Assembly (NCBI GenBank): GCA_046055745.1
Contig: JASFZG010000016.1
Coordinates: 2,423 to 66,422 of the forward strand
Direction: 5' to 3'
Length of the DNA: 64,000 bases
From: Flavobacteriaceae bacterium
GTDB taxonomy: Bacteria > Bacteroidota > Bacteroidia > Flavobacteriales > Flavobacteriaceae
Part shown: one piece after another, positions 1-64,000 of the stretch
Position numbering within the stretch: position 1 is the stretch's first letter
Layout of the letters: each line of letters starts with the position of its first letter
Translations under genes and position numbers: made by a program
The notes under the pieces: model-generated
Seen by the model: only the letters and a program-made list of their open reading frames with translations
Told to the model about the DNA's origin: nothing
Database searches by the model: none

Positions 1-1
1 T

Positions 2-883
2 GATGCAAAACACAAGGTTGTATTCGATAAAAGAACTGTAGCTAACAGAGAATTAAAAAGGCTGAAAGATTTAAAAATTGCATTACCCGAAGAAATTACA
101 GCACCCGATATTGAATCTTTAAAAACTGAAAAAGAGCAAATAACTACCGACAATGCAGCTCTTAAATCTCAATGGGAAATTGACAATACCGCACACCAAA
201 AAGAAGCTATTGAGTTTAATGAAATTCAAACTTCTTTTAGTAATGGAATTACACATTATTCAAACGCCTTAGATGATATGAAAAAATATCAAGGCAGAGC
301 TGTAGCTTCATTTATAGATTTTAAAGGCATTCAGAAAGCATTAGACGATATTCCTGAACCAAAAGAACATAAAGAGCTTACAACTTTAAAAGAACCAATA
401 TACGGTGATTTTGCGGAAATTGATTTGAAAATCGAAACAGCTATCGAGAACAAAGCTAAATTTGAGAATTACGAAACTGATTTAGCTGATTATAATTCTT
501 GGGTAAAAGATGGAACAGCAGCTAAAGAATTAGTTGAAAAATTAAAAGAGCAACTTGATAAAATTAATGCTGATAAATTTGAGGTTATCAAAAAAGCCAA
601 TCTACCTAAAGAGTTTGAAATTGGAGACGACGGCATTCTTTACAACGGACTTCCTTTAGATAATAACCAAATTTCAAGTTCAGCAAAATACATTTGTGCC
701 TTAAAACTTGGTTATTTAGCTCTCGGAAAAATAAGATGCTTACATTTCGACGCAAGCTTCTTAGATAACAATTCTCTTAGAGATGTACAAGAATGGGCTG
801 AATCAAAAGACTTGCAACTGCTAATTGAACGCCCTGAAATGTCAGGTGGAGATATTACGTATGAAATAATCCAAAATTTATAA
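2..883 (+). CDS. C-terminal part of an SMC/RecN-like coiled-coil ATPase (5' truncated by the window edge)
   Basis: Frame is open from position 2. Long coiled coil, then an ABC-signature-like QISSSAK and a terminal LQLLIE strand, as in phage SMC-like ATPases. Confidence 0.6.
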   Translation, partial: DAKHKVVFDKRTVANRELKRLKDLKIALPEEITAPDIESLKTEKEQITTDNAALKSQWEIDNTAHQKEAIEFNEIQTSFSNGITHYSNALDDMKKYQGRAVASFIDFKGIQKALDDIPEPKEHKELTTLKEPIYGDFAEIDLKIETAIENKAKFENYETDLADYNSWVKDGTAAKELVEKLKEQLDKINADKFEVIKKANLPKEFEIGDDGILYNGLPLDNNQISSSAKYICALKLGYLALGKIRCLHFDASFLDNNSLRDVQEWAESKDLQLLIERPEMSGGDITYEIIQNL

Positions 884-886
884 AAT

Positions 887-1300
887 ATGAGGTTGGCATT
901 AGTTAAGCAATTAGACAATTCTTTTAAATCAGCTTATGATAGTGATTATGATTATATAAAAAAGCTAAAAGTTGGTGAGATATATTTTTTTGAAGTTAAG
1001 CGAGAACGAAATATAAAATTTCATAGGAAGTTTTTTGCACTTATTAGAATGATTTATCAAAACCAAACGCACTATGATTTTGAAGACGAACTAAGAGAAG
1101 ATCTGCTTATTTCAGCAGGTATATATACAACTCATATCTCATTTTGGGGAGAAGAAACTAAGAAAGCTAAAAGTTTAAAATTTAGTAATATGAATCAAGA
1201 TGAATTTGATGATATGTATAATTCAGTTTTAGATGAAATAGTAAAACATTTTAATTTCGGAAAACAAGATATTATCAATAATGTCGAGCAATACTTTTAA
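887..1300 (+). CDS. DUF1367-like (NinB-related) protein
   Basis: RNIKFHRKFFAL and KSLKFSNMNQDEFDDMY motifs typical of DUF1367. Confidence 0.75.
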   Translation: MRLALVKQLDNSFKSAYDSDYDYIKKLKVGEIYFFEVKRERNIKFHRKFFALIRMIYQNQTHYDFEDELREDLLISAGIYTTHISFWGEETKKAKSLKFSNMNQDEFDDMYNSVLDEIVKHFNFGKQDIINNVEQYF

Positions 1301-1302
1301 TT

Positions 1303-1584
1303 ATGGACGAAAATTTAGAACATATTGAAAATTATATTGGTAAAGACCATCGGCTTCACACATTCGGTCATTCAAAAGTTTCTTTAATAATAGAAGTAGA
1401 GTCAAAGTTAAATTATGATAAAATATATTTTAGTCATACAGAATTTGAACTTGCTCGTTGCTTAGAAGTATTCCTGTACGTTCATAGCGTTGAAACATTC
1501 TCTTTTACCGATTGTGCTAGAAAAACAGGAATATCTTACCATAACGTAAGAAGAATTTACGATAAATATGTTAAAAATAATTAA
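1303..1584 (+). CDS. hypothetical protein with possible C-terminal HTH
   Basis: ORF in operon; FTDCARKTGISYHNVRRI is HTH-like. Confidence 0.45.
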   Translation: MDENLEHIENYIGKDHRLHTFGHSKVSLIIEVESKLNYDKIYFSHTEFELARCLEVFLYVHSVETFSFTDCARKTGISYHNVRRIYDKYVKNN

Positions 1585-1593
1585 TATTTTTAG

Positions 1594-1694
1594 TATATTT
1601 GAACTTTAAATCCCGTAACGATGAAAAAAACACAATTTAAAAGTCTAATGAAACAAACGCCAGTTACGGGGCTATGTGGATTTAGGCTTTTTTT
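1594..1694 (+). promoter_or_regulatory. Bacteroidota promoter plus structured leader (pseudoknot/terminator) upstream of the replication operon
   Basis: TATATTTG 1594-1601; CCCGTAAC 1612-1619 complementary to GTTACGGG 1663-1670; stem AAAAGTCTAA/TTAGGCTTTT followed by a T-tract. Confidence 0.65.
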
Positions 1695-1707
1695 GTTGCA
1701 ATAAACT

Positions 1708-1947
1708 ATGACTTTAAAAGAATATTTAAAAGAAAATAAGATAATACTTAATGGAGACCAAAGGTTTTTATTAGGAAAAAAAATAGCTATAATTTGGGAT
1801 TCTCAAAAAAGGGGAAACAAAAATTATATTCAAGAAGATGGACATAGAGTGAATGATTATACTATTAGTTTTTTGAAACACAAATCGATTAATCGAAATA
1901 TTATTAGATTTCTAACTAATTTAGAAAAGGAGGTTGATAATGGCTAA
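1708..1947 (+). CDS. hypothetical protein
   Basis: ORF with A-rich start context, overlapping the next gene. Confidence 0.55.
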   Translation: MTLKEYLKENKIILNGDQRFLLGKKIAIIWDSQKRGNKNYIQEDGHRVNDYTISFLKHKSINRNIIRFLTNLEKEVDNG

Positions 1948-2737
1948 ATTAAGAAGTTTAAATACTGAAATATGGTCTGATACTTGGTTTGAAAATTTGA
2001 ATCCTACTGAAAAATTACTTTTTATATATTTAATAACGAATAATAAAACTAATATGCTTGGCATATACGAAGCATCAATTAAACGAATTTCATTTGATAC
2101 TGGAATAGAAAAAGAAATGGTTTCAAAGGCTTTAGAAGGGTTTGAAAGGGTTAAAAAAGTAAAATATAAAGAAAATCATATTATTTTGATTAATTATTTA
2201 AAACATCAAAACTATAATCCAAATATGATGAAGTCTGCAATAGAAACTTTTAATAATTTACCTAAACAGTTTGAGTATGAACACATTAATATAGAAAAAG
2301 GTTCAACAAAAGAAACGGTTTTAAACTGTTTCGTAACCCTTTCAAAGCGTTTAGGAATGGTTCGGAAAGTAGAAGTAGAAGTAGAAGTAGAAGTATTAGA
2401 AAAAGAAAAGCCTAAAAAAACAAAAAAAGTTTTTTCAGAAGAGGTTTTAAAATGCTTTGAAAATTGTTTATTATATTTTCCTAAAGAATTACACCCAAAA
2501 AAACGTGATAGTTGGTTAGACACTATTGAAAAATTAAATAGAATTGATAAATATCAATTTTCAGAAATTGAACATATTGTTGAAAGTGCAAGGTCAGACG
2601 ATTTTTGGGAAAAACATTTTTTTTCAATTTTAAAATTAAGGAAATTAAATCCTGATAATATAAAATATATCGTTGTTTTTCAACAGAAGTTCAAACTAAT
2701 TAATACACCAAAATATAAATATAGTGGCAATAGATAG
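1934..2737 (+). CDS. phage replication initiator (replisome-organiser type)
   Basis: N-terminal TEIWSDTWF...KLLFIYLITN...GIY...ISFDTG pattern, EVEVEVE linker, C-terminal DDFW domain; followed by a loader ATPase. Confidence 0.7.
   Translation: MIMAKLRSLNTEIWSDTWFENLNPTEKLLFIYLITNNKTNMLGIYEASIKRISFDTGIEKEMVSKALEGFERVKKVKYKENHIILINYLKHQNYNPNMMKSAIETFNNLPKQFEYEHINIEKGSTKETVLNCFVTLSKRLGMVRKVEVEVEVEVLEKEKPKKTKKVFSEEVLKCFENCLLYFPKELHPKKRDSWLDTIEKLNRIDKYQFSEIEHIVESARSDDFWEKHFFSILKLRKLNPDNIKYIVVFQQKFKLINTPKYKYSGNR
2116..2396. repeat. putative iteron-type origin inside the initiator gene
   Basis: Degenerate AAnGGTTT-like repeats at about 10-11 bp period (2116-2155 and 2312-2366), then about five GAAGTA repeats. 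Confidence 0.4.
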
Positions 2738-2773
2738 AAAAAAAAAACAGATCCAGAAAAAATAGGGAATTTA

Positions 2774-3715
2774 ATGGCAAGTCAAGTTATTGGGAAAAAA
2801 CCACGTATTCCACAAACCTATGCAATACGTAAAATTAGAAATACGGACGAAGATAAGGAATTTTGCGACCGTATTGATAAAAGGATTTATGAGTGGGAAA
2901 CTAAGTTTAAAAAACACCAAGAACAAAAAGCAATAGAACACGCAGAAAACAAAAAATTGTCAGATGAATTTATTATAAAAAAAATACCTTCTATAATTTT
3001 AACACCAAAAAAAATATATGAAAATTTTAGATTAGCTTATGAAATTTTAAATAAAAAACAGTTTGAAGAAATAAACCCGTATTCAAATATAGACGAACCT
3101 CACGTTTACGTTTTTACTTTGATTTACTATTTTTTAAAAGATGAAAGGTTCTTTAAAAGCCCATTGCTTCGTAAAGATTTATCAGAACCAAGTTTTGATA
3201 AAGGAACGTTAACTATTGGAGGTTACGGATGCGGAAAAACATCAACTTGGAATGCACTACTATATTATTTTTCTAAACTAACAAAATATGTTAAAGAAAA
3301 AAGACCTGAAAATCAACAGGAATTAACTAATAAATTTACAGTTAATAAATGTGTTTCTTCGGAAATTGTGAGTATGTACGATTTAGCACTTAGTAAAATA
3401 GAAACTATTGAATTAATGCGACCTTTACTTAGTTACAAATCGCTTTATATTGATGATATTATGCGAGAAAAAGACGCTAATAATTTTGGAAAAAACAACA
3501 TATTTCTAGGTGTTTTGACTAATAGGGCGGATAGAAACTCGCCAACGCATTTAACGATGAATCCGATTGAAAAAAAAGTAAATGGAAAAAATGAATTTGA
3601 AGATACAGAAGAATCTTTATTATCTTTTAAAAACAGATATGATGGTAGAATACACGACAGAATATTCGGGAATTACAACATAATAGAGCTAAAATCAAAA
3701 TCATTTAGAAGATAA
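2774..3715 (+). CDS. DnaC/IstB-like helicase-loader ATPase
   Basis: Walker A GGYGCGKT, Walker B LYIDD, THLTMN, RYDGRIHDRI, terminal KSFRR. True start may be an in-frame GTG about 50 nt upstream. Confidence 0.8.
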   Translation: MASQVIGKKPRIPQTYAIRKIRNTDEDKEFCDRIDKRIYEWETKFKKHQEQKAIEHAENKKLSDEFIIKKIPSIILTPKKIYENFRLAYEILNKKQFEEINPYSNIDEPHVYVFTLIYYFLKDERFFKSPLLRKDLSEPSFDKGTLTIGGYGCGKTSTWNALLYYFSKLTKYVKEKRPENQQELTNKFTVNKCVSSEIVSMYDLALSKIETIELMRPLLSYKSLYIDDIMREKDANNFGKNNIFLGVLTNRADRNSPTHLTMNPIEKKVNGKNEFEDTEESLLSFKNRYDGRIHDRIFGNYNIIELKSKSFRR

Positions 3716-3745
3716 AAACAACAAAATGAAAACACAATAGAAATT

Positions 3746-4111
3746 ATGAAAAAAAACGAATTTAAAACAACGCACAATTTAAATTTTGGAACAGCACCAT
3801 TTAACTCTAAAATAGCTCAAAAACCAAATCTAAAAAGATTTAAGATTGGAACTTGCATCGGAGTTTGGGGAGTAACGCAAGACTCGTATGAAATACATTC
3901 TATTAATAATTTAGAACAAGGTAATGGGCATTTTGAAGATGTATTAGAATGGTTTGAATACTCAGCAAAACGAGACTCTTGTAAACTTGTTTTTACAGAC
4001 GTAAACGACAGGTTTAAAAAACACTTAATTGAAAAAAGGGGATATATCGAAACAACAAGGAATGATTGTGAAAAAGATTTTTCTACACTTTTTAGTTCAA
4101 GTAAAAAATGA
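3746..4111 (+). CDS. putative GNAT-fold protein
   Basis: EIHSI...QGNGHF and terminal LIEKRGY resemble GNAT motifs A and B. Confidence 0.45.
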   Translation: MKKNEFKTTHNLNFGTAPFNSKIAQKPNLKRFKIGTCIGVWGVTQDSYEIHSINNLEQGNGHFEDVLEWFEYSAKRDSCKLVFTDVNDRFKKHLIEKRGYIETTRNDCEKDFSTLFSSSKK

Positions 4112-4404
4112 GCAAGCAAATTAATATCGGCATAGGAATCAAGAAGTTCCGGAAAGAAAAAGGCTATACCCAAACCCAATTTTGCGAAATAACAGGATAT
4201 AGCCAAACCTATTTATCTCAGATAGAAAGAGCAAAACAAACACCGACAATACAATTTATTAATGATGTCGCAAAACATCTTAAAGTTAGTGTGGTGCAAT
4301 TATTTTGGAGTAGTATTGAAGAAAAAAACATCAAGCCTTCCAAGAGAGAAAACTTCAAGGTTTTAAAACCAAGTATCAATAAAATGTTTAAAGAAATCTT
4401 TTAA
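4108..4404 (+). CDS. XRE-family HTH regulator
   Basis: IKKFRKEKGYTQTQFCEITGYSQTYLSQIER. Confidence 0.9.
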   Translation: MSKQINIGIGIKKFRKEKGYTQTQFCEITGYSQTYLSQIERAKQTPTIQFINDVAKHLKVSVVQLFWSSIEEKNIKPSKRENFKVLKPSINKMFKEIF

Positions 4405-4406
4405 TT

Positions 4407-4748
4407 ATGAGCAATTCTGTGAAATGTATTTGTGTTGATGATAAAAACAAACCAGTAGAAATACCTGATTCTAAATGGGTAAAAAGTGGCGAACAATACC
4501 ATATAACCCACGTATTCGTAATGAAGAATCAAAAGAACATTAAAGGCTGTGAGATTGCAGAATTTGACATTTCTATGCACGATCCATACAACTGTTACCG
4601 ACTAAGTAGATTTGCTTTTTCGGTGGAAGATTTAAGAAAACTATTTGAGTTAATTTCAAGATGTGACGAACTTAATCAATTAAGTGACTTAGATATTCAG
4701 AAATTAGTAGATGATGTTCCTGTTAAAAGACTAATTATTAACGATTAA
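4407..4748 (+). CDS. hypothetical protein
   Basis: ORF in operon. Confidence 0.6.
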   Translation: MSNSVKCICVDDKNKPVEIPDSKWVKSGEQYHITHVFVMKNQKNIKGCEIAEFDISMHDPYNCYRLSRFAFSVEDLRKLFELISRCDELNQLSDLDIQKLVDDVPVKRLIIND

Positions 4749-4758
4749 ATAAAAAACA

Positions 4759-5121
4759 ATGAAAAATCCAAAATTTACAATTACTACAAAAAACAACCAA
4801 TCTCATTTTGTTCTTAAAGCAAAAAATGGAGAGGTTATTCTTTCAAGCGAAATGTACAATTCTAAACAAGCTTGTGAAAACGGAATAGAGTCTGTAAAAG
4901 AGTATTCGCAAGAATTTAAGTGTTTTGACACAAAAATATCAAACGATAATAAACCATATTTTGTTTTAAAGGCAGCCAACGGAGAAGTGATCGGTGTAAG
5001 CGAAACCTACAATACTCAAAAAGCTATGCTGAAAGGCGCAGATTCTGTTGCTAAAAACGCTCCTATTGCACAAATAGAACATATTAATATAGACCCAATT
5101 AATAACCAAGAAGAAGAATAA
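4759..5121 (+). CDS. YegP/DUF1508 family protein
   Basis: Tandem FVLKAxNGEVIxxSExY repeats. Confidence 0.9.
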   Translation: MKNPKFTITTKNNQSHFVLKAKNGEVILSSEMYNSKQACENGIESVKEYSQEFKCFDTKISNDNKPYFVLKAANGEVIGVSETYNTQKAMLKGADSVAKNAPIAQIEHINIDPINNQEEE

Positions 5122-5129
5122 TTAGTCTT

Positions 5130-5381
5130 TTGCAACTATATATTATAATATATCACTATATTTGTAATATAAAAGTAATGATAATGGAATATAATATTAA
5201 AGATTTTGTAGCTAATAAGAGTTTAGCATCATTTAGAGTTACCCAATGGATAGGTGTTTATACAAAAAAAGAGGTCGCAGAAATACTAAAGATGTCAAGA
5301 CCCACATTAGATTTTAAATTAAAAAACCATTCTTGGAGAGTGGAAGAAATTAAAATAATAATTAAAAATTTTGTCTTTTAA
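5130..5381 (+). CDS. small HTH DNA-binding protein (true start probably about 5178-5184)
   Basis: TKKEVAEILKMSRPTL; promoter TATATTTG at 5157-5164 lies upstream of the internal ATGs. Confidence 0.6.
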   Translation: MQLYIIIYHYICNIKVMIMEYNIKDFVANKSLASFRVTQWIGVYTKKEVAEILKMSRPTLDFKLKNHSWRVEEIKIIIKNFVF

Positions 5382-6106
5382 TATGAATGAATTGATTAGA
5401 ATTACGGAAAACGAAAACGGAGCAAAAGCTGTTTCTGCAAGAGAATTACACGCTTTTTTAGAAGCAACCGAAAGATTCAGTACTTGGATTGACAGACAGT
5501 TTAAGTACGGATTTGAAGAAAATATTGATTATGTAGGGTGTAAACAATTTAACGCCCTTGCAAATCAGACGCTTAACGATTTCGCATTAACTATTGATAC
5601 TTCAAAAGAAATTTCAATGTTACAAAAAAGCGAAAAAGGAAAGCAAGCAAGAAAATACTTTATAGAATGTGAAGCCCAATTAAAACAACAATTTAAACTT
5701 CCACAAAACTATGCTCAGGCATTAATTGAATTAGCAAAAAAAGGTAGAGCAGCAAGAAAAAACGACTTTAGAACTAAAACAAGCAGCCTTAATTATAGCT
5801 GAAAATAAACCTAAAGTAGTTTTTGCGGATAGTGTTATTGGGAGTTCAAACTCTATATTAATACGCCAATTTGCTAAAGATTTGTCAGACGACACCTTTA
5901 AAATAGGGCAAAACAGATTGTTTGAATGGATGCGAAAAAATAAATACTTACAAAACAGCAATGAGCCATATCAAAACTATATTGATATGGGGCTTTTTGA
6001 AGTTATTACAAGATCTGTAGGTAGCGGAATAGAAACATTCACGACCAAAACAACTAAAGTCACAGGACGTGGAGCTGTTTATTTTGCTAAAAAAATTAAA
6101 TCGTAA
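5371..6106 (+). CDS. antirepressor (AntA/AntB N-domain plus KilAC C-domain) split by a +1 frameshift at the A7 run 5736-5742
   Basis: VSARELHAFL...GKQARKYFIECE...LPQNYAQAL; the +1 frame continues VEQQ...ENKPKVVFADSV...IGQNRLFEWMR...TKVTGRG. Confidence 0.8.
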
Positions 6107-6116
6107 CCTAAAAAAA

Positions 6117-6611
6117 TTAGTCAGAATAATAATCAGCAAGAACGCTTTTCATTTTTGCTTTTGCATCAAGTTCTAAAACTCTATTTTCTTTTATATAATT
6201 AGCAGAATTATTAAGGGTTGAATAAAAGTAATCCGCAATTTCCTTCCCATATTTTGTGATCCTATAATAGTTCTTCTTTTTTGCCGTAAAATCAGTCACA
6301 ATAAAACCCAATGCTAGGTATTCTACAAGTTTTATACTCCTATCTAATACCTTTATATCAAAACGAAATACAGATAGTTCATTCAGATAAATTAATACTA
6401 TTACATTTTCATATCTAATTCCGTACTTATTACAAGCGTCTTGAAGATTAAAAAGTAATGAAGCTATATTAAATTTATCAATATTAAAATCAGATATTTC
6501 TTTTTTTGGCGGTTCAACAAAATCGGAGCTTCTTATTTTTTTCCGGACAAAACTAATTGGCTCTTCTTTTGATACGTCTATTTTCTTTATATTATTATAT
6601 CCTTTACCCAT
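6117..6611 (-). CDS. putative winged-helix regulator, divergent from the capsid operon
   Basis: C-terminal LGFIV...YYRITKYGKEI wing pattern. Confidence 0.5.
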   Translation of the reverse strand: MGKGYNNIKKIDVSKEEPISFVRKKIRSSDFVEPPKKEISDFNIDKFNIASLLFNLQDACNKYGIRYENVIVLIYLNELSVFRFDIKVLDRSIKLVEYLALGFIVTDFTAKKKNYYRITKYGKEIADYFYSTLNNSANYIKENRVLELDAKAKMKSVLADYYSD

Positions 6612-6624
6612 TTTTTTTCACTAA

Positions 6625-6655
6625 AACCCATTCATTATTTTGAATGGGTTTTTTT
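6625..6655. promoter_or_regulatory. palindrome between divergent genes (terminator-like or operator)
   Basis: AAAACCCATTCA-TTATTT-TGAATGGGTTTT. Confidence 0.5.
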
Positions 6656-6763
6656 CGTTACAACTAAAATAACTAAAAAACACCAAACATTACCTACTAT
6701 TCTGTCATTTTTAATTATTGATATTTATTATTGTACTATAATTCAAAACAAAACAGACAGAAA

Positions 6764-8029
6764 ATGTACACAGAAGAAAATATTACAGTAGTAGGACGAG
6801 ATAAGCCTAAGCCTGTAGCGGAAGCAAAAACCGACGACTTAAACGCTAAAGAGTCAAAAGAACCTATTAACAAAGAGAAAATTCAGGTAGCTGAAAATAT
6901 TGATGTTGACAAGGATAAAATTGACAAAAATCCTTTAGAGGAAAAGAAAGAAGTAAAAGCTGATGCAAATTTAGATAATAAGAAAGAAGTTAAAACTGAA
7001 AGTAAATCGGACTCGGCCAAAGGAGCTGACAAAGAGGATAAGGAAAATGCCTTTGCTGTTAGTTTTGATGATGATAAAAAAGAAGTTGTAAAAACTCCCG
7101 AAGAACTAGAGAATAAACAGGAAGCTGTTTCTATGTCAGAAGAAAGTGTATTGCAATTCCTTCAAAAAGAATATCCTGATGCCTTTGCAGAAGTAAATTC
7201 AATTTCAGAAATATCTAAAAAAGAAGTGTTCGCTGATCCAGTTTTAGCGTTTCAGAAATATCACAAGGAAACCGGTAGAGGTATCGAGGACTTTTACAAT
7301 CTCCAAAAAGATTGGAAGCAAGAAGCCCAAGAAGACGTTTTAAGGGAGTACTATAAAATGACAAGCGAAGGCTTTTCAGAAGAAGATATTGACGATCAAA
7401 TGGATATTATTTCCGTTAGTGAAGACTATGAGTTGGAAAACAGCGAAGAGGATGTAAAAAGGCGTAAAATAGCTTTTAAGAAAGAGTACAACAAAGCTCT
7501 TAAACACTTAGAATCTAAATCTAAAGAGTATGAAACCCCTTTAGGAAACGCACCAACAAATGAAAACGGACAACCTCAACAGCTTACCGAAAAGCAACTG
7601 GCAGAAGCCTACAAGCCTTATTGGGAAGCAAGAGATAAAACGCTTTCAGAGTTGGAAGATTTTAAATTCTCAATAGGTATTGGAGAAGTTAAACTGCCGA
7701 TAACTAAAGAGCAGAAAGAGATGATTGCAGAAAAATCGCAAACAGAAAATTCGTTCTTTAAATCTTGGATAACAGACAAAGGCTTAATTAATACCAAACA
7801 AAGTGTTGAAGACACCGCTTGGGCGATTCCTGAAATAAGAAAAGTTCTATTGGCAGAAGCAGCAAAACAAATACACGCTATCTCAATCGAAGACGACTCT
7901 AAAAAAAGGCGTAATGTCAAATTAGATAAAGTTCCTGAGAAAGCAAAAGAAGTAAGTAGAAGAGGTGTTCAGGTTTTTGGCGGAAACGACGCAAACCAAA
8001 TGGGGCAACCTCTAATTCAAAAAAATTAA
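6764..8029 (+). CDS. acidic capsid scaffolding-like protein
   Basis: Very acidic, low-complexity N-terminus; KETGRGIEDF motif; sits directly before the capsid gene as in crAss-related phages. Confidence 0.6.
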   Translation: MYTEENITVVGRDKPKPVAEAKTDDLNAKESKEPINKEKIQVAENIDVDKDKIDKNPLEEKKEVKADANLDNKKEVKTESKSDSAKGADKEDKENAFAVSFDDDKKEVVKTPEELENKQEAVSMSEESVLQFLQKEYPDAFAEVNSISEISKKEVFADPVLAFQKYHKETGRGIEDFYNLQKDWKQEAQEDVLREYYKMTSEGFSEEDIDDQMDIISVSEDYELENSEEDVKRRKIAFKKEYNKALKHLESKSKEYETPLGNAPTNENGQPQQLTEKQLAEAYKPYWEARDKTLSELEDFKFSIGIGEVKLPITKEQKEMIAEKSQTENSFFKSWITDKGLINTKQSVEDTAWAIPEIRKVLLAEAAKQIHAISIEDDSKKRRNVKLDKVPEKAKEVSRRGVQVFGGNDANQMGQPLIQKN

Positions 8030-8048
8030 AAACTAAAATTTAGAAATT

Positions 8049-9446
8049 ATGGAAATTACCTTACCAGTAAACCCACTTAATAATATATCTCCGAATATAT
8101 TAAACGATAAAACATATCGTGACCCTTTTGTATTATTAGCAGAAGTACAAGCAAGAGCAGGTCTTCCACAAGAAACGTTAGACCAAGTTTATACAGACTG
8201 TTTACAGTTAACAAAAGATTCTTGGCTTGGATTTTTAGACATGTTCCAAATGAATATGCCTTTTACGACTGACTTTGTTCAGTTTGTTGAACATCAAACT
8301 CCTGATTACGTTATTGACGACGATGGAGCTGTAACAAGAGCATTAAATGTATTTACGATTGTTCCTGCAAATATCGATGGATGGGAAGTAGGAGAAGATT
8401 ATTTCTTTTATAGAGTAAACGATGTTGTTGCTGTTTATGATAACGCAGGTGTAAAAGAACTTGGTGTTATTACAGCAGTAGATAAAGCAGGAAACAACTT
8501 TACAGCAGTTTGTAGAGCAGCAGCTACTTGGTCAGTTGACACAACAAACATCACTATTGATGTAAACGGTTCTGATTTCGACAGAGCATCTTGTGGGCCG
8601 GAAGGATTAATGGAATTACGTAAAACTAAGACCGAAATTCTTAAACTACAAATAATTAAAGATGCTATTGACTACACAGGTGGGCGTAGATATGCTTTTC
8701 CTTTAGACGAGCATAACGACGAAGTTGCTTGGTACGATGAAAACAGTATCGAACTATTACGTAGATTAAATGTTAAAGTGGCTAAAACTTTAATGAATGA
8801 TGAAGAAAGTGTTGATGGTTCAGCAGCTCACGCAATCGGTAAATACGGAACTAAAGGTTTATTCCAAAAGTTACGTACTGATGGTGTATGGCAAAGTGAT
8901 TATATCCAAACCGAAGCAGAATTAGAAGCCTTAACTGACTACTATGATTCTTTAGGAATGAAAACGAAAGAGTTTGTTATCCATTGTGATACCCAACAAT
9001 ATCGTTACTTAGAAGTTCTTGCAGGCGCATTAGGAACAAGATTTAACATTAATTTAGAACTTGAATTAAATAATGTTCAAGATAATATGATGAGATTTGG
9101 TTTTCACGGATTTATTAAAGACGGTTACACATTTTGGTTCACTAAATGGGAATTGAAAAACGGTAATAGCCCATTAGGTAAAAATAGAATCGCAGATACA
9201 ATGCCAAAAGGAATTATTATGCCTAAAGGTACAGTTGAAACGAAAATAATGGGAGAAACTAAACAAGTTCCTTACATTTTCAAAGCTTACCAAGATATGA
9301 AAGAAAAATCAGGAATGATTAGAACTTTCTTTTCAGGCGGTTTCGCAAATGGAAATGGATCAGATTGTGAGAATCTTAAAATCACAAAATCTACGACAGT
9401 AGCATTAGCAGTGGTTTGCCCCGAAGCAATCACGATAATCGGCTAA
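8049..9446 (+). CDS. major capsid protein (crAss-related type)
   Basis: 465 aa; GTKGLF and RFGFHGFIKDGYTF motifs; highly expressed codon bias; strong terminator follows. Confidence 0.75.
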   Translation: MEITLPVNPLNNISPNILNDKTYRDPFVLLAEVQARAGLPQETLDQVYTDCLQLTKDSWLGFLDMFQMNMPFTTDFVQFVEHQTPDYVIDDDGAVTRALNVFTIVPANIDGWEVGEDYFFYRVNDVVAVYDNAGVKELGVITAVDKAGNNFTAVCRAAATWSVDTTNITIDVNGSDFDRASCGPEGLMELRKTKTEILKLQIIKDAIDYTGGRRYAFPLDEHNDEVAWYDENSIELLRRLNVKVAKTLMNDEESVDGSAAHAIGKYGTKGLFQKLRTDGVWQSDYIQTEAELEALTDYYDSLGMKTKEFVIHCDTQQYRYLEVLAGALGTRFNINLELELNNVQDNMMRFGFHGFIKDGYTFWFTKWELKNGNSPLGKNRIADTMPKGIIMPKGTVETKIMGETKQVPYIFKAYQDMKEKSGMIRTFFSGGFANGNGSDCENLKITKSTTVALAVVCPEAITIIG

Positions 9447-9471
9447 TTATCAGATAGTTACAATTAATATT

Positions 9472-9506
9472 AAACGCCTATATAATTAGTATAGGCGTTT
9501 TTTTTT
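9472..9506 (+). terminator. Rho-independent terminator after the capsid gene
   Basis: AAACGCCTATA/TATAGGCGTTT stem with T-run. Confidence 0.85.
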
Positions 9507-9740
9507 GCTTATATAGGAACTTTCCAAACAAAAGAAGAAGCTTTTGCTTTCAAAAAAACATTACGATAGTAAATAGCTTTAATTACCTAAAACAAAAGAG
9601 CAAAGATTATTTTTAGTGTATCATTGTAGAGACATTAACTTGTCTATTAACTCTGTTTTGAAATGGCGTTGTAAATTTATTTTGCAACGTCATTGTTTTT
9701 TTTTACCTTTGGCAATATATCTCAAAACAAAACAGAACAA

Positions 9741-10517
9741 ATGATGCCAAATGTAATTTTCTTTGAAACAGTATTAAAGACAAATGTTGTAATGCTGAAA
9801 AATCCTTCTAAAAGGAAACTTTTTTATCCTCCTTCAAATAAATCTAAAGCAGGAAAAGTTAGAAAAATAGAGCCTATAATGTATTCTAAAGAGTACGATA
9901 CTATTATCGTAAAAGAATTAAAAGAAATTGATGCTGACGTAAAACCAACATCTTTATCTACAAGAAAAGGGCAGTTTAGAGTACAAGAAGATGATATTTA
10001 TTTATTAGAATATCTTAGAGGTTCTGAGCAAAATGTCGCTAATGGCGGTAAAATGTTTAGAGAAGTAGATGTTCAAAAAGAAGAAGCTTTCCAATTAGAC
10101 GGATATGCTGCGTATGATAAAGCAATTTACGCTGTAATGAATGCAGATAACGAACAAGCAAAATCTCTTGCTATGACGTTTATCTCTCCTACGGCTGTAA
10201 ATAAATCAGTTCAGAAGATTAAACTTGAACTTAGAAGAATGTTAGGATCATCAGACGACCTTGTTACGAAAGTAAATAATTATTTAGACGCTAATATTGC
10301 GGAAGAAAGATTATTAATTGCAACAGCAATGGACGAAAACATATTTTCGTTAGTTGGAGGAAGAAAATTTACTTGGGAACAAACTAAAGAAGTTTTCTTT
10401 GTGGCATCACAATCAGCTATTGCATCAGACGAATTAGCTTTATGGCTTAAAAATGATGATGAAGGAAGACAATATTTAAAATCTATTACTGAAAAAGTAG
10501 CAGAAGTAAAAAAGTAG
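9741..10517 (+). CDS. conserved protein following the capsid gene in crAss-related phages
   Basis: Position after the capsid gene; own promoter TACCTTTG 9704-9711. Confidence 0.5.
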   Translation: MMPNVIFFETVLKTNVVMLKNPSKRKLFYPPSNKSKAGKVRKIEPIMYSKEYDTIIVKELKEIDADVKPTSLSTRKGQFRVQEDDIYLLEYLRGSEQNVANGGKMFREVDVQKEEAFQLDGYAAYDKAIYAVMNADNEQAKSLAMTFISPTAVNKSVQKIKLELRRMLGSSDDLVTKVNNYLDANIAEERLLIATAMDENIFSLVGGRKFTWEQTKEVFFVASQSAIASDELALWLKNDDEGRQYLKSITEKVAEVKK

Positions 10518-10535
10518 TAATCAAAATCATAAATT

Positions 10536-11024
10536 ATGAATACAGAACTAACAAAAGAACTTAATTCTTTATCGAGAAAAGATTTAGATAAACGAGCTAC
10601 CGAAGAATATGGTATTGTTGACGCTAATAAACTTCAAAATAAAGCTTCTGTAATAGAAGCTATTATTGATATTGAAATCAATAAACAAAAAGACTTCGCT
10701 AAAGAAAAAACCGAAGAAAACTCTTCTAAACAAAGCGATAAAAAACCAATAGAAGGACAAGACGAACCAAAAAAAGAGACTGAACACCCCACATACGTAA
10801 GTATTAAAAAGGTTAAGGCTGTGAAAATTGGAACAGTTCAAAGGCAAAGTAATGGCACGGCAATTATCACACCTGCTAAAAAGAAACATTTGCCATTTAC
10901 TGTTCCTGCTGCATATATGCGTAAATTTAATGCTAGAGGTGGAGGTTATTTCTTAACGTATGAAGATGGAACACAAGCGTATCAATCTGATGAATTATTT
11001 AAGTCGGGCTACAAAAAAGCATAA
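10536..11024 (+). CDS. HeH/Rho-N-like domain fused to a GGYxxxYEDG domain
   Basis: LNSLSRKDLDKRATEEYGI...KASVIEAI, then YVSIKKVKA...GGYFLTYEDGTQAYQSDELFKSGY. Confidence 0.5.
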   Translation: MNTELTKELNSLSRKDLDKRATEEYGIVDANKLQNKASVIEAIIDIEINKQKDFAKEKTEENSSKQSDKKPIEGQDEPKKETEHPTYVSIKKVKAVKIGTVQRQSNGTAIITPAKKKHLPFTVPAAYMRKFNARGGGYFLTYEDGTQAYQSDELFKSGYKKA

Positions 11025-11052
11025 GTAGTTACTCTTAATCAATATCCACACG

Positions 11053-11083
11053 AAAAGCATCTAATTCACTTTAGATGCTTTTT
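11053..11083 (+). terminator. Rho-independent terminator
   Basis: AAAAGCATCTAA/TTAGATGCTTTTT. Confidence 0.75.
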
Positions 11084-11146
11084 GCATTACCATTAATTAA
11101 AGTAGGTTTTTTAAATTAATAGTATATTTGAAGTAAATTACATCAA

Positions 11147-11863
11147 ATGTTAGATAGTGTATATCAGACCGTACAAGCTTTAATGAATAAGGAACAACTG
11201 GGTTATTTAAAACCTATGTCCTTTAATTTATTTGCTAATAATGCTCAAAGACTAGAATACAATCAGCTATTTGTTGACTTAAAACTTAACGAAAGAAAAC
11301 AAAATTGGCATCTTGACGAGAAAGATATGGCTAATCTTGCGGAGCATTCAAGACAATTATTAGAACACTTATCGGAAGTTGAGGTTATCCTAGGTTATCC
11401 TAGTATATATCCTTACCCATCATATACAATACCTAGTTATGTAGAGTTTATAGAAAATGTATTTACAACAGATTCAATAGGAAAGCAGATTACAAAAGTT
11501 CCGTATTCTGATTTTAAAAATCTTCAAAGGAACATTTATGCAGCACCTACAGATTGCAGTCCTTTATGTGCTAAAGTCGGATTAGAACTAAAAGTAAGTC
11601 CTAAAACTATTACAGAAATAGAAATGCACTATTTAAGAAAGCCTAAAACTGTAAAATGGACATTTGTTGAAGATGCAGAAGGCAAGCCTTTTTATGACCC
11701 TACACAACCTGATTTTCAAGATTTTGATTTACCAAAAACATCAAAAGACAGGCTTATAGATTTTATCGCAAAAATGGCTGGAGTTTCAATAAGAGATAAT
11801 ACTGTTATTCAAACAGCAACCCAACAACAAGCACAAGACGCTCAACTAGACAATCGACAATAA
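11147..11863 (+). CDS. tail ring / head-tail adaptor protein
   Basis: VYQTVQALMNKEQLGY...FNLFA..AQ and HYLRKPKTVKW patterns of crAss-related ring proteins; promoter at 11123-11130. Confidence 0.6.
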   Translation: MLDSVYQTVQALMNKEQLGYLKPMSFNLFANNAQRLEYNQLFVDLKLNERKQNWHLDEKDMANLAEHSRQLLEHLSEVEVILGYPSIYPYPSYTIPSYVEFIENVFTTDSIGKQITKVPYSDFKNLQRNIYAAPTDCSPLCAKVGLELKVSPKTITEIEMHYLRKPKTVKWTFVEDAEGKPFYDPTQPDFQDFDLPKTSKDRLIDFIAKMAGVSIRDNTVIQTATQQQAQDAQLDNRQ

Positions 11864-11868
11864 TAATT

Positions 11869-12717
11869 ATGGCAATAACAACACCAATATACGACCCTAA
11901 TTCAGACCAATACTATTACGAGAACAAAGAGCAATGGGGTAATAGTATGCACATAACTCTTGAAAACGTTATAGATAATATTATAGCGACAAAAGGGAAT
12001 GATTCATATTTCAAACACATTAGCCGTCCTGCTGCTTCTATTTTTGGCAAACAAGGAATGAAGCGATTGAATGTTGATTTAATCAATAAAGATAAAGCTA
12101 TTGCTATTCAATTATCTCCAAACAGAACATTTCCATATCCAAGATATATGACTAATTGGAGACGAGTTTCTGTATTAAATAAATGTGAAAAATTAACGGT
12201 ATTAAATATAAATAACAGACCTGAAATTCGAGATTATCTTCAAGATAATGAATGGGGGCTTTTATATGATTCTGATGGAAATGTATTAGAAGCAAGTTCC
12301 TTTAATGCAGAAGTTGGAGAATGTTATCAATACGAGTGTGTTCAAATTATTGACGACTGTACGGACGATAAATTTAAAAACAGTTGGGTAAAGGATAATA
12401 AAAAAGGGAGTTATTTTGAATTTAGCGAAGAACTCGTTGACGAAATTATCGTTATAGAATTTGAAACAGCAGGTTTAGAAGGAATAGCTGATTGTGATGT
12501 TAAAATACCAAATATTTTAGAATTAACGATTGAAAATTGGATTAGATGCCAACTGCTAAAAGGTAAAAGAAATATACCTAATAGCGAGTGGAAAACATAT
12601 TATGAGCTATATAAATTAGAAAAAGCAAGAGCTAGACCTCACTTAGCGAACAAAATAACATTTCAACAGATTTTAAAATCAATTAGTTTACGTTATAATC
12701 AAGCAAAACTTTATTAA
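11869..12717 (+). CDS. tail tubular/ring protein
   Basis: Position between ring and muzzle genes; FEFSEEL.DEIIVIEF motif. Confidence 0.55.
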   Translation: MAITTPIYDPNSDQYYYENKEQWGNSMHITLENVIDNIIATKGNDSYFKHISRPAASIFGKQGMKRLNVDLINKDKAIAIQLSPNRTFPYPRYMTNWRRVSVLNKCEKLTVLNINNRPEIRDYLQDNEWGLLYDSDGNVLEASSFNAEVGECYQYECVQIIDDCTDDKFKNSWVKDNKKGSYFEFSEELVDEIIVIEFETAGLEGIADCDVKIPNILELTIENWIRCQLLKGKRNIPNSEWKTYYELYKLEKARARPHLANKITFQQILKSISLRYNQAKLY

Positions 12718-12763
12718 AATGCCCGTAATACAAGCGTTTACCCTACTAATAAATAATTTCTTA

Positions 12764-13411
12764 TTAAGTAACAAACTGCCACTTATATCCTCCTGCTGAA
12801 CTGCGTGTGAACCAATAGCCGTTACTGTCTTTCTTTCGTCCACCTAAAGCGACTTTTGAAATACTTGTGTTATGTATTCCTAATTGTCTTGATGCCTCCA
12901 TTGTGGAGTGAAACACAACAACCTCACCTGTTTTAAGATGTGTGCCAATAACTGCTTTAGAACGCTTATTGTTCACTCCATTTTTCCTATCTTGATGTCC
13001 TTTATCTTTATTTTCCTGCCAAGTTTTTAATTCTAAACGAGTTAAACAATAACTTTTGTAGTCGTTGGTTCTGTCGCAAGATGGAATTAAATCTTTTTTA
13101 TATCCCGATTTTACCCAATTATCCCATAATTCTTGAAAATTAGGTTGAGATTTAATCCAAATTGCTAATTCTTTTTTAGTGTAGTTTGGAGGGTTATGTC
13201 TTCGTTTTTTTGAACTTGATTTTTGAGAACTATATATATCAGTTATAAGTCCGCCAAAAGTTTTAAGGTACGCAATATTATATTCTTTTACACAAGACTT
13301 GCATTTATCCGACAATCCTTCTTTTCTGATTTTATCCTTACTAAATTCAGAATTTAATTTTTTGATATTACATTTTCTGCATATCTTTGTCGGAGAGTCT
13401 AAATTATTCAT
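12764..13411 (-). CDS. free-standing homing-endonuclease-like protein (Zn finger, HNH-like core, NUMOD1)
   Basis: CRKC...CKSC; PSCDR...Y...RL...TW.EN; FHSTMEASRQLGI...SAGGYKWQF. Confidence 0.75.
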   Translation of the reverse strand: MNNLDSPTKICRKCNIKKLNSEFSKDKIRKEGLSDKCKSCVKEYNIAYLKTFGGLITDIYSSQKSSSKKRRHNPPNYTKKELAIWIKSQPNFQELWDNWVKSGYKKDLIPSCDRTNDYKSYCLTRLELKTWQENKDKGHQDRKNGVNNKRSKAVIGTHLKTGEVVVFHSTMEASRQLGIHNTSISKVALGGRKKDSNGYWFTRSSAGGYKWQFVT

Positions 13412-13545
13412 TGTAATTAAGATTTTAGAAACGTTATTTAGCTAGATACTAAATAGCGTTTTGTTATTTATAGCAAGGTAGTGAATTACTTATAAACTAT
13501 CTTCAAAGAGATAAAATATATTACATTTGAATAAATAATTTCAAT

Positions 13546-16500
13546 ATGCCCGTAATCAAAAATATATTTCTAAAGTCTATCATGGATAAAGAGTCAGATC
13601 CTTCGTACATTAAAAACGGAAACACACGCCATAATGAGAATGTTCGTTTTGGCACAAATGGCGGTAATGATGGCGTAGGAGTGAATATAAGAGGAACACT
13701 TCAAGTTGCAGATTTAACCGACGGCAATTCTGACTTTAAATGTATTGGGGCAAAATATAATGAGAGCGACAATACTATTTATTATTTATTAGCTACTACA
13801 GACGGTGTTGTTAGTAAAGTTGCTGAATATAGACTTGATGATAATGACGGAAGCGTAATACTTCACGACACTACAAGTATTTTAAAGTTAAATAAAGGAG
13901 GGTATATTACCGGTATTAATGAAATTGATGGCTTATTGTTTTTTAGCGAATGGGGAAACAACCCACGAAGAATAAATATCGAAAGAGCAAAAGGCTACGG
14001 ATTAAATGGATATACCGAAAAGGATATTCAGGTTGCCGTAATTCCGCCACATAAACCACTAACAACTACATTAATTTATGCCGACCCATTATTAGACGAA
14101 AAAAATAACTTAGAAGAAAAAATGTTGTCTTTTTCGTACAGATGGAGATATTTAGATGGAGAATACAGCATATTAGCACCGTTTACGCCATTCCAATTTG
14201 AGCCTTTAGATTTTGAATATGACTACGCAGAGCAGTCTAATATTTCAATGGTAAATAAAATAAAATCCGTTGTTCTAAAATTTGACATAGGAAACAAAAG
14301 AGTAACCGAAATACAATTAGTTTTTAAAGAAAGTGGAAGTAATGACGAATGGATTATTGATGATTTTAATAAAGAAAAATTAGGTTGGAATGATGGACTT
14401 CCAAAAGAATATACTTTTGATGACAGTAAAGTCCATAGAGCATTAAGCAGTCACGTAATAAGAAACTACTCAAATGCAGTTCCTTTAACAAATAAAGCTC
14501 AAACTATTATCAATAATAGAATACTTTACGCACATTATAAAGAGAACTATAATCTTGTAGATGAAGCAGGAGTTGAAATAGAAATTGATTATGCGTTAGA
14601 ATTAATTTCAGTTCCCAATTATACAGTTTCAGAAGAAAGCGAGATAATACCAACATTAATACCAAAACAAACAGCTAAATCTAATAGAGATTATGAAGTT
14701 GGAGTTGTTTACTTAGACGACCCTTGTCGATCAACAACAGTACTAAAATCTAAAACTAATACGATATTTGTAGAAAGCAAGTTAAATTCACACGAAAATT
14801 ATTTTAACGTCATTTTATCGCATAACCCTCCGAAATTTGCTAAATATTTCAGGTTTTTCATAAAGCAAACAAAAAAAGGTTACGACCAATTATTACCTAC
14901 ATTCTTTTATGAAGATGGGGTATATCGTTGGATTAAACTAGAAGGTGCTGATAGAGACAAAATTAAAGAAGGTGATTATTTAATTGTAAAATCAGACACA
15001 AGAGGCTTTAAACAAAAACTTGTTAAAACTAAAGTTTTAGAGATAACTCAGCAAGAAAAAAACTTTCTACAACCAATTTCAGTTAATGATTCAATAAAAG
15101 AAATCGCAGGTTTATATTTTAAAATAAAGCCTGATGGATTTCATATTGATAGAAATGATTATAATATTTTCAATCAACTTATTTTTTCAAAATCAAATAC
15201 AAATAATGGAGCAGGAACAGTATTATGCCCTAATAGTACTGTTGGTGTAAAGCATTTTTATGGAGATGGCTTAGATGATTTGTTCTCTAGCGGAACATTT
15301 ACGGGAGCTACTGACGACAAAAGAAGATTCTCAATAACAATAGACTCAGTAGGAACGCCTGATAAGTTTTCTTGGAACAATGGCGTTGGAGCTAGTGGCA
15401 CTAATGAAGATATAATAGCAGGAGTTCCATTTTTATTAAGCGATGGCGTATCTATAACTTTCACGGCAGATACAGGACACACTATTGGAGACGAATGGAA
15501 TATAAACGCAAGAGCAGGTATATCCAATGATTCATTTAAAGCTTGGGCATTATTCAGAGTAACTGATATTAATGTTTATGACGCAGATAAAATATTTATA
15601 GGAGATATAATTCGTTTAGAATATGACGAGTTTAACGATGAAAACCATTTTTTTGAAATATTACATACATCAAACGGAAATTATGATAATATAGAAGAGT
15701 GGTTTTATAAAGAAAATATATTTAACGAGATTCAGGCACAAGCACCCGAAATAGGTCTTTCTTGGATTTGGTTTGCAAGAGGTAGTATTATTCAGGGTGG
15801 TTTTTTTGGTTCTGAATTTAGCCAAGTTGGCACTAATGGCTCTACACAAACCACCATGACAATGATAATTAAGTCGCAAGGAACTCAAAATAACCAAACA
15901 GCAAAGAGCGTGTTTATAGAGGCAACAAGTGAAGTTTTAAGTCAAGATGGGCAAAATATAATTGTTTTAGAAACAGAACCTAAAAACCAACCTCCCGAAA
16001 TATATCACGAAATAGGAAAAACATACGATATTGTAAATGGACTTCATATTTCAGATAATCCAAATATTTCATCAGACCAAGACCAAACAGCAAATAACCC
16101 TTTAAAAGTCAAATTAGATTGGTTTAATGCTTGGTGCTATGGAAACGCAGTAGAAAGCTATAAAATTAAAGATGAATTTAATAGAAAAGGCTTAGATGTT
16201 GGAATAAGAGCCTTGACAACGCAAACAGAAAAATACAAGGAAGTAATTAGAAAAGCAGACATTACTTGGAGTGATGTATATGAAGAAGAAAATAGTTTTA
16301 ATGGGCTAGGAACATTTAATTTATCTTTAATTAATTTTATTAAGCTCGATCAAGAAGACGGAACAATACAATTACTCCATAATTCAAACGGTAATTTGAT
16401 GGTTTTTCAAGAAGATGCAATCGGATTAATGCCCTATAATAAGAATGTTATTTACGATACCAAAGGAGGAAATTTTGTTGGAGTTTCTACAAATGTCCTC

Positions 16501-17502
16501 GACGCAAAAAGCTACCAAGCTTATGCACAAGGAAGGTATGGAACAAGACACCCCGAAAGTTTTGTAGCAAGAGGAAACAGAAAATACGTAATTGACCAAC
16601 AAAGAGGAAAGTTATTACGAATATCTACCGACGGTGCAACACCAGTTAGTGATAATTTGTTTGAACACTACATGTCTTTACTAATGGCTGCCAATAGCAA
16701 CGAGTTTATGATTGGCGGTTACGACCCTAAGCACGGAGAATATTTATTCAATGTACCAAATACTTCCGGAATTGAAGAGTTACAGACAGGAGCAGACAAT
16801 ACTTCTACGTATTCATTTAAAGAAAAAGCACTAGGATTCCCATTAGTTTACACTTTTCAGGCTGATTTTATGCTCGAAGCTAACAACGAATGCTATGCTT
16901 GGAAAAACGGAGTTATGTATAGACTAAACGCTACCGAACAAAGAAATAATTTCTTTGGAAACCAATATTCAAGTGTTCTTAAATTTTTTGTAAACCAAGA
17001 ATTTAGTGTAGAAAAAATATTCAACAATATTAGTTTAGAAAGTACACACGCCTATTTAATAAAACTTAAAACAAATTTAACTTCAAGGACTATACAAAAA
17101 AACTTTTTTACAAAAATAGAAGATTATTTTTTTGCTGAGATAATGGGAAATACAAATAACAACTCACTATCTAACTCAACTTTCGGCTTAGGCTCTTATG
17201 CGATTGTGAATGGAGCGATAGAGACGACTTTAAAATATCCTTCTATGTCTATTGGCGACTATATTAAAAGTAATTCATTACCATTTACTCAAAGTAAAAT
17301 TATAAATATTACAGACACTCAAATAATTTTAGAAGATAACTTAAATGAAGTATCGTCATTCCTGTTTTATATTAAAAACCAAAATATTGATGGTGGTGAA
17401 ATTCGTGGGGACGTTTTAGAAGTAACCCTTATTTCAGACGAAACAGAGAAAACAGAAATAAGAAGTGTTAATTTCAATGTCACTAAATCGAATATATCGT
17501 AA
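13546..17502 (+). CDS. tail stabilisation/muzzle protein (P22 gp10 / T7 gp12 equivalent)
   Basis: 1318 aa; NPRRINI, FSYRWRYLDGEYS, RDYEVGVVYLD, YGNAVES, HPESF, GGYDP motifs typical of crAss-related stabilisation proteins; promoter TACATTTG 13522-13529. Confidence 0.75.
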   Translation: MPVIKNIFLKSIMDKESDPSYIKNGNTRHNENVRFGTNGGNDGVGVNIRGTLQVADLTDGNSDFKCIGAKYNESDNTIYYLLATTDGVVSKVAEYRLDDNDGSVILHDTTSILKLNKGGYITGINEIDGLLFFSEWGNNPRRINIERAKGYGLNGYTEKDIQVAVIPPHKPLTTTLIYADPLLDEKNNLEEKMLSFSYRWRYLDGEYSILAPFTPFQFEPLDFEYDYAEQSNISMVNKIKSVVLKFDIGNKRVTEIQLVFKESGSNDEWIIDDFNKEKLGWNDGLPKEYTFDDSKVHRALSSHVIRNYSNAVPLTNKAQTIINNRILYAHYKENYNLVDEAGVEIEIDYALELISVPNYTVSEESEIIPTLIPKQTAKSNRDYEVGVVYLDDPCRSTTVLKSKTNTIFVESKLNSHENYFNVILSHNPPKFAKYFRFFIKQTKKGYDQLLPTFFYEDGVYRWIKLEGADRDKIKEGDYLIVKSDTRGFKQKLVKTKVLEITQQEKNFLQPISVNDSIKEIAGLYFKIKPDGFHIDRNDYNIFNQLIFSKSNTNNGAGTVLCPNSTVGVKHFYGDGLDDLFSSGTFTGATDDKRRFSITIDSVGTPDKFSWNNGVGASGTNEDIIAGVPFLLSDGVSITFTADTGHTIGDEWNINARAGISNDSFKAWALFRVTDINVYDADKIFIGDIIRLEYDEFNDENHFFEILHTSNGNYDNIEEWFYKENIFNEIQAQAPEIGLSWIWFARGSIIQGGFFGSEFSQVGTNGSTQTTMTMIIKSQGTQNNQTAKSVFIEATSEVLSQDGQNIIVLETEPKNQPPEIYHEIGKTYDIVNGLHISDNPNISSDQDQTANNPLKVKLDWFNAWCYGNAVESYKIKDEFNRKGLDVGIRALTTQTEKYKEVIRKADITWSDVYEEENSFNGLGTFNLSLINFIKLDQEDGTIQLLHNSNGNLMVFQEDAIGLMPYNKNVIYDTKGGNFVGVSTNVLDAKSYQAYAQGRYGTRHPESFVARGNRKYVIDQQRGKLLRISTDGATPVSDNLFEHYMSLLMAANSNEFMIGGYDPKHGEYLFNVPNTSGIEELQTGADNTSTYSFKEKALGFPLVYTFQADFMLEANNECYAWKNGVMYRLNATEQRNNFFGNQYSSVLKFFVNQEFSVEKIFNNISLESTHAYLIKLKTNLTSRTIQKNFFTKIEDYFFAEIMGNTNNNSLSNSTFGLGSYAIVNGAIETTLKYPSMSIGDYIKSNSLPFTQSKIINITDTQIILEDNLNEVSSFLFYIKNQNIDGGEIRGDVLEVTLISDETEKTEIRSVNFNVTKSNIS

Positions 17503-17536
17503 TCTAAAGATATTTTGTAGATATGTGAAAATTTAG

Positions 17537-17805
17537 TATATTTGCAGTACAATTGCTCCAACAGCAGTAAAATATATAGAATTACCCTTTATTGAAAAGC
17601 TACGTTGGAGCAGCTAAGTAAATAAAGGTTTTTTTTATGGGGTGTTTTTAAATTGGTTGACCTCGTTAATAACCTCAACAACATATCTGAAAATAACTAA
17701 GTAGGATAATACAGTGAAAGCTCCAACAAAAATCTAGGCAATATCCCACAAACCGATAACCTAGTCATTTGCATATAGTATAATGCAAGGATAAGGTTTG
17801 TACGT
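17537..17805 (+). ncRNA. putative structured non-coding RNA or orphan leader
   Basis: Promoter TATATTTG 17537-17544, pseudoknot-terminator module, further hairpins, no long downstream ORF. Confidence 0.45.
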
Positions 17806-17822
17806 TTTAAAATTAAAAACAA

Positions 17823-18254
17823 TTAATTTTCGGGTGGTAATTTCTTGTAGAATTGTGATACTTTTTCATCTCCAATAACAAACCCAACACTTAATAAAGC
17901 ATCTTGAACAGGTTTTACAGGACTGGTTGTGAATAATAGAAAGTAATTATGCTCTCTAGCATATCTCTCAACCTCATTTATTAGAAATTCTAATGCTCCT
18001 TTTCTGTTTTTTTTAGGAGCTTCTAAATTTGAAGTCGGATAAGCCAACCACGACATTGCACTATCTGTTTGATAAAAGAATATACAGTATAAATCGTATT
18101 TATCATCACTAACTACAAATACATTTTGCGGTAAAATTGATAGTGGGATTAAGGGGTAAGATATTTTTTTACCTTCGTGTAAAATTTGATGATTATTCCA
18201 CCATTTAGATACGACATTATAGAAATCTTTTGTTTTTAATTGTCTAACTTTCAT
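17823..18254 (-). CDS. GNAT-family acetyltransferase-like protein (T7 gp13 position, inverted)
   Basis: RKGALEFLINEVERYARE...LLSVGF; lies between muzzle and ejection genes. Confidence 0.65.
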   Translation of the reverse strand: MKVRQLKTKDFYNVVSKWWNNHQILHEGKKISYPLIPLSILPQNVFVVSDDKYDLYCIFFYQTDSAMSWLAYPTSNLEAPKKNRKGALEFLINEVERYAREHNYFLLFTTSPVKPVQDALLSVGFVIGDEKVSQFYKKLPPEN

Positions 18255-18340
18255 AGCGTAAATATAACCAATTACTTTTAGACTTATTTTTTTAATAAAA
18301 AAACATTATTTTTGTTTTTATAACTTATAAATAATATATT

Positions 18341-19039
18341 ATGGCTCTAGTAGGTGGAATAGTAGCGGCTGGAACATCGATTTATTCAATAGCAGAATCA
18401 GAAAAACAAAAAGGAGAGGCAAAAGACGCTATAAACGCCTTTAACAGACAAGACCTTGTTAATCCGTTTGAAAGCATAAAGATTGATACTACAGCAGAAG
18501 ATTTAGCTTTAGACAAATCTTTATCAAGTCAAGCAACATCTGTTGAAGCATTACAAAGAGGTGGAACAAGAACAGTTTTAGGCGGAGTTCCAAAACTTCA
18601 AGAATCAAGTGTATTGCTAAACAACCAAATTTTAGCAAGTATTAATCAAAAAGCAGCAAAACGAGATTACGCTATTGCAAATGCAGAGTTAAGAAATACT
18701 GCGCTGCAAGAAAGAAGAGAAGAACAAGCATTACAAGGTTTAGGACAAGCATATCAAACAGCAAGACAAGATACCGTAACAGGTGTTACAAATGCACTTT
18801 CAGGAGGATTAGCCATAGCAAGCGCAATAAACCCTGAAACTGGTGGTGTTAATTTTGATGGAAGACCTCCTAGACAAGATAAGATAAATGATAGTTTATT
18901 TAATAAAGCCGATACAGTTCAAACAACAGATTTCTCTAATAGTATTTTTACAGAGACTAATCCGTTTGCAAACCCGAACTCAGATATTTTTGGACAACAA
19001 AATAATCCATTTTTAAGCTTTACTAATCCTGCTTTTTAA
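18341..19039 (+). CDS. ejection/pilot protein
   Basis: Hydrophobic Gly/Ala N-terminus and Gln/Ala coiled coil; position. Confidence 0.6.
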   Translation: MALVGGIVAAGTSIYSIAESEKQKGEAKDAINAFNRQDLVNPFESIKIDTTAEDLALDKSLSSQATSVEALQRGGTRTVLGGVPKLQESSVLLNNQILASINQKAAKRDYAIANAELRNTALQERREEQALQGLGQAYQTARQDTVTGVTNALSGGLAIASAINPETGGVNFDGRPPRQDKINDSLFNKADTVQTTDFSNSIFTETNPFANPNSDIFGQQNNPFLSFTNPAF

Positions 19040-19048
19040 TAATATACT

Positions 19049-20530
19049 ATGCCACAAAACACGACAGCAGCAGCGTACACAAGATTAAAACCTTTAGTTA
19101 ATAATAACTTAGGGGCTATTGTACAAGAGCATATTCGTTATTACACCAAGCGAAAAGACGATAAAGAAGCTCAACAAAGCGCATTATCCGCACAAGCAGC
19201 AAAACTTCAATTATCTAAGAATAAGTTCTCAAAAAGCATATACGAGGGTATGATTCCTGATGTTAGTCAAGGATATATAGCTTCTCAAACAATAGATGCT
19301 TTTGATTCTAAGTCAGATTTAATACAAGACCTTGCACAAAGATTTACAGACGGAGACACAGAAGCAGGAAGACAGTTATCGGATTTAGAACGTAAATTTG
19401 ATAATCTTTCCGCAGTTAGTAATTTATGGGGGGCAAAAGCAATAGAACTTTCTAAAGATGAAGCTAATTACAACAAATGGTTAGACAAAGACATTAAAAA
19501 TACTACCGAAGCTGTAGGAAAAGGACTCTATAATATTAACAAAGAAACACTAGGTTTTAATATTGTTGACCTTGACACAGGCGAAACAAGAGAGCTAACA
19601 AACGGAGAATTAAGAAGCAATGATTACTTGACTGCGAAATATAGCGGTAAACCTAATTTTTTAAAAAACGGAGAACTTGTTGTTAAAAATTTACTTGATA
19701 ATATTAAAGGTGTAAAGAAGTCTAATAAGCAAACAAAGATTGATGGAATGTCTTTAATAGAAGGTGTTTTTGCGAAAGACAACATTGAAGCAAGAAGTTT
19801 TTATGCTATGATTCGTCAAGGAGTAGTACTTGGTAAAGATGGAAAACCTATTGAATTTAAGGATAAAGACGGAAACCAAATACCTTTAGGCGACTTAAAA
19901 GACAAACCTATTTTAATGAATAAACTTACAGGGGCTTATTACGATAAGTTTGTATATCCAAATCTTGTAAAAGTTATTCCTAAACCACCTTCTACTGGAA
20001 GCGGAAGAAAAAGTACTAAAAAACCACCGGCAATAAATATAACCGCAAACGAATCAGGAGTTGTTTTAACAACAGACCCATTAATAAATGACCCTGCCGT
20101 TAAAAAAACCGCAAGTAAAAATACAGAGTCTTATAACGTAACTGGTATTAGCAGAAAAATAGGAAACGGAACTCAAACGATAGATAAATTGTTTTACAAT
20201 AAAGATACTGGAGTTGTTTCGGTACAAGTATCACTATACGAACCTGTAGAAGTAACTACAAGTTCAACAGATCAAGAAACAGGCAAACCAATAACCTATA
20301 CAGAGCAATTAGGTAAAAAAGTTAATACTAGAGTTATTAGCGGAGACGAAGATGTTAGTGAAATTGGGAATGTAATGAACGTAAATGATGCCGAAGGAGT
20401 GCTTAATTTAATTAATGAAAAAAGAGCAGAACACCAAGCAAGACAAGACGCTAAAAAAGGGAAAAGTAAAAATCCGTCAAAGAAAACAGAATTAACAGAA
20501 GAAGAAATGAAAGCATTTTTAGGTAATTAA
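19049..20530 (+). CDS. internal virion (ejection) protein
   Basis: Position between pilot protein and giant virion protein. Confidence 0.5.
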   Translation: MPQNTTAAAYTRLKPLVNNNLGAIVQEHIRYYTKRKDDKEAQQSALSAQAAKLQLSKNKFSKSIYEGMIPDVSQGYIASQTIDAFDSKSDLIQDLAQRFTDGDTEAGRQLSDLERKFDNLSAVSNLWGAKAIELSKDEANYNKWLDKDIKNTTEAVGKGLYNINKETLGFNIVDLDTGETRELTNGELRSNDYLTAKYSGKPNFLKNGELVVKNLLDNIKGVKKSNKQTKIDGMSLIEGVFAKDNIEARSFYAMIRQGVVLGKDGKPIEFKDKDGNQIPLGDLKDKPILMNKLTGAYYDKFVYPNLVKVIPKPPSTGSGRKSTKKPPAINITANESGVVLTTDPLINDPAVKKTASKNTESYNVTGISRKIGNGTQTIDKLFYNKDTGVVSVQVSLYEPVEVTTSSTDQETGKPITYTEQLGKKVNTRVISGDEDVSEIGNVMNVNDAEGVLNLINEKRAEHQARQDAKKGKSKNPSKKTELTEEEMKAFLGN

Positions 20531-20544
20531 AAAATATAATTAAA

Positions 20545-23500
20545 ATGGACAAAGAATTATTAGAATTACTTAACAAAGCGAAAACAGCAGGAGCTTCCAA
20601 AGAGCAGTTAATACAAATTCGTGATAACTACCTCTCAAAAAAAAAAGGCGTTACCGAAGAAAATACTCCTTCTCCATCGGAAAATTCAGATTTGGATTCA
20701 TCAGAACCGAAACAGATTGGTATTTCGGAATCTCAAAAAGTTCAAAATAGTGGTATTCCTACCGTAGAAAATTTAGAATCCTTAACCAAAAAAACAGAAC
20801 TTGAAAAAAATCTTCAAAGAAGAAATGACGTTACAAATGTTTCAGACTTAGAAACAAGATTTAAAACACCACCCGTATTAGATAAAGATATTAATTCAGA
20901 TAAAAATGAGTTTGATATTAGTATATTTAGCGAAGTTGAAGATAATGCAAATAAAGAGATTACAGATAGAGACAATCGTATTTCATCAAATCTTCAATCT
21001 TTTAGGGATGAAACAAAACTAACTAAAGAAGATGAAATAACATTAAAAGAGCGTTTTGATTCAGAAAAAACAATTAGCAAAACGGAAAATATTATAGATA
21101 ATACTTTAACCTTTTTTAAAAAAGCTATAAATCCATTTAGTACCCCTGTAATAACTATTCCTTTTGAGGATGAAATAAATGAAATAAAAAGCATTGCTTT
21201 AGAAAAAGAAGAAAAATTAACAAATGAACAAGTTTTAAAAAGAGCGGAAGAGTTATTTATAGAAAAAGAAAAAGACAATATATTTAATGACAAAGCAAAC
21301 ACCTTTTTATCAGAAATTGACTCTAAAAGTAAAGGAGAGGTTAATAATTTATTAAACACAACCGCAAAAGGATTAAGTGACGAAAATAAAAAACTAACTA
21401 TTTCAAATATAGCGTTAAAAGAAGATTTAACTTCTGGCTTAGAAGAAATTAAAAATAAAGCTGAATTTTTTAAAAATAACCCTCAATTAGTAACAAAAGA
21501 AGACGTCTTAGCCTTTAATTCTTTTAAAGAAGATTTAATACAAAAAGCAGAAATACGAAAACGTAATGACGAGAAGATAATATCAAACACAAAAGATTTA
21601 CAATCTGTAGAAAAAGAACACGACTTCTTTAAAAGAACTTATGACGGTGTTTTTAGGGAAAATTTGGCTATATCCGCATCTGATTTAATAATAGGAGGTA
21701 TTGATTTTGTTAATTTTATAAGTAAAGTTGAAACATTCGGCGGTATTCCTATTGGTTTTGATAAAGACAAAGACCCATTATTTAATACCTCACAAATAAG
21801 AGAAGAACAAAAATCATCAAGAGAATCAATAAGAAAACCTGTTGAAAGTGTTGAAAGTGTTGATGGATTTTTAAATTATTCATCAGATTTAATAGCAAAT
21901 CAATTACCTATAACATTAGCAACAGCTACAGGATATGGAGGGTTAGCAGCTATAGGAGCATCATCTACTGGTCAAAAACATGCTGAAATGACTGATGATA
22001 TAAAGTCAGGAAAACAGGATTATAATGCTTGGCAAATGATGTTAGTTCCTGTTGCACACGGATCAGCAGAAGCCGTATTTGAATTACCAACACTATCTAT
22101 TTTAAAAAAAGGGAAAAGAGTTCTTGGCGCAGCTCTAAAAGAATCTCCTACATTATTCCGAAAGACTGCTTCTGATATGGTTAAAGATTTTGGTGGTGAC
22201 TTTTTAAAAGAACATTCATCAGAACAAGCTACTAATCTTGTACAAAACGGACTAAATATATATGCGTTAGGAAAAGAAGGTAACATAACTGATAATGCCT
22301 TAGATGTATTTAAAGACACATCTGTAATGACATTGATAATGCAGGGAGCTCCACATATAATGGCTAAAGCTTTAAAGCCTTTTCAATCAAAAGATAATTT
22401 AAGAATTTTAGAAGAAAATGCTTTTAAAATGAAAGAATTATATAAGGATATAAATAATACAAATATTACTGATATAGAAAAAGCACTAATAAATAAAGAA
22501 ATTGAAAAACTAACAAAAAATAGTTCAGATATAATGAGAGGCGTTATAACAGATGTATCTGAAATGGATGAAAAAACAAGACTTGAAATATTAGATATAA
22601 ATGAAAAAGCAGGTAAATTAAGGATTCAAGCAAACGAAATAAAAAACAACGGGAAATCTAAAAATAAAGAATATTTGTTAGAAATAATATCTAACGAACA
22701 TCAACTACTTCAAGAAAAAAGAGAAAATATATTATTAAATTATGCAAATAAAAACGAAATTTCTTTTAATAAACTATCGCAAGAAGAAAAACTTTCATAC
22801 ATTGATAAAGCAGGGGAAATATTATCTAATGAACAGATAAATAAAGGAAACGAAAACTTTACGATTACAGAAGAGCAAACACAAAAAAAAGCGGAAGAAT
22901 TATTTAAAGAAGACTCAGTAAAAAACAAAGATACAGATAAAGAAAAATCGGTTTCAGAATCTACTACTAAATTTGCGGAAGAAATTTCTGAGAACAAAGA
23001 TAACGTAGAAGATATTTCTGATATTTCAGCAGGAACATTAAAGGTTACTGTTGGAGACACAAGTATTAATTTAAAGAACGGAGAGGGAGACAATATTAAA
23101 ATTGAAAGTGTTAGCACTAAAGAAGGAAAAAGAGGTCAAGGAAGTGCTAAAAACGCATTAGCTAAAGTTTCAGAGGTAGCCGACAATCAAGGTAAAACTT
23201 TAGAATTAAATGTTGTTCCGTTAGATAATTCAACAAAAACACAAGGTCTTATTAAATTATACGAAAGTGAAGGTTTTGTAAAAGAAGAAGGTTTCGATAA
23301 TAAAGACGGAGGTAAAATGATTAGACTCCCCGAAACAACCCAAACATTTGAAGATATTGTTGCTAAAGAAAAAGAAAATATTAAAAAAACAGAATCAAAA
23401 CCCAATCAAGAAGTTAAAAAAGTAATTGAAAAAACAGCTAAAACACCTAAAGAAAGCAATGAGACTATTACAATAGAATCTTTACGAGAAAAAAACAAAT

Positions 23501-26500
23501 CAACATTACCAAAAATATTATCAAATACAGTATTCAGTAAAGACAAAAAAAATATTCCATATAATGAATTAGTAGGTAAAGACAACGAATTAGAAAACCC
23601 TGAAAACTTACCAACCGAAGAAGTATCTATAAGTGATTTAATCCCAACTCAAAGACATATTAAAGAAGCCAATATAAATGACGTTAAGGATTATGATGAT
23701 GCACCAGTTGTAATAAGAAGGAAAGGAGAATTATATATTTCTGACGGACACCATAGGGTTGCAAGTTCTATTTTAAAAGGAGATTCTAAAATAGAAGTTA
23801 AAATATTGGATTTAAACAAAGAAACCAAATCAGAATCTAAAACTAAAGAAAAACAAGTTGTTCCAAAAGTCAAGGAACAAAAGACAATTATTAAGAAAAA
23901 ACCTACCGTAAAAGAAGTTAAACGAAAAACAGTTTTTAAATCAGGTAAAAAATCATTTACTGTAAAATTGGCGGATGGTAAATTGGTAATCTCTCCATTG
24001 TACGGTAAGAAAAAACCATACAATAGTCAAATTAGAGACATTACTAAACAATACGTTGAAGCTACTGATTTTGACAAAGGAGAAAAAGCTAATTTTGAAG
24101 GAACAGGGAATCTAAACAAATCACAACAACACGAATTTATAGCAGATAACAGCAAAAACGCACAAGAAGTAGCTACAGCTTTAAACGAAGCAAAAAACGA
24201 CATAAAAGATACAGTTGAAGCACAAGAATTAACTTTAGAAGATGCTATATCACAAGCGTTAAACGGAAAGTTTATAGATAAAAATAACCATAACCATTTT
24301 ACAGATTTGTCAAAATTTTGGAAAGGCGGAAAAAACAAAACGTTAATCACTTTAGACGATGCAAGAAGGGTAGCACAAGAAATTTTAGGCACAGAGGTAG
24401 ATATTAACGATGTAATAGAATTTGCTCAAAAATATAATTCTGTAAAAGACTATAACACAATAACCAAAGAAATAGACACCGATAATTTAGATAATTTAAA
24501 ACAAAAATTCCAAGAACTAACAGGATTAAGACCAACAGACCAAAATATTAAAGATGTTACAGGGAAATCGAAAACCAAACAGGAACAGAAAACAGAAACA
24601 AAAGAAGATTCAGTTAAAGATGATGAAGTTCCTTTCCAAACTGAAAGCGAGCAGACAGGAATAAAAGGGAATATTTTACAAAAACTAATAGACACTCTTA
24701 AAAAAACAGGTCTTGCAAAAACAGTAAAAGTTTTATCCGACAATGCTATTGCAGAAAACTTAAAGCGTCTTGGGATTGAATTTAAAGAAACTCCATTAGG
24801 ATTTGTTGACGGAAATACTATTTATATTAATTCTGATAAGGTTAAAGCAGATACTCCTATTCACGAATTTAGTCACTTATGGATGAATTATGCAAAAGAA
24901 AATCACGCAGAAACATTCTCAGTAGGATTAAACTTAATTGAAGGCACTAATTATCATAAAGCGGTACAAAATAATCCTGCATATAAAGATTTAACAAAGC
25001 AACAGCAACTCGAAGAAGCGTTAGCACAAGCAATCGGAGAAAGCGGTGTTGAACTTCAAAAAGAAAGTGCTAAAAAATACGATCAATTTAAAGCTTGGTT
25101 TAAAAAACTTTTCACAGAAATAGCAAAAGGTCTTGGTATTCGTAATATGACAGGCTTACAATTAGCAAATCTATCGCTTAAAGACTTTACAAGAAGAGCA
25201 GCAGCCGATTTATTAGCAGGAAAAAAAATAGGAGAATTCGACACCAAACAGCCTAAAAACAAAATAGATGTTGGTGAAAATAGTGGTATTGAATTTTTAA
25301 TGGAGCAACAAACCACCATTAATGACATTAAAATCAAATTAAAAGAAACTATTTCAAACAAAAAAGCAGAAGAGAAAGATGTTAAAAAAGCATTTTTAGA
25401 TTATTTAAAGGAGACGATTAAGCGAAAAGGATTAAACGAAATCCAATCAGGACAATTAACCTCGTTACTTAATCTTTACGACAAAACAGTTACAGAAGCA
25501 AAGCTAAATATTGCTATTAAAAAAATTGATACTATTTCCAATAAACTTGACCAAAAAGAATATAAAAATCATATTGGAAAACTTAAAAGCAGAGCTATTG
25601 CCGTAGAAGTTGCAAGGAATAAAAAGAAACGTATTGCTGAAAAAAGAACAGCCGTAAAAGATTATCTAAAACAATCAATTAAAGATAAAACATTCTTTTC
25701 TACAGCAACATTTAACGACATTGTAGCTATTAACAATGCGATAAACAACAATAATATCGACCAAGCCATAGAAATGATAGACAAGGTAGCTGTTCGTCTT
25801 GAAAAGAGATATAATCTTGTTGTTGCAAGAAATGAAACTAAAAAAAGAACCGCCGAAGAAAAACTTGAGAAACTGAAACAAAAAATTCAGGACGAGAAAA
25901 ATAAATACAAGGACTTAAAAGAAAACTTCGCTAGTAAGAAAAAAGAAGTTGCAGAAGTAAAAAAAGCAGTACTTGATTATATAAATGACAGTCTTGATAA
26001 TAACTTACTTGGAAAAATAAAAAAGAGTGATCTTAAAGGAATTACTAAACAAACGAAAGTCAGTAAACTTGAAGACTTACAAAATTCCCTTGACGAAATT
26101 GATAATATTGTTTTAAAACTTCAAAATTTAAAGCTAAACGATAAAATCACTTCGCTATTAGACAAGGGTAAAGCAGGAAAACAAGCAAATAAAGATGTAG
26201 CTAAGAGTATTGTTCAAGAAAGAGCAACCGTATTAAACGACATTAAAAAATTAATTAAAACGGCTAAGTCAAATAAAAAAATAGAGACTGAACAGATTTT
26301 AAACAAAAAACTCGATGAAATACGTGATGAAATAACAGAATTAACCACAACTCCTTCTCAGGTTGATGGAGAGTCAGGTGTTCTTATTCCTTTAGAAACT
26401 ATCCCTGATAAAAATACGGAAAGAGTTAATACTTTATTAATAGCCGAAAATATCATACTTTCAAAATTAGCGAGTGATCCTGCGATAGAAAACCAATTCT

Positions 26501-29247
26501 TAGAAGGAGTCCGAACTAATTTAGAATTTATAGTTAAAAAAGGTAAGCACGAACTTATTGCTGAAAAAGAAGTTCAAACTTCTAAGTTAGAAGCGGAGCA
26601 AGCAGAGATTATTCCTGAGATTGACGGTAATAATTCAAGAAATACCAATGCGTTTAACGACACAATGGATAATATTAAAAGAAAGTTTAATAAAAGGAGC
26701 ATTTTAAAAGGAGGGCTTGTGTCGAAAAAACTATCTCAATACTTTCTAAATCCATTATACAGTAACTTAACAACTCTTAGAAAAAAATTATCCAAAAACC
26801 CTTCTAATGGCTCGGCTATTAAAGGCTTTCAAAGACTGATTGTTGATATTGATTTTGCGGAAATTAATATGAATCAAATCAATGAAAATTGGGGTAATGA
26901 GATAAACGATATTAAAGATAAAATATTTAAAGGTTTTATTCCTTCAAGAAAAGCAAGGCTTAAAAATGGTAAAGTTAAGTTTATAAAATCAAACATAGGT
27001 AGTAGAACAAAGGCTGATTGGGCATTGAGCGAATCTATTGAAGTAACGATAAAAACTCCTGATGGAGATGTAAAAGAATCATTTAGCGCATCTGTATTAT
27101 TAGATGTTCTTTTGAAGTCTAAAAATCCAAATAACTTAGAAGGTCTTGATAAATCAGGATTCACAAAAGAAACTATCGACGAAATAGAATCAAAGCTATC
27201 CGACAACGTAAAGCAGTATGGACAAGAAGTTATGGATTTTTACAAAAAGAAATATAAAGAGATAAATGACGTTTATAGAAAAATGTATTTTAGAAATTTA
27301 CCTTTTGATGAATTTTATTCCGGCAAACTCAATATTAGTGGCGTTGAAGATGCAACAGATCAAAATTTATTTGAATCAGTACACTCTTTCGGCACAACAG
27401 CAGGAGGAAGTTTAAAAACAAAAACGCAACACAAAAAAGCAATTACTCCCTCAAATGTTGACTCTAATTTAGGTAATTACATTACTCAAATGTCAAAATT
27501 TATAGCTTATGCAGAGGTTCATAGAAGACTAAATAAAACCTTAAATAATCAGGATTTTCAAAAAGCTGTTTATATGAACAATAAAGGCGTTGGAGGGGAT
27601 TTATTAGACCAATTAAAAAAGTTTAAAGAAAGACATATAGAGAAAACAAAAGTTCACGAATCTTCAAGGGTGATTAACTTATTAAATAGAAATTATATTG
27701 CATTTATACTTGGAGGAAAGCTAAAACAAATCCCTATCCAAATGGTTTCGGCTATTAACGGACAATTTTCTTTACCTAAAGGATTAACACCGAAAGAATG
27801 GGCTATCGCACACGCCAATATCCCAAAAGACGCATTGTATTTATTTGAAAACTCTAAATTAATAAAACAAAGACTTAATACAAAACAAGCCATAAAAGCA
27901 TTTAGTTCTATTGATGATTCATATTCATATACAAATAATATGACTCAAAATGACAGAGTAAATTTAATGTTTAGATTATTAGGAACAGCAGGAGATAAGG
28001 CAAGAGCAATAGGAATGACTCCTATTAAAGTAGGGGATATGTTAGGAGTTTCGGGGCAAATTCCTGTTTTTGGAGCAGCTAAAATAAAAATAAAACAACA
28101 AAACCCTACTTGGTCAGATTCTAAAGTAGCAAAAGAAGCAATGCTTGTTTTTGAAGATTCAGTAAACAGAACACAGCAAGGACAAACTAAAGGTGTAAAA
28201 AGTTACGTTCAAAACCAACCACTATTAAAATTATTAATCAACTTTAAAACAACACCAATTCTTAATATAAATGAGTCTTGGATTGCTTTAAATGATATGA
28301 AAAAAGGAAAGAACGCAAGTAAATCAAAAGCACAAAACATCGCTACAATAATTAACTTTGGTATTTTACAAAACTCAATATACACCCTAGTAAATACAGC
28401 ATCGGTAGCATCTAAAGCAGCTATTTTAGCAGGAACTTGGAATCTATTAAAAGCATTATTTGATGATGAAGACGATGATGAACAATTAAAAGGATATTCA
28501 AATGAGGAAAAAGATTTACTTTACTCATTACTCGGAGGTCAATTTATTGATGGAATGTATATTGGATCACTAAAAACTTGGATTGACTTGCAGTTGCTAA
28601 AAAAAGATTTCTCTTTTGGCACATCAATTCCAATCGTTCTAAAAGAAGAGATGGATAAGTTCGATAAAAACCAAAGAACATATTTAACAACAGAAAATCC
28701 AACAACTAAAAGAAAAGCAGGTATAAAAATGATTTCATCTTTATCAGCTATTCTTGCAGGTATGCCACCGAAAGCTGTCTTAGAATATTTACAGTACCAT
28801 ACTATTGTTTCGGGAGAAAACATATTTAATGAAGAAGAAAAAGCGAAATTAAGAGAAGGGCATTCATTTTCAGCCGTAAACTTTGCTAGAGAAGAAAGAA
28901 CAGGTATAAAACTAACGGATTTATTAGAAATTGATGCAAATGGAGAAAGTCTTGATTTTACCGATAAAGAAATTAAAGAAGCTGAAAAATCACAGGAACT
29001 TATAAAACTTAAAAATGAAGCAAAAGAAAAGATAAAATCAGGAGATAAACTTTACCAAAAAGAAGAACTGGATGCTTTAGGTATAACTGAAAAATGGCAA
29101 TTTAACAATGCTAACTTTAATAATATTAAATTTGATCGTGAAAGTGCAATAAGAAAAATAAAAAGAGGAACAAAACTCTATAACGATAAAGAATTAAAAA
29201 GACTAAAAATAACTCCTAAATGGCAAAACGATAACAAACCAAAATAA
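20545..29247 (+). CDS. giant polyvalent virion/ejection protein with GNAT, ParB/Srx-like and zincin metallopeptidase domains
   Basis: KRGQGSAK...KLYESEGF; LIPTQ...DGHHRV; TPIHEFSHLW...EEALAQAIG. Confidence 0.75.
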   Translation: MDKELLELLNKAKTAGASKEQLIQIRDNYLSKKKGVTEENTPSPSENSDLDSSEPKQIGISESQKVQNSGIPTVENLESLTKKTELEKNLQRRNDVTNVSDLETRFKTPPVLDKDINSDKNEFDISIFSEVEDNANKEITDRDNRISSNLQSFRDETKLTKEDEITLKERFDSEKTISKTENIIDNTLTFFKKAINPFSTPVITIPFEDEINEIKSIALEKEEKLTNEQVLKRAEELFIEKEKDNIFNDKANTFLSEIDSKSKGEVNNLLNTTAKGLSDENKKLTISNIALKEDLTSGLEEIKNKAEFFKNNPQLVTKEDVLAFNSFKEDLIQKAEIRKRNDEKIISNTKDLQSVEKEHDFFKRTYDGVFRENLAISASDLIIGGIDFVNFISKVETFGGIPIGFDKDKDPLFNTSQIREEQKSSRESIRKPVESVESVDGFLNYSSDLIANQLPITLATATGYGGLAAIGASSTGQKHAEMTDDIKSGKQDYNAWQMMLVPVAHGSAEAVFELPTLSILKKGKRVLGAALKESPTLFRKTASDMVKDFGGDFLKEHSSEQATNLVQNGLNIYALGKEGNITDNALDVFKDTSVMTLIMQGAPHIMAKALKPFQSKDNLRILEENAFKMKELYKDINNTNITDIEKALINKEIEKLTKNSSDIMRGVITDVSEMDEKTRLEILDINEKAGKLRIQANEIKNNGKSKNKEYLLEIISNEHQLLQEKRENILLNYANKNEISFNKLSQEEKLSYIDKAGEILSNEQINKGNENFTITEEQTQKKAEELFKEDSVKNKDTDKEKSVSESTTKFAEEISENKDNVEDISDISAGTLKVTVGDTSINLKNGEGDNIKIESVSTKEGKRGQGSAKNALAKVSEVADNQGKTLELNVVPLDNSTKTQGLIKLYESEGFVKEEGFDNKDGGKMIRLPETTQTFEDIVAKEKENIKKTESKPNQEVKKVIEKTAKTPKESNETITIESLREKNKSTLPKILSNTVFSKDKKNIPYNELVGKDNELENPENLPTEEVSISDLIPTQRHIKEANINDVKDYDDAPVVIRRKGELYISDGHHRVASSILKGDSKIEVKILDLNKETKSESKTKEKQVVPKVKEQKTIIKKKPTVKEVKRKTVFKSGKKSFTVKLADGKLVISPLYGKKKPYNSQIRDITKQYVEATDFDKGEKANFEGTGNLNKSQQHEFIADNSKNAQEVATALNEAKNDIKDTVEAQELTLEDAISQALNGKFIDKNNHNHFTDLSKFWKGGKNKTLITLDDARRVAQEILGTEVDINDVIEFAQKYNSVKDYNTITKEIDTDNLDNLKQKFQELTGLRPTDQNIKDVTGKSKTKQEQKTETKEDSVKDDEVPFQTESEQTGIKGNILQKLIDTLKKTGLAKTVKVLSDNAIAENLKRLGIEFKETPLGFVDGNTIYINSDKVKADTPIHEFSHLWMNYAKENHAETFSVGLNLIEGTNYHKAVQNNPAYKDLTKQQQLEEALAQAIGESGVELQKESAKKYDQFKAWFKKLFTEIAKGLGIRNMTGLQLANLSLKDFTRRAAADLLAGKKIGEFDTKQPKNKIDVGENSGIEFLMEQQTTINDIKIKLKETISNKKAEEKDVKKAFLDYLKETIKRKGLNEIQSGQLTSLLNLYDKTVTEAKLNIAIKKIDTISNKLDQKEYKNHIGKLKSRAIAVEVARNKKKRIAEKRTAVKDYLKQSIKDKTFFSTATFNDIVAINNAINNNNIDQAIEMIDKVAVRLEKRYNLVVARNETKKRTAEEKLEKLKQKIQDEKNKYKDLKENFASKKKEVAEVKKAVLDYINDSLDNNLLGKIKKSDLKGITKQTKVSKLEDLQNSLDEIDNIVLKLQNLKLNDKITSLLDKGKAGKQANKDVAKSIVQERATVLNDIKKLIKTAKSNKKIETEQILNKKLDEIRDEITELTTTPSQVDGESGVLIPLETIPDKNTERVNTLLIAENIILSKLASDPAIENQFLEGVRTNLEFIVKKGKHELIAEKEVQTSKLEAEQAEIIPEIDGNNSRNTNAFNDTMDNIKRKFNKRSILKGGLVSKKLSQYFLNPLYSNLTTLRKKLSKNPSNGSAIKGFQRLIVDIDFAEINMNQINENWGNEINDIKDKIFKGFIPSRKARLKNGKVKFIKSNIGSRTKADWALSESIEVTIKTPDGDVKESFSASVLLDVLLKSKNPNNLEGLDKSGFTKETIDEIESKLSDNVKQYGQEVMDFYKKKYKEINDVYRKMYFRNLPFDEFYSGKLNISGVEDATDQNLFESVHSFGTTAGGSLKTKTQHKKAITPSNVDSNLGNYITQMSKFIAYAEVHRRLNKTLNNQDFQKAVYMNNKGVGGDLLDQLKKFKERHIEKTKVHESSRVINLLNRNYIAFILGGKLKQIPIQMVSAINGQFSLPKGLTPKEWAIAHANIPKDALYLFENSKLIKQRLNTKQAIKAFSSIDDSYSYTNNMTQNDRVNLMFRLLGTAGDKARAIGMTPIKVGDMLGVSGQIPVFGAAKIKIKQQNPTWSDSKVAKEAMLVFEDSVNRTQQGQTKGVKSYVQNQPLLKLLINFKTTPILNINESWIALNDMKKGKNASKSKAQNIATIINFGILQNSIYTLVNTASVASKAAILAGTWNLLKALFDDEDDDEQLKGYSNEEKDLLYSLLGGQFIDGMYIGSLKTWIDLQLLKKDFSFGTSIPIVLKEEMDKFDKNQRTYLTTENPTTKRKAGIKMISSLSAILAGMPPKAVLEYLQYHTIVSGENIFNEEEKAKLREGHSFSAVNFAREERTGIKLTDLLEIDANGESLDFTDKEIKEAEKSQELIKLKNEAKEKIKSGDKLYQKEELDALGITEKWQFNNANFNNIKFDRESAIRKIKRGTKLYNDKELKRLKITPKWQNDNKPK

Positions 29248-29438
29248 TAATGAAAAATTTAAAATTAATTGATATAAATAAACTATCCGAGTTAAGAGAA
29301 AACAATCTTAAAGTGATTTTTAAAAATAGAATAATCTCGGCTAAAGATATTCTGAAACTATATTATAACGGAGTATTAATACTGAAACCAACTATATTAG
29401 ACAATTAAATATTAAGAAACAAAAACAAAAACAGAGTA

Positions 29439-29768
29439 ATGATTAAAACAGAAATTAAACAGTTAGTCGCTCATATAAAAGCGTTGCAAAAAGGGTACGA
29501 CAACATCTTACTTCTACTAAGCGAAGATATTAAGATGGTTGTAAAAGACGATGTAGAGTCAATAGCTTTAAAAGACGACAAGATAAAAACTTATGCCGAT
29601 GGTATTGATAAACTTTCAGAATCTTTAGACAAGCAACGAGACCGTATTAAGGTTAAACAAGCAGAACTTTTAAAACTTCAAAATCCCGAAAAGCATAAAG
29701 AGAAAATTGCTAAAAAAACAGAAAAAGAACACGGAAATTCTAACCTTAACAAGCATTTAGATGGATAA
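29439..29768 (+). CDS. putative terminase small subunit
   Basis: Small helical protein overlapping the start of the large subunit. Confidence 0.45.
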   Translation: MIKTEIKQLVAHIKALQKGYDNILLLLSEDIKMVVKDDVESIALKDDKIKTYADGIDKLSESLDKQRDRIKVKQAELLKLQNPEKHKEKIAKKTEKEHGNSNLNKHLDG

Positions 29769-32100
29769 AAATTATCGTGGAAGAATAGGAAAAAAGATAC
29801 TTATTACAGATTTAATGTCAGCAAAAGTATTTAAAAGCAAAAACAAGGAACATTCTTGGGAAAATCGTGAATACCCCGAATTTGATGATAATTTTATATG
29901 TATTTCAAAAGATGGGACATTAGGCGAAATTTTCCTTATTGACAATCTATACGTAGGTCTTCCAAGCCAAACAATAAAAGGAAAAGATGTTTATACAGAT
30001 AATAATGGTAATGAAGTTATAACATACTTCGATAAAGAAATCTTAAATGACGGGCTTACCGGTAAACAAGCTAAATGGAAAAGAGATAGTTCTCGTCCTG
30101 TTGAATTTGAAGACCTTTGGTTTGAATACAAAGGAAAAATGGCTAATGAAAAAGCAGGTACTAAAAGACAAATAGTTAGGAATGACTTTGTAAGAAAAAG
30201 AAATAAGCTTGTAAAAGAAAACATTGACTATATAGACTTAGAATTTAATAAAAGAAAACACGGTATTTTCGTCAAAATAGACAATGACATTCACTATTTA
30301 ACAGGTTCAAATTGGATGTTCTTAGAGCATTATTACCTGACTGAAAGTGATATTTACCCTAATTTTAGATTAACGCAAACAGAAGCTTATTGGCATTGGG
30401 AAGCTTGTGTTGCAGATACAAGATGTTGGGGAGAAATGAGAGGCAAAGGGCGTAGAACAAGTTGGTCAGTAGAATCATCTTCTTTAGCTCTTGATATGTT
30501 TACTAAAACAAAGTATGCTAAAATTCCAATCGTTTCTGAGCGAAAAGACCTTGCACAAGAATTATTTATTGATAAAATCGTAAAATCTTTTGAGTATTAT
30601 CCAATATATTTCAAACCATTAATAATTCTTCCTAATGACGAACCACAAAACACATTAAGTATTACCCACGAAACAAAACGTAGAGAAAGTGGGAAAATAA
30701 CTTATTATCCAACAAAAACAACCGCATACGATAGTACAAAAGTTAAGTTCCTTTCTATAAACGATGAAATCGGAAAATGGTTAGATGAATCTTTAATCGA
30801 CTTTGTTTCAAGACACTCAAAATGCCATACAGAAGGTAATGGAAAAGGACGTTTTGGAAGTACAGCAGGAGAATATTTTAAAGGAGGTGGAGAGGAATTT
30901 GAAATTGAATATAAATCGGCTGATCCACAAAAAAGGAACTCTATTACTGGAAGAACTGAAAATGGACTTGTAAATTTCTTTATTGATATTTGTTATACAA
31001 TGACAGAGCCAATGAATTTCTTTGACGAGTGGGGATATTCAATAGTTCACGACCCCGAAGAGCCTATTTTAAATGAATTTGGAAAGATAATTGAAGTTGG
31101 AGCTATTACATTTTGGAACGCAACATTTGATACTTTAAAAAAGGCAGGGGAAAAGAAAAAACTTAATGGTTTTCTTAGAGATGCACCAAGAAAAATAGAA
31201 CACATGTTCAGAAATGAAGGTGGAGTAAATAATGATTTTGATATTGACAACTTAAATAATCACGCAGACTATCTAAACGGATTTACTCACGATATGCTTG
31301 CAGAAAGCACCATATTTAGAGGGAATTTAGCTTTTAAAGGAGAGAAATTTAATTCCGATGTAGAGTGGATTCCGCACCCAAAAGGAAAATTCAAAACTAC
31401 TTGGATTCCCGACCCTGATAGACAGAATAAATTTAACGAAAAGGAGTTTCACGGAAAAAAAATAAATATGCCTGACAATGACAATGTTGGAAATTTTGGC
31501 GTAGATAGTTACGATATTATCGGGAACACCGGAGATGGTAACGGCTCAGATGGAGCTATTGCAGGGTATTCAAAATTCAATATGGTTGGTTGCCCTAGTC
31601 ATTCATTTTTTATGATATATAAAGAACGTCCTGACCAACGTAATGATTTTTATGACGATGTTATTATGGCTTGTCAGTTTTGGGGAATGTCGGCACTTGT
31701 AGAAAGCAATAAAGCACGACTTTTAGAGTATATGTACGACAATGGATATACAGGCTATGCGCTAAGAAGACAAGACAAAAAATGGAAAGATTTACACGAA
31801 GCAGAAAAAATATGGGGCGGTATTCCGAGTTCAACACCTGTTATTGAAGATCAGGCAAATTTACTCAAAACATACATTTTCAATAATATTGGCGGAGACA
31901 ACCTATCTACAGATTGTAAGGTTTGGTTTTCTGAACTTATTAAGGAATGGACTAACTTTAATTTACAGAAAAGAAAGTTATTTGATTTAGGAGTAGCATC
32001 AGGTATGGCGATAATGGGTTCGCAGTATCGAGTAAAAAAACGAAAAGTATTTAAAGGTATAATTAAAGGCGGAGTTTCTAAAAGAAGTTTTAGTGCTTAA
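29761..32100 (+). CDS. terL: terminase large subunit
   Basis: KGRRTSWS Walker A variant, INDEIGKW Walker B, GST coupling motif, FGVDSYD nuclease motif, LVESNK, FDLGVASG. Confidence 0.9.
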   Translation: MDKNYRGRIGKKILITDLMSAKVFKSKNKEHSWENREYPEFDDNFICISKDGTLGEIFLIDNLYVGLPSQTIKGKDVYTDNNGNEVITYFDKEILNDGLTGKQAKWKRDSSRPVEFEDLWFEYKGKMANEKAGTKRQIVRNDFVRKRNKLVKENIDYIDLEFNKRKHGIFVKIDNDIHYLTGSNWMFLEHYYLTESDIYPNFRLTQTEAYWHWEACVADTRCWGEMRGKGRRTSWSVESSSLALDMFTKTKYAKIPIVSERKDLAQELFIDKIVKSFEYYPIYFKPLIILPNDEPQNTLSITHETKRRESGKITYYPTKTTAYDSTKVKFLSINDEIGKWLDESLIDFVSRHSKCHTEGNGKGRFGSTAGEYFKGGGEEFEIEYKSADPQKRNSITGRTENGLVNFFIDICYTMTEPMNFFDEWGYSIVHDPEEPILNEFGKIIEVGAITFWNATFDTLKKAGEKKKLNGFLRDAPRKIEHMFRNEGGVNNDFDIDNLNNHADYLNGFTHDMLAESTIFRGNLAFKGEKFNSDVEWIPHPKGKFKTTWIPDPDRQNKFNEKEFHGKKINMPDNDNVGNFGVDSYDIIGNTGDGNGSDGAIAGYSKFNMVGCPSHSFFMIYKERPDQRNDFYDDVIMACQFWGMSALVESNKARLLEYMYDNGYTGYALRRQDKKWKDLHEAEKIWGGIPSSTPVIEDQANLLKTYIFNNIGGDNLSTDCKVWFSELIKEWTNFNLQKRKLFDLGVASGMAIMGSQYRVKKRKVFKGIIKGGVSKRSFSA

Positions 32101-32164
32101 CGCATTACTTTTAATAAGACTTAATTATATATTTTAATTTATATTTGCTTTAAGTAAAAAAAAT

Positions 32165-34585
32165 ATGTCTAATTTATACTATAATTTCCCAAGCGACTTA
32201 GCTTCAAATGTTGAAAAAAAAGATTTCGCATTTGGACAGCAAGTAGCAGAAGCACTTGATAACCAATGGTTTAACGGAAACCTGACAAGTAGAAGATATT
32301 GGATTGACTTAATGCGTTCTTATTCAAGGGGCGAACAAAGTTACTACCAATACAAAGATACTATTGAAGGTAAAAAAGATGAAAAGTCTTCCGATGTAGA
32401 TATGAAGACTCATAAAATAGACTACAAAACTTTAAAAATAATGCCGGTATTCAAGGCGATTATTACAAATTCTATTGATGAAAGTTTATTTAAGCCAAGA
32501 GCAGAAGCTATTGATATAACTGCCATAAACGAAAAAAGAGATTTTTTTAAAAAGTTAGATAAAAATTTCCACACACAAAGGATTGCTAGTATTATTGGAA
32601 AAGGTATAGGTGTAAATCTAACACCACCAAACTCTCCAAGAACAAAAGAAGAACTTGACGTTAAAAAAGTTGAGTACAAACCGCTAATTGAGATTGCACA
32701 AGAATTAACTATTGAAAATGTATTAAAGCTTGAAAAGTTTGAAACTGTAAAAAACAAAACAGATGAAGATTTATTTGATTTAGGGTTTTGCGTAATACGA
32801 CATTGGACTGACCCTTCAAGTGGTATTAAAATAAAATACACCGACCCTTATAATTTTATTCATAATGATTTCGAGTATGATGATGGCCGAGATATTCGAT
32901 ATGCCGGAGTAATGATTCAAGGAACTATTGCTGACATAGAAAAAGAAGCAGGAAGAGTCCTTAGACAAGATGAATTAAATGAAATAAAAAAATACTCATT
33001 ATCTTATCACGGAAGTAGCGAAGAATTTACTCCATATACTGCTGATGAAGATGGAGAAAGAACTTTTGAATACTTGTCATTTGCATATTTAACAAGAAGA
33101 GAGCGTATTCATAAAAAACTTCGAGGTAGAAATAAAACAGCAAGACTTATTGACCGTTCTGAGGACGGTTACGAACCTGACACTCCTAGTAAAAAAATAA
33201 CTACACCTTATAAAACTTGGTATGAAGGGATTTGGATTCCTTCGGCAAGAATATTAGTTAAATGGCAAGAATTAGAAAATCAAGTAGTGGACGGTGTTGA
33301 AAATCCAGTTTGCCCGTTCTTAATCGCTGCTCCAAACGTAAAAAAACTTTCTGAAAAAGGAGATATTAGATTTGATAGTGCTATTAATAGAACACTTCCT
33401 ATAATTGACGATTTACATAGAGATTGGTTCAAGTTCCAACAGTTAAAAATGGAACTTCGCCCAAATACTATCGAAATTGACACTAACGCTATTAATCAAG
33501 TTGCTTTAAACGGAGAAGTTATTTCTCCACAAGATATACTTGACTTGTTTTTTGGTAGAGGTTTATTGCTTAAAAGAGGATTTGATGAAGATGGCGAAGA
33601 AATAGCAAAAGCGATCACAGAAGTTGATGGAGGAATGAATAACACATCGTTAGTCTTTTTATCTAATGAATTTACGAACAATTATAACAGACTTCGGCAA
33701 TTATTAGGGATTAACGAACTTAAAGACGGAACAGCTCAACCAAACAATAGAACAGCAGTAACGGTTCAAAAATTATTATTAGCCAGTTCTAATAACGCCA
33801 CAAGCCACATAGTACGTTCTAGCTTTGAATTATCTTTAAGAGTTTGTGAGGCTGTTTCGTATAGATTGAAAGATATACTAAAAAACGACGAACTTAGAGA
33901 GCAATTTATAAGTGCCGTAGGTAGCACAAATGTTGAACTATTAGATGTTATTAAAGAAATTCCTGCTCATACATTTGGGATATACTTTGATTTTGAGCCT
34001 GATAATGAAGAGCGTGTTGCTTTTGAACAATCGCTTATTGCATCTTCTGAAAGAGGGGAAATTAATTCAGGGCAATACAATACCCTTCGTCAAATTCGTA
34101 ATGCTAAAAGTGCAATCAAACACTTGGAGTACGTTATTGATTTGAATAGAAAAAAAGCACAAGAAGAAAAGATACAAAATATCAAATTACAGGCAGAAGC
34201 TAACGCACAAACTAGCATTAAGACAGAACAAAGCAAACAGCAAACAAAAAAACAAGAAACTGACGATGAATTATTGATTTTGAGGGAAAAAGATAGGCTT
34301 GATGAAGAAAAATCTAGGCGTGATGCTATCGCTTCTGAATTTGCAAAGCAACTTGATCATAAAAGAAATATGGAACTTAAAAGATTAGAGGTTGTCGCAA
34401 AACAAAGTATTGCAGCCGAAGGAGAAAATCGTAAAGATGATAGAGTTGACAAGCAAGACACTAACGAGTCAAAAAAAATACATCAGCGTCAAAACAATAC
34501 AGCACCTATAGATTTTGAAAGTAAATTCACAGATATTTTCAATACAAAAACAACCGAAGAAAACATTAGACAACAAAACATATAA
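32165..34585 (+). CDS. portal protein
   Basis: 806 aa after terL; RSYSRGEQS, EIAQE, LGINELKDG motifs; C-terminal coiled barrel; promoter at 32140-32147. Confidence 0.8.
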   Translation: MSNLYYNFPSDLASNVEKKDFAFGQQVAEALDNQWFNGNLTSRRYWIDLMRSYSRGEQSYYQYKDTIEGKKDEKSSDVDMKTHKIDYKTLKIMPVFKAIITNSIDESLFKPRAEAIDITAINEKRDFFKKLDKNFHTQRIASIIGKGIGVNLTPPNSPRTKEELDVKKVEYKPLIEIAQELTIENVLKLEKFETVKNKTDEDLFDLGFCVIRHWTDPSSGIKIKYTDPYNFIHNDFEYDDGRDIRYAGVMIQGTIADIEKEAGRVLRQDELNEIKKYSLSYHGSSEEFTPYTADEDGERTFEYLSFAYLTRRERIHKKLRGRNKTARLIDRSEDGYEPDTPSKKITTPYKTWYEGIWIPSARILVKWQELENQVVDGVENPVCPFLIAAPNVKKLSEKGDIRFDSAINRTLPIIDDLHRDWFKFQQLKMELRPNTIEIDTNAINQVALNGEVISPQDILDLFFGRGLLLKRGFDEDGEEIAKAITEVDGGMNNTSLVFLSNEFTNNYNRLRQLLGINELKDGTAQPNNRTAVTVQKLLLASSNNATSHIVRSSFELSLRVCEAVSYRLKDILKNDELREQFISAVGSTNVELLDVIKEIPAHTFGIYFDFEPDNEERVAFEQSLIASSERGEINSGQYNTLRQIRNAKSAIKHLEYVIDLNRKKAQEEKIQNIKLQAEANAQTSIKTEQSKQQTKKQETDDELLILREKDRLDEEKSRRDAIASEFAKQLDHKRNMELKRLEVVAKQSIAAEGENRKDDRVDKQDTNESKKIHQRQNNTAPIDFESKFTDIFNTKTTEENIRQQNI

Positions 34586-34601
34586 ATTAAAAATAAATAT
34601 T

Positions 34602-35306
34602 ATGTCACGAAAAATATTAATTGAACCAAAGAAGATTACAACTTGGGATTCAGCAACTCCAACTTTAAAGTTAATAGATTCCTATTCAGATGGTGTATCT
34701 ATAAAGTATGATCCGGTAAATAAATTAATTTCATTTATTACTAATTATAAAAAATCAACAGTTTTTTACATTAATGATTTTACAGAATTAGATAATGTTT
34801 ATGGAACTACAGATTTAGAAGGATTTGTTAATCATATAATTGATAACAATTTTTTTAAGTCGGCATCGGGAGGTAGCGATGCTTTTGTTACATTAGATAC
34901 AGACCAAGAAATAACAGGTGTTAAGACATTTACAAAGCTTTTAACAGCACAAGGCTACAAGACACCCGAAAACGACCCTAATAAGGCTTTGTTTAGTGAT
35001 GGTTCGGTAGGAAAAGTAAAAGGTAAATTCCAAGAGGTAGCATCAGTAACAGGAAATTACGCAATAGACTATGACACAGACGACGAAGATTTAACCCTTA
35101 CAGGAGCAACAACATTCACAGAAAGCAACATACCAACGGCAACTCAAAGTGTAGTAGCAACAAGATATGTAACAGGAAACTTTGGATTAACATTCCCTGC
35201 AACGTGGACAACAATTATAGGTACTTATGATGGTACTGTATTAAATCAAATTGTAATACACAGAAAAGGAAATGGAACAGCGTGGGTAACAATAACACAA
35301 GAATAA
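34602..35306 (+). CDS. tail fibre / fibre-base protein
   Basis: FVTLDTDQEITGVKTF fibre repeat; Thr-rich beta C-terminus. Confidence 0.6.
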   Translation: MSRKILIEPKKITTWDSATPTLKLIDSYSDGVSIKYDPVNKLISFITNYKKSTVFYINDFTELDNVYGTTDLEGFVNHIIDNNFFKSASGGSDAFVTLDTDQEITGVKTFTKLLTAQGYKTPENDPNKALFSDGSVGKVKGKFQEVASVTGNYAIDYDTDDEDLTLTGATTFTESNIPTATQSVVATRYVTGNFGLTFPATWTTIIGTYDGTVLNQIVIHRKGNGTAWVTITQE

Positions 35307-35310
35307 TAAT

Positions 35311-36585
35311 ATGAGGGCAGCACTTTTATTTCAGGGGGTTAGAACTTTAGGTTCAAATGTATTAGCTTTTATAGCAAGGGTAACGGCTGATGGAGCGACT
35401 TTAATAACTAATATTCCTTTTGTAAATTGGAATTTAAAAAGGTTAAAAGGAGACGAAGGAATATTAATGATTCCTAGTGCTGTTAAACCAACTGTATTGT
35501 ATAATCAGATACCTGATATTCCTCCCGCTGACTTTACTGTATCAAGACCATTTCCAACAACATATACAGATGAAAACGGTATTCTTCAAACTGCTCCTAA
35601 TAATGTAGCAAGAGTAGATTTTAGCGAGGGTACAGGAATTGGTAGTTTGTTGATTGAAGAAGAGGGTACTAATTTGGTTACTCATAGTTTAGAATTGACC
35701 CCTTATTTTCAACTTGATTCGGGGATTGTAAAAACTCTAAATTATGGTATTAGCCCAGATGGAACAAATAACTCAACAAGATTAGTATATCCAAGTATAA
35801 ATAAAGGGTGCTATAAATCACTTATACAGAGTGAATCTTCTTTTTCTATGTGGGTAAAAGGTGTTGCTGGTGAAACTATTTTTATAGGTGATTATGTTAA
35901 TACAGTAGGAGAACTCACTATATTGACAGGAGATTGGCAACGTGTAGTTAAAATCTTTGAAAGTACTACTTTACAAATATCTACTAGATTTAATTCAACA
36001 GCCTTAGATATTGAAGTGTATGGGGTACAATTTGAGATAGGTTCAATAGCTACTTCATACATCAAAACAGAAGGCACAACAGTAACAAGACCACCAGACC
36101 AAATAACAAACGGTGGTGCTTCACAAGATATAGATTCAGAAAATGGAGCATTCATTATAGAGTCTAAAGCCTTAGCAAGTACAGGAGTAACAAGACCAAT
36201 ACTTCTTACAGATTCCACAGGAGATAATAGAATTGAAATATCTTATGGACTTACTAACATAGTCAATGTAGTTGCTCATAAAGGAGGTGAAATTATAACT
36301 AAAGTATCGTTTGAAGTTACAGATGTTACCGAGTTTATAAAGGTAGGAGTAAGGTATCAAGTAACTGGACTATCAGTTTGGATAGCAGGAACTAAAGTAT
36401 ATGAAGATTTAACCTTTGTTTCTTATGCTCCTAATACACTATCTACTGTTAGATATATGGACTTTGATGGTAATGTATTTGCAAGTAGAGTAAATGCTAC
36501 GAGAGTACTAAAAGGAGTTGTTTTAGATAGTGAAATGATTGATAGAACACAAGGTACTAATGTAGTGGTTAGTCAGCCTATTTAG
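35311..36585 (+). CDS. tail fibre/head-spike-like protein with carbohydrate-binding and LamG-like domains
   Basis: LLIEEEGTNL and GVQFEIGSIATSYIKT..TTVTRPPD motifs. Confidence 0.7.
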   Translation: MRAALLFQGVRTLGSNVLAFIARVTADGATLITNIPFVNWNLKRLKGDEGILMIPSAVKPTVLYNQIPDIPPADFTVSRPFPTTYTDENGILQTAPNNVARVDFSEGTGIGSLLIEEEGTNLVTHSLELTPYFQLDSGIVKTLNYGISPDGTNNSTRLVYPSINKGCYKSLIQSESSFSMWVKGVAGETIFIGDYVNTVGELTILTGDWQRVVKIFESTTLQISTRFNSTALDIEVYGVQFEIGSIATSYIKTEGTTVTRPPDQITNGGASQDIDSENGAFIIESKALASTGVTRPILLTDSTGDNRIEISYGLTNIVNVVAHKGGEIITKVSFEVTDVTEFIKVGVRYQVTGLSVWIAGTKVYEDLTFVSYAPNTLSTVRYMDFDGNVFASRVNATRVLKGVVLDSEMIDRTQGTNVVVSQPI

Positions 36586-36594
36586 GTTAGTGGT

Positions 36595-37224
36595 TTGGTT
36601 ATGGATGGTGCTTTCAGTATGATAGTAACAGGAACAGGTCAGATTGATTGGGGGGATGGTAGTGCTTTGGAGAGTTATAGTACAGTTTCTACAGTGGTGT
36701 TGAGCCATACTTATTCTTCATTTGATGGGGATATTAAGTTTTATGGAACACTTACTTATATTACTTTTGATACATTAAATTCTACTATTCATCACGATAT
36801 AAGCTTGCTACCAAAAGAACTTGAACACTACCGCCTCTCAAAAAATAATACCGTTTATGGGGATATAGCTAATCTACCAAGTACACTAGATTATTTTCTA
36901 TGTTTTGGTGCTAACACTACACACGGAGATATAGCTAATCTACCAAGTGGGTTGCTTCAGTATTATAATATTGGGCTTAATGAGGTAAGTCAATATACAG
37001 CAGGACACGTTTTTGATAGTGCAATTAATCAGTTTTATTCTAAACCAACAACAGGATTTGGACTAGACACCACAGAAATAGATAACCTACTGATAGATTT
37101 AGAAGCAAGCGGAATGAGTACTGGAACTATTACATTATCAGGTAACAATGCACCACGTTCAGCAGCATCAGATACAGCAGTTAATAGTTTAGTAGCAAAA
37201 GGCGTAACAGTAACAACATCTTAA
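36595..37224 (+). CDS. LRR-like receptor-binding module, in frame with the upstream gene across a single TAG
   Basis: IDWGDG, GDIANLPS repeats, IDNLLIDL...LVAKGVTVTT. Confidence 0.6.
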   Translation: MVMDGAFSMIVTGTGQIDWGDGSALESYSTVSTVVLSHTYSSFDGDIKFYGTLTYITFDTLNSTIHHDISLLPKELEHYRLSKNNTVYGDIANLPSTLDYFLCFGANTTHGDIANLPSGLLQYYNIGLNEVSQYTAGHVFDSAINQFYSKPTTGFGLDTTEIDNLLIDLEASGMSTGTITLSGNNAPRSAASDTAVNSLVAKGVTVTTS

Positions 37225-37403
37225 GATATGAAGGATATACGAGTAAACAACGAAATAGTAATTGTCAATGATTCAGTTACAGAAGAAGAGATTATAAACG
37301 AGGTAATGGAATCAGCGAGAGTTGAAACTAACCACGATATATTTGTAGGAGGACTTTTAATTAATAAAAAGTCTAAAGTTAAAAAACCAAAATCTAATAA
37401 AAA

Positions 37404-37724
37404 ATGAAAACGATAATAGCACTACTATTATTCACATCTTTGTCTTATGGTCAATTTATACCAAAGGATAAACAAATACACCTAGCAGCAGGTGGCGTAA
37501 TATCAGGAGTATCTTATTTGTTTTTTTACGACATCACAAAAGACAAAAAGAAAGCCTTTTATTTTAGTCTTGGAACAGCTACACTTGCAGGAGTAGGTAA
37601 GGAAGTTTTAGATAGCACTAAAGAAGGTAATAAGTTTGATATTAATGATTTAGCTTTTACAATTATAGGAGGTTTGACGGTTGTTATTCCTTTTGATTTA
37701 TTTTTTAAGAACAAGAAATTATGA
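37404..37724 (+). CDS. YfiM-like membrane protein
   Basis: Signal peptide, DKQIH...GVGKE..D...DLAF. Confidence 0.6.
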   Translation: MKTIIALLLFTSLSYGQFIPKDKQIHLAAGGVISGVSYLFFYDITKDKKKAFYFSLGTATLAGVGKEVLDSTKEGNKFDINDLAFTIIGGLTVVIPFDLFFKNKKL

Positions 37725-37784
37725 AATTTAAAGAGACGTGTTTAGGTAAGTTTTTCAAACAAGCCTTATTGAAAGGATATTAAA

Positions 37785-38219
37785 ATGTACACACTTGACA
37801 ATATTTATGAATTATCAAAACTTAACAACCCTGTTAAGCGTAGTAAAGTAATCGATAAAAAAGGTGTTTACATTCTTTTGGAAGATGTTATGGTACAGAT
37901 TTCTAATGGAGATATAATTAATATTAAAAAAGGCTTTGAATGGGATTTGGCAAGTGTACCTCAATTTGTTCAGAATATTATTCGGGAAAGTGGCGATGAT
38001 GATATTGCATATTTGATACACGATTACTTATATGTGAACAAACCATATTCAAGAAAGTTCTCAGATCAGGAAATGTTAAAGTGGGCTAAAGCAATGAAAG
38101 GAACTAAAAAATGGAGCTTTAGAAATTGGGATATTAAAACTCGCTATTATGTTGTAAGAGCATTTGGAGGTATTGTTTGGAATAAAGGCTTAAAAAAGAA
38201 GAAAAAATGGTTAATTTAA
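37785..38219 (+). CDS. DUF1353 family protein
   Basis: KGFEWDLASVP...IHDYLY...YYVVRAFG. Confidence 0.85.
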   Translation: MYTLDNIYELSKLNNPVKRSKVIDKKGVYILLEDVMVQISNGDIINIKKGFEWDLASVPQFVQNIIRESGDDDIAYLIHDYLYVNKPYSRKFSDQEMLKWAKAMKGTKKWSFRNWDIKTRYYVVRAFGGIVWNKGLKKKKKWLI

Positions 38220-38416
38220 TTGAAAAGGTAATGGTAAAAGGAGTGTTTATATACGTTTCTGCAATTAGCCTTATAAGAACAACATTAGAAGAAAACGGAA
38301 ACCCCAGTTTTGGTTTAATATTATTGTTATGTGTATCGTCTTTTGTTTTTGCATACGGAATTTATTCCCTCAGAAAAGACATACTTAAATACCTAAGAAA
38401 AAGAAATGGATTATGA
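38207..38416 (+). CDS. small membrane protein
   Basis: Two hydrophobic segments and a basic tail. Confidence 0.5.
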   Translation: MVNLIEKVMVKGVFIYVSAISLIRTTLEENGNPSFGLILLLCVSSFVFAYGIYSLRKDILKYLRKRNGL

Positions 38417-38762
38417 CTATAAAATTTTATTCATATCTTTTGTTACAGGAAGTGTAGGTGCTTTTGCACGCATATTTTCAGAAAAAGATAAAGGTAAAAT
38501 AAGTATTTCAAGAATAATATTTATTTACTTAACGTCAATAGTTACAAGTTATGGTGCATATGAAGCAACAGGATTTTGGGGAGGCAGAAAAATAATAGGA
38601 ATAATATCAATAATCGCAGGAATGGTTTCTGTAGATATTGTTCATATAATTATAACAAAAGTACCTTCTGCAATAGCACAACTGCCACAAATATTAGTTG
38701 AAATGATTAGAATTAAAGCAGGAGTAAACAATACTAAAAAAAGAGAAGATGAAAGTGTATGA
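38406..38762 (+). CDS. putative holin
   Basis: About three TM segments, in the lysis region. Confidence 0.55.
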   Translation: MDYDYKILFISFVTGSVGAFARIFSEKDKGKISISRIIFIYLTSIVTSYGAYEATGFWGGRKIIGIISIIAGMVSVDIVHIIITKVPSAIAQLPQILVEMIRIKAGVNNTKKREDESV

Positions 38763-39414
38763 TTTTTTAATAATAATGATCTTCGGAAGTAGCATCGTTT
38801 TATTAGCAGTTAGTTTTTTATACTTGCTTAGAAAACGAAAAGAAATTGAAATCTACGAATTTTGGGGCTTAGTAACCCCTACCACATTCTTGTTAGGAAG
38901 TTTATTAGTCAACTTAGATCGTATAGAACATATACCATATAAATTATTACTTACAACATTTGTAATGTCATATAGCTACCTAAACTTTAAACTTACAAGA
39001 AAGTTGACCAGAGATATTTACAGCCAAGCGATAAAAATTAATGCAATGTTTTATCAACCACACAAACACGTTGAAAAATTGTTTAGTCAAAAAAAAGAAA
39101 TTAACTATTCAGATTTAGAAAGCATTGAAATAAACGTTCCTATAATGTTAGCAAAAGGGATTGTTATAATGCGACTTAATTACCCATTTGAAGGACTACA
39201 ATTTAAAACTTGGATAAAAGAAGGGTGTGAATTTGAACCACATTTACATACCGATTGCTGCGAATTTATAAGCGTAATTAAAGGAGAATTAAAATGCAAA
39301 ATACAAGGCGTAAGTGTTCCGGAAGCCGAAATATTAATACTTCCTTCAAATATATTACACCACCCACATACAGAAATTTATACAGAATTATTAGTTTACT
39401 TTAAAAAAGAATAA
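38749..39414 (+). CDS. membrane protein with C-terminal cupin domain
   Basis: Three TM segments, then HLHTDCCE...G.L...P....HHP. Confidence 0.6.
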   Translation: MKVYDFLIIMIFGSSIVLLAVSFLYLLRKRKEIEIYEFWGLVTPTTFLLGSLLVNLDRIEHIPYKLLLTTFVMSYSYLNFKLTRKLTRDIYSQAIKINAMFYQPHKHVEKLFSQKKEINYSDLESIEINVPIMLAKGIVIMRLNYPFEGLQFKTWIKEGCEFEPHLHTDCCEFISVIKGELKCKIQGVSVPEAEILILPSNILHHPHTEIYTELLVYFKKE

Positions 39415-39428
39415 TTTATTTTTGAATT

Positions 39429-39686
39429 ATGGAACAAGAAAAAACAATAGATGAAAAATCATTTAGGCTTAATTTAAAAATAGCCGTTCCTTTTCTTGTT
39501 TCAATGTTATTTATTACAAATCTAGGTACTAGGTATATTACTATTCAAGAACAAAATTCTAAAGACATTATTTCTAATGATGAAACAGCTAAACGGAGAA
39601 TAAAAAATTCAGAAGAAAAAATTGCATTAGAACAAGAAATTGTAAGGCTTGAAGATAAATTAGAATACTGTAAAAATCATAAATAA
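39429..39686 (+). CDS. TM plus coiled-coil protein (lysis-associated)
   Basis: Single TM and coiled coil; abuts the endolysin. Confidence 0.5.
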   Translation: MEQEKTIDEKSFRLNLKIAVPFLVSMLFITNLGTRYITIQEQNSKDIISNDETAKRRIKNSEEKIALEQEIVRLEDKLEYCKNHK

Positions 39687-40198
39687 TGATACGAGATAAA
39701 AAAACTGAGGAAAGAATTAAAACTATTCATCCTGTACTACTTGATGAGTTACATTGTATTTATAATGATATTTGCGAACAAGTAAATTCTAAATATGTAC
39801 AAGTTCGTTTTAGCACTGTTTTTAGACCTGATGAAGAACAAGATAGACTTTATGCTAAAGGAAGAACTAAACCCGGAAGAAAAGTAACTTGGGTTAAAGC
39901 AGGAGGGTCATATCATAATTACGGTTTAGCAGTTGATATTGTATTGCTTATTGATAAAGATAAGAATGGTACTTTTGAGAGTGCTTCTTGGAATACTAAA
40001 TATGATGGGAATAATGATGGTATTGCTGATTGGTTAGAAGTTGTAGGTATCTTTAATGCTTATGGATGGCGTTGGGGATTATTCAATAAGAAAGGAAAGC
40101 GATATGACTTACCACATTTCCAAAAGAGTATGGGTTATAAAACTAAGGAATTAAAACAATTACCAAAAGATGAAAAAGGGTACGTCATTTTTAAGTAG
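39686..40198 (+). CDS. endolysin, M15 family (L-Ala-D-Glu peptidase-like)
   Basis: FR..EEQ..LYAKGRT, SYHNYGLAVD, DLPHFQ. Confidence 0.9.
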   Translation: MIRDKKTEERIKTIHPVLLDELHCIYNDICEQVNSKYVQVRFSTVFRPDEEQDRLYAKGRTKPGRKVTWVKAGGSYHNYGLAVDIVLLIDKDKNGTFESASWNTKYDGNNDGIADWLEVVGIFNAYGWRWGLFNKKGKRYDLPHFQKSMGYKTKELKQLPKDEKGYVIFK

Positions 40199-40547
40199 AG
40201 AAATAAAGCTTCCTAACTGGTTGTTGGGGGTAGTAGTTATTCTAATTATTGTTTTAATAGCTACAGGAAGCACTTACACCTATTCGGAATTTAAGTCGCT
40301 TAAAAGCTCTTATTCTGATTCTTTAAAAGTTAGAGATAAAAGAGTTGAATTATTAGAATTAACAATAGAGAATGCAAATAATTTTGAAGATACTGAAACT
40401 GTAAAAACAAAGACTTATTGGAAAGAGTATCTTCGTGAACGTAAACTTAGAAAAGATGCTGAAAACAATTTATTTATTTATCGTAATTATACTCGGAAGT
40501 ATATCGATAGCTTCCTCTCAAACTACAAGTTTAGAAGAACTCAATAA
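40170..40547 (+). CDS. spanin-like inner-membrane protein
   Basis: N-terminal TM plus coiled coil after the endolysin. Confidence 0.45.
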   Translation: MKKGTSFLSREIKLPNWLLGVVVILIIVLIATGSTYTYSEFKSLKSSYSDSLKVRDKRVELLELTIENANNFEDTETVKTKTYWKEYLRERKLRKDAENNLFIYRNYTRKYIDSFLSNYKFRRTQ

Positions 40548-40902
40548 AAGAATACTTGGAGATTCAATTACTTATTCTTGGGATCAAGCCAATGAGTTTG
40601 TTAATGGATTAAAGAATGAAATGAAGTTAGATTCTATATATTTAGCTTTAAAGAGAGAAAACCTTAATCTATTGAAATCTTATAATTCATTAGAGTTGAG
40701 ACTTTTTAATTATAAAGACACTATTGTTCCGGCGTACAAAAGTTTGATAAAAACTAAAGAAGATGATATTGTAGATTTGAATGTTTTACTTAAATCATCT
40801 GAAAAAAGTTTTAGTAAACAAAGAGGTAAAAAATGGAGATGGGGAACAATCGCTTTATTAGGAGGAACAATTTTAGGATTTATTTTAGGAGGAACAATTT
40901 AG
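40435..40902 (+). CDS. spanin-like protein (signal peptide, coiled coil, C-terminal TM)
   Basis: Overlaps the previous gene; no lipobox Cys seen. Confidence 0.4.
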   Translation: MNVNLEKMLKTIYLFIVIILGSISIASSQTTSLEELNKRILGDSITYSWDQANEFVNGLKNEMKLDSIYLALKRENLNLLKSYNSLELRLFNYKDTIVPAYKSLIKTKEDDIVDLNVLLKSSEKSFSKQRGKKWRWGTIALLGGTILGFILGGTI

Positions 40903-40991
40903 AAAATATAGTGGCGAAAAATAAATAGCAATTACCTATAAAATAATAAATAGATATTAATTTAAAGTATTTTTGATTAAAATAAAGCATT

Positions 40992-42323
40992 ATGGCAAAG
41001 ATTTCAAACAAAGAAAGATACGAAAATCAAGACCCTATTTATTCGGAGGACTATTTTCCGATAACAGATTATAAAACTAAAAAAACAAAAACTGTTCAAA
41101 TAGGTAAGTTATCAGTAACCCCTATACCACCTGAGCCAACAGACCCATCGTTGCCGGATAAAATAATTTCAGGTAACATAACTTGGCTTTCAGGATTAAC
41201 CTATATCAATACCGATATGGTAATAAGACTTGCCGGTGTAAATTATGATTTACCGGCACAAACAATAACTTTACCTGATGCTGATATTACAGATGATAGG
41301 AGAGATATTGTTACTGCAAGATTAAATTTATTAGGAACACCTCAGTTTTTAGAGCTAAAGAGTATTCAAGGGAATCCTTCTCCAAATCCTTTAAAACCTA
41401 TTGTATTATATCCTGAAACTGAGTTTGAACTCACTAATGCTTATATACCTGCTAATGCAACGCAACCTGACGGAGTTTCAATTGTAAATATTTATGATGA
41501 AAACGCAGGAGAGCCTGTTGAATGGAGCGTAGCTACCAACTCAATATACGCAATAGACTTAGAATCAACCGAAAACCCTTATTTAAACAGTAAATCTACA
41601 AAAATAAATTTCGATAATATTCTTTCTACAGATGTTATTACAGGTAGTTCAGCAATTAAAGAAAAGATTTTAGACTTAACATTTTTAAATTTATCAATAC
41701 TATTAACTGATATTACTATAGGAAGTGATCCTAATTTAAAAACATCAGTTCCTAATAAATATATCGTTTTTAAATTAATGAACGGAGGTGTTCAAGTAGG
41801 TACTGATGTTCGTATTCAACATAATAAATATGGATTAAATACTACTATATTAGAAGTTTATCAACACTTAATTATTCCTATTGAAGATTTCAATTTAGAT
41901 GTAACAATAGGGCCTATTAGTGGAATAACTGAAATAGATTCTTTTGAAATATCTTTTCAAGACAAATTAGCAAATGTAGTTTTCTTAGATGATATTAAGT
42001 TTGTAAAAGAAAATTCTGCTGAAACAGGAGAGTGTTGTAATCCATTAATTCTTGATGATTGTAAAGGTGTTATATCATTAACACGAACAGCAGGTATATT
42101 GGCTAATTCAGAAACTCCATCAACAAGAGATCTTTTTAATGTTGAAGGATTAGTTCAAGGTTCTTGGCAAAAGACTTTAATTAATAACAATTCACAAGAA
42201 CCTAATATAAATGGAGCTGTTAAAGTTTATGGTAATGATTTTGTAATTGGAGAAAATATTTATTTAATAACTTTACACAATGGCTTTAGAGCTGAATATA
42301 GATACCAACGAATAACTGTATAA
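40992..42323 (+). CDS. putative tail/structural protein
   Basis: Acidic, beta-rich; LPDADITDDRRDIV fibre-type motif. Confidence 0.5.
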   Translation: MAKISNKERYENQDPIYSEDYFPITDYKTKKTKTVQIGKLSVTPIPPEPTDPSLPDKIISGNITWLSGLTYINTDMVIRLAGVNYDLPAQTITLPDADITDDRRDIVTARLNLLGTPQFLELKSIQGNPSPNPLKPIVLYPETEFELTNAYIPANATQPDGVSIVNIYDENAGEPVEWSVATNSIYAIDLESTENPYLNSKSTKINFDNILSTDVITGSSAIKEKILDLTFLNLSILLTDITIGSDPNLKTSVPNKYIVFKLMNGGVQVGTDVRIQHNKYGLNTTILEVYQHLIIPIEDFNLDVTIGPISGITEIDSFEISFQDKLANVVFLDDIKFVKENSAETGECCNPLILDDCKGVISLTRTAGILANSETPSTRDLFNVEGLVQGSWQKTLINNNSQEPNINGAVKVYGNDFVIGENIYLITLHNGFRAEYRYQRITV

Positions 42324-42325
42324 TT

Positions 42326-43108
42326 ATGGAAAGTCCTTTTTTAGATGAAATAATAGAGAATAGTCAATTTGAAGTGTTGTTTACTTCAATAAACCCCGTT
42401 ACATTAAATGTTACAGGAGGTTCAGTAAATATAACTGATAATGGTGACGGAACTTATTTAGGAAAATCTAATGATACTATTACTTATTTTTCAATTACAA
42501 GTACTAAATCTGATATAACAGAAATACATGTAATAAAAGGAGCTACGTTGACAAGTTTAGTTAGCACTTTCGAGGACTGTACTAATATGAACATTTTTAA
42601 TTGGAGTAGTAATTGTAATGTTACAAATATAACCTTTTCTTGGACTAATTGTTCGGCATTAACAAGCTTCCCTTTAATTGATTTCAGTAGCGTTACACTA
42701 GCGAATAGATCTTGGGGCGGATGTGTTTCTTTAACAAGCTTTCCTTTAATTGATTTATCAAATGTAATAATTCTTGAATATACTTGGATAGATTGTTCGG
42801 CATTAACAAGCTTCCCTTTAATTGATTTCAGTAGCGTTACAAGCTTTAAATCTACTTGGTTAGGTTGTTCATCATTATTATCTTTTCCTTTAATTAATTT
42901 TAGTACAGCTACGTCTTTTATATATACTTGGAAAGATTGCACTAATTTAGTGTGTTTTAGTGAATTAGATTTTAGCAGTTTAACAACTCAAACTAGCACG
43001 TTCTTTAATTGCCCTGCATTATTACAACCACCATCAACAGGAACAACAGTAAGAAACAATACTTCTGCAACATCAGGAACTTGGACAAACCCTAACCCTT
43101 GCCCTTAA
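42326..43108 (+). CDS. BspA/DUF285-like LRR protein with 24-aa repeats
   Basis: Repeated WxxCSxLTSFPLIDFSSVT. Confidence 0.7.
   Translation: MESPFLDEIIENSQFEVLFTSINPVTLNVTGGSVNITDNGDGTYLGKSNDTITYFSITSTKSDITEIHVIKGATLTSLVSTFEDCTNMNIFNWSSNCNVTNITFSWTNCSALTSFPLIDFSSVTLANRSWGGCVSLTSFPLIDLSNVIILEYTWIDCSALTSFPLIDFSSVTSFKSTWLGCSSLLSFPLINFSTATSFIYTWKDCTNLVCFSELDFSSLTTQTSTFFNCPALLQPPSTGTTVRNNTSATSGTWTNPNPCP
42648..42841 (+). repeat. perfect 50-bp direct repeat within the LRR gene (42648-42697 and 42792-42841)
   Basis: ATTGTTCGGCATTAACAAGCTTCCCTTTAATTGATTTCAGTAGCGTTACA twice, 144 bp apart. Confidence 0.85.
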
Positions 43109-43124
43109 AAGATAATAAAATATT

Positions 43125-43379
43125 ATGTGGAAATTTTTAAGTAAAATTATAAATAGCGAAAGTCCTGAAAGCAGTAAAAGGTTTTATGGTCTTTGGGGAA
43201 TGGTATTAGTAACAATAATTGTGATATACTCATTGATTAAAGGAGAAGCAAATGGTTCTATAATTAATATGTTTTATGCCTTACTTGGACTTGTATTATC
43301 TTTAGCAGGAGTAGCAACATATCAGGCGGTAAGCAAACACATTTCTAATAAAAATGAAGATGATAAAACGAATGTCTAA
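43125..43379 (+). CDS. putative holin-like 2-TM protein
   Basis: SSKRF motif followed by two TM helices. Confidence 0.55.
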   Translation: MWKFLSKIINSESPESSKRFYGLWGMVLVTIIVIYSLIKGEANGSIINMFYALLGLVLSLAGVATYQAVSKHISNKNEDDKTNV

Positions 43380-43735
43380 AGAGGAACAAGATAAGCTACA
43401 ACTTCTCCTACAGAATATATTTTATTCATCTCTACACCATATTCGGATAAGTTTCTAAGCAATTTTTTGTGGATAGCTTGGTAAAAATGCGGAGTTACGT
43501 TTATAGCCGTAAATATTACTTCCATATTATTTGCATCTACAATCGTTGACTTCATTATTAAGTCTTTATGTTTTATACTTGGAAGCGATACCGAAATACC
43601 TGAACAATTAATATCGCCTTCAATTTTAACTCCATATACAATAGAATGAGAAGTGAACGCTATGGAAGTTGCTACTAATCTAATTTTTTCTTTATTAAAT
43701 CCCATTAATCTATTTTTTTCTTTAACCCCTGACAA
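43376..43735 (-). CDS. hypothetical protein
   Basis: ORF convergent with the late operon. Confidence 0.55.
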   Translation of the reverse strand: MSGVKEKNRLMGFNKEKIRLVATSIAFTSHSIVYGVKIEGDINCSGISVSLPSIKHKDLIMKSTIVDANNMEVIFTAINVTPHFYQAIHKKLLRNLSEYGVEMNKIYSVGEVVAYLVPL

Positions 43736-44061
43736 ATCTTATATAGCGAAAATCTTCGTTTAGTTAGATACGTTGGAGGATAGTTAAAAATTACGGCCGC
43801 ATTTGTCATATAATGACTCTTTGCATCAGAAATAATATCTTCCCTTTGTTTCTTTAATATCTTATTGTAATCTAATATTTTAAATACTTCATCGATACTA
43901 AAAGCATATAATAGTGGCTCGAATTTATAAAGTCTCTTGTAAAAAGAGGGGATCATACTGTAAATTACATTTTCGCCATTGATTTCTTTTTTTAAAGTAA
44001 AGCTTTGAATTTTGGTGTCAAATATCTTTTCATCTCTTATTAAAAAACCATTCCTTATCAT
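43705..44061 (-). CDS. hypothetical protein
   Basis: ATG at 44061 just downstream of a minus-strand TAAATTTG promoter. Confidence 0.5.
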   Translation of the reverse strand: MIRNGFLIRDEKIFDTKIQSFTLKKEINGENVIYSMIPSFYKRLYKFEPLLYAFSIDEVFKILDYNKILKKQREDIISDAKSHYMTNAAVIFNYPPTYLTKRRFSLYKICQGLKKKID

Positions 44062-44152
44062 AACCACAAATTTAGTAAAAAAATAATACACAATATAAAA
44101 TATTAAAAAACATTTCATATTTCAAGTTGGCAACAATAAAAAGAAAGAGAGA

Positions 44153-44455
44153 ATGGATAAAGAAGAAGCAATAAAAACTTTAGAAAAACTGAAAGAATTT
44201 GAAGGAAAGGTGAAAATGTATAATGACATAATTCACGTGTTTGAAATAATGCCTTTAAAATATTTGAAAGAAAACAAAATAGAATATGATATTCACGAAG
44301 TTTTAAAATACAATAGAAGTTATTTTAATAAATTTCCGAATAATATAGATTTTGATATTATATCTATACATAAACTTGGCGGAACTAGATACTTAACCAG
44401 TAAGAAAGATAAACATTACAAACACTTAATTAATCAACCTCAATCTGAGAAGTAA
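44153..44455 (+). CDS. hypothetical protein (cassette ORF1)
   Basis: ATG about 27 nt after the GTT core. Confidence 0.6.
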   Translation: MDKEEAIKTLEKLKEFEGKVKMYNDIIHVFEIMPLKYLKENKIEYDIHEVLKYNRSYFNKFPNNIDFDIISIHKLGGTRYLTSKKDKHYKHLINQPQSEK

Positions 44456-44517
44456 AGAAAAAATTACCGTTTTCATCGTTCTTTAAAAAAATAGAAAAAT
44501 TAAAAGGATATTTTTTT

Positions 44518-44898
44518 TTGAGAGAGTTAAGTTGTTTTTCAATAGCTGAAATTTCTAAATTATATTCGTCTAAATTTTTATTGGTAATTTCTGACATAAT
44601 AAAAAGGGTTTTAAATATTATTAATGATTATAATGTAGCTTTTAAAAGTATTACAATTTCCTCAATCGGACTCGGAATCCTTTTTTGTTCAGTTCTTCTC
44701 CACGGAGAAATAGTTGTTTTAAAGAATCTGCGGTTAAAGCTCCGACGATATATAAATCAATTTCAGGACGAAAATAATAACGAATTGACTTTATTACAGT
44801 CTCCAAGAAAGAAGATTTATAAACTGATTGAAATAGTTTGTTTTTCATCTTATATAATATTTGTAATATCATTAGTTGGATTTGGATTAACATTATAA
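44518..44898 (+). CDS. putative 2-TM membrane protein (cassette ORF2; start uncertain)
   Basis: Two hydrophobic segments; weak start. Confidence 0.35.
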   Translation: MRELSCFSIAEISKLYSSKFLLVISDIIKRVLNIINDYNVAFKSITISSIGLGILFCSVLLHGEIVVLKNLRLKLRRYINQFQDENNNELTLLQSPRKKIYKLIEIVCFSSYIIFVISLVGFGLTL

Positions 44899-44946
44899 CA
44901 ACTGATTTTAAAAAACTATTAATAAATAAACTATATAAAAAGTGAT

Positions 44947-45378
44947 ATGGATCTAATTTTAAAAGACAAATTCAGAAAAGTGATTATATTTGATTCTGAT
45001 TATTCTGAACCTAACGAATCTGGATTAAAAAGAATAATATTAAGACCTAACATAAAAGTAGATAGTAATACTACAATAAGACTTGATATTTGGTTGTGTT
45101 TAAAAAACTTTTATAATAAGGATGAAAAAGAACATATATCTATGAAACACCAAGTTTTATTTGAATTAAAAAACAATACTTTTATTAGTAAAAAAGACAT
45201 ATTATCTATGTTTAAATTCACGCAAAAAGAGTTGTTTTTAAGTAAAATTAATCCTCAAGACAAACAATCTCAAACCATACAAGGTCTTTATCCAAATATC
45301 CATCTAATGCCCGACGTAATACTTTTGGGATTAATTGAAGACGTGAAGGATTCTCTTTATCCGATTTTAAGGGATTAA
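44947..45378 (+). CDS. hypothetical protein (cassette ORF3)
   Basis: ORF with A-rich start. Confidence 0.55.
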   Translation: MDLILKDKFRKVIIFDSDYSEPNESGLKRIILRPNIKVDSNTTIRLDIWLCLKNFYNKDEKEHISMKHQVLFELKNNTFISKKDILSMFKFTQKELFLSKINPQDKQSQTIQGLYPNIHLMPDVILLGLIEDVKDSLYPILRD

Positions 45379-45446
45379 TGTTTTTTTTTATTGGGAACAT
45401 AACTGTTCCACAATCCACAGCTACTGACATAAAATTAAATTACTGC

Positions 45447-45574
45447 AGCCAACAATGTATATAAAAAATAGGCTCATTGTGAATACGATTAAACTTATAC
45501 TAACTAAATATTATAACAACTAATATGAAAAGTCTTATATCTATAGCCTACTTTTCATATACTAAACGTTATTT
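45447..45574 (+). repeat. attC-like imperfect palindrome
   Basis: AAC-aat-GTATAT-AAAAAA-TAGGCT ... AGCCTA-CTTTTC-ATATAC-taaac-GTT. Confidence 0.65.
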
Positions 45575-45674
45575 ATAATAGCAAATCTAAAAATAATTTT
45601 TATAGTGTGCAAATATTATGTAAAATATTTTGTATAAAGTTTGTTATATAATAAATGTTTTATATATTTGCAGT

Positions 45675-45872
45675 ATGAGAAATATTGAAAGCCTACTAAA
45701 AAAGAAAAATATTACGATGTACCAATTAGCAAACGCCATTGGAGAATCACACCCTAGAACTTCGTATTTAGTGAAAACTAATAATTTTTCTGAAACTTAT
45801 ATAATGCTGAAAAAATCGGCTGAATACCTTAAATGTGATATTGAAGATTTAATTGAATTTCCTAAAAAATAA
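45675..45872 (+). CDS. Cro/CI-like HTH regulator, probably leaderless
   Basis: LKKKNITMYQLANAIGES...AEYLKCDIEDL; TATATTTG 45663-45670 is 4 nt before the ATG. Confidence 0.8.
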   Translation: MRNIESLLKKKNITMYQLANAIGESHPRTSYLVKTNNFSETYIMLKKSAEYLKCDIEDLIEFPKK

Positions 45873-45878
45873 ATAAAA

Positions 45879-46265
45879 ATGTCAAAAAAGAAGACTGCTG
45901 AAAAGACAGAAGACGAAAAAAAGCTAATAAGAGCTATTGAATTTACCGTAAGTATTCAGAAGCACGAACTTATTAAAAAGGATTTAAAAACCAAGTATAG
46001 CAAATTTCAGCTAATGATATGCAAGTGGCTTAAAGTTGAGGTCGCTGATAATTATAGTTGGGCTTATAGAGTGCAATACAAAAGCAACACTAAAGCTTTA
46101 AGAGAAGGAGATGTATTAATTAATTCAGAAGGTAGAGCCTTTTTTGTTATGAAGGAACTCCAAAGAGTTGTTATATTAGTAACACCACAACCATCGGTTG
46201 AGCCACCGTTTATGTTCGGCACATTTAGAAAATTAGTAAAACCAAAATCAAATAATAAAAAATAA
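45879..46265 (+). CDS. hypothetical protein
   Basis: ORF in operon. Confidence 0.6.
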   Translation: MSKKKTAEKTEDEKKLIRAIEFTVSIQKHELIKKDLKTKYSKFQLMICKWLKVEVADNYSWAYRVQYKSNTKALREGDVLINSEGRAFFVMKELQRVVILVTPQPSVEPPFMFGTFRKLVKPKSNNKK

Positions 46266-46272
46266 TAATATT

Positions 46273-46653
46273 ATGCAATTAAATGGAAGTATTAAATTAA
46301 TCGGAGAAACACAAACTTTTGGAGACAAAGGTTTTATAAAACGTGAGATGGTCTTAATTACAGAGGAAGATTCACAATATCCGCAACCAATATCAATTGA
46401 GTTCATACAGGACAAATGCGATATTTTAGATGGATGTTTAGTAGGACAATCTGTAGAAGTATCTATAAATATTAAGGGCAGAGAGTGGGTTTCACCACAA
46501 GGAGAAGTTAAACACTTTAACACAATAAACGGTTGGCGAGTTAATGTTATTGGAGCTGCAAGTACACAACCTCAACCTACAAATGAAACTTTTGAGCCAC
46601 AAGGCGGAGTTGATAGCAATGAAGCTAATGGAGATGGAAATTTGCCTTTTTAA
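46273..46653 (+). CDS. DUF3127 OB-fold (SSB-like) protein
   Basis: GFIKREMVL...QYPQ.I..EF.QDK...NIKGREW...FNTINGW, acidic tail ending LPF. Confidence 0.85.
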   Translation: MQLNGSIKLIGETQTFGDKGFIKREMVLITEEDSQYPQPISIEFIQDKCDILDGCLVGQSVEVSINIKGREWVSPQGEVKHFNTINGWRVNVIGAASTQPQPTNETFEPQGGVDSNEANGDGNLPF

Positions 46654-46665
46654 AAAACAAAGTAT

Positions 46666-47229
46666 ATGTGTAAAAAAAAACATAACAGGAATTGTTTAGA
46701 CTGCCACAAGAAAACAACTTTCAAAGAGTTAAATAAGTACGGAGGTATTTGTGAAAAATGTGCCGATGCTATAGAGTATCATAAGCCTACACATAAAACT
46801 CCTGAATACAAAAAAAAGGAAAGGTGTATTGGAATTGTTGATGAAACAGCTAGAAAAACTTATAACTTTAATAATATGAAAAACAGCATTGATACATTAA
46901 TACCATTAATTGAGGATTGGGCTAAAGAAAAAGGAATACTTGAAAAAGCCACGCCTTTGGATCAGTTATCTAAAACAGAAGAAGAAGTTTTAGAACTAAG
47001 AGAATCGTTATTTGCACAGAAAAACGATATGCGGTTCTTTTACAACTCTAAAGGAAACCTAAAGAACACACAGGAAGAAATTGAAGATGCTATTGGAGAC
47101 GTTTTAGTTACATTAATCATACAGGCTAAAATTCAGAACTTAAACATTGTAGATTGTCTTAAAGGAGCTTATGATATTATTTCTAAACGTGAAGGAGAAA
47201 TGGTTGATGGAAAGTTTGTAAAAGAATAG
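46666..47229 (+). CDS. MazG-like nucleotide pyrophosphohydrolase
   Basis: WAKEKGI...K..EE..EL...DAIGD..VTL...AYD.I..R.G.MVDGKFVKE; N-terminal CxxC/CxxC extension (alternative start 46876). Confidence 0.85.
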   Translation: MCKKKHNRNCLDCHKKTTFKELNKYGGICEKCADAIEYHKPTHKTPEYKKKERCIGIVDETARKTYNFNNMKNSIDTLIPLIEDWAKEKGILEKATPLDQLSKTEEEVLELRESLFAQKNDMRFFYNSKGNLKNTQEEIEDAIGDVLVTLIIQAKIQNLNIVDCLKGAYDIISKREGEMVDGKFVKE

Positions 47230-47233
47230 TCTT

Positions 47234-47488
47234 GTGAAAAATAAATCTATGTTCAATAAAATAAGAGAAGATGATTCAGAAGATGGCTATTTAATGTCTG
47301 AATCAGATATAGAAGATTTAACTAAAATACTAAATCCTTCAAAACCTAATGACCGACCTTTTTATGCTTGGTTAATTTGCTTAGAAAGAGGAGTTATTGA
47401 GGTTGATTTAAAGCAATACATTCCTTGTAACAATAAAGAGTGTAAGCAATGTTCTTCAATGAGCAAATTATTAAAAAAGATAATTTAA
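47234..47488 (+). CDS. hypothetical protein
   Basis: ORF in operon. Confidence 0.5.
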   Translation: MKNKSMFNKIREDDSEDGYLMSESDIEDLTKILNPSKPNDRPFYAWLICLERGVIEVDLKQYIPCNNKECKQCSSMSKLLKKII

Positions 47489-47505
47489 CTTTAAAAGATT
47501 AAACT

Positions 47506-47751
47506 ATGGCTACACCAACTGAAATTAAAGCACAAATAAAAGCGAAAGAGCTGATAGATATGTATTCGACTACTAATATATCAGATAATCCGAAAACAGG
47601 ATGGTTAATGCCTAGAAGTGTTGGTGTTTATTTCGCTATTAAATCTGCGGAGGAAGTATTAGAAACATTAAATTCTATGAAAGGAATAGCGAAGATTAGT
47701 AAAGTTACTTTTTGGAAAAAGGTTAAAGAAAATTTAGAAAATGAACATTAA
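47506..47751 (+). CDS. hypothetical protein
   Basis: KAKEL...FWKKVK pattern common in Bacteroidota phages. Confidence 0.6.
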   Translation: MATPTEIKAQIKAKELIDMYSTTNISDNPKTGWLMPRSVGVYFAIKSAEEVLETLNSMKGIAKISKVTFWKKVKENLENEH

Positions 47752-48463
47752 AAAGAAACCTTGTAAGTCAATGGGGAAATCTAAAGGGTTTCAAGGTTGT
47801 GGCGAGCTTCAATTTAATAGAAAGTTTGGCTTAGGAGTTCTTTGTGGCTGTTATTCAAAATGGCTTTTAAACACTCCCGAAGGTCAAGAAGTTCTTGAAA
47901 AAGGAACGCTTTTAGGAAAGAAGAAAGCAATTAAAGAACAGAAAAAAAAGGATCGTGATGAGACTGCAAAAAAAAGGTTAGAGTTAATATCTCCTGATAA
48001 ATATAGAGCAAAGTATGTTCAACCTTTGATTAATAAAATTGCACGATTAATAGATTACGGAAATCCTTGCACTCCTACAGGAAATTTCGAGGGAAAAATG
48101 GCAGGAGGTCATTATACGTCGGTTGGAGCAAACAGAACAATATGTTTAAATCTCCACAATATATTTATACAAAGCTTTCATAGTAATAGTTGGAAAGGTG
48201 GAGATGATAAAAAATACCGAGCAGCTTTAAAAAGAATATTTGGAGCAGATTATTTAGAATTTATAGAAGGGTTAAATAGTCATAGGTCATTGCAGTTAAG
48301 AAAGCCCGATTTGATAAAAATCAAAGAAAAAGCATTAGTGATAATAAAGGTATTGGAAGCAGACAAGGAATTATTATCGGCAGAAGAAAGAATAGAGAAA
48401 AGAAATAACATTAATTTAGAATTAGGAATTTACGATGTCGAATACTGCAAATACGAGGGGTAA
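47741..48463 (+). CDS. NinG/Rap-like recombination nuclease
   Basis: INKIARLID..PC...GGHY.SVGA....LNLHNI..Q...SN. Confidence 0.7.
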   Translation: MNIKKKPCKSMGKSKGFQGCGELQFNRKFGLGVLCGCYSKWLLNTPEGQEVLEKGTLLGKKKAIKEQKKKDRDETAKKRLELISPDKYRAKYVQPLINKIARLIDYGNPCTPTGNFEGKMAGGHYTSVGANRTICLNLHNIFIQSFHSNSWKGGDDKKYRAALKRIFGADYLEFIEGLNSHRSLQLRKPDLIKIKEKALVIIKVLEADKELLSAEERIEKRNNINLELGIYDVEYCKYEG

Positions 48464-48739
48464 TCAAGAAGATGTAGAACCAAAGGTTTATGACTATTTC
48501 CCTACACCGAACAAAATAAAACGGGCGGTATTAGTTCATATACTTAGTGATGGCGAGTGTCCTAAAAGGTTTGAATCTGATGGAAATTTATATATTGATG
48601 GCTCTAAGGTTTTTAGGCGTATTTAGAGAATTAATTTGTATATTTGAATGTTGCTCAAATTTAGCGATTTGATGCAAAAGGCTCTCAAACTCCTGCAACA
48701 TTCTTTTTTTAATAGTTTGAGGTAAAAAAGTTTGAAATT

Positions 48740-49255
48740 ATGCAAGATGAAATATGGAAGGACATTCCCGGATTTGAAGAATACTATCAAGCCAGTAATC
48801 ATGGTAGAATTAGAAACATAGAAAGAAAGACTTGGAATAGTTATGGTTATTTTTTTAAAAAACAAATTATTTTAAAACCTAACAAGTATGGAAAAGGATA
48901 TTCAGGAGTTTATTTATATAAAAATAAGATTAGAAAAACTATTGGGATTCATGTTTTAGTTGCAATGACATTTTTAAACTATAAAATAAATAGTCAAAAT
49001 ATAATTGTTCATCATAAAGACAATAACACTCAAAATAATCACATTGATAATTTAGACATAAGAACTCAAAGAGCAAATTGTTTCACTCATCACAAAGGAA
49101 CATCTAAATACACAGGCGTTTCGTGGAATAAAAGATCTAAGAAATGGGTAGCAGGAATAAGGATAAATGGAAATATAAAAAGGTTGGGCTATCACACTGA
49201 TGAATACGAGGCGCATTTAGCATATCAAAAAGAATTAAAAACCTTAAATAATTAA
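48740..49255 (+). CDS. NUMOD4-HNH-AP2 homing endonuclease
   Basis: EIWKDIPGFEEYYQASNHGRIR; VHHKDNNTQNNHIDNL; SKYTGVSW...LGY..DEYEAHLAY. Confidence 0.9.
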   Translation: MQDEIWKDIPGFEEYYQASNHGRIRNIERKTWNSYGYFFKKQIILKPNKYGKGYSGVYLYKNKIRKTIGIHVLVAMTFLNYKINSQNIIVHHKDNNTQNNHIDNLDIRTQRANCFTHHKGTSKYTGVSWNKRSKKWVAGIRINGNIKRLGYHTDEYEAHLAYQKELKTLNN

Positions 49256-49306
49256 ACAAAGTATTTAGAAGAATATAAATAATTATTAATTTTAAATTTA
49301 ATTAAA

Positions 49307-49771
49307 ATGGCAAAACAAAAAAAACCACTATTTGAACTTGGACAAATTTATGATCCATCATTTGAAAACCTTAACAAATCTGAAACAGAACAGAACATTG
49401 ATGCAATGGCTTGTAAAGTTGAAGAAGGAGAATACACGAAAATTCTTACTCAGGACGAATTAGCAGTAACAAAATCTGAGTTTGCAGAAAAGAGCCTTAG
49501 AGTAAGTAAGCTTGAAACTGAAAAGAAAACTGTAGTTGACGACTACAATGAACAACTTAAAATTCCAAAGAAAGAAGCTAAAGAGCTTTTGGAACAAATC
49601 AAAACAAAAACAGTTCGTAAGGAAGGAAAACTATATTTAGTTGACGATCAAGAAAACGCAATAATGTATAAATTCGACGAGAACGCAATTTGTGTTGACA
49701 GCAGAGCATTACTTCCTTTAGAAAGACAAACTACAATTCAAGGAGTAAGAAGTTTACAGGCAGGAACGTAA
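49307..49771 (+). CDS. hypothetical coiled-coil protein
   Basis: ORF whose stop codon lies inside an IS605-like left-end relic. Confidence 0.6.
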   Translation: MAKQKKPLFELGQIYDPSFENLNKSETEQNIDAMACKVEEGEYTKILTQDELAVTKSEFAEKSLRVSKLETEKKTVVDDYNEQLKIPKKEAKELLEQIKTKTVRKEGKLYLVDDQENAIMYKFDENAICVDSRALLPLERQTTIQGVRSLQAGT

Positions 49772-49811
49772 AGCCCAATCATCGCCTTTTGCGTGGTTGG
49801 GATGTAAGTGA
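49758..49811 (+). mobile_element. orphan IS200/IS605 left-end relic
   Basis: Strong similarity to the left end at 52680-52628 (CGTAAAnCCC...CGC...GCG...GGGATGTAAG), preceded by TTTAC. Confidence 0.6.
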
Positions 49812-49846
49812 ATACAAAGTAACTGTTATCTACAGATAAATTAATA

Positions 49847-49960
49847 ATGCCGATGGTGGAAGTGGATATACACGCCTGAACAAATGCGGTAATTGACGAA
49901 TTACGAGTGCATATTAAGGTTTCCTAACAAGGTTTACAGGTTCGAGTCCTGTTCGGCATA
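49847..49960 (+). ncRNA. tRNA-like RNA with elongated anticodon arm
   Basis: Acceptor ATGCCGA/TCGGCAT, D-arm GTG/CAC with GG, variable arm CCT/AGG, T-arm ACAGG-TTCGAGT-CCTGT; a 45-nt hairpin replaces the anticodon arm. Confidence 0.7.
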
Positions 49961-50053
49961 CAGATAATTATGGAGAATAATAAGAAGAAATTTGTTGATT
50001 TAAAATTGGGAGTAAAAAATACACCCAAAAAGAAAAAACGTAAAAAATAAAAT

Positions 50054-50500
50054 ATGAAAAACACAATTATTGTTGATATAGATGGAACTATATCAAAAGT
50101 AGGAAATAGACTAAAGTTCCTTTTGGAATCTCCTAAAGATTGGGATTCTTTTTATAATGCTTGTTTTGAAGACCAACCGATACGAGAAATTATAGACTTT
50201 TTAGCTCTATTAGAAGACCATTACATTATTGTTTTTTGCACCGGAAGACGAGAAAGTGTTAGAGAGATAACTACAAAATGGATTTATAAACATCTTGGCA
50301 TTTCAACATACAAGAATAATTTACTAATGCGTCCTAACAACGATTATAGACACGACACAATCGTTAAGCCTGAACAATTAGAAAAAGCAGGAATTGAACT
50401 TAAAAACATAGCTTTTGTTTTAGAAGACAGAAACTCTATGGTCAAAAAATGGAGAGATTTAGGATTAACTTGTCTGCAAGTTGCTGACGGAGATTTTTAA
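50054..50500 (+). CDS. HAD phosphatase, T4 PNK 3'-phosphatase-like
   Basis: DIDGT, CTGR, LLMRP.ND.R.D..VK, EDR...V..WR..GL.CLQV..GDF. Confidence 0.85.
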   Translation: MKNTIIVDIDGTISKVGNRLKFLLESPKDWDSFYNACFEDQPIREIIDFLALLEDHYIIVFCTGRRESVREITTKWIYKHLGISTYKNNLLMRPNNDYRHDTIVKPEQLEKAGIELKNIAFVLEDRNSMVKKWRDLGLTCLQVADGDF

Positions 50501-50509
50501 AAATAAAAT

Positions 50510-50986
50510 ATGAAGTTAGAAGTAAAAGTAAAAAACGTAGTTGCTAATCTTGAATTAGAAGCAGAAGGAAAACCAACCGTTGAGGTAATAGCAATTATAA
50601 CCGAAATGATTGATAAGCTTGTTATAGCTAGTAATGGAGTTAGTGAAAAAACTATAGATGTTGAAGAATCTTGGAATCCTAATTGGGAGGAAATCAAAAA
50701 ATCACTTGAACAAGAGGTTTTTGTGAAAATACCTACATCAAGAATTGAATATATAGATAAAGACGGCAACAAAACATATTCTAAGGAATTACCTTCAAAA
50801 ACTTTAGAAGATAGAGTATATGATGATTGTGTGAAAATGATTAATAAAATAGGTAGAAGGTTTTTAAGTTACAGAGAACTTAAAGGAGAATTTAAAATAC
50901 CCTTAGTAGATGAAGACGGAAAAATATTCGCAGAAACTTCTTTGGATCAAATAAGATTTTGGATTAACAGAGAAAACAGTAAATAA
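50510..50986 (+). CDS. hypothetical protein
   Basis: ORF in operon. Confidence 0.55.
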   Translation: MKLEVKVKNVVANLELEAEGKPTVEVIAIITEMIDKLVIASNGVSEKTIDVEESWNPNWEEIKKSLEQEVFVKIPTSRIEYIDKDGNKTYSKELPSKTLEDRVYDDCVKMINKIGRRFLSYRELKGEFKIPLVDEDGKIFAETSLDQIRFWINRENSK

Positions 50987-51176
50987 TTTTATTGTATATT
51001 TGACTTTTACACTCCATAAATAAGACCGATATGAAAAAAAATGACAAAAGTAAAAGTAACAAAGAAAAAAGGCAAACCAGTTAAGGTTAGAAAAACTACT
51101 ATTAAGAAAAAGAAATAGTAAAAAATTTAGATTGAGATTTTATAATTTAAGTTCGTTTATTATTTAGTTGATAAGG

Positions 51177-51212
51177 AAAAACCAACATTACTCAATCGTG
51201 TTGGTTTTTTTT
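51177..51212. terminator. bidirectional terminator ending the tRNA operon and the convergent + strand operon
   Basis: AAAAACCAACA/TGTTGGTTTTTTTT. Confidence 0.75.
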
Positions 51213-51238
51213 GTGCCATTTTTACAACCTAATAATTG

Positions 51239-51321
51239 CAGAAAGAATCGTACTCGAAACGAAATGTTTAACCATCACACGACTTAGCAGGTCGGTCTTG
51301 CACCTCACAAGTTTACTTTCT
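51239..51321 (-). tRNA. tRNA-Ser(GCT)
   Basis: Anticodon arm CCGAC-CTGCTAA-GTCGT, long variable arm, G73; some stem mismatches. Confidence 0.75.
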
Positions 51322-51326
51322 TTTTG

Positions 51327-51398
51327 AGGCTAGTAAGGCAATCGAACCCATATAGTAATGATTTGCAATCACACACTTTACCAATCAGACAACTAGCC
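51327..51398 (-). tRNA. tRNA-Cys(GCA), divergent
   Basis: Acceptor GGCTAGT/ACTAGCC, U73, loop TTGCAAA; mismatched T and anticodon stems. Confidence 0.6.
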
Positions 51399-51403
51399 AT
51401 TAG

Positions 51404-51484
51404 AGGAAGATAGAGTAATCGAAACCCCAAGTGTTACCTTGACCAAGGGTTCAAGCCTTGTTTGCCACCTTAGCATTACCTTCC
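51404..51484 (-). tRNA. tRNA-Ser(TGA)
   Basis: CAAGG-CTTGAAC-CCTTG, long variable arm; atypical U73. Confidence 0.7.
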
Positions 51485-51488
51485 TTTG

Positions 51489-51561
51489 TGGAAATAGTTG
51501 GACTCGAACCAACGGCCATCAGATTTTCAGTCTGACACTCTACCAACTGAGTTATATTTCC
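51489..51561 (-). tRNA. tRNA-Phe(GAA)
   Basis: Canonical cloverleaf; TCAGA-CTGAAAA-TCTGA. Confidence 0.95.
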
Positions 51562-51566
51562 ATTTG

Positions 51567-51637
51567 CACGAGTGGAGAGATTTGAACTCTCACGATACAG
51601 TTTTGGAGACCGACCGACACAACCTACGCTCACAAGT
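51567..51637 (-). tRNA. tRNA-Trp(CCA), divergent
   Basis: Loop CTCCAAA, T-arm GAGAG-TTCAAAT-CTCTC, G73; two acceptor mismatches. Confidence 0.65.
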
Positions 51638-51644
51638 ATTTTAG

Positions 51645-51727
51645 TGGGAGTAATTGGAATCGAACCAATACCTCTCGGACTACAGGTTTACAATCTGCTC
51701 TAACAAACCAATAGTTAGCTTACTCCC
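51645..51727 (-). tRNA. tRNA-Tyr(GTA)
   Basis: Acceptor GGGAGTA/TACTCCC, loop TTGTAAA, variable arm, T-arm ATTGG-TTCGATT-CCAAT. Confidence 0.85.
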
Positions 51728-51729
51728 AT

Positions 51730-51859
51730 AAAAAAAGCCCTACTAAATATAGTAAGGCTCAAAATCTTTATATTGTTTTTTTATATAGCCCTACTACCCC
51801 GTACTAAACGAGCAAAGTAACCAACTATATAAAAAAGTATTAATCATAAGGCAAATATA
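51730..51859 (-). promoter_or_regulatory. promoter plus leader-peptide transcription attenuator of the tRNA operon
   Basis: TATATTTG 51859-51852; mutually exclusive 1:2, 2:3 and 3:4 helices; the 3:4 helix is followed by a U-tract. Confidence 0.8.
51794..51847 (-). CDS. attenuator leader peptide MINTFLYSWLLCSFSTG
   Basis: ATG 4 nt after the promoter motif; TAG TAG stop; codons match all downstream tRNAs. Confidence 0.75.
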   Translation of the reverse strand: MINTFLYSWLLCSFSTG

Positions 51860-52077
51860 CATATTATTTTTATAATTCCTATTATCTCTGTTTATTAAAG
51901 AAAACCCCAATAGCTTATGAAACTAACATCAACCTCACATCGAAAACAGTATCACTATCGGGGAATTTCAATTCACTAACTCTGTTTATTTATCTGTTTT
52001 ATTCTTTTTATCTGCTTTTTAACTTTCCTTTGTTTATAGGTTATCCGGCTGAGGTACACACCACGTAAACAAACTTT

Positions 52078-52317
52078 TTATTTGTTAATTATCGATAGAA
52101 CACATTTCTCGAAATCTTCAACTGTTTCGGAGGTATCGAAAATAGTATCGCTGATACTAATATCAAAATGCTCTTCAATTTCAATTATTAATACAACCAA
52201 ATCTAAACTATTAAGACCTAAGTCCTCTAAGTTAGACGAAGACTTTACTTCTGATACACTTACTCCTAAATGTTTTGCGGTAATACTGATAATTACCTCT
52301 AGTACTGATTTGCCCAT
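52078..52317 (-). CDS. acyl carrier protein homologue
   Basis: HLGV...DLGLNSLDLV.LIIEIEEHFDISISD...TVED. Confidence 0.85.
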   Translation of the reverse strand: MGKSVLEVIISITAKHLGVSVSEVKSSSNLEDLGLNSLDLVVLIIEIEEHFDISISDTIFDTSETVEDFEKCVLSIINK

Positions 52318-52378
52318 TATAATTTGTGGTCTATTAAGTTATTAATTGAATAATTATATATATGCTTTAAAGTACTCT

Positions 52379-52680
52379 GTGAACTACCCACCCACGGCAG
52401 AGCCGATGGGTTGGGCTTCGGAGGTCACAGACTCACCTAATGGCAACGCCTTACTCCGTTTTTGTTTTTTATCCGACTGTATTCCACAACCAGATATTAT
52501 ATTTAATCCTTGTTTAAGTATGTTTTTACTTGCATTCAAATCTCTATCGTGAGCCTCATTGCAACTATCACAAGTCCAGATACAATTCGTCAATATATTT
52601 TAAGTCAAGGTTAATTACTACATTTGTCGCTTACATCCCACCAACGCTAAAGCGATTAGTGGGTTTTACGCTCTATCTCT
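52379..52680 (-). mobile_element. internally deleted, non-autonomous IS200/IS605 element with a tnpB 3' remnant
   Basis: TTTAT before the left end, subterminal hairpins at both ends, right end TTCAC; remnant WTCDSC..HDRDLNASKNI. Confidence 0.85.
52384..52593 (-). pseudogene. tnpB: tnpB C-terminal fragment
   Basis: Only half a Zn ribbon and the RuvC-III motif DRDLNA remain. Confidence 0.8.
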
Positions 52681-52835
52681 ATAAAAGACCGGCCGAATAC
52701 CACAACCTCAAACCAAGCATACAGGAGAATAATTAACCATTAAAAAAAACTCCCGTATATAGCTCAGTTCATTAAAATAACAACAGTCCAAATGTAACAT
52801 AAAAAATTAATACATAAAAATATATTATTACTATC

Positions 52836-53306
52836 CTATTTCCCTTTACAATTATTACTATTCAACATATTACCGTCATAGTCAAACTCCTTATTTTTAA
52901 CCTTACCTTTTATAATATAATGCTCATTCAGAACATACCACTTAGAAAAACCATCAATAGGCTCAATCAATCCCAACTTTATAAACTTAGACCTAGCATT
53001 ATAAAAAACAGTCTTATTACTACGAACAGCCTTAAACCTACTATAAACAAACTCACAACAAAAACCATCAATATAATCATTGCTAAATTTAATATCATTC
53101 AATAAAGCCAAAAATAAACTCTGCTCAGACCTATTCAACTCAAATATCTTAGACAATCCAACAGTATTCATAACAATACTACCCCTACCATAACTAACTA
53201 AATAATTCTTCTTATTATTCTCAGGATTTGGCATAGTAAATGAAAGCACACGCTTTTGCATATACTCCAATAACCTATCTCTAACTTTTAAAGAATACCA
53301 ACTCAT
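52836..53306 (-). CDS. putative winged-helix DNA-binding (RepL-like) protein
   Basis: LNRSEQSLF..L...KTVFYNARSKFIKLGLI......WYVLN. Confidence 0.5.
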   Translation of the reverse strand: MSWYSLKVRDRLLEYMQKRVLSFTMPNPENNKKNYLVSYGRGSIVMNTVGLSKIFELNRSEQSLFLALLNDIKFSNDYIDGFCCEFVYSRFKAVRSNKTVFYNARSKFIKLGLIEPIDGFSKWYVLNEHYIIKGKVKNKEFDYDGNMLNSNNCKGK

Positions 53307-53424
53307 AAAAAAAGACCCCTAAATGAAAAAAGCAACGCATCTACTCGCTACTTAATCCAAAAAGAGGTCTAATTATAATTTCTTCTATTGCTTTTAAGTA
53401 GATGACAACAACTTTACAAAGATA
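53307..53424 (-). promoter_or_regulatory. promoter plus pseudoknot/terminator leader
   Basis: TATCTTTG; CATCTACT pairs with loop AGTAGATG; AGACCTCT/AGGGGTCT stem, T-tract, then ATG. Confidence 0.65.
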
Positions 53425-53430
53425 CACAAA

Positions 53431-53502
53431 TCCATTCAAAAAATGGTTACTAAATCCTATACCATTTTTTGAATGAAACCCATTCTATTCAAAAAATGGT
53501 TA
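53431..53502. repeat. three copies (two direct, one inverted) of ATTCAAAAAATGGT
   Basis: Read directly upstream of the 53424 promoter. Confidence 0.7.
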
Positions 53503-54643
53503 CACTACAGTAGTACTTTTTAAACTACACAAATCATACATTAACACAACAACACAAAGACTTAACAAGATTATGTTAAAAAAGTTAGTATAAAGAACAA
53601 CATACTATAACATTACTCAAATTCAATAATATTACTCAAAGCCAAATAAGACGTTCTAAGAGCTTTTAATGCACAATAACTTATACTCATACCATATTAA
53701 CGCTAAACGTACAGAAAGTATAGTGAAAATTTTTTTTAGAGCATAATTTACATACACTTGTATTCTATGGCTTAGTAGTGGGGAATATAGAAATATTTCA
53801 GAATGGTCAAGTGAAATTTTGAAACCCACACCCCTTGTTATTTTCTGATGTTGACCAAAACTTTTTAGGTTTTACTATTTTTTGTGTGTGTTGTTTGGAT
53901 TACTACTATTACTTATTATATCCTTGTTATGCTTGAAGTAAACTATACTATTCCCTTGCCTTGTGGTATCAACTCGATTCTAATTGAGTTGATACCACTT
54001 ATTAACCAACTATTGAAGCTTATTACATTAATTACCGTACAATTATATTTATTTTGTACACTAATTAAATTCTAAGCATACTTTAAAACCTTGTCAAGTC
54101 CCTTGTGTGCTACTATTATAAACATTTATACACTTGTATATTTTGTGGTTAAGAACTCTTTAAAAGTTATTTAAAACTGTTTTTATTACGTATTATTCTT
54201 TTGTTGTTTTTTTCTGTGTGTTATTATTTCTTTGAGTAAAGGTATTATTTTGAGTAACGTCTATATTTTATTTGTTTGAGAATATTTATTTTATTTTATA
54301 TTTTGGTTATCGGCGTTTTTTTATTGAGTCCTTTAATTTGTTGGAGTTGTGAAGGGTTTACAGGTTTAAAAGTTTATTGCTTTATTGTTTTGCTGGAATC
54401 TATTTTTATGCTGTTTATCGGGTTTTTTATTTATGATTGGCTTATTAGCGTCTTTTTGCTCTTTATTAACTACTAATTAATAAAATACTTTATATCTTTT
54501 ATTGTGTTGTGCTGTTAGTCCTTTATTGGCAGGGGTTAACGTGGTTTTAAGATTATATATTTTTATTGCTATTTATATTTTTATTTCAATATGTTTTATT
54601 ATATTGCAGTATCAATAGTTTATTAATCTAAAATAACAACAAA

Positions 54644-57600
54644 ATGAAAACTTTAAACTACACACAAAAAAGACGCTTTTTAATTACTTTAATAGTATTA
54701 GCTTTTTGCCTTCTTGGATCAATGGGAGCAAAAGCACAAAGCGCGCCGACTTATAAAATAGTAGGCAATGAGATTGTAAAGATTGAAACCGCAAAGAAAA
54801 CGACCAAACCAGTAGCGACTACCTACATTTATAAAGGTAAAACAGTTTACAGAGGATCAAAGGGCGGATTATTCGTTTTTATGGTGAGTAAAAAAAGCGG
54901 AAAGACTTATAAAAAATATTTAAAAATCAATTAAATGAAAACTTTTACAACTATTTCGGGCAGAAAAATAAAAGTTTCTGCAAACCAAAGTAAACGGACT
55001 TTTACAATTAAGACGGAAAGCGGAAAATTTAGAACCTTTCCAATGAATAAAGAGGAATTTAACATAGAGAAACAAAACACGGGTAACGATTGGCAGCAGT
55101 TTTTAAAATCTGATGATTATTATAAAATTAATTAATTCCCTCACTAATTAACAGCCCGTTAAAAAGCGATTATCCGAGCAAAACGGAAACGGGCTACAAA
55201 ACAATAAATTTAAAATTTTTATAAGATGGAAAAAAAAGAAGCAAATAAAAAAGTAAATAAATTATTTAATAAATGGTTAAAAGAATTTAGAGATTATTCA
55301 GAAGAACCAACAAAAGAGTATTACAATAATTTAGATAATTTCACAAAGGAATGTAAAAAGCTACATAATACAGGAGGTTTATATACTTCTTTAACTGATA
55401 AAAGCGCATTAAAAATGGCTTCAATATGTAGTTCTGTTCGATTTGTTGAACCTTACAGAATGTTAATGAAATTACAACACACAACAAAAACATATTAATT
55501 CCCTAATTCCCTGCAAACTTTTAAGAGTTTACGCGCCGAAGCAATGCAGGGAGCAAACAAATAAAACAACAATTTAAAACTTTTTAAAATGAAAACTACA
55601 AACATTTTATTTGTAACGCTGCAAATACTTTTATTTCTGTTTTTATGGGGAATATATCAAGGAGTTGAAAAAGTAGGTATTAAACCGATTTTTATTATTG
55701 AAATCTTAACCCTTGCAAATGTGATTCTTTGGATCATAGCAGAAAAAAGGGAACTAAAAAAAACGGATAACAAAAACAACTATAAAACCCCGAAGCAATG
55801 ACAAAGACAGAATTAAAAGCAATTTATATAATTATTTTACTAATGGTATTAATCGGAATTTATACCGCCTAAAAACAGCAACATGAAAACAACAATAACA
55901 ACATTAAGACAGCAAGCCGCAAGAGTTAACAAGCTATTAAAAAAAGATGTTTTCGAGATAGGAGAAAGAAACGGTTTTAAATATTTCGATTTTATCGACG
56001 GAAGCAAAAGCGCACTTTTTAACAGCGCATTAAGTAATAAAAATTTGCGCGAAAATATAAGCGCATTTTATGAAGGATTGATCTTCCTACAAGATGAAGA
56101 GACAGAGCAAAAAAGCGAGCAAATCGGCAAAAAAATAGTTTCATTATTTAACCTGAAACCGACAGCCGACACCCGAAAAGAAGAAATACAAAAATTTGAT
56201 ACTAATGGAGGAGAAAAAACATTTTTAGGCATAGGACGAACCGTTGAAAGAATAGTAAAAGAAACAATCTAAAAATAAAACACCATGAAAAATAACACTA
56301 TTGAACAAATACAAAACCAGTTAAACGATATTAACTACTTATTGAACCGCAGCATAAAAACGCTAATAATTGACGTAAGGAGCGCAGGCATTAAGATACG
56401 ACGATTAAAAGACAACCGACAATTTTTCACAGAAGCCAAAACGAAAAGAGAAATTTATCTTTGTCTTCAAGCATTTAAAGAAGGTTTATTTTTAAATATA
56501 GACCAATAAAAACACCTAAAAACAAACGCCATGAATATAGTATCAACATTTAAAAATAGCAAATTTAAAAATTTAGATAAAAACGAGTTTTTACAGTTAG
56601 TTAATTTCTACATTGAAGAAAATAAATATAATTGTACGCCCGAATATACACCCTTTGAAGAATACTATAATTTATTAAGTATGTCAGGAGATTATAAAAG
56701 GGCAGATATTGAAAGTTATTTTATTAATAATTTTTACCCGTTGAACGTTTTAAAATCATTTTATAAAATGTGGAGATAATCCGCCCGAAAAAGCAACCAA
56801 CAAACCACCAAATAAAAGCCACGAATAATGACAACAACAGCAACAGAAATCAAAAAGGAAATTTTAATCGTTATCGAAAATGATTATAATGGAGACACCG
56901 CAGAACGAGAAAGAACCGAAGATATAAATTTAATAGTTAATGACATCGATGTTTTTTGCGAAATTCAAAATACCTCTTTTATTAATATCGTAGAGCAGGA
57001 AAAAAACTACGCAGGAGAAAAGGAAGACTATAAAAATAGTATTCAAATTGAAGCTAAAGGATCTAGTCAAAGCGATTGGCAAACATACATACTTTATTAC
57101 AATGAAAAAGAGCTAAAAACGCCACAACAAAGAATATATTTTAGTGATTTAGTGAAACATTTAGAACGCTCATTTACTCACAATAATAATTACTTTGCCT
57201 CTTCATATGAAGTTGTAGAAATCGACGGCAAAATATTTAAAAGCGAAGCCGAAGACGGGAGTTGTTTTTCAATATCTCATGACGAGTTTCCCGATGAAGA
57301 AGAAGTAAAAAAAACATATTTGGAAATTTACGGGAGTAAGTTTGATAAAATAGAGATTAATATAAACTAATAATTTGTTGTTGTTAAGGGGTAAGGAGTT
57401 GTTACCGAAGCCCCGACAACACAAAACAAAAACATAAAGTTATGAATATAGAAGTAACAAACACAACGTTTTATAAAATTTTTGATAGTAATGATTTTGT
57501 AAATACTGAACACTTAGAAGGTGCAGAAAAACATCATTACTATAATGATGAAAACGAGCAAAGAGGAATTATAATATATAATTTCACAAGTATTAAAACT

Positions 57601-58676
57601 ATAATACAATACTATTTAACAGACATTAACGCATAAAAATTTTACTATGAAAACTTTAAACATAAATACTCAAGGAGTAAAAGGAGGACAAACGAAATCT
57701 TTTAACATAGGTTATTTACTAGCTACTTTTGAAAATCAAAGAATTTCAATAGATAATTTTGAAGGAACAGGAAACAGCTACAAACCAAGAAAAGAGCCGT
57801 TAATACAAATAATTGAAGACGGTAAAAATTTATTTGAAGGAACTTTTGAAGAACTGAAAAATAAACTAAAATAAGCAGGATATGGAATATTTAACTAATT
57901 GCATTGCTTCTACAGTCGAATTATTAGAACCAATGATTGAACAAGCCCAAGAGATAGAATATGACGAATTATTAAGCCACGTAAGCCAAGAAGAATTAAA
58001 CAACGTGTTTCCTTTTTACATAGGTATAGAGGATGTTTTAACCCTCGAAAACGATTACGCAGTAAGCTATTATAAAAGTTTTTTCGATGGTCAAAAATGC
58101 GTGTACGTAGAACATTCGGCAATAGAATATATTTTTATTAATAAATAAACAAATAAAGTTATGCAAAAATATTTTAAAATTTCAGGATATTGGAACGATG
58201 ATAAAAGTCAATTTGAAAACTACATTGTAACCGATTTTCATTCACACCAACACGAAGAAATAGAAGAGGAAGACGTGTTTTATTTTGGAATCACAGAAAA
58301 AGAAATAAAAACGGCTATTGAAAACAAAGAAATCATTAGTGATTTTATTATTACTAGCTACCAAGAAGTGAAATCACTAAATAAAGAGCAGGAAAAAGAC
58401 CGAATAAAAAACAACTATTGGAAATGGACGGAAGAAGATTTTAAAACCTTTGAAGAAGACGGAGAATTGGATCACGGCAAATGGTTTTTTTATAAAGCAA
58501 AGGACGGAAAATTTGAAGCCGTAATGAGTGGGCTTTATATGCACATTTTTGACACATACAAAGACCTGCAAATGCGAACAAACGAAACAGACTTTTTTGA
58601 ATTTTGCCAAGAAACCACCGAACAACATGGCGAAACAAAGGGAGTGAATGACAAGGGAGAAATAAGAGAATTTTAA
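54644..58676 (+). other. array of about 13 short, co-oriented early hypothetical genes (54644, 54935, 55226, 55589, 55883, 56285, 56531, 56828, 57442, 57647, 57882, 58161)
   Basis: Short ORFs with A-rich starts, many beginning MKT; promoter-like TATATTGC near 54600; follows a long non-coding region. Confidence 0.65.
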
Positions 58677-58878
58677 AATAAACCTATATGATAACTTTAA
58701 AATTAAACACCTCAGCAGAGGTAAACAAAGAGCAATACGGGATTATAGCAGCAAGGTACTCTTCACTAATTTCATACAGGAGAGAAAACGAAAAGTTTTT
58801 TATTAAGCCACTCATTTTTTTGGGGTATAAAAAGCAAATTGAACAACAGTTAAACCAAGAAAATTAAGCCACGAAATT

Positions 58879-59400
58879 ATGAAAAAACTAATATTAATTA
58901 TAGTCCTTGCAATAGGACTAAACGCAACAAGTCAAATCGAACTAGGATTATACCAAGACGTAAAGCTAGCAGTAACTAAAGACGATGCAGGAAACACGCC
59001 TTTTACAACTGATTTAGTCTTTACTGCTAAAATGTACAACGGTGGTACTAGAACCTATAATTGGACACACGAGATTTTCGTATATCCTTATTTAGAATAT
59101 GCAGATTTGAGCGGAGGTACTTATTTACGTTATGCAATGGGTTTAGGTTATACTTTTAGATTACCTTTAAATTTAGCTATAAGTACTTCATTCGATTTTG
59201 GTTTAATTAACAGACCCACCAAGAGCGTAACTACGTTCAGTAGTAATGGAATATTTGAAGTTTCTTATAAGATAACGCCAAGATTAAAAGTAAGTGCCTT
59301 AAACACAATTGCACAACGTAACGATTTAGATGTAATGTGGGGCGGTTCACATTGGACACATTCTTTTTATGGCGGTGTAACTTACTTAATTCAGAAATAA
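58879..59400 (+). CDS. small outer-membrane beta-barrel protein
   Basis: Signal peptide, alternating amphipathic strands, C-terminal YGGVTY beta-signal-like motif. Confidence 0.65.
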   Translation: MKKLILIIVLAIGLNATSQIELGLYQDVKLAVTKDDAGNTPFTTDLVFTAKMYNGGTRTYNWTHEIFVYPYLEYADLSGGTYLRYAMGLGYTFRLPLNLAISTSFDFGLINRPTKSVTTFSSNGIFEVSYKITPRLKVSALNTIAQRNDLDVMWGGSHWTHSFYGGVTYLIQK

Positions 59401-59741
59401 TGAAATATTATATAAACAAAACATCAAAAGAAATTATCGGGATTGAAAATATGCGAGAACTTATCACCCACCCAACAGAAAATTCCGAAAGGCTAGGATT
59501 TAAAGGATATTCGTATAAGGTAATTTACGATATGATTTGCCCTAACAGACTTTTAGGAAACGGAATAACTACTTTTTCTATTACTCATTCGTTTTTAACA
59601 GCTAATTACAAGCGTACAAATAAAAAAGTAGCCTTAACTACTTATCCTGAATTTAAACAATATAGACACGCTAATTTAATGGAAGAATCTAAAGTGTTAA
59701 AAATAGATTCTTTAAAAATATTACAAGCACAAACATTTTAA
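59400..59741 (+). CDS. hypothetical protein
   Basis: ATG overlaps the upstream stop codon. Confidence 0.5.
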   Translation: MKYYINKTSKEIIGIENMRELITHPTENSERLGFKGYSYKVIYDMICPNRLLGNGITTFSITHSFLTANYKRTNKKVALTTYPEFKQYRHANLMEESKVLKIDSLKILQAQTF

Positions 59742-59751
59742 ACCCAAAATT

Positions 59752-60333
59752 ATGAAAACACTAGAACAAATTATTGACAAATTAGAAAATAGTAATATTT
59801 CGATTGACAAGTATTCAGAAGATAATATTCTTTGCGGATATGAACTAAACACTTATACAGATTGCGGAGTGAATCAAATTGTATTTTTAGATTTTAGAAA
59901 TACAGGATTAATCCCTACAAATGCAGAAGATTTTTTAAAGGTTTATCAAGAAAGAATTGAAAGTATTGATATTGATGAAGAAATTGAACTCAACAGACAA
60001 GACACTAGTTATAAAGCAAATTTTAGCTTAACCGTAGCCTTTGAAGATTTTAAAGATTGGAAGGAAAACCTGCAAAATATATTTTCAAAACCAACAAAAA
60101 AAACACCTCAACAACGCCAATTTGAGCAAGTAAAAGATAAGTTTGGATCATTACTTGCAGAAATAGAAGAAACACTCAAATTAATGCCTCTAAAGGGCGA
60201 CAGACCCTCAGACTGCCAAAGAACAGGTTTACAAATACAGATAAATGAATTAGATAGTTTTGTAAACGGGATTGAATTAGAAGATTTTACACCAAACGAA
60301 TACAGCCAAGAGTGGCAACTATCATACTCATAA
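59752..60333 (+). CDS. hypothetical acidic protein
   Basis: ORF in early operon. Confidence 0.55.
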   Translation: MKTLEQIIDKLENSNISIDKYSEDNILCGYELNTYTDCGVNQIVFLDFRNTGLIPTNAEDFLKVYQERIESIDIDEEIELNRQDTSYKANFSLTVAFEDFKDWKENLQNIFSKPTKKTPQQRQFEQVKDKFGSLLAEIEETLKLMPLKGDRPSDCQRTGLQIQINELDSFVNGIELEDFTPNEYSQEWQLSYS

Positions 60334-60344
60334 AAAGCAAACAA

Positions 60345-60656
60345 ATGACAAAGCAAGAAATTAAAGAGATATACACATCTCACGATAGCGAAAAACTATT
60401 TACAGTACTAACAAATATGACTGTACGTAAAAAAAGAAAAAGGTTCGACACTTTCAACACTCCCGAACAGATAGACAATTCAATAGAAATGTTAGTTGAA
60501 GTTTTTAAAGAGCGAGGAATTGAATTTAAGAAAATCGGTATTAATAAAAAATGGGAAATCGCTGAATTTAACGAGCATCAAACATTTATTAAAATATACC
60601 CCATCGAGCCACTAACAAAAAAGAAAATAACCATCGAAGCAATCGGACAATATTAA
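60345..60656 (+). CDS. hypothetical protein
   Basis: ORF in early operon. Confidence 0.5.
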   Translation: MTKQEIKEIYTSHDSEKLFTVLTNMTVRKKRKRFDTFNTPEQIDNSIEMLVEVFKERGIEFKKIGINKKWEIAEFNEHQTFIKIYPIEPLTKKKITIEAIGQY

Positions 60657-60667
60657 AAACAGAAATT

Positions 60668-60907
60668 ATGAAAATTCAAAACATTCCAATAGAATTAATT
60701 TTTAAGGAATTAAAACTAAAAGAACACACGCTTTATAAAGTAAAAGTAAAATCTACTGAAAACAACGTGCCACATATAGCTTTTTTATTTACAGGGTTTA
60801 AGTCGGGAGGGTATTGTGAGATATATGTAAATAACTACGAACAACCAATGAAAATGCAGAGTGTATATTCAATAAAAATAATTAAAGAATTAACTAATAT
60901 AAAATAA
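60668..60907 (+). CDS. hypothetical protein
   Basis: ORF in early operon. Confidence 0.5.
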   Translation: MKIQNIPIELIFKELKLKEHTLYKVKVKSTENNVPHIAFLFTGFKSGGYCEIYVNNYEQPMKMQSVYSIKIIKELTNIK

Positions 60908-60912
60908 CAACG

Positions 60913-61755
60913 ATGAATAAAGAACCAAAATTAAACGAAAACGGGAAAGTAGTAGGACAAGACAAAGTTTTAAAAGAACTTGGAAATGTATTTAGAGTAT
61001 TCAAAACCTCTAATTGTGAAATACGCCCCCATTCATTCCTTACGGGTAGTAGCGGAACAGGAAAAACATTATTAATAAAAACCATTTGCGACTTTTTAAA
61101 ATTAGGTTTTATAGAACTTAACGGGGCTTCTTTAACTAAAGAAGGAACAAGCGGAAATTCTTTAAGTAAAGCTTTAAGCCCATTATTACAAATGGAAGGA
61201 AAACCAACCGTTGTTTTTGTAGATGAATTTGACAAACTATTTATTAGCGGAAATTCAAATTCAGATTTAGCTCACGAAAGCACAAACGGCGTACAAAACG
61301 AATTTTTAAAAGCACTAGAAAGTCCAACTACAAGTGTATTTCACGACTATGGAAAATACGTGCAAGCTCCAACAAGTAATTGCTTATTTATATTTGCAGG
61401 AGCTTTTAACGGACAGCAAGATATTACCATTGACGACCTTAGAGATTTTGGAATTAAAACTGAATTTATAGGACGGGTTGGATTATGTTTTAATACCGCC
61501 CAACTGTCTTTAGAACACCTTTACACAATTTTAGATCGTAGTCCTTTGCTTTTTGATTATTGCGAAATTTACGATGATGTTAAAAGGGAAGATGTAATAA
61601 AAGCTATTCGTCAAGTATTGACGGCAAACCACGAAATGAACACTTTGGGAGCAAGACAAATCAATACCCTTATCCACCAATATTTTATTAAAGGTGGGAA
61701 GCTTGAAGATAAGGGAGTAAAAGTCTCTTTTCAGAAAAAACTAACATTAAATTAA
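60913..61755 (+). CDS. ClpX-like AAA+ ATPase (minimal)
   Basis: VVGQD, GSSGTGKT, FVDEFDKL, VQNEFLKALE, LFIFAGAF, EFIGRV, LGARQI. Confidence 0.85.
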   Translation: MNKEPKLNENGKVVGQDKVLKELGNVFRVFKTSNCEIRPHSFLTGSSGTGKTLLIKTICDFLKLGFIELNGASLTKEGTSGNSLSKALSPLLQMEGKPTVVFVDEFDKLFISGNSNSDLAHESTNGVQNEFLKALESPTTSVFHDYGKYVQAPTSNCLFIFAGAFNGQQDITIDDLRDFGIKTEFIGRVGLCFNTAQLSLEHLYTILDRSPLLFDYCEIYDDVKREDVIKAIRQVLTANHEMNTLGARQINTLIHQYFIKGGKLEDKGVKVSFQKKLTLN

Positions 61756-61758
61756 GCT

Positions 61759-63885
61759 ATGTACTACATCATAACAAGTGCTAAAAAGAAAAAGGTATTA
61801 GCAACCAAAAATATAGGAGAGTGTTTTGAGTTTATTTATAAGCATAAGGACGCTAAAATCAGAAAACTCGACCACACAGCAAAGCCCCGAATTTTTGACC
61901 GAAGAGATTTTTTAACAAAATTTCTAAACGAAACAAAAGAGCAAGAGCAAACATTCCAATTAGCCGAAATAATGATTGGAGGAAAATCAAATTTTGACGC
62001 TTTTTTAAATTCAATCGGGAAAATGGCTGAATATATTTTATACAAAAAAATTACTGATAAAAATTTATAATTATGAAACATTTTTTATACGATTTACTGA
62101 GAGATAAGGAGCTTATGATAAATAACGCCGAAACCATTTACGGGAAACATAGCACTCAAAATAAAGTTATATCTTTAGAAGGATTCGCTACAGGATGGAC
62201 TTCTTTAAAACACTTTATTAAAACCGAGATTAAACGTATTGGTAAAAACAGACCAGTAGTAAAACACGCCCACACAAAAGGATGGTGGAAAGCCGTTAAT
62301 GCCATTGGGCGTAATTACAATATTGAAATTAATAAAACTGTTCTTATCATTGCACGACAATAGAGATAGTGTAATTGCAGACTTAACAGGCTTCAAATTA
62401 AGTCATGTGAATAGTGTAACTTCTAAACATTGTAAAGAACATTTTAAACCTATTCAATTAAGTAATTTTAACGGGAAAGACAAAAAACAATTATATTATG
62501 GAAGCACAAAAAAAGAGTGATTTAAAAGTAAAAAAACTGAACTATAAGTTTACACGAAAATCAAAAAGTCAAATAGACTGGCTTATTGACGAAGCCAAGA
62601 ATATTCATTACGCTTCATTCGACTTTTCAAATACAAATCCATTCAAAAAATGTATAAAGTAGAGAATACCGGCACGAATGAAATAATAAAATCTTATAAT
62701 ATTCTTGATATTTATAATCACGTTATTGAAAACCCGTCAGAGAACGTTCAGTTTTATATTGATTATAGACCGTATAGCAAATCAGATTTTACAAAATTAT
62801 TTCTACAAGAGTGTAAAGACTATAAAATGCACCTTAAATTTTATTACGCAATTTACAAACCAATGAAACTTATTGATTATGTCGAAACAAAATTATCCTA
62901 AAATGTCAAGATATGAGGGGAAAACCTTAATAGAACTTTTTGAAGATTTAAAACTGTTATTTGCCCATAATAATCTAACTTTTAAAGAAATACACCTCAA
63001 CACAAATGTTCCCGAAGAGTTATTACAAATATATTTTGGGAACGAAAAAAATGTAGTTAGTGATTTGTCAAAATTATTTGAATTTTCAAAAACAAGACTT
63101 AGATCACATCAAATGAATTTTGTTGTTTATCGTTTTTTTGACAACCAATCGCAGATAAAAATAGTAAGGATTATTGAGCCTAAAGCTTATATGTATTATG
63201 ATAGAGCTACGCAAAATTATTATAGATTTTCATTCAAAAGAAGAACCTTAGACACAAACACAGAAGCTAATAAAGAAATGATTATCAATGAAATGGACGA
63301 ACATTTACAAGATTATCTAAAAAATAAGCCATAATGTTTTGTAAATTACAATGTTCGTTGTATTTTTACAGTTGAATTAAATCAACCTCAAATGAAAGCA
63401 CCTTATTTTATTAAGAAATTAACCTTTCCTATATTCCCTTTAACATACGTTTTCATAGAGTATGATTATAGTAGAGCCGAAACTATATCTGATATGGTTG
63501 CGTTGTTTTACACTTGGGAAAGTACCGCAAAATCAATTAATAATCCAATAGCGAAAACAGCCTACGAAACAGCTTCAAAAAACATTTTTAGCGAAATAAC
63601 AGGTATCTCTTATAGCACTAAAAAATTTAAACAAATATAATGTCAAACACAGAAAAAAAACTAAAGGAAAGGGTAGATATAGCCCGAAAAGAACTCAATA
63701 ATTTAGGCGTAAAAAGCGCAAGATTGTATTTTACGATAAAATACACGGAATACAGACCTAAAGACAATAAAGATGTTCAGTCTATTAATAGACTTGACAA
63801 CCTTTGGTACGGAAAGACTACAAACGATTCTTTTACTGAAAAATTAGAATCTTTCGTGGTATTTAATAAAGTTCATTTTACTTAA
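61759..63885 (+). other. cluster of short hypothetical genes (61759, 62073, 62650, 62873, 63392, 63640)
   Basis: Co-oriented ORFs with no recognised motifs. Confidence 0.55.
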
Positions 63886-63894
63886 AAAAAACCT

Positions 63895-64000
63895 ATGAAA
63901 AAATTAGCAGAAGCACTTAATAGTGCTATGACAGAAATTAAAGGTCTTGAAAAAGACATGCAAGTTGGAAACACCAATTATGGAGGGTATAAAGGTATTT
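63895..64000 (+). CDS. probable ERF-family ssDNA-annealing protein, N-terminus (3' truncated)
   Basis: MKKLAEALNSAMTEIKGLEKDMQVGNTNYGGYKGI resembles ERF N-termini; only 35 aa are visible. Confidence 0.5.
   Translation, partial: MKKLAEALNSAMTEIKGLEKDMQVGNTNYGGYKGI

Follow-up and report, generated by a model that had tools for sequence, protein, structure and literature searches.

Why phages carry tRNA genes has been an open question for about 50 years (PMC10264068). The main rival answers are codon compensation and the replacement of destroyed tRNAs. The window, by which we mean the whole 64,000-nucleotide stretch analysed, belongs to a 67.9-kb contig (C16) that is the largest in a 2.6-Mb Bacteroidota assembly. 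Tailed-phage genes were observed on this contig, including those for a terminase large subunit, a portal, virion proteins, an endolysin and replication proteins; it has no terminal repeat, and its first ORF is integrase-like by eye. A 2900-codon ORF lies in the virion region at 20545-29247 (+). We conclude that the tRNA operon is very probably preceded by a ribosome-coupled transcription attenuator that lets it sense the supply of its own tRNAs, and that, in phages of aquatic Bacteroidota, each tRNA block is likely switched on only when those same tRNAs run short.

Table 1. Features of the tRNA operon and its leader (positions are those of the window)
Feature	Position	Strand	Remarks
Promoter box TATATTTG	51852..51859	-	Bacteroidota sigma-A type TAnnTTTG; 4 nt before ATG 51847; predicted TSS is the A of AUG
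Leader uORF MINTFLYSWLLCSFSTG	51794..51847	-	17 codons, then TAG (51796-51794); likely leaderless
Sensor codons 5-14 (TTT TTA TAT AGT TGG TTA CTT TGC TCG TTT)	51806..51835	-	each of the six tRNAs has one or more cognate codons here
Segment 1	51823..51836	-	pairs with segment 2 (1:2 helix) when ribosome absent
Segment 2, antiterminator strand	51777..51796	-	includes TAGTAGGGCT (51796-51787) over the stop codons; 2:3 helix -11.5 kcal/mol
Segment 3, 5' arm of terminator	51750..51759	-	sequence and folding
Segment 4 and U tract, intrinsic terminator	51730..51745	-	3:4 helix -14.2 kcal/mol; second TAGTAGGGCT at 51745-51736
tRNA-Tyr(GUA)	51644..51727	-	default ARAGORN; Rfam tRNA-family match
tRNA-Trp(CCA), short atypical D-arm	51566..51633	-	relaxed ARAGORN; Rfam tRNA match below gathering
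tRNA-Phe(GAA)	51488..51561	-	default ARAGORN; Rfam tRNA-family match
tRNA-Ser(UGA), divergent	51403..51484	-	relaxed ARAGORN threshold only
tRNA-Cys(GCA)	51326..51398	-	relaxed ARAGORN; Rfam tRNA-family match
tRNA-Ser(GCU), divergent	51238..51321	-	relaxed ARAGORN threshold only
Array-closing hairpin, A/U tracts on both sides	51177..51209	-	likely bidirectional terminator

An earlier sequence-only reading had described a promoter directly 5' of a short uORF, four alternative leader segments, an exact duplication of one 10-mer, and a 3:4 hairpin with a U tract next to the first tRNA gene, and each of these elements was found where it had been placed. The U tract itself (51736-51730) stops 2 nt ahead of tRNA-Tyr. 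The same reading held that every downstream tRNA has a cognate codon in the uORF. All six tRNAs were matched within codons 5-14, with ARAGORN run at a relaxed threshold for the full set, as its default threshold calls Tyr and Phe only. Three Leu codons were also present in the leader, and the array has no Leu tRNA. The window promoter is without a clear -33 TTTG box.

Several neighbouring features were observed. Just 5' of the tRNA leader, on the same strand, is a phage gene for an acyl carrier protein (PHROG 5934; 52078-52317, -), with no obvious terminator in the interval between it and the leader promoter, and a transposase C-terminal fragment (PHROG 506; 52384-52593, -) is also upstream on that strand. 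On the other side, a TATATTTG box followed by a 25-codon, extremely Lys-rich ORF (MTKVKVTKKKGKPVKVRKTTIKKKK) at 50995-51118 (+) converges on the hairpin that ends the array. A polynucleotide kinase/phosphatase-like gene (50054-50500, +) and a MazG-like gene (46666-47229, +) are found near the cassette; in other phages, genes like these have been linked to RNA repair or to counter-defence.

Chance accounted poorly for the arrangement in the window. The probability of finding all six codon classes in 16 random codons ranged from 0.0008 with phage codon usage to 0.004 with local base composition, and an exact copy of arm 4 occurred within the 88 nt upstream in 14 of 200,000 shuffles. The leader folded as 1:2 plus 3:4 with a z-score of -5.5. 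When the transcript was folded before arm 4 had been added, the minimum-energy structure was 1:2 with the ribosome absent, while a ribosome whose A site lay anywhere from codon 2 to codon 14 gave a 2:3 probability of 0.85-0.99, falling to 0 from codon 15 onward. This simulated switch point depends on the assumed footprint of 10 nt beyond the A site. Once the transcript is full-length, the terminator prevails at equilibrium whatever the position of the ribosome, and the switch must therefore be kinetic, that is, co-transcriptional.

The first homologues were obtained by BLAST of the tRNAs and came from two phages of different families, Cellulophaga phi10:1 and Tenacibaculum Gundel_1, both of which show the layout of the window with different sequences. 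The first listed of this pair of leaders (MLKKWSYSCFSYSFKNGEVIL) precedes Tyr, Trp, Phe, Ser and Cys tRNAs, and the second (MKTKLYSYSCFSSWFKNRAG) precedes a Tyr-like gene, Trp, Phe, Ser, a Cys-like gene and Ser. Narrow searches returned little: the 40 relatives of the assembly that were compared showed isolated tRNA similarity only and did not contain the cassette of the window; of the 7 loci matched by a tRNA-Trp pattern, 6 were unrelated GC-rich phage arrays that lack such a leader; a pattern for the Trp-Phe junction matched the two known phages only; and one BLAST query had no hits. An architecture pattern matched 34 of 401 Bacteroidota genomes (38 matches, 30 with loci), and among the 29 non-window loci checked in 400 Bacteroidota genomes one was real (L449, a Cys-Phe pair). 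The gut phages LoVEphage/BI-TP1 and crAss cr131_1 contain tRNAs and no such leader, and no host leaderless attenuator of the same geometry was found in the MAG (81% complete).

IMG/VR, metagenomes and GTDB were scanned with codon-blind patterns in which only the promoter, ATG, U tract and tRNA T-loop were fixed, with one scan run without the ATG requirement. Among the matches listed, 446 sequences reduced to 107 non-redundant leader candidates, 84 of which had at least 3 distinct anticodons before the first gap of more than 150 nt; the 23 candidates with fewer anticodons were excluded, and ARAGORN miscalls were retained. A uORF of 12-30 codons was present in 83 of the 84, the remaining one duplicating an array that was represented by another candidate. 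This gave at least 83 Bacteroidota leader/tRNA-array pairs, almost all on viral or metagenome contigs, with uORFs of 16-26 codons in the 83 arrays among the matches listed.

The position of the start codon was fixed as well. Among the matches listed from the ATG-free scan, ATG lay exactly 4 nt past the box in 19 of 59 promoter candidates, with the next-best offsets at 3 each, and for arrays with at least 3 tRNAs it lay at +4 in 17 of 26 and at +4 to +7 in 20 of 26; the genome-wide background of ATG offsets after the box was flat. A TTTG-like consensus at -35..-32, for which no selection had been made, was observed upstream of the listed leaders. The TAnnTTTG box occupies -12..-5 in F. psychrophilum (PMC9723704), so that +1, four bases on, makes the A of AUG the predicted TSS. 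The AUG is thus likely the first base of the transcript, which would be leaderless, although leaderless mRNAs make up just 5.5% in F. psychrophilum (PMC9723704) and this counts against such a start.

Codon content of the leaders followed tRNA content of the arrays closely. In the 83 pairs among the matches listed, 413 of 426 tRNAs had a cognate codon within codons 2-17 of their own leader, and 71 of 83 listed leaders covered all of their own tRNAs (the 12 others miss at least one called tRNA, some of these probably miscalls). Mean coverage in these listed pairs was 0.97, compared to 0.54 after permuting leaders among arrays (0 of 2000 permutations). The difference was retained when one listed leader was kept per cluster, at 75% identity (56 clusters; 0.96 vs 0.54, 0/2000), at 65% identity (21 clusters; 0.92 vs 0.53, 0/2000) and at 60%, where 6 clusters were left (0.90 vs 0.53, 3/2000). 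Coverage among the matches listed was 0.95 in frame 0 and 0.30 and 0.33 in the +1 and +2 frames, with off-frame stops in 31/83 and 46/83 leaders in the two other frames. The proportion of codons decoded by a leader's own array, again among the matches listed, was about 0.02 at codons 2-3, 0.6-0.9 at codons 7-14, 0.3 at codons 15-16 and at background from codon 17, and the family-wide match peaked at codons 5-14.

The match extended to isoacceptors. Among the matches listed, the corresponding codon class was present for 49 of 49 arrays with Leu-UAG, 34 of 34 with Leu-UAA, 30 of 30 with Ser-UGA/CGA and 31 of 31 with Ser-GCU, and arrays with Arg-ACG had CGN in codons 5-15 in 25 of 25 cases. The commonest Arg codon in the phage genes of the window is AGA (58/94), unlike these CGN sensors. 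Judged from sequence, the codon match works at the level of the isoacceptor and not of the amino acid. Gains and losses of single tRNAs were followed in the listed leaders too: a Glu codon was observed in 10 of 11 Pro/His-family leaders with tRNA-Glu and in 0 of 16 without it, and in the Ser/Tyr family (n=31) Phe, Cys, Trp and Leu codons follow the tRNAs apart from 2-4 exceptions for each, which include the Leu codons of the window. Fisher tests of such gain and loss overstate significance because relatives are not independent.

The pairing between segments 2 and 3 was examined in the same listed leaders. A compact terminator hairpin was present in 83 of 83 matches listed (median -12.8 kcal/mol), the U tract being part of the selection. 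Over-long arms made the antiterminator test noisy (24/83 beat all 60 shuffles), and compact arms were used instead. The best arm-3 partner started 43-62 nt from the AUG in 81 of 83 listed leaders, compared to 23% of shuffles. Pairing averaged -10.0 for a listed leader's own arm, -6.3 for foreign arms and -5.3 for shuffled windows, with the own arm ranking in the top tenth for only 48 of 83 leaders, since CCU/CCC cores are common to many arms. A 1:2 helix of at least 4 expected pairs was found in 82 of 83 listed leaders, with a median of 11.5 pairs and -15.1 kcal/mol, against 8.0 pairs and -10.2 kcal/mol when codon order was shuffled. Homologous leaders thus keep the uORF, as expected from the sequence-only reading, while the duplicated 10-mer of the window is kept as complementarity only: segments 2 and 3 remain complementary across the family with differing sequences.

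Folding with and without a ribosome constraint, which the sequence-only reading had proposed as a check, was extended to the listed leaders. The antiterminator formed in 76-99% of the leaders among the matches listed with the A site at codons 4-14, in 42% at codon 15, in 11% at codon 16 and in 1% at codon 17. In silico, the switch point therefore coincides with the independently measured sensor-codon window, an agreement that rests on the assumed footprint.

A held-out set of cultured phages was found by tRNA similarity alone, and the leaders were read afterwards. Of the 57 tRNAs in their own modules, the 8 held-out leaders covered 52, Met accounting for three of the five that were missed; of the 92 carried by sibling modules of the same genome they covered 17. 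Phages phi4:1 (24 annotated tRNA features) and phi38:1 contain three tRNA modules each, every one with its own uORF and terminator, and Maribacter phage Panino has at least two modules, each likewise with a uORF and a terminator. Leaders in phi38:1 beginning with MKTIMNIATDIRTKGVK, MKTNMTYNNFSWYSNCSFS and MNVTLLHQEPLEQLRLP precede, respectively, Lys Ile Gly Met Asp Thr Val Arg-UCU Ile; Tyr Ser Ser Asn Trp Phe Cys; and Pro Glu Gln His Leu Arg. A second leader in Gundel_1 (MKTNNLHIQQNNLPVFLEGFLYM) precedes Pro Gln Met Asn Leu. The sensing window of about 10 codons is likely why larger relatives split 15-24 tRNAs into 2-3 modules with separate leaders. Modules for A/G-starting codons tend toward a leadered uORF; these were missed by the pattern scans and seen in neighbouring DNA. 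The attenuator suggested by the sequence-only reading is supported by these comparisons, with uORF codons co-varying with tRNA content across at least 83 arrays and within single phage genomes, and sequence comparison confirmed a leader/tRNA-array pairing far more general than the first locus showed.

Some further features of these cultured phages were observed. The hypothetical genes Phi38:1_gp066 and gp070 share stop codons with leader uORFs (L478 623-730, 3264-3446), several phi38:1 tRNAs lack GenBank annotation, and Phi4:1_gp076 overlaps an unannotated tRNA-Ser(UGA) (L446 10118-10219). In Gundel_1 (L002 ~3110-3680), an HNH endonuclease gene with a promoter-like box lies between the second attenuator and its tRNAs, an insertion that may allow attenuator control to be bypassed.

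We propose the following mechanism. Host RNA polymerase would start at the AUG, as the promoter spacing suggests. With all sensed tRNAs available, the ribosome would pass codon 15 and cover segment 2, and the 3:4 terminator would form; with the ribosome absent, 1:2 would form, which should also tend toward termination. Lack of any one sensed tRNA would stall the ribosome at codon 14 or earlier, allowing 2:3 to form and the six tRNAs to be transcribed. The tRNA output would close a negative-feedback loop, with OR logic across about 10 codons.

The sequence features of a ribosome-mediated attenuator were observed: a uORF with product-related codons, a terminator 5' of the first gene, a 1:2 helix and, in silico, a mutually exclusive antiterminator that is freed by a stalled ribosome and covered by a running one. 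Leader-peptide attenuation has been reported for amino-acid operons of F. psychrophilum (PMC9723704). As in classical attenuators (trp, his, phe, thr, ilv; pheST), regulatory codons lie over segment 1 and 2:3 competes with 3:4. Here, in contrast, the targets are tRNA genes, the elements are phage-borne, modular and mostly leaderless, and 3-10 different tRNAs are sampled by one or few codons each with isoacceptor resolution. A strict amino-acid biosynthesis attenuator was rejected given the mixed codons, the tRNA-gene targets and an Rfam Phe_leader score below gathering; Phe_leader was the only leader-peptide match over the whole element, at 24.7 bits compared to a threshold of 55.

More recent systems share parts of this design. 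Mycobacterial polycysteine attenuators (10.1101/834739; PMC13096801) also use a leaderless short ORF as sensor, but serve one amino acid and protein-coding targets on the chromosome; when VapC4 cleaves tRNA-Cys in M. tuberculosis, ribosomes stall on leaderless attenuator ORFs of this sort (PMC13096801). The Anabaena trn operon and TrcR (PMC8421152; PMC10272220) similarly involve an accessory tRNA array that is silent until translational stress induces it, yet with a protein repressor at promoter repeats and no codon specificity, whereas the control element here lies downstream of the promoter; PMC8421152 mentions neither attenuation nor a leader. The uORF attenuator of whiB7/wblC (10.1101/2023.06.02.543512) shares premature termination coupled to a uORF under translation stress, but controls a transcription factor with no matched tRNA set. 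Phage tRNAs also replace destroyed host tRNAs in the case of T5 tRNA-Tyr against retron-Eco7 PtuAB and tRNA-Lys against PrrC (PMC11555353), and of tRNA-Lys against PARIS (PMC11464382). In these rescues a strong promoter supplies the tRNA, and PMC11555353 makes no mention of attenuation, while for the arrays described here conditional supply is predicted. Searches of open-access PMC and bioRxiv full text turned up no attenuator that acts on tRNA genes, whether in a phage array or elsewhere. The mechanism is thus already known in kind, and its target, logic and setting are new.

Shortage of the sensed tRNAs could arise in several ways, and we lean modestly towards loss of functional host tRNAs during infection, by cleavage or degradation, as the natural trigger. 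A counter-defence purpose for the attenuated arrays appears slightly better than an even bet. Much the same can be said for modular surveillance of the host tRNA pool, in which a destroyed tRNA would cause a stall at its codon and only the module with the replacement would be induced. A cis-sensor tuned to the isoacceptors of its own array implies that shortage of those tRNAs is what selection acts on, and rescue from retron-Eco7 by a phage tRNA depends on expression level (PMC11555353). Nuclease attack, general tRNA decay and hypomodification are not separable as triggers from these data, and no particular nuclease is tied to these arrays.

The same attenuator could instead do a supply-and-demand job, responding to uncharged tRNA or heavy codon demand, brought about by amino-acid limitation, late protein synthesis or general decay of the host tRNA pool and not by a defence nuclease. 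We consider this possible, though on the unlikely side. Ribosome-coupled attenuators respond to slow decoding of any cause (PMC1183508), and the modules of large relatives together serve almost every amino acid, as expected of a general replacement set. However, amino-acid starvation would not be cured by extra tRNA, and the leaders match isoacceptors rather than amino acids. Sensors often carry one codon per tRNA and low regulatory-codon density reduces attenuator sensitivity (PMC1183508), so that single-codon sensors, needing a long stall, would be better suited to severe loss than to mild limitation. Together these three points favour host tRNA loss. The tRNA-Tyr and tRNA-Cys of the window have U32 where those of the assembly itself, the putative host, have C32, with the Trp loop identical; nuclease-evading phage tRNAs differ at anticodon-loop positions (PMC10264068), and the difference at position 32 would weakly support evasion over supply and demand.

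Leaders might also sense the loss of a tRNA modification class, as modules group roughly by the first codon base, a reading we regard as improbable. The position-37 modifications m1G37, ms2i6A37 and t6A37 parallel the grouping into CNN, UNN and A/G-starting codons. Module make-up recurs across unrelated phages, and 5 of the 6 window tRNAs read UNN codons, both in line with such a class. Against this, the grouping does not hold for Glu, Asn, Ser-GCU and Leu-UAA, some modules are mixed (L069, L070, L141), newly made phage tRNAs would themselves depend on those host enzymes, and pairing of a pyrimidine-rich segment 1 with a purine-rich segment 2 may cause the grouping instead. The recurring types observed in unrelated phages (L446, L478, L479, L348, L099, L107) consist of CNN readers plus Glu; UNN readers plus Ser-GCU and Asn; type II tRNAs (Leu, Ser, Tyr); and, as a further type, A/G-starting codons with leadered uORFs.

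A functional uORF peptide, or T-box-like codon-anticodon pairing without ribosome sensing, is very improbable. Peptide motifs are common to some leader families, yet listed arrays with identical tRNA sets have shuffled codon order (positional identity 0.35-0.66 among the matches listed) with codon presence kept, which argues against a functional peptide. A T-box riboswitch, defined by a Stem I specifier loop and a T-box antiterminator bulge, was rejected: Rfam matched no T-box family over 50900-53600 with E values up to 5 allowed, and the codon match depends on the AUG frame. That a leaky terminator only damps a constitutive promoter, with the uORF incidental, is scarcely credible either; the terminator does dominate equilibrium folding, in line with this reading, but codon-tRNA co-variation, the fixed AUG position and the conserved antiterminator position would be left unexplained. 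Frame dependence, codon shuffling and co-variation thus led us to reject the T-box, functional-peptide and incidental-ORF readings in turn.

If the ribosome-coupled attenuator is real, its output would be its own sensed ligand, under multi-input OR logic in a virus, and the phage tRNA question becomes a reporter assay. Cultured systems are at hand (Cellulophaga phi38:1, phi4:1 and phi10:1; Tenacibaculum Gundel_1; Maribacter Panino), and the restricted, modular arrays make the co-variation test possible. The leaders could be used as isoacceptor-specific reporters in screens for unknown tRNA-targeting defences in Bacteroidota, and, if host-tRNA-pool surveillance is their function, leader sequences would directly record which tRNAs matter in phage-host conflict.

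Related arrangements were also observed in host contexts. A cluster with atypical tRNA-Tyr, Asp and Glu and a degenerate tRNA-like sequence (G000 C211, ~15000-15510, -) showed no leader ORF; its neighbours are presumably a TPR-like gene and a gene resembling SPFH/slipin proteins, and the cluster may serve in stress or RNA repair. On a 2-Mb bacterial contig among host genes (L227 2000-2300), a leaderless Cys/Phe-rich attenuator beginning with MTIRKNSFCFCCFT precedes an atypical tRNA-Cys and tRNA-Phe just 5' of a gene resembling, by eye, cystathionine lyase/synthase, and is possibly a domesticated module.
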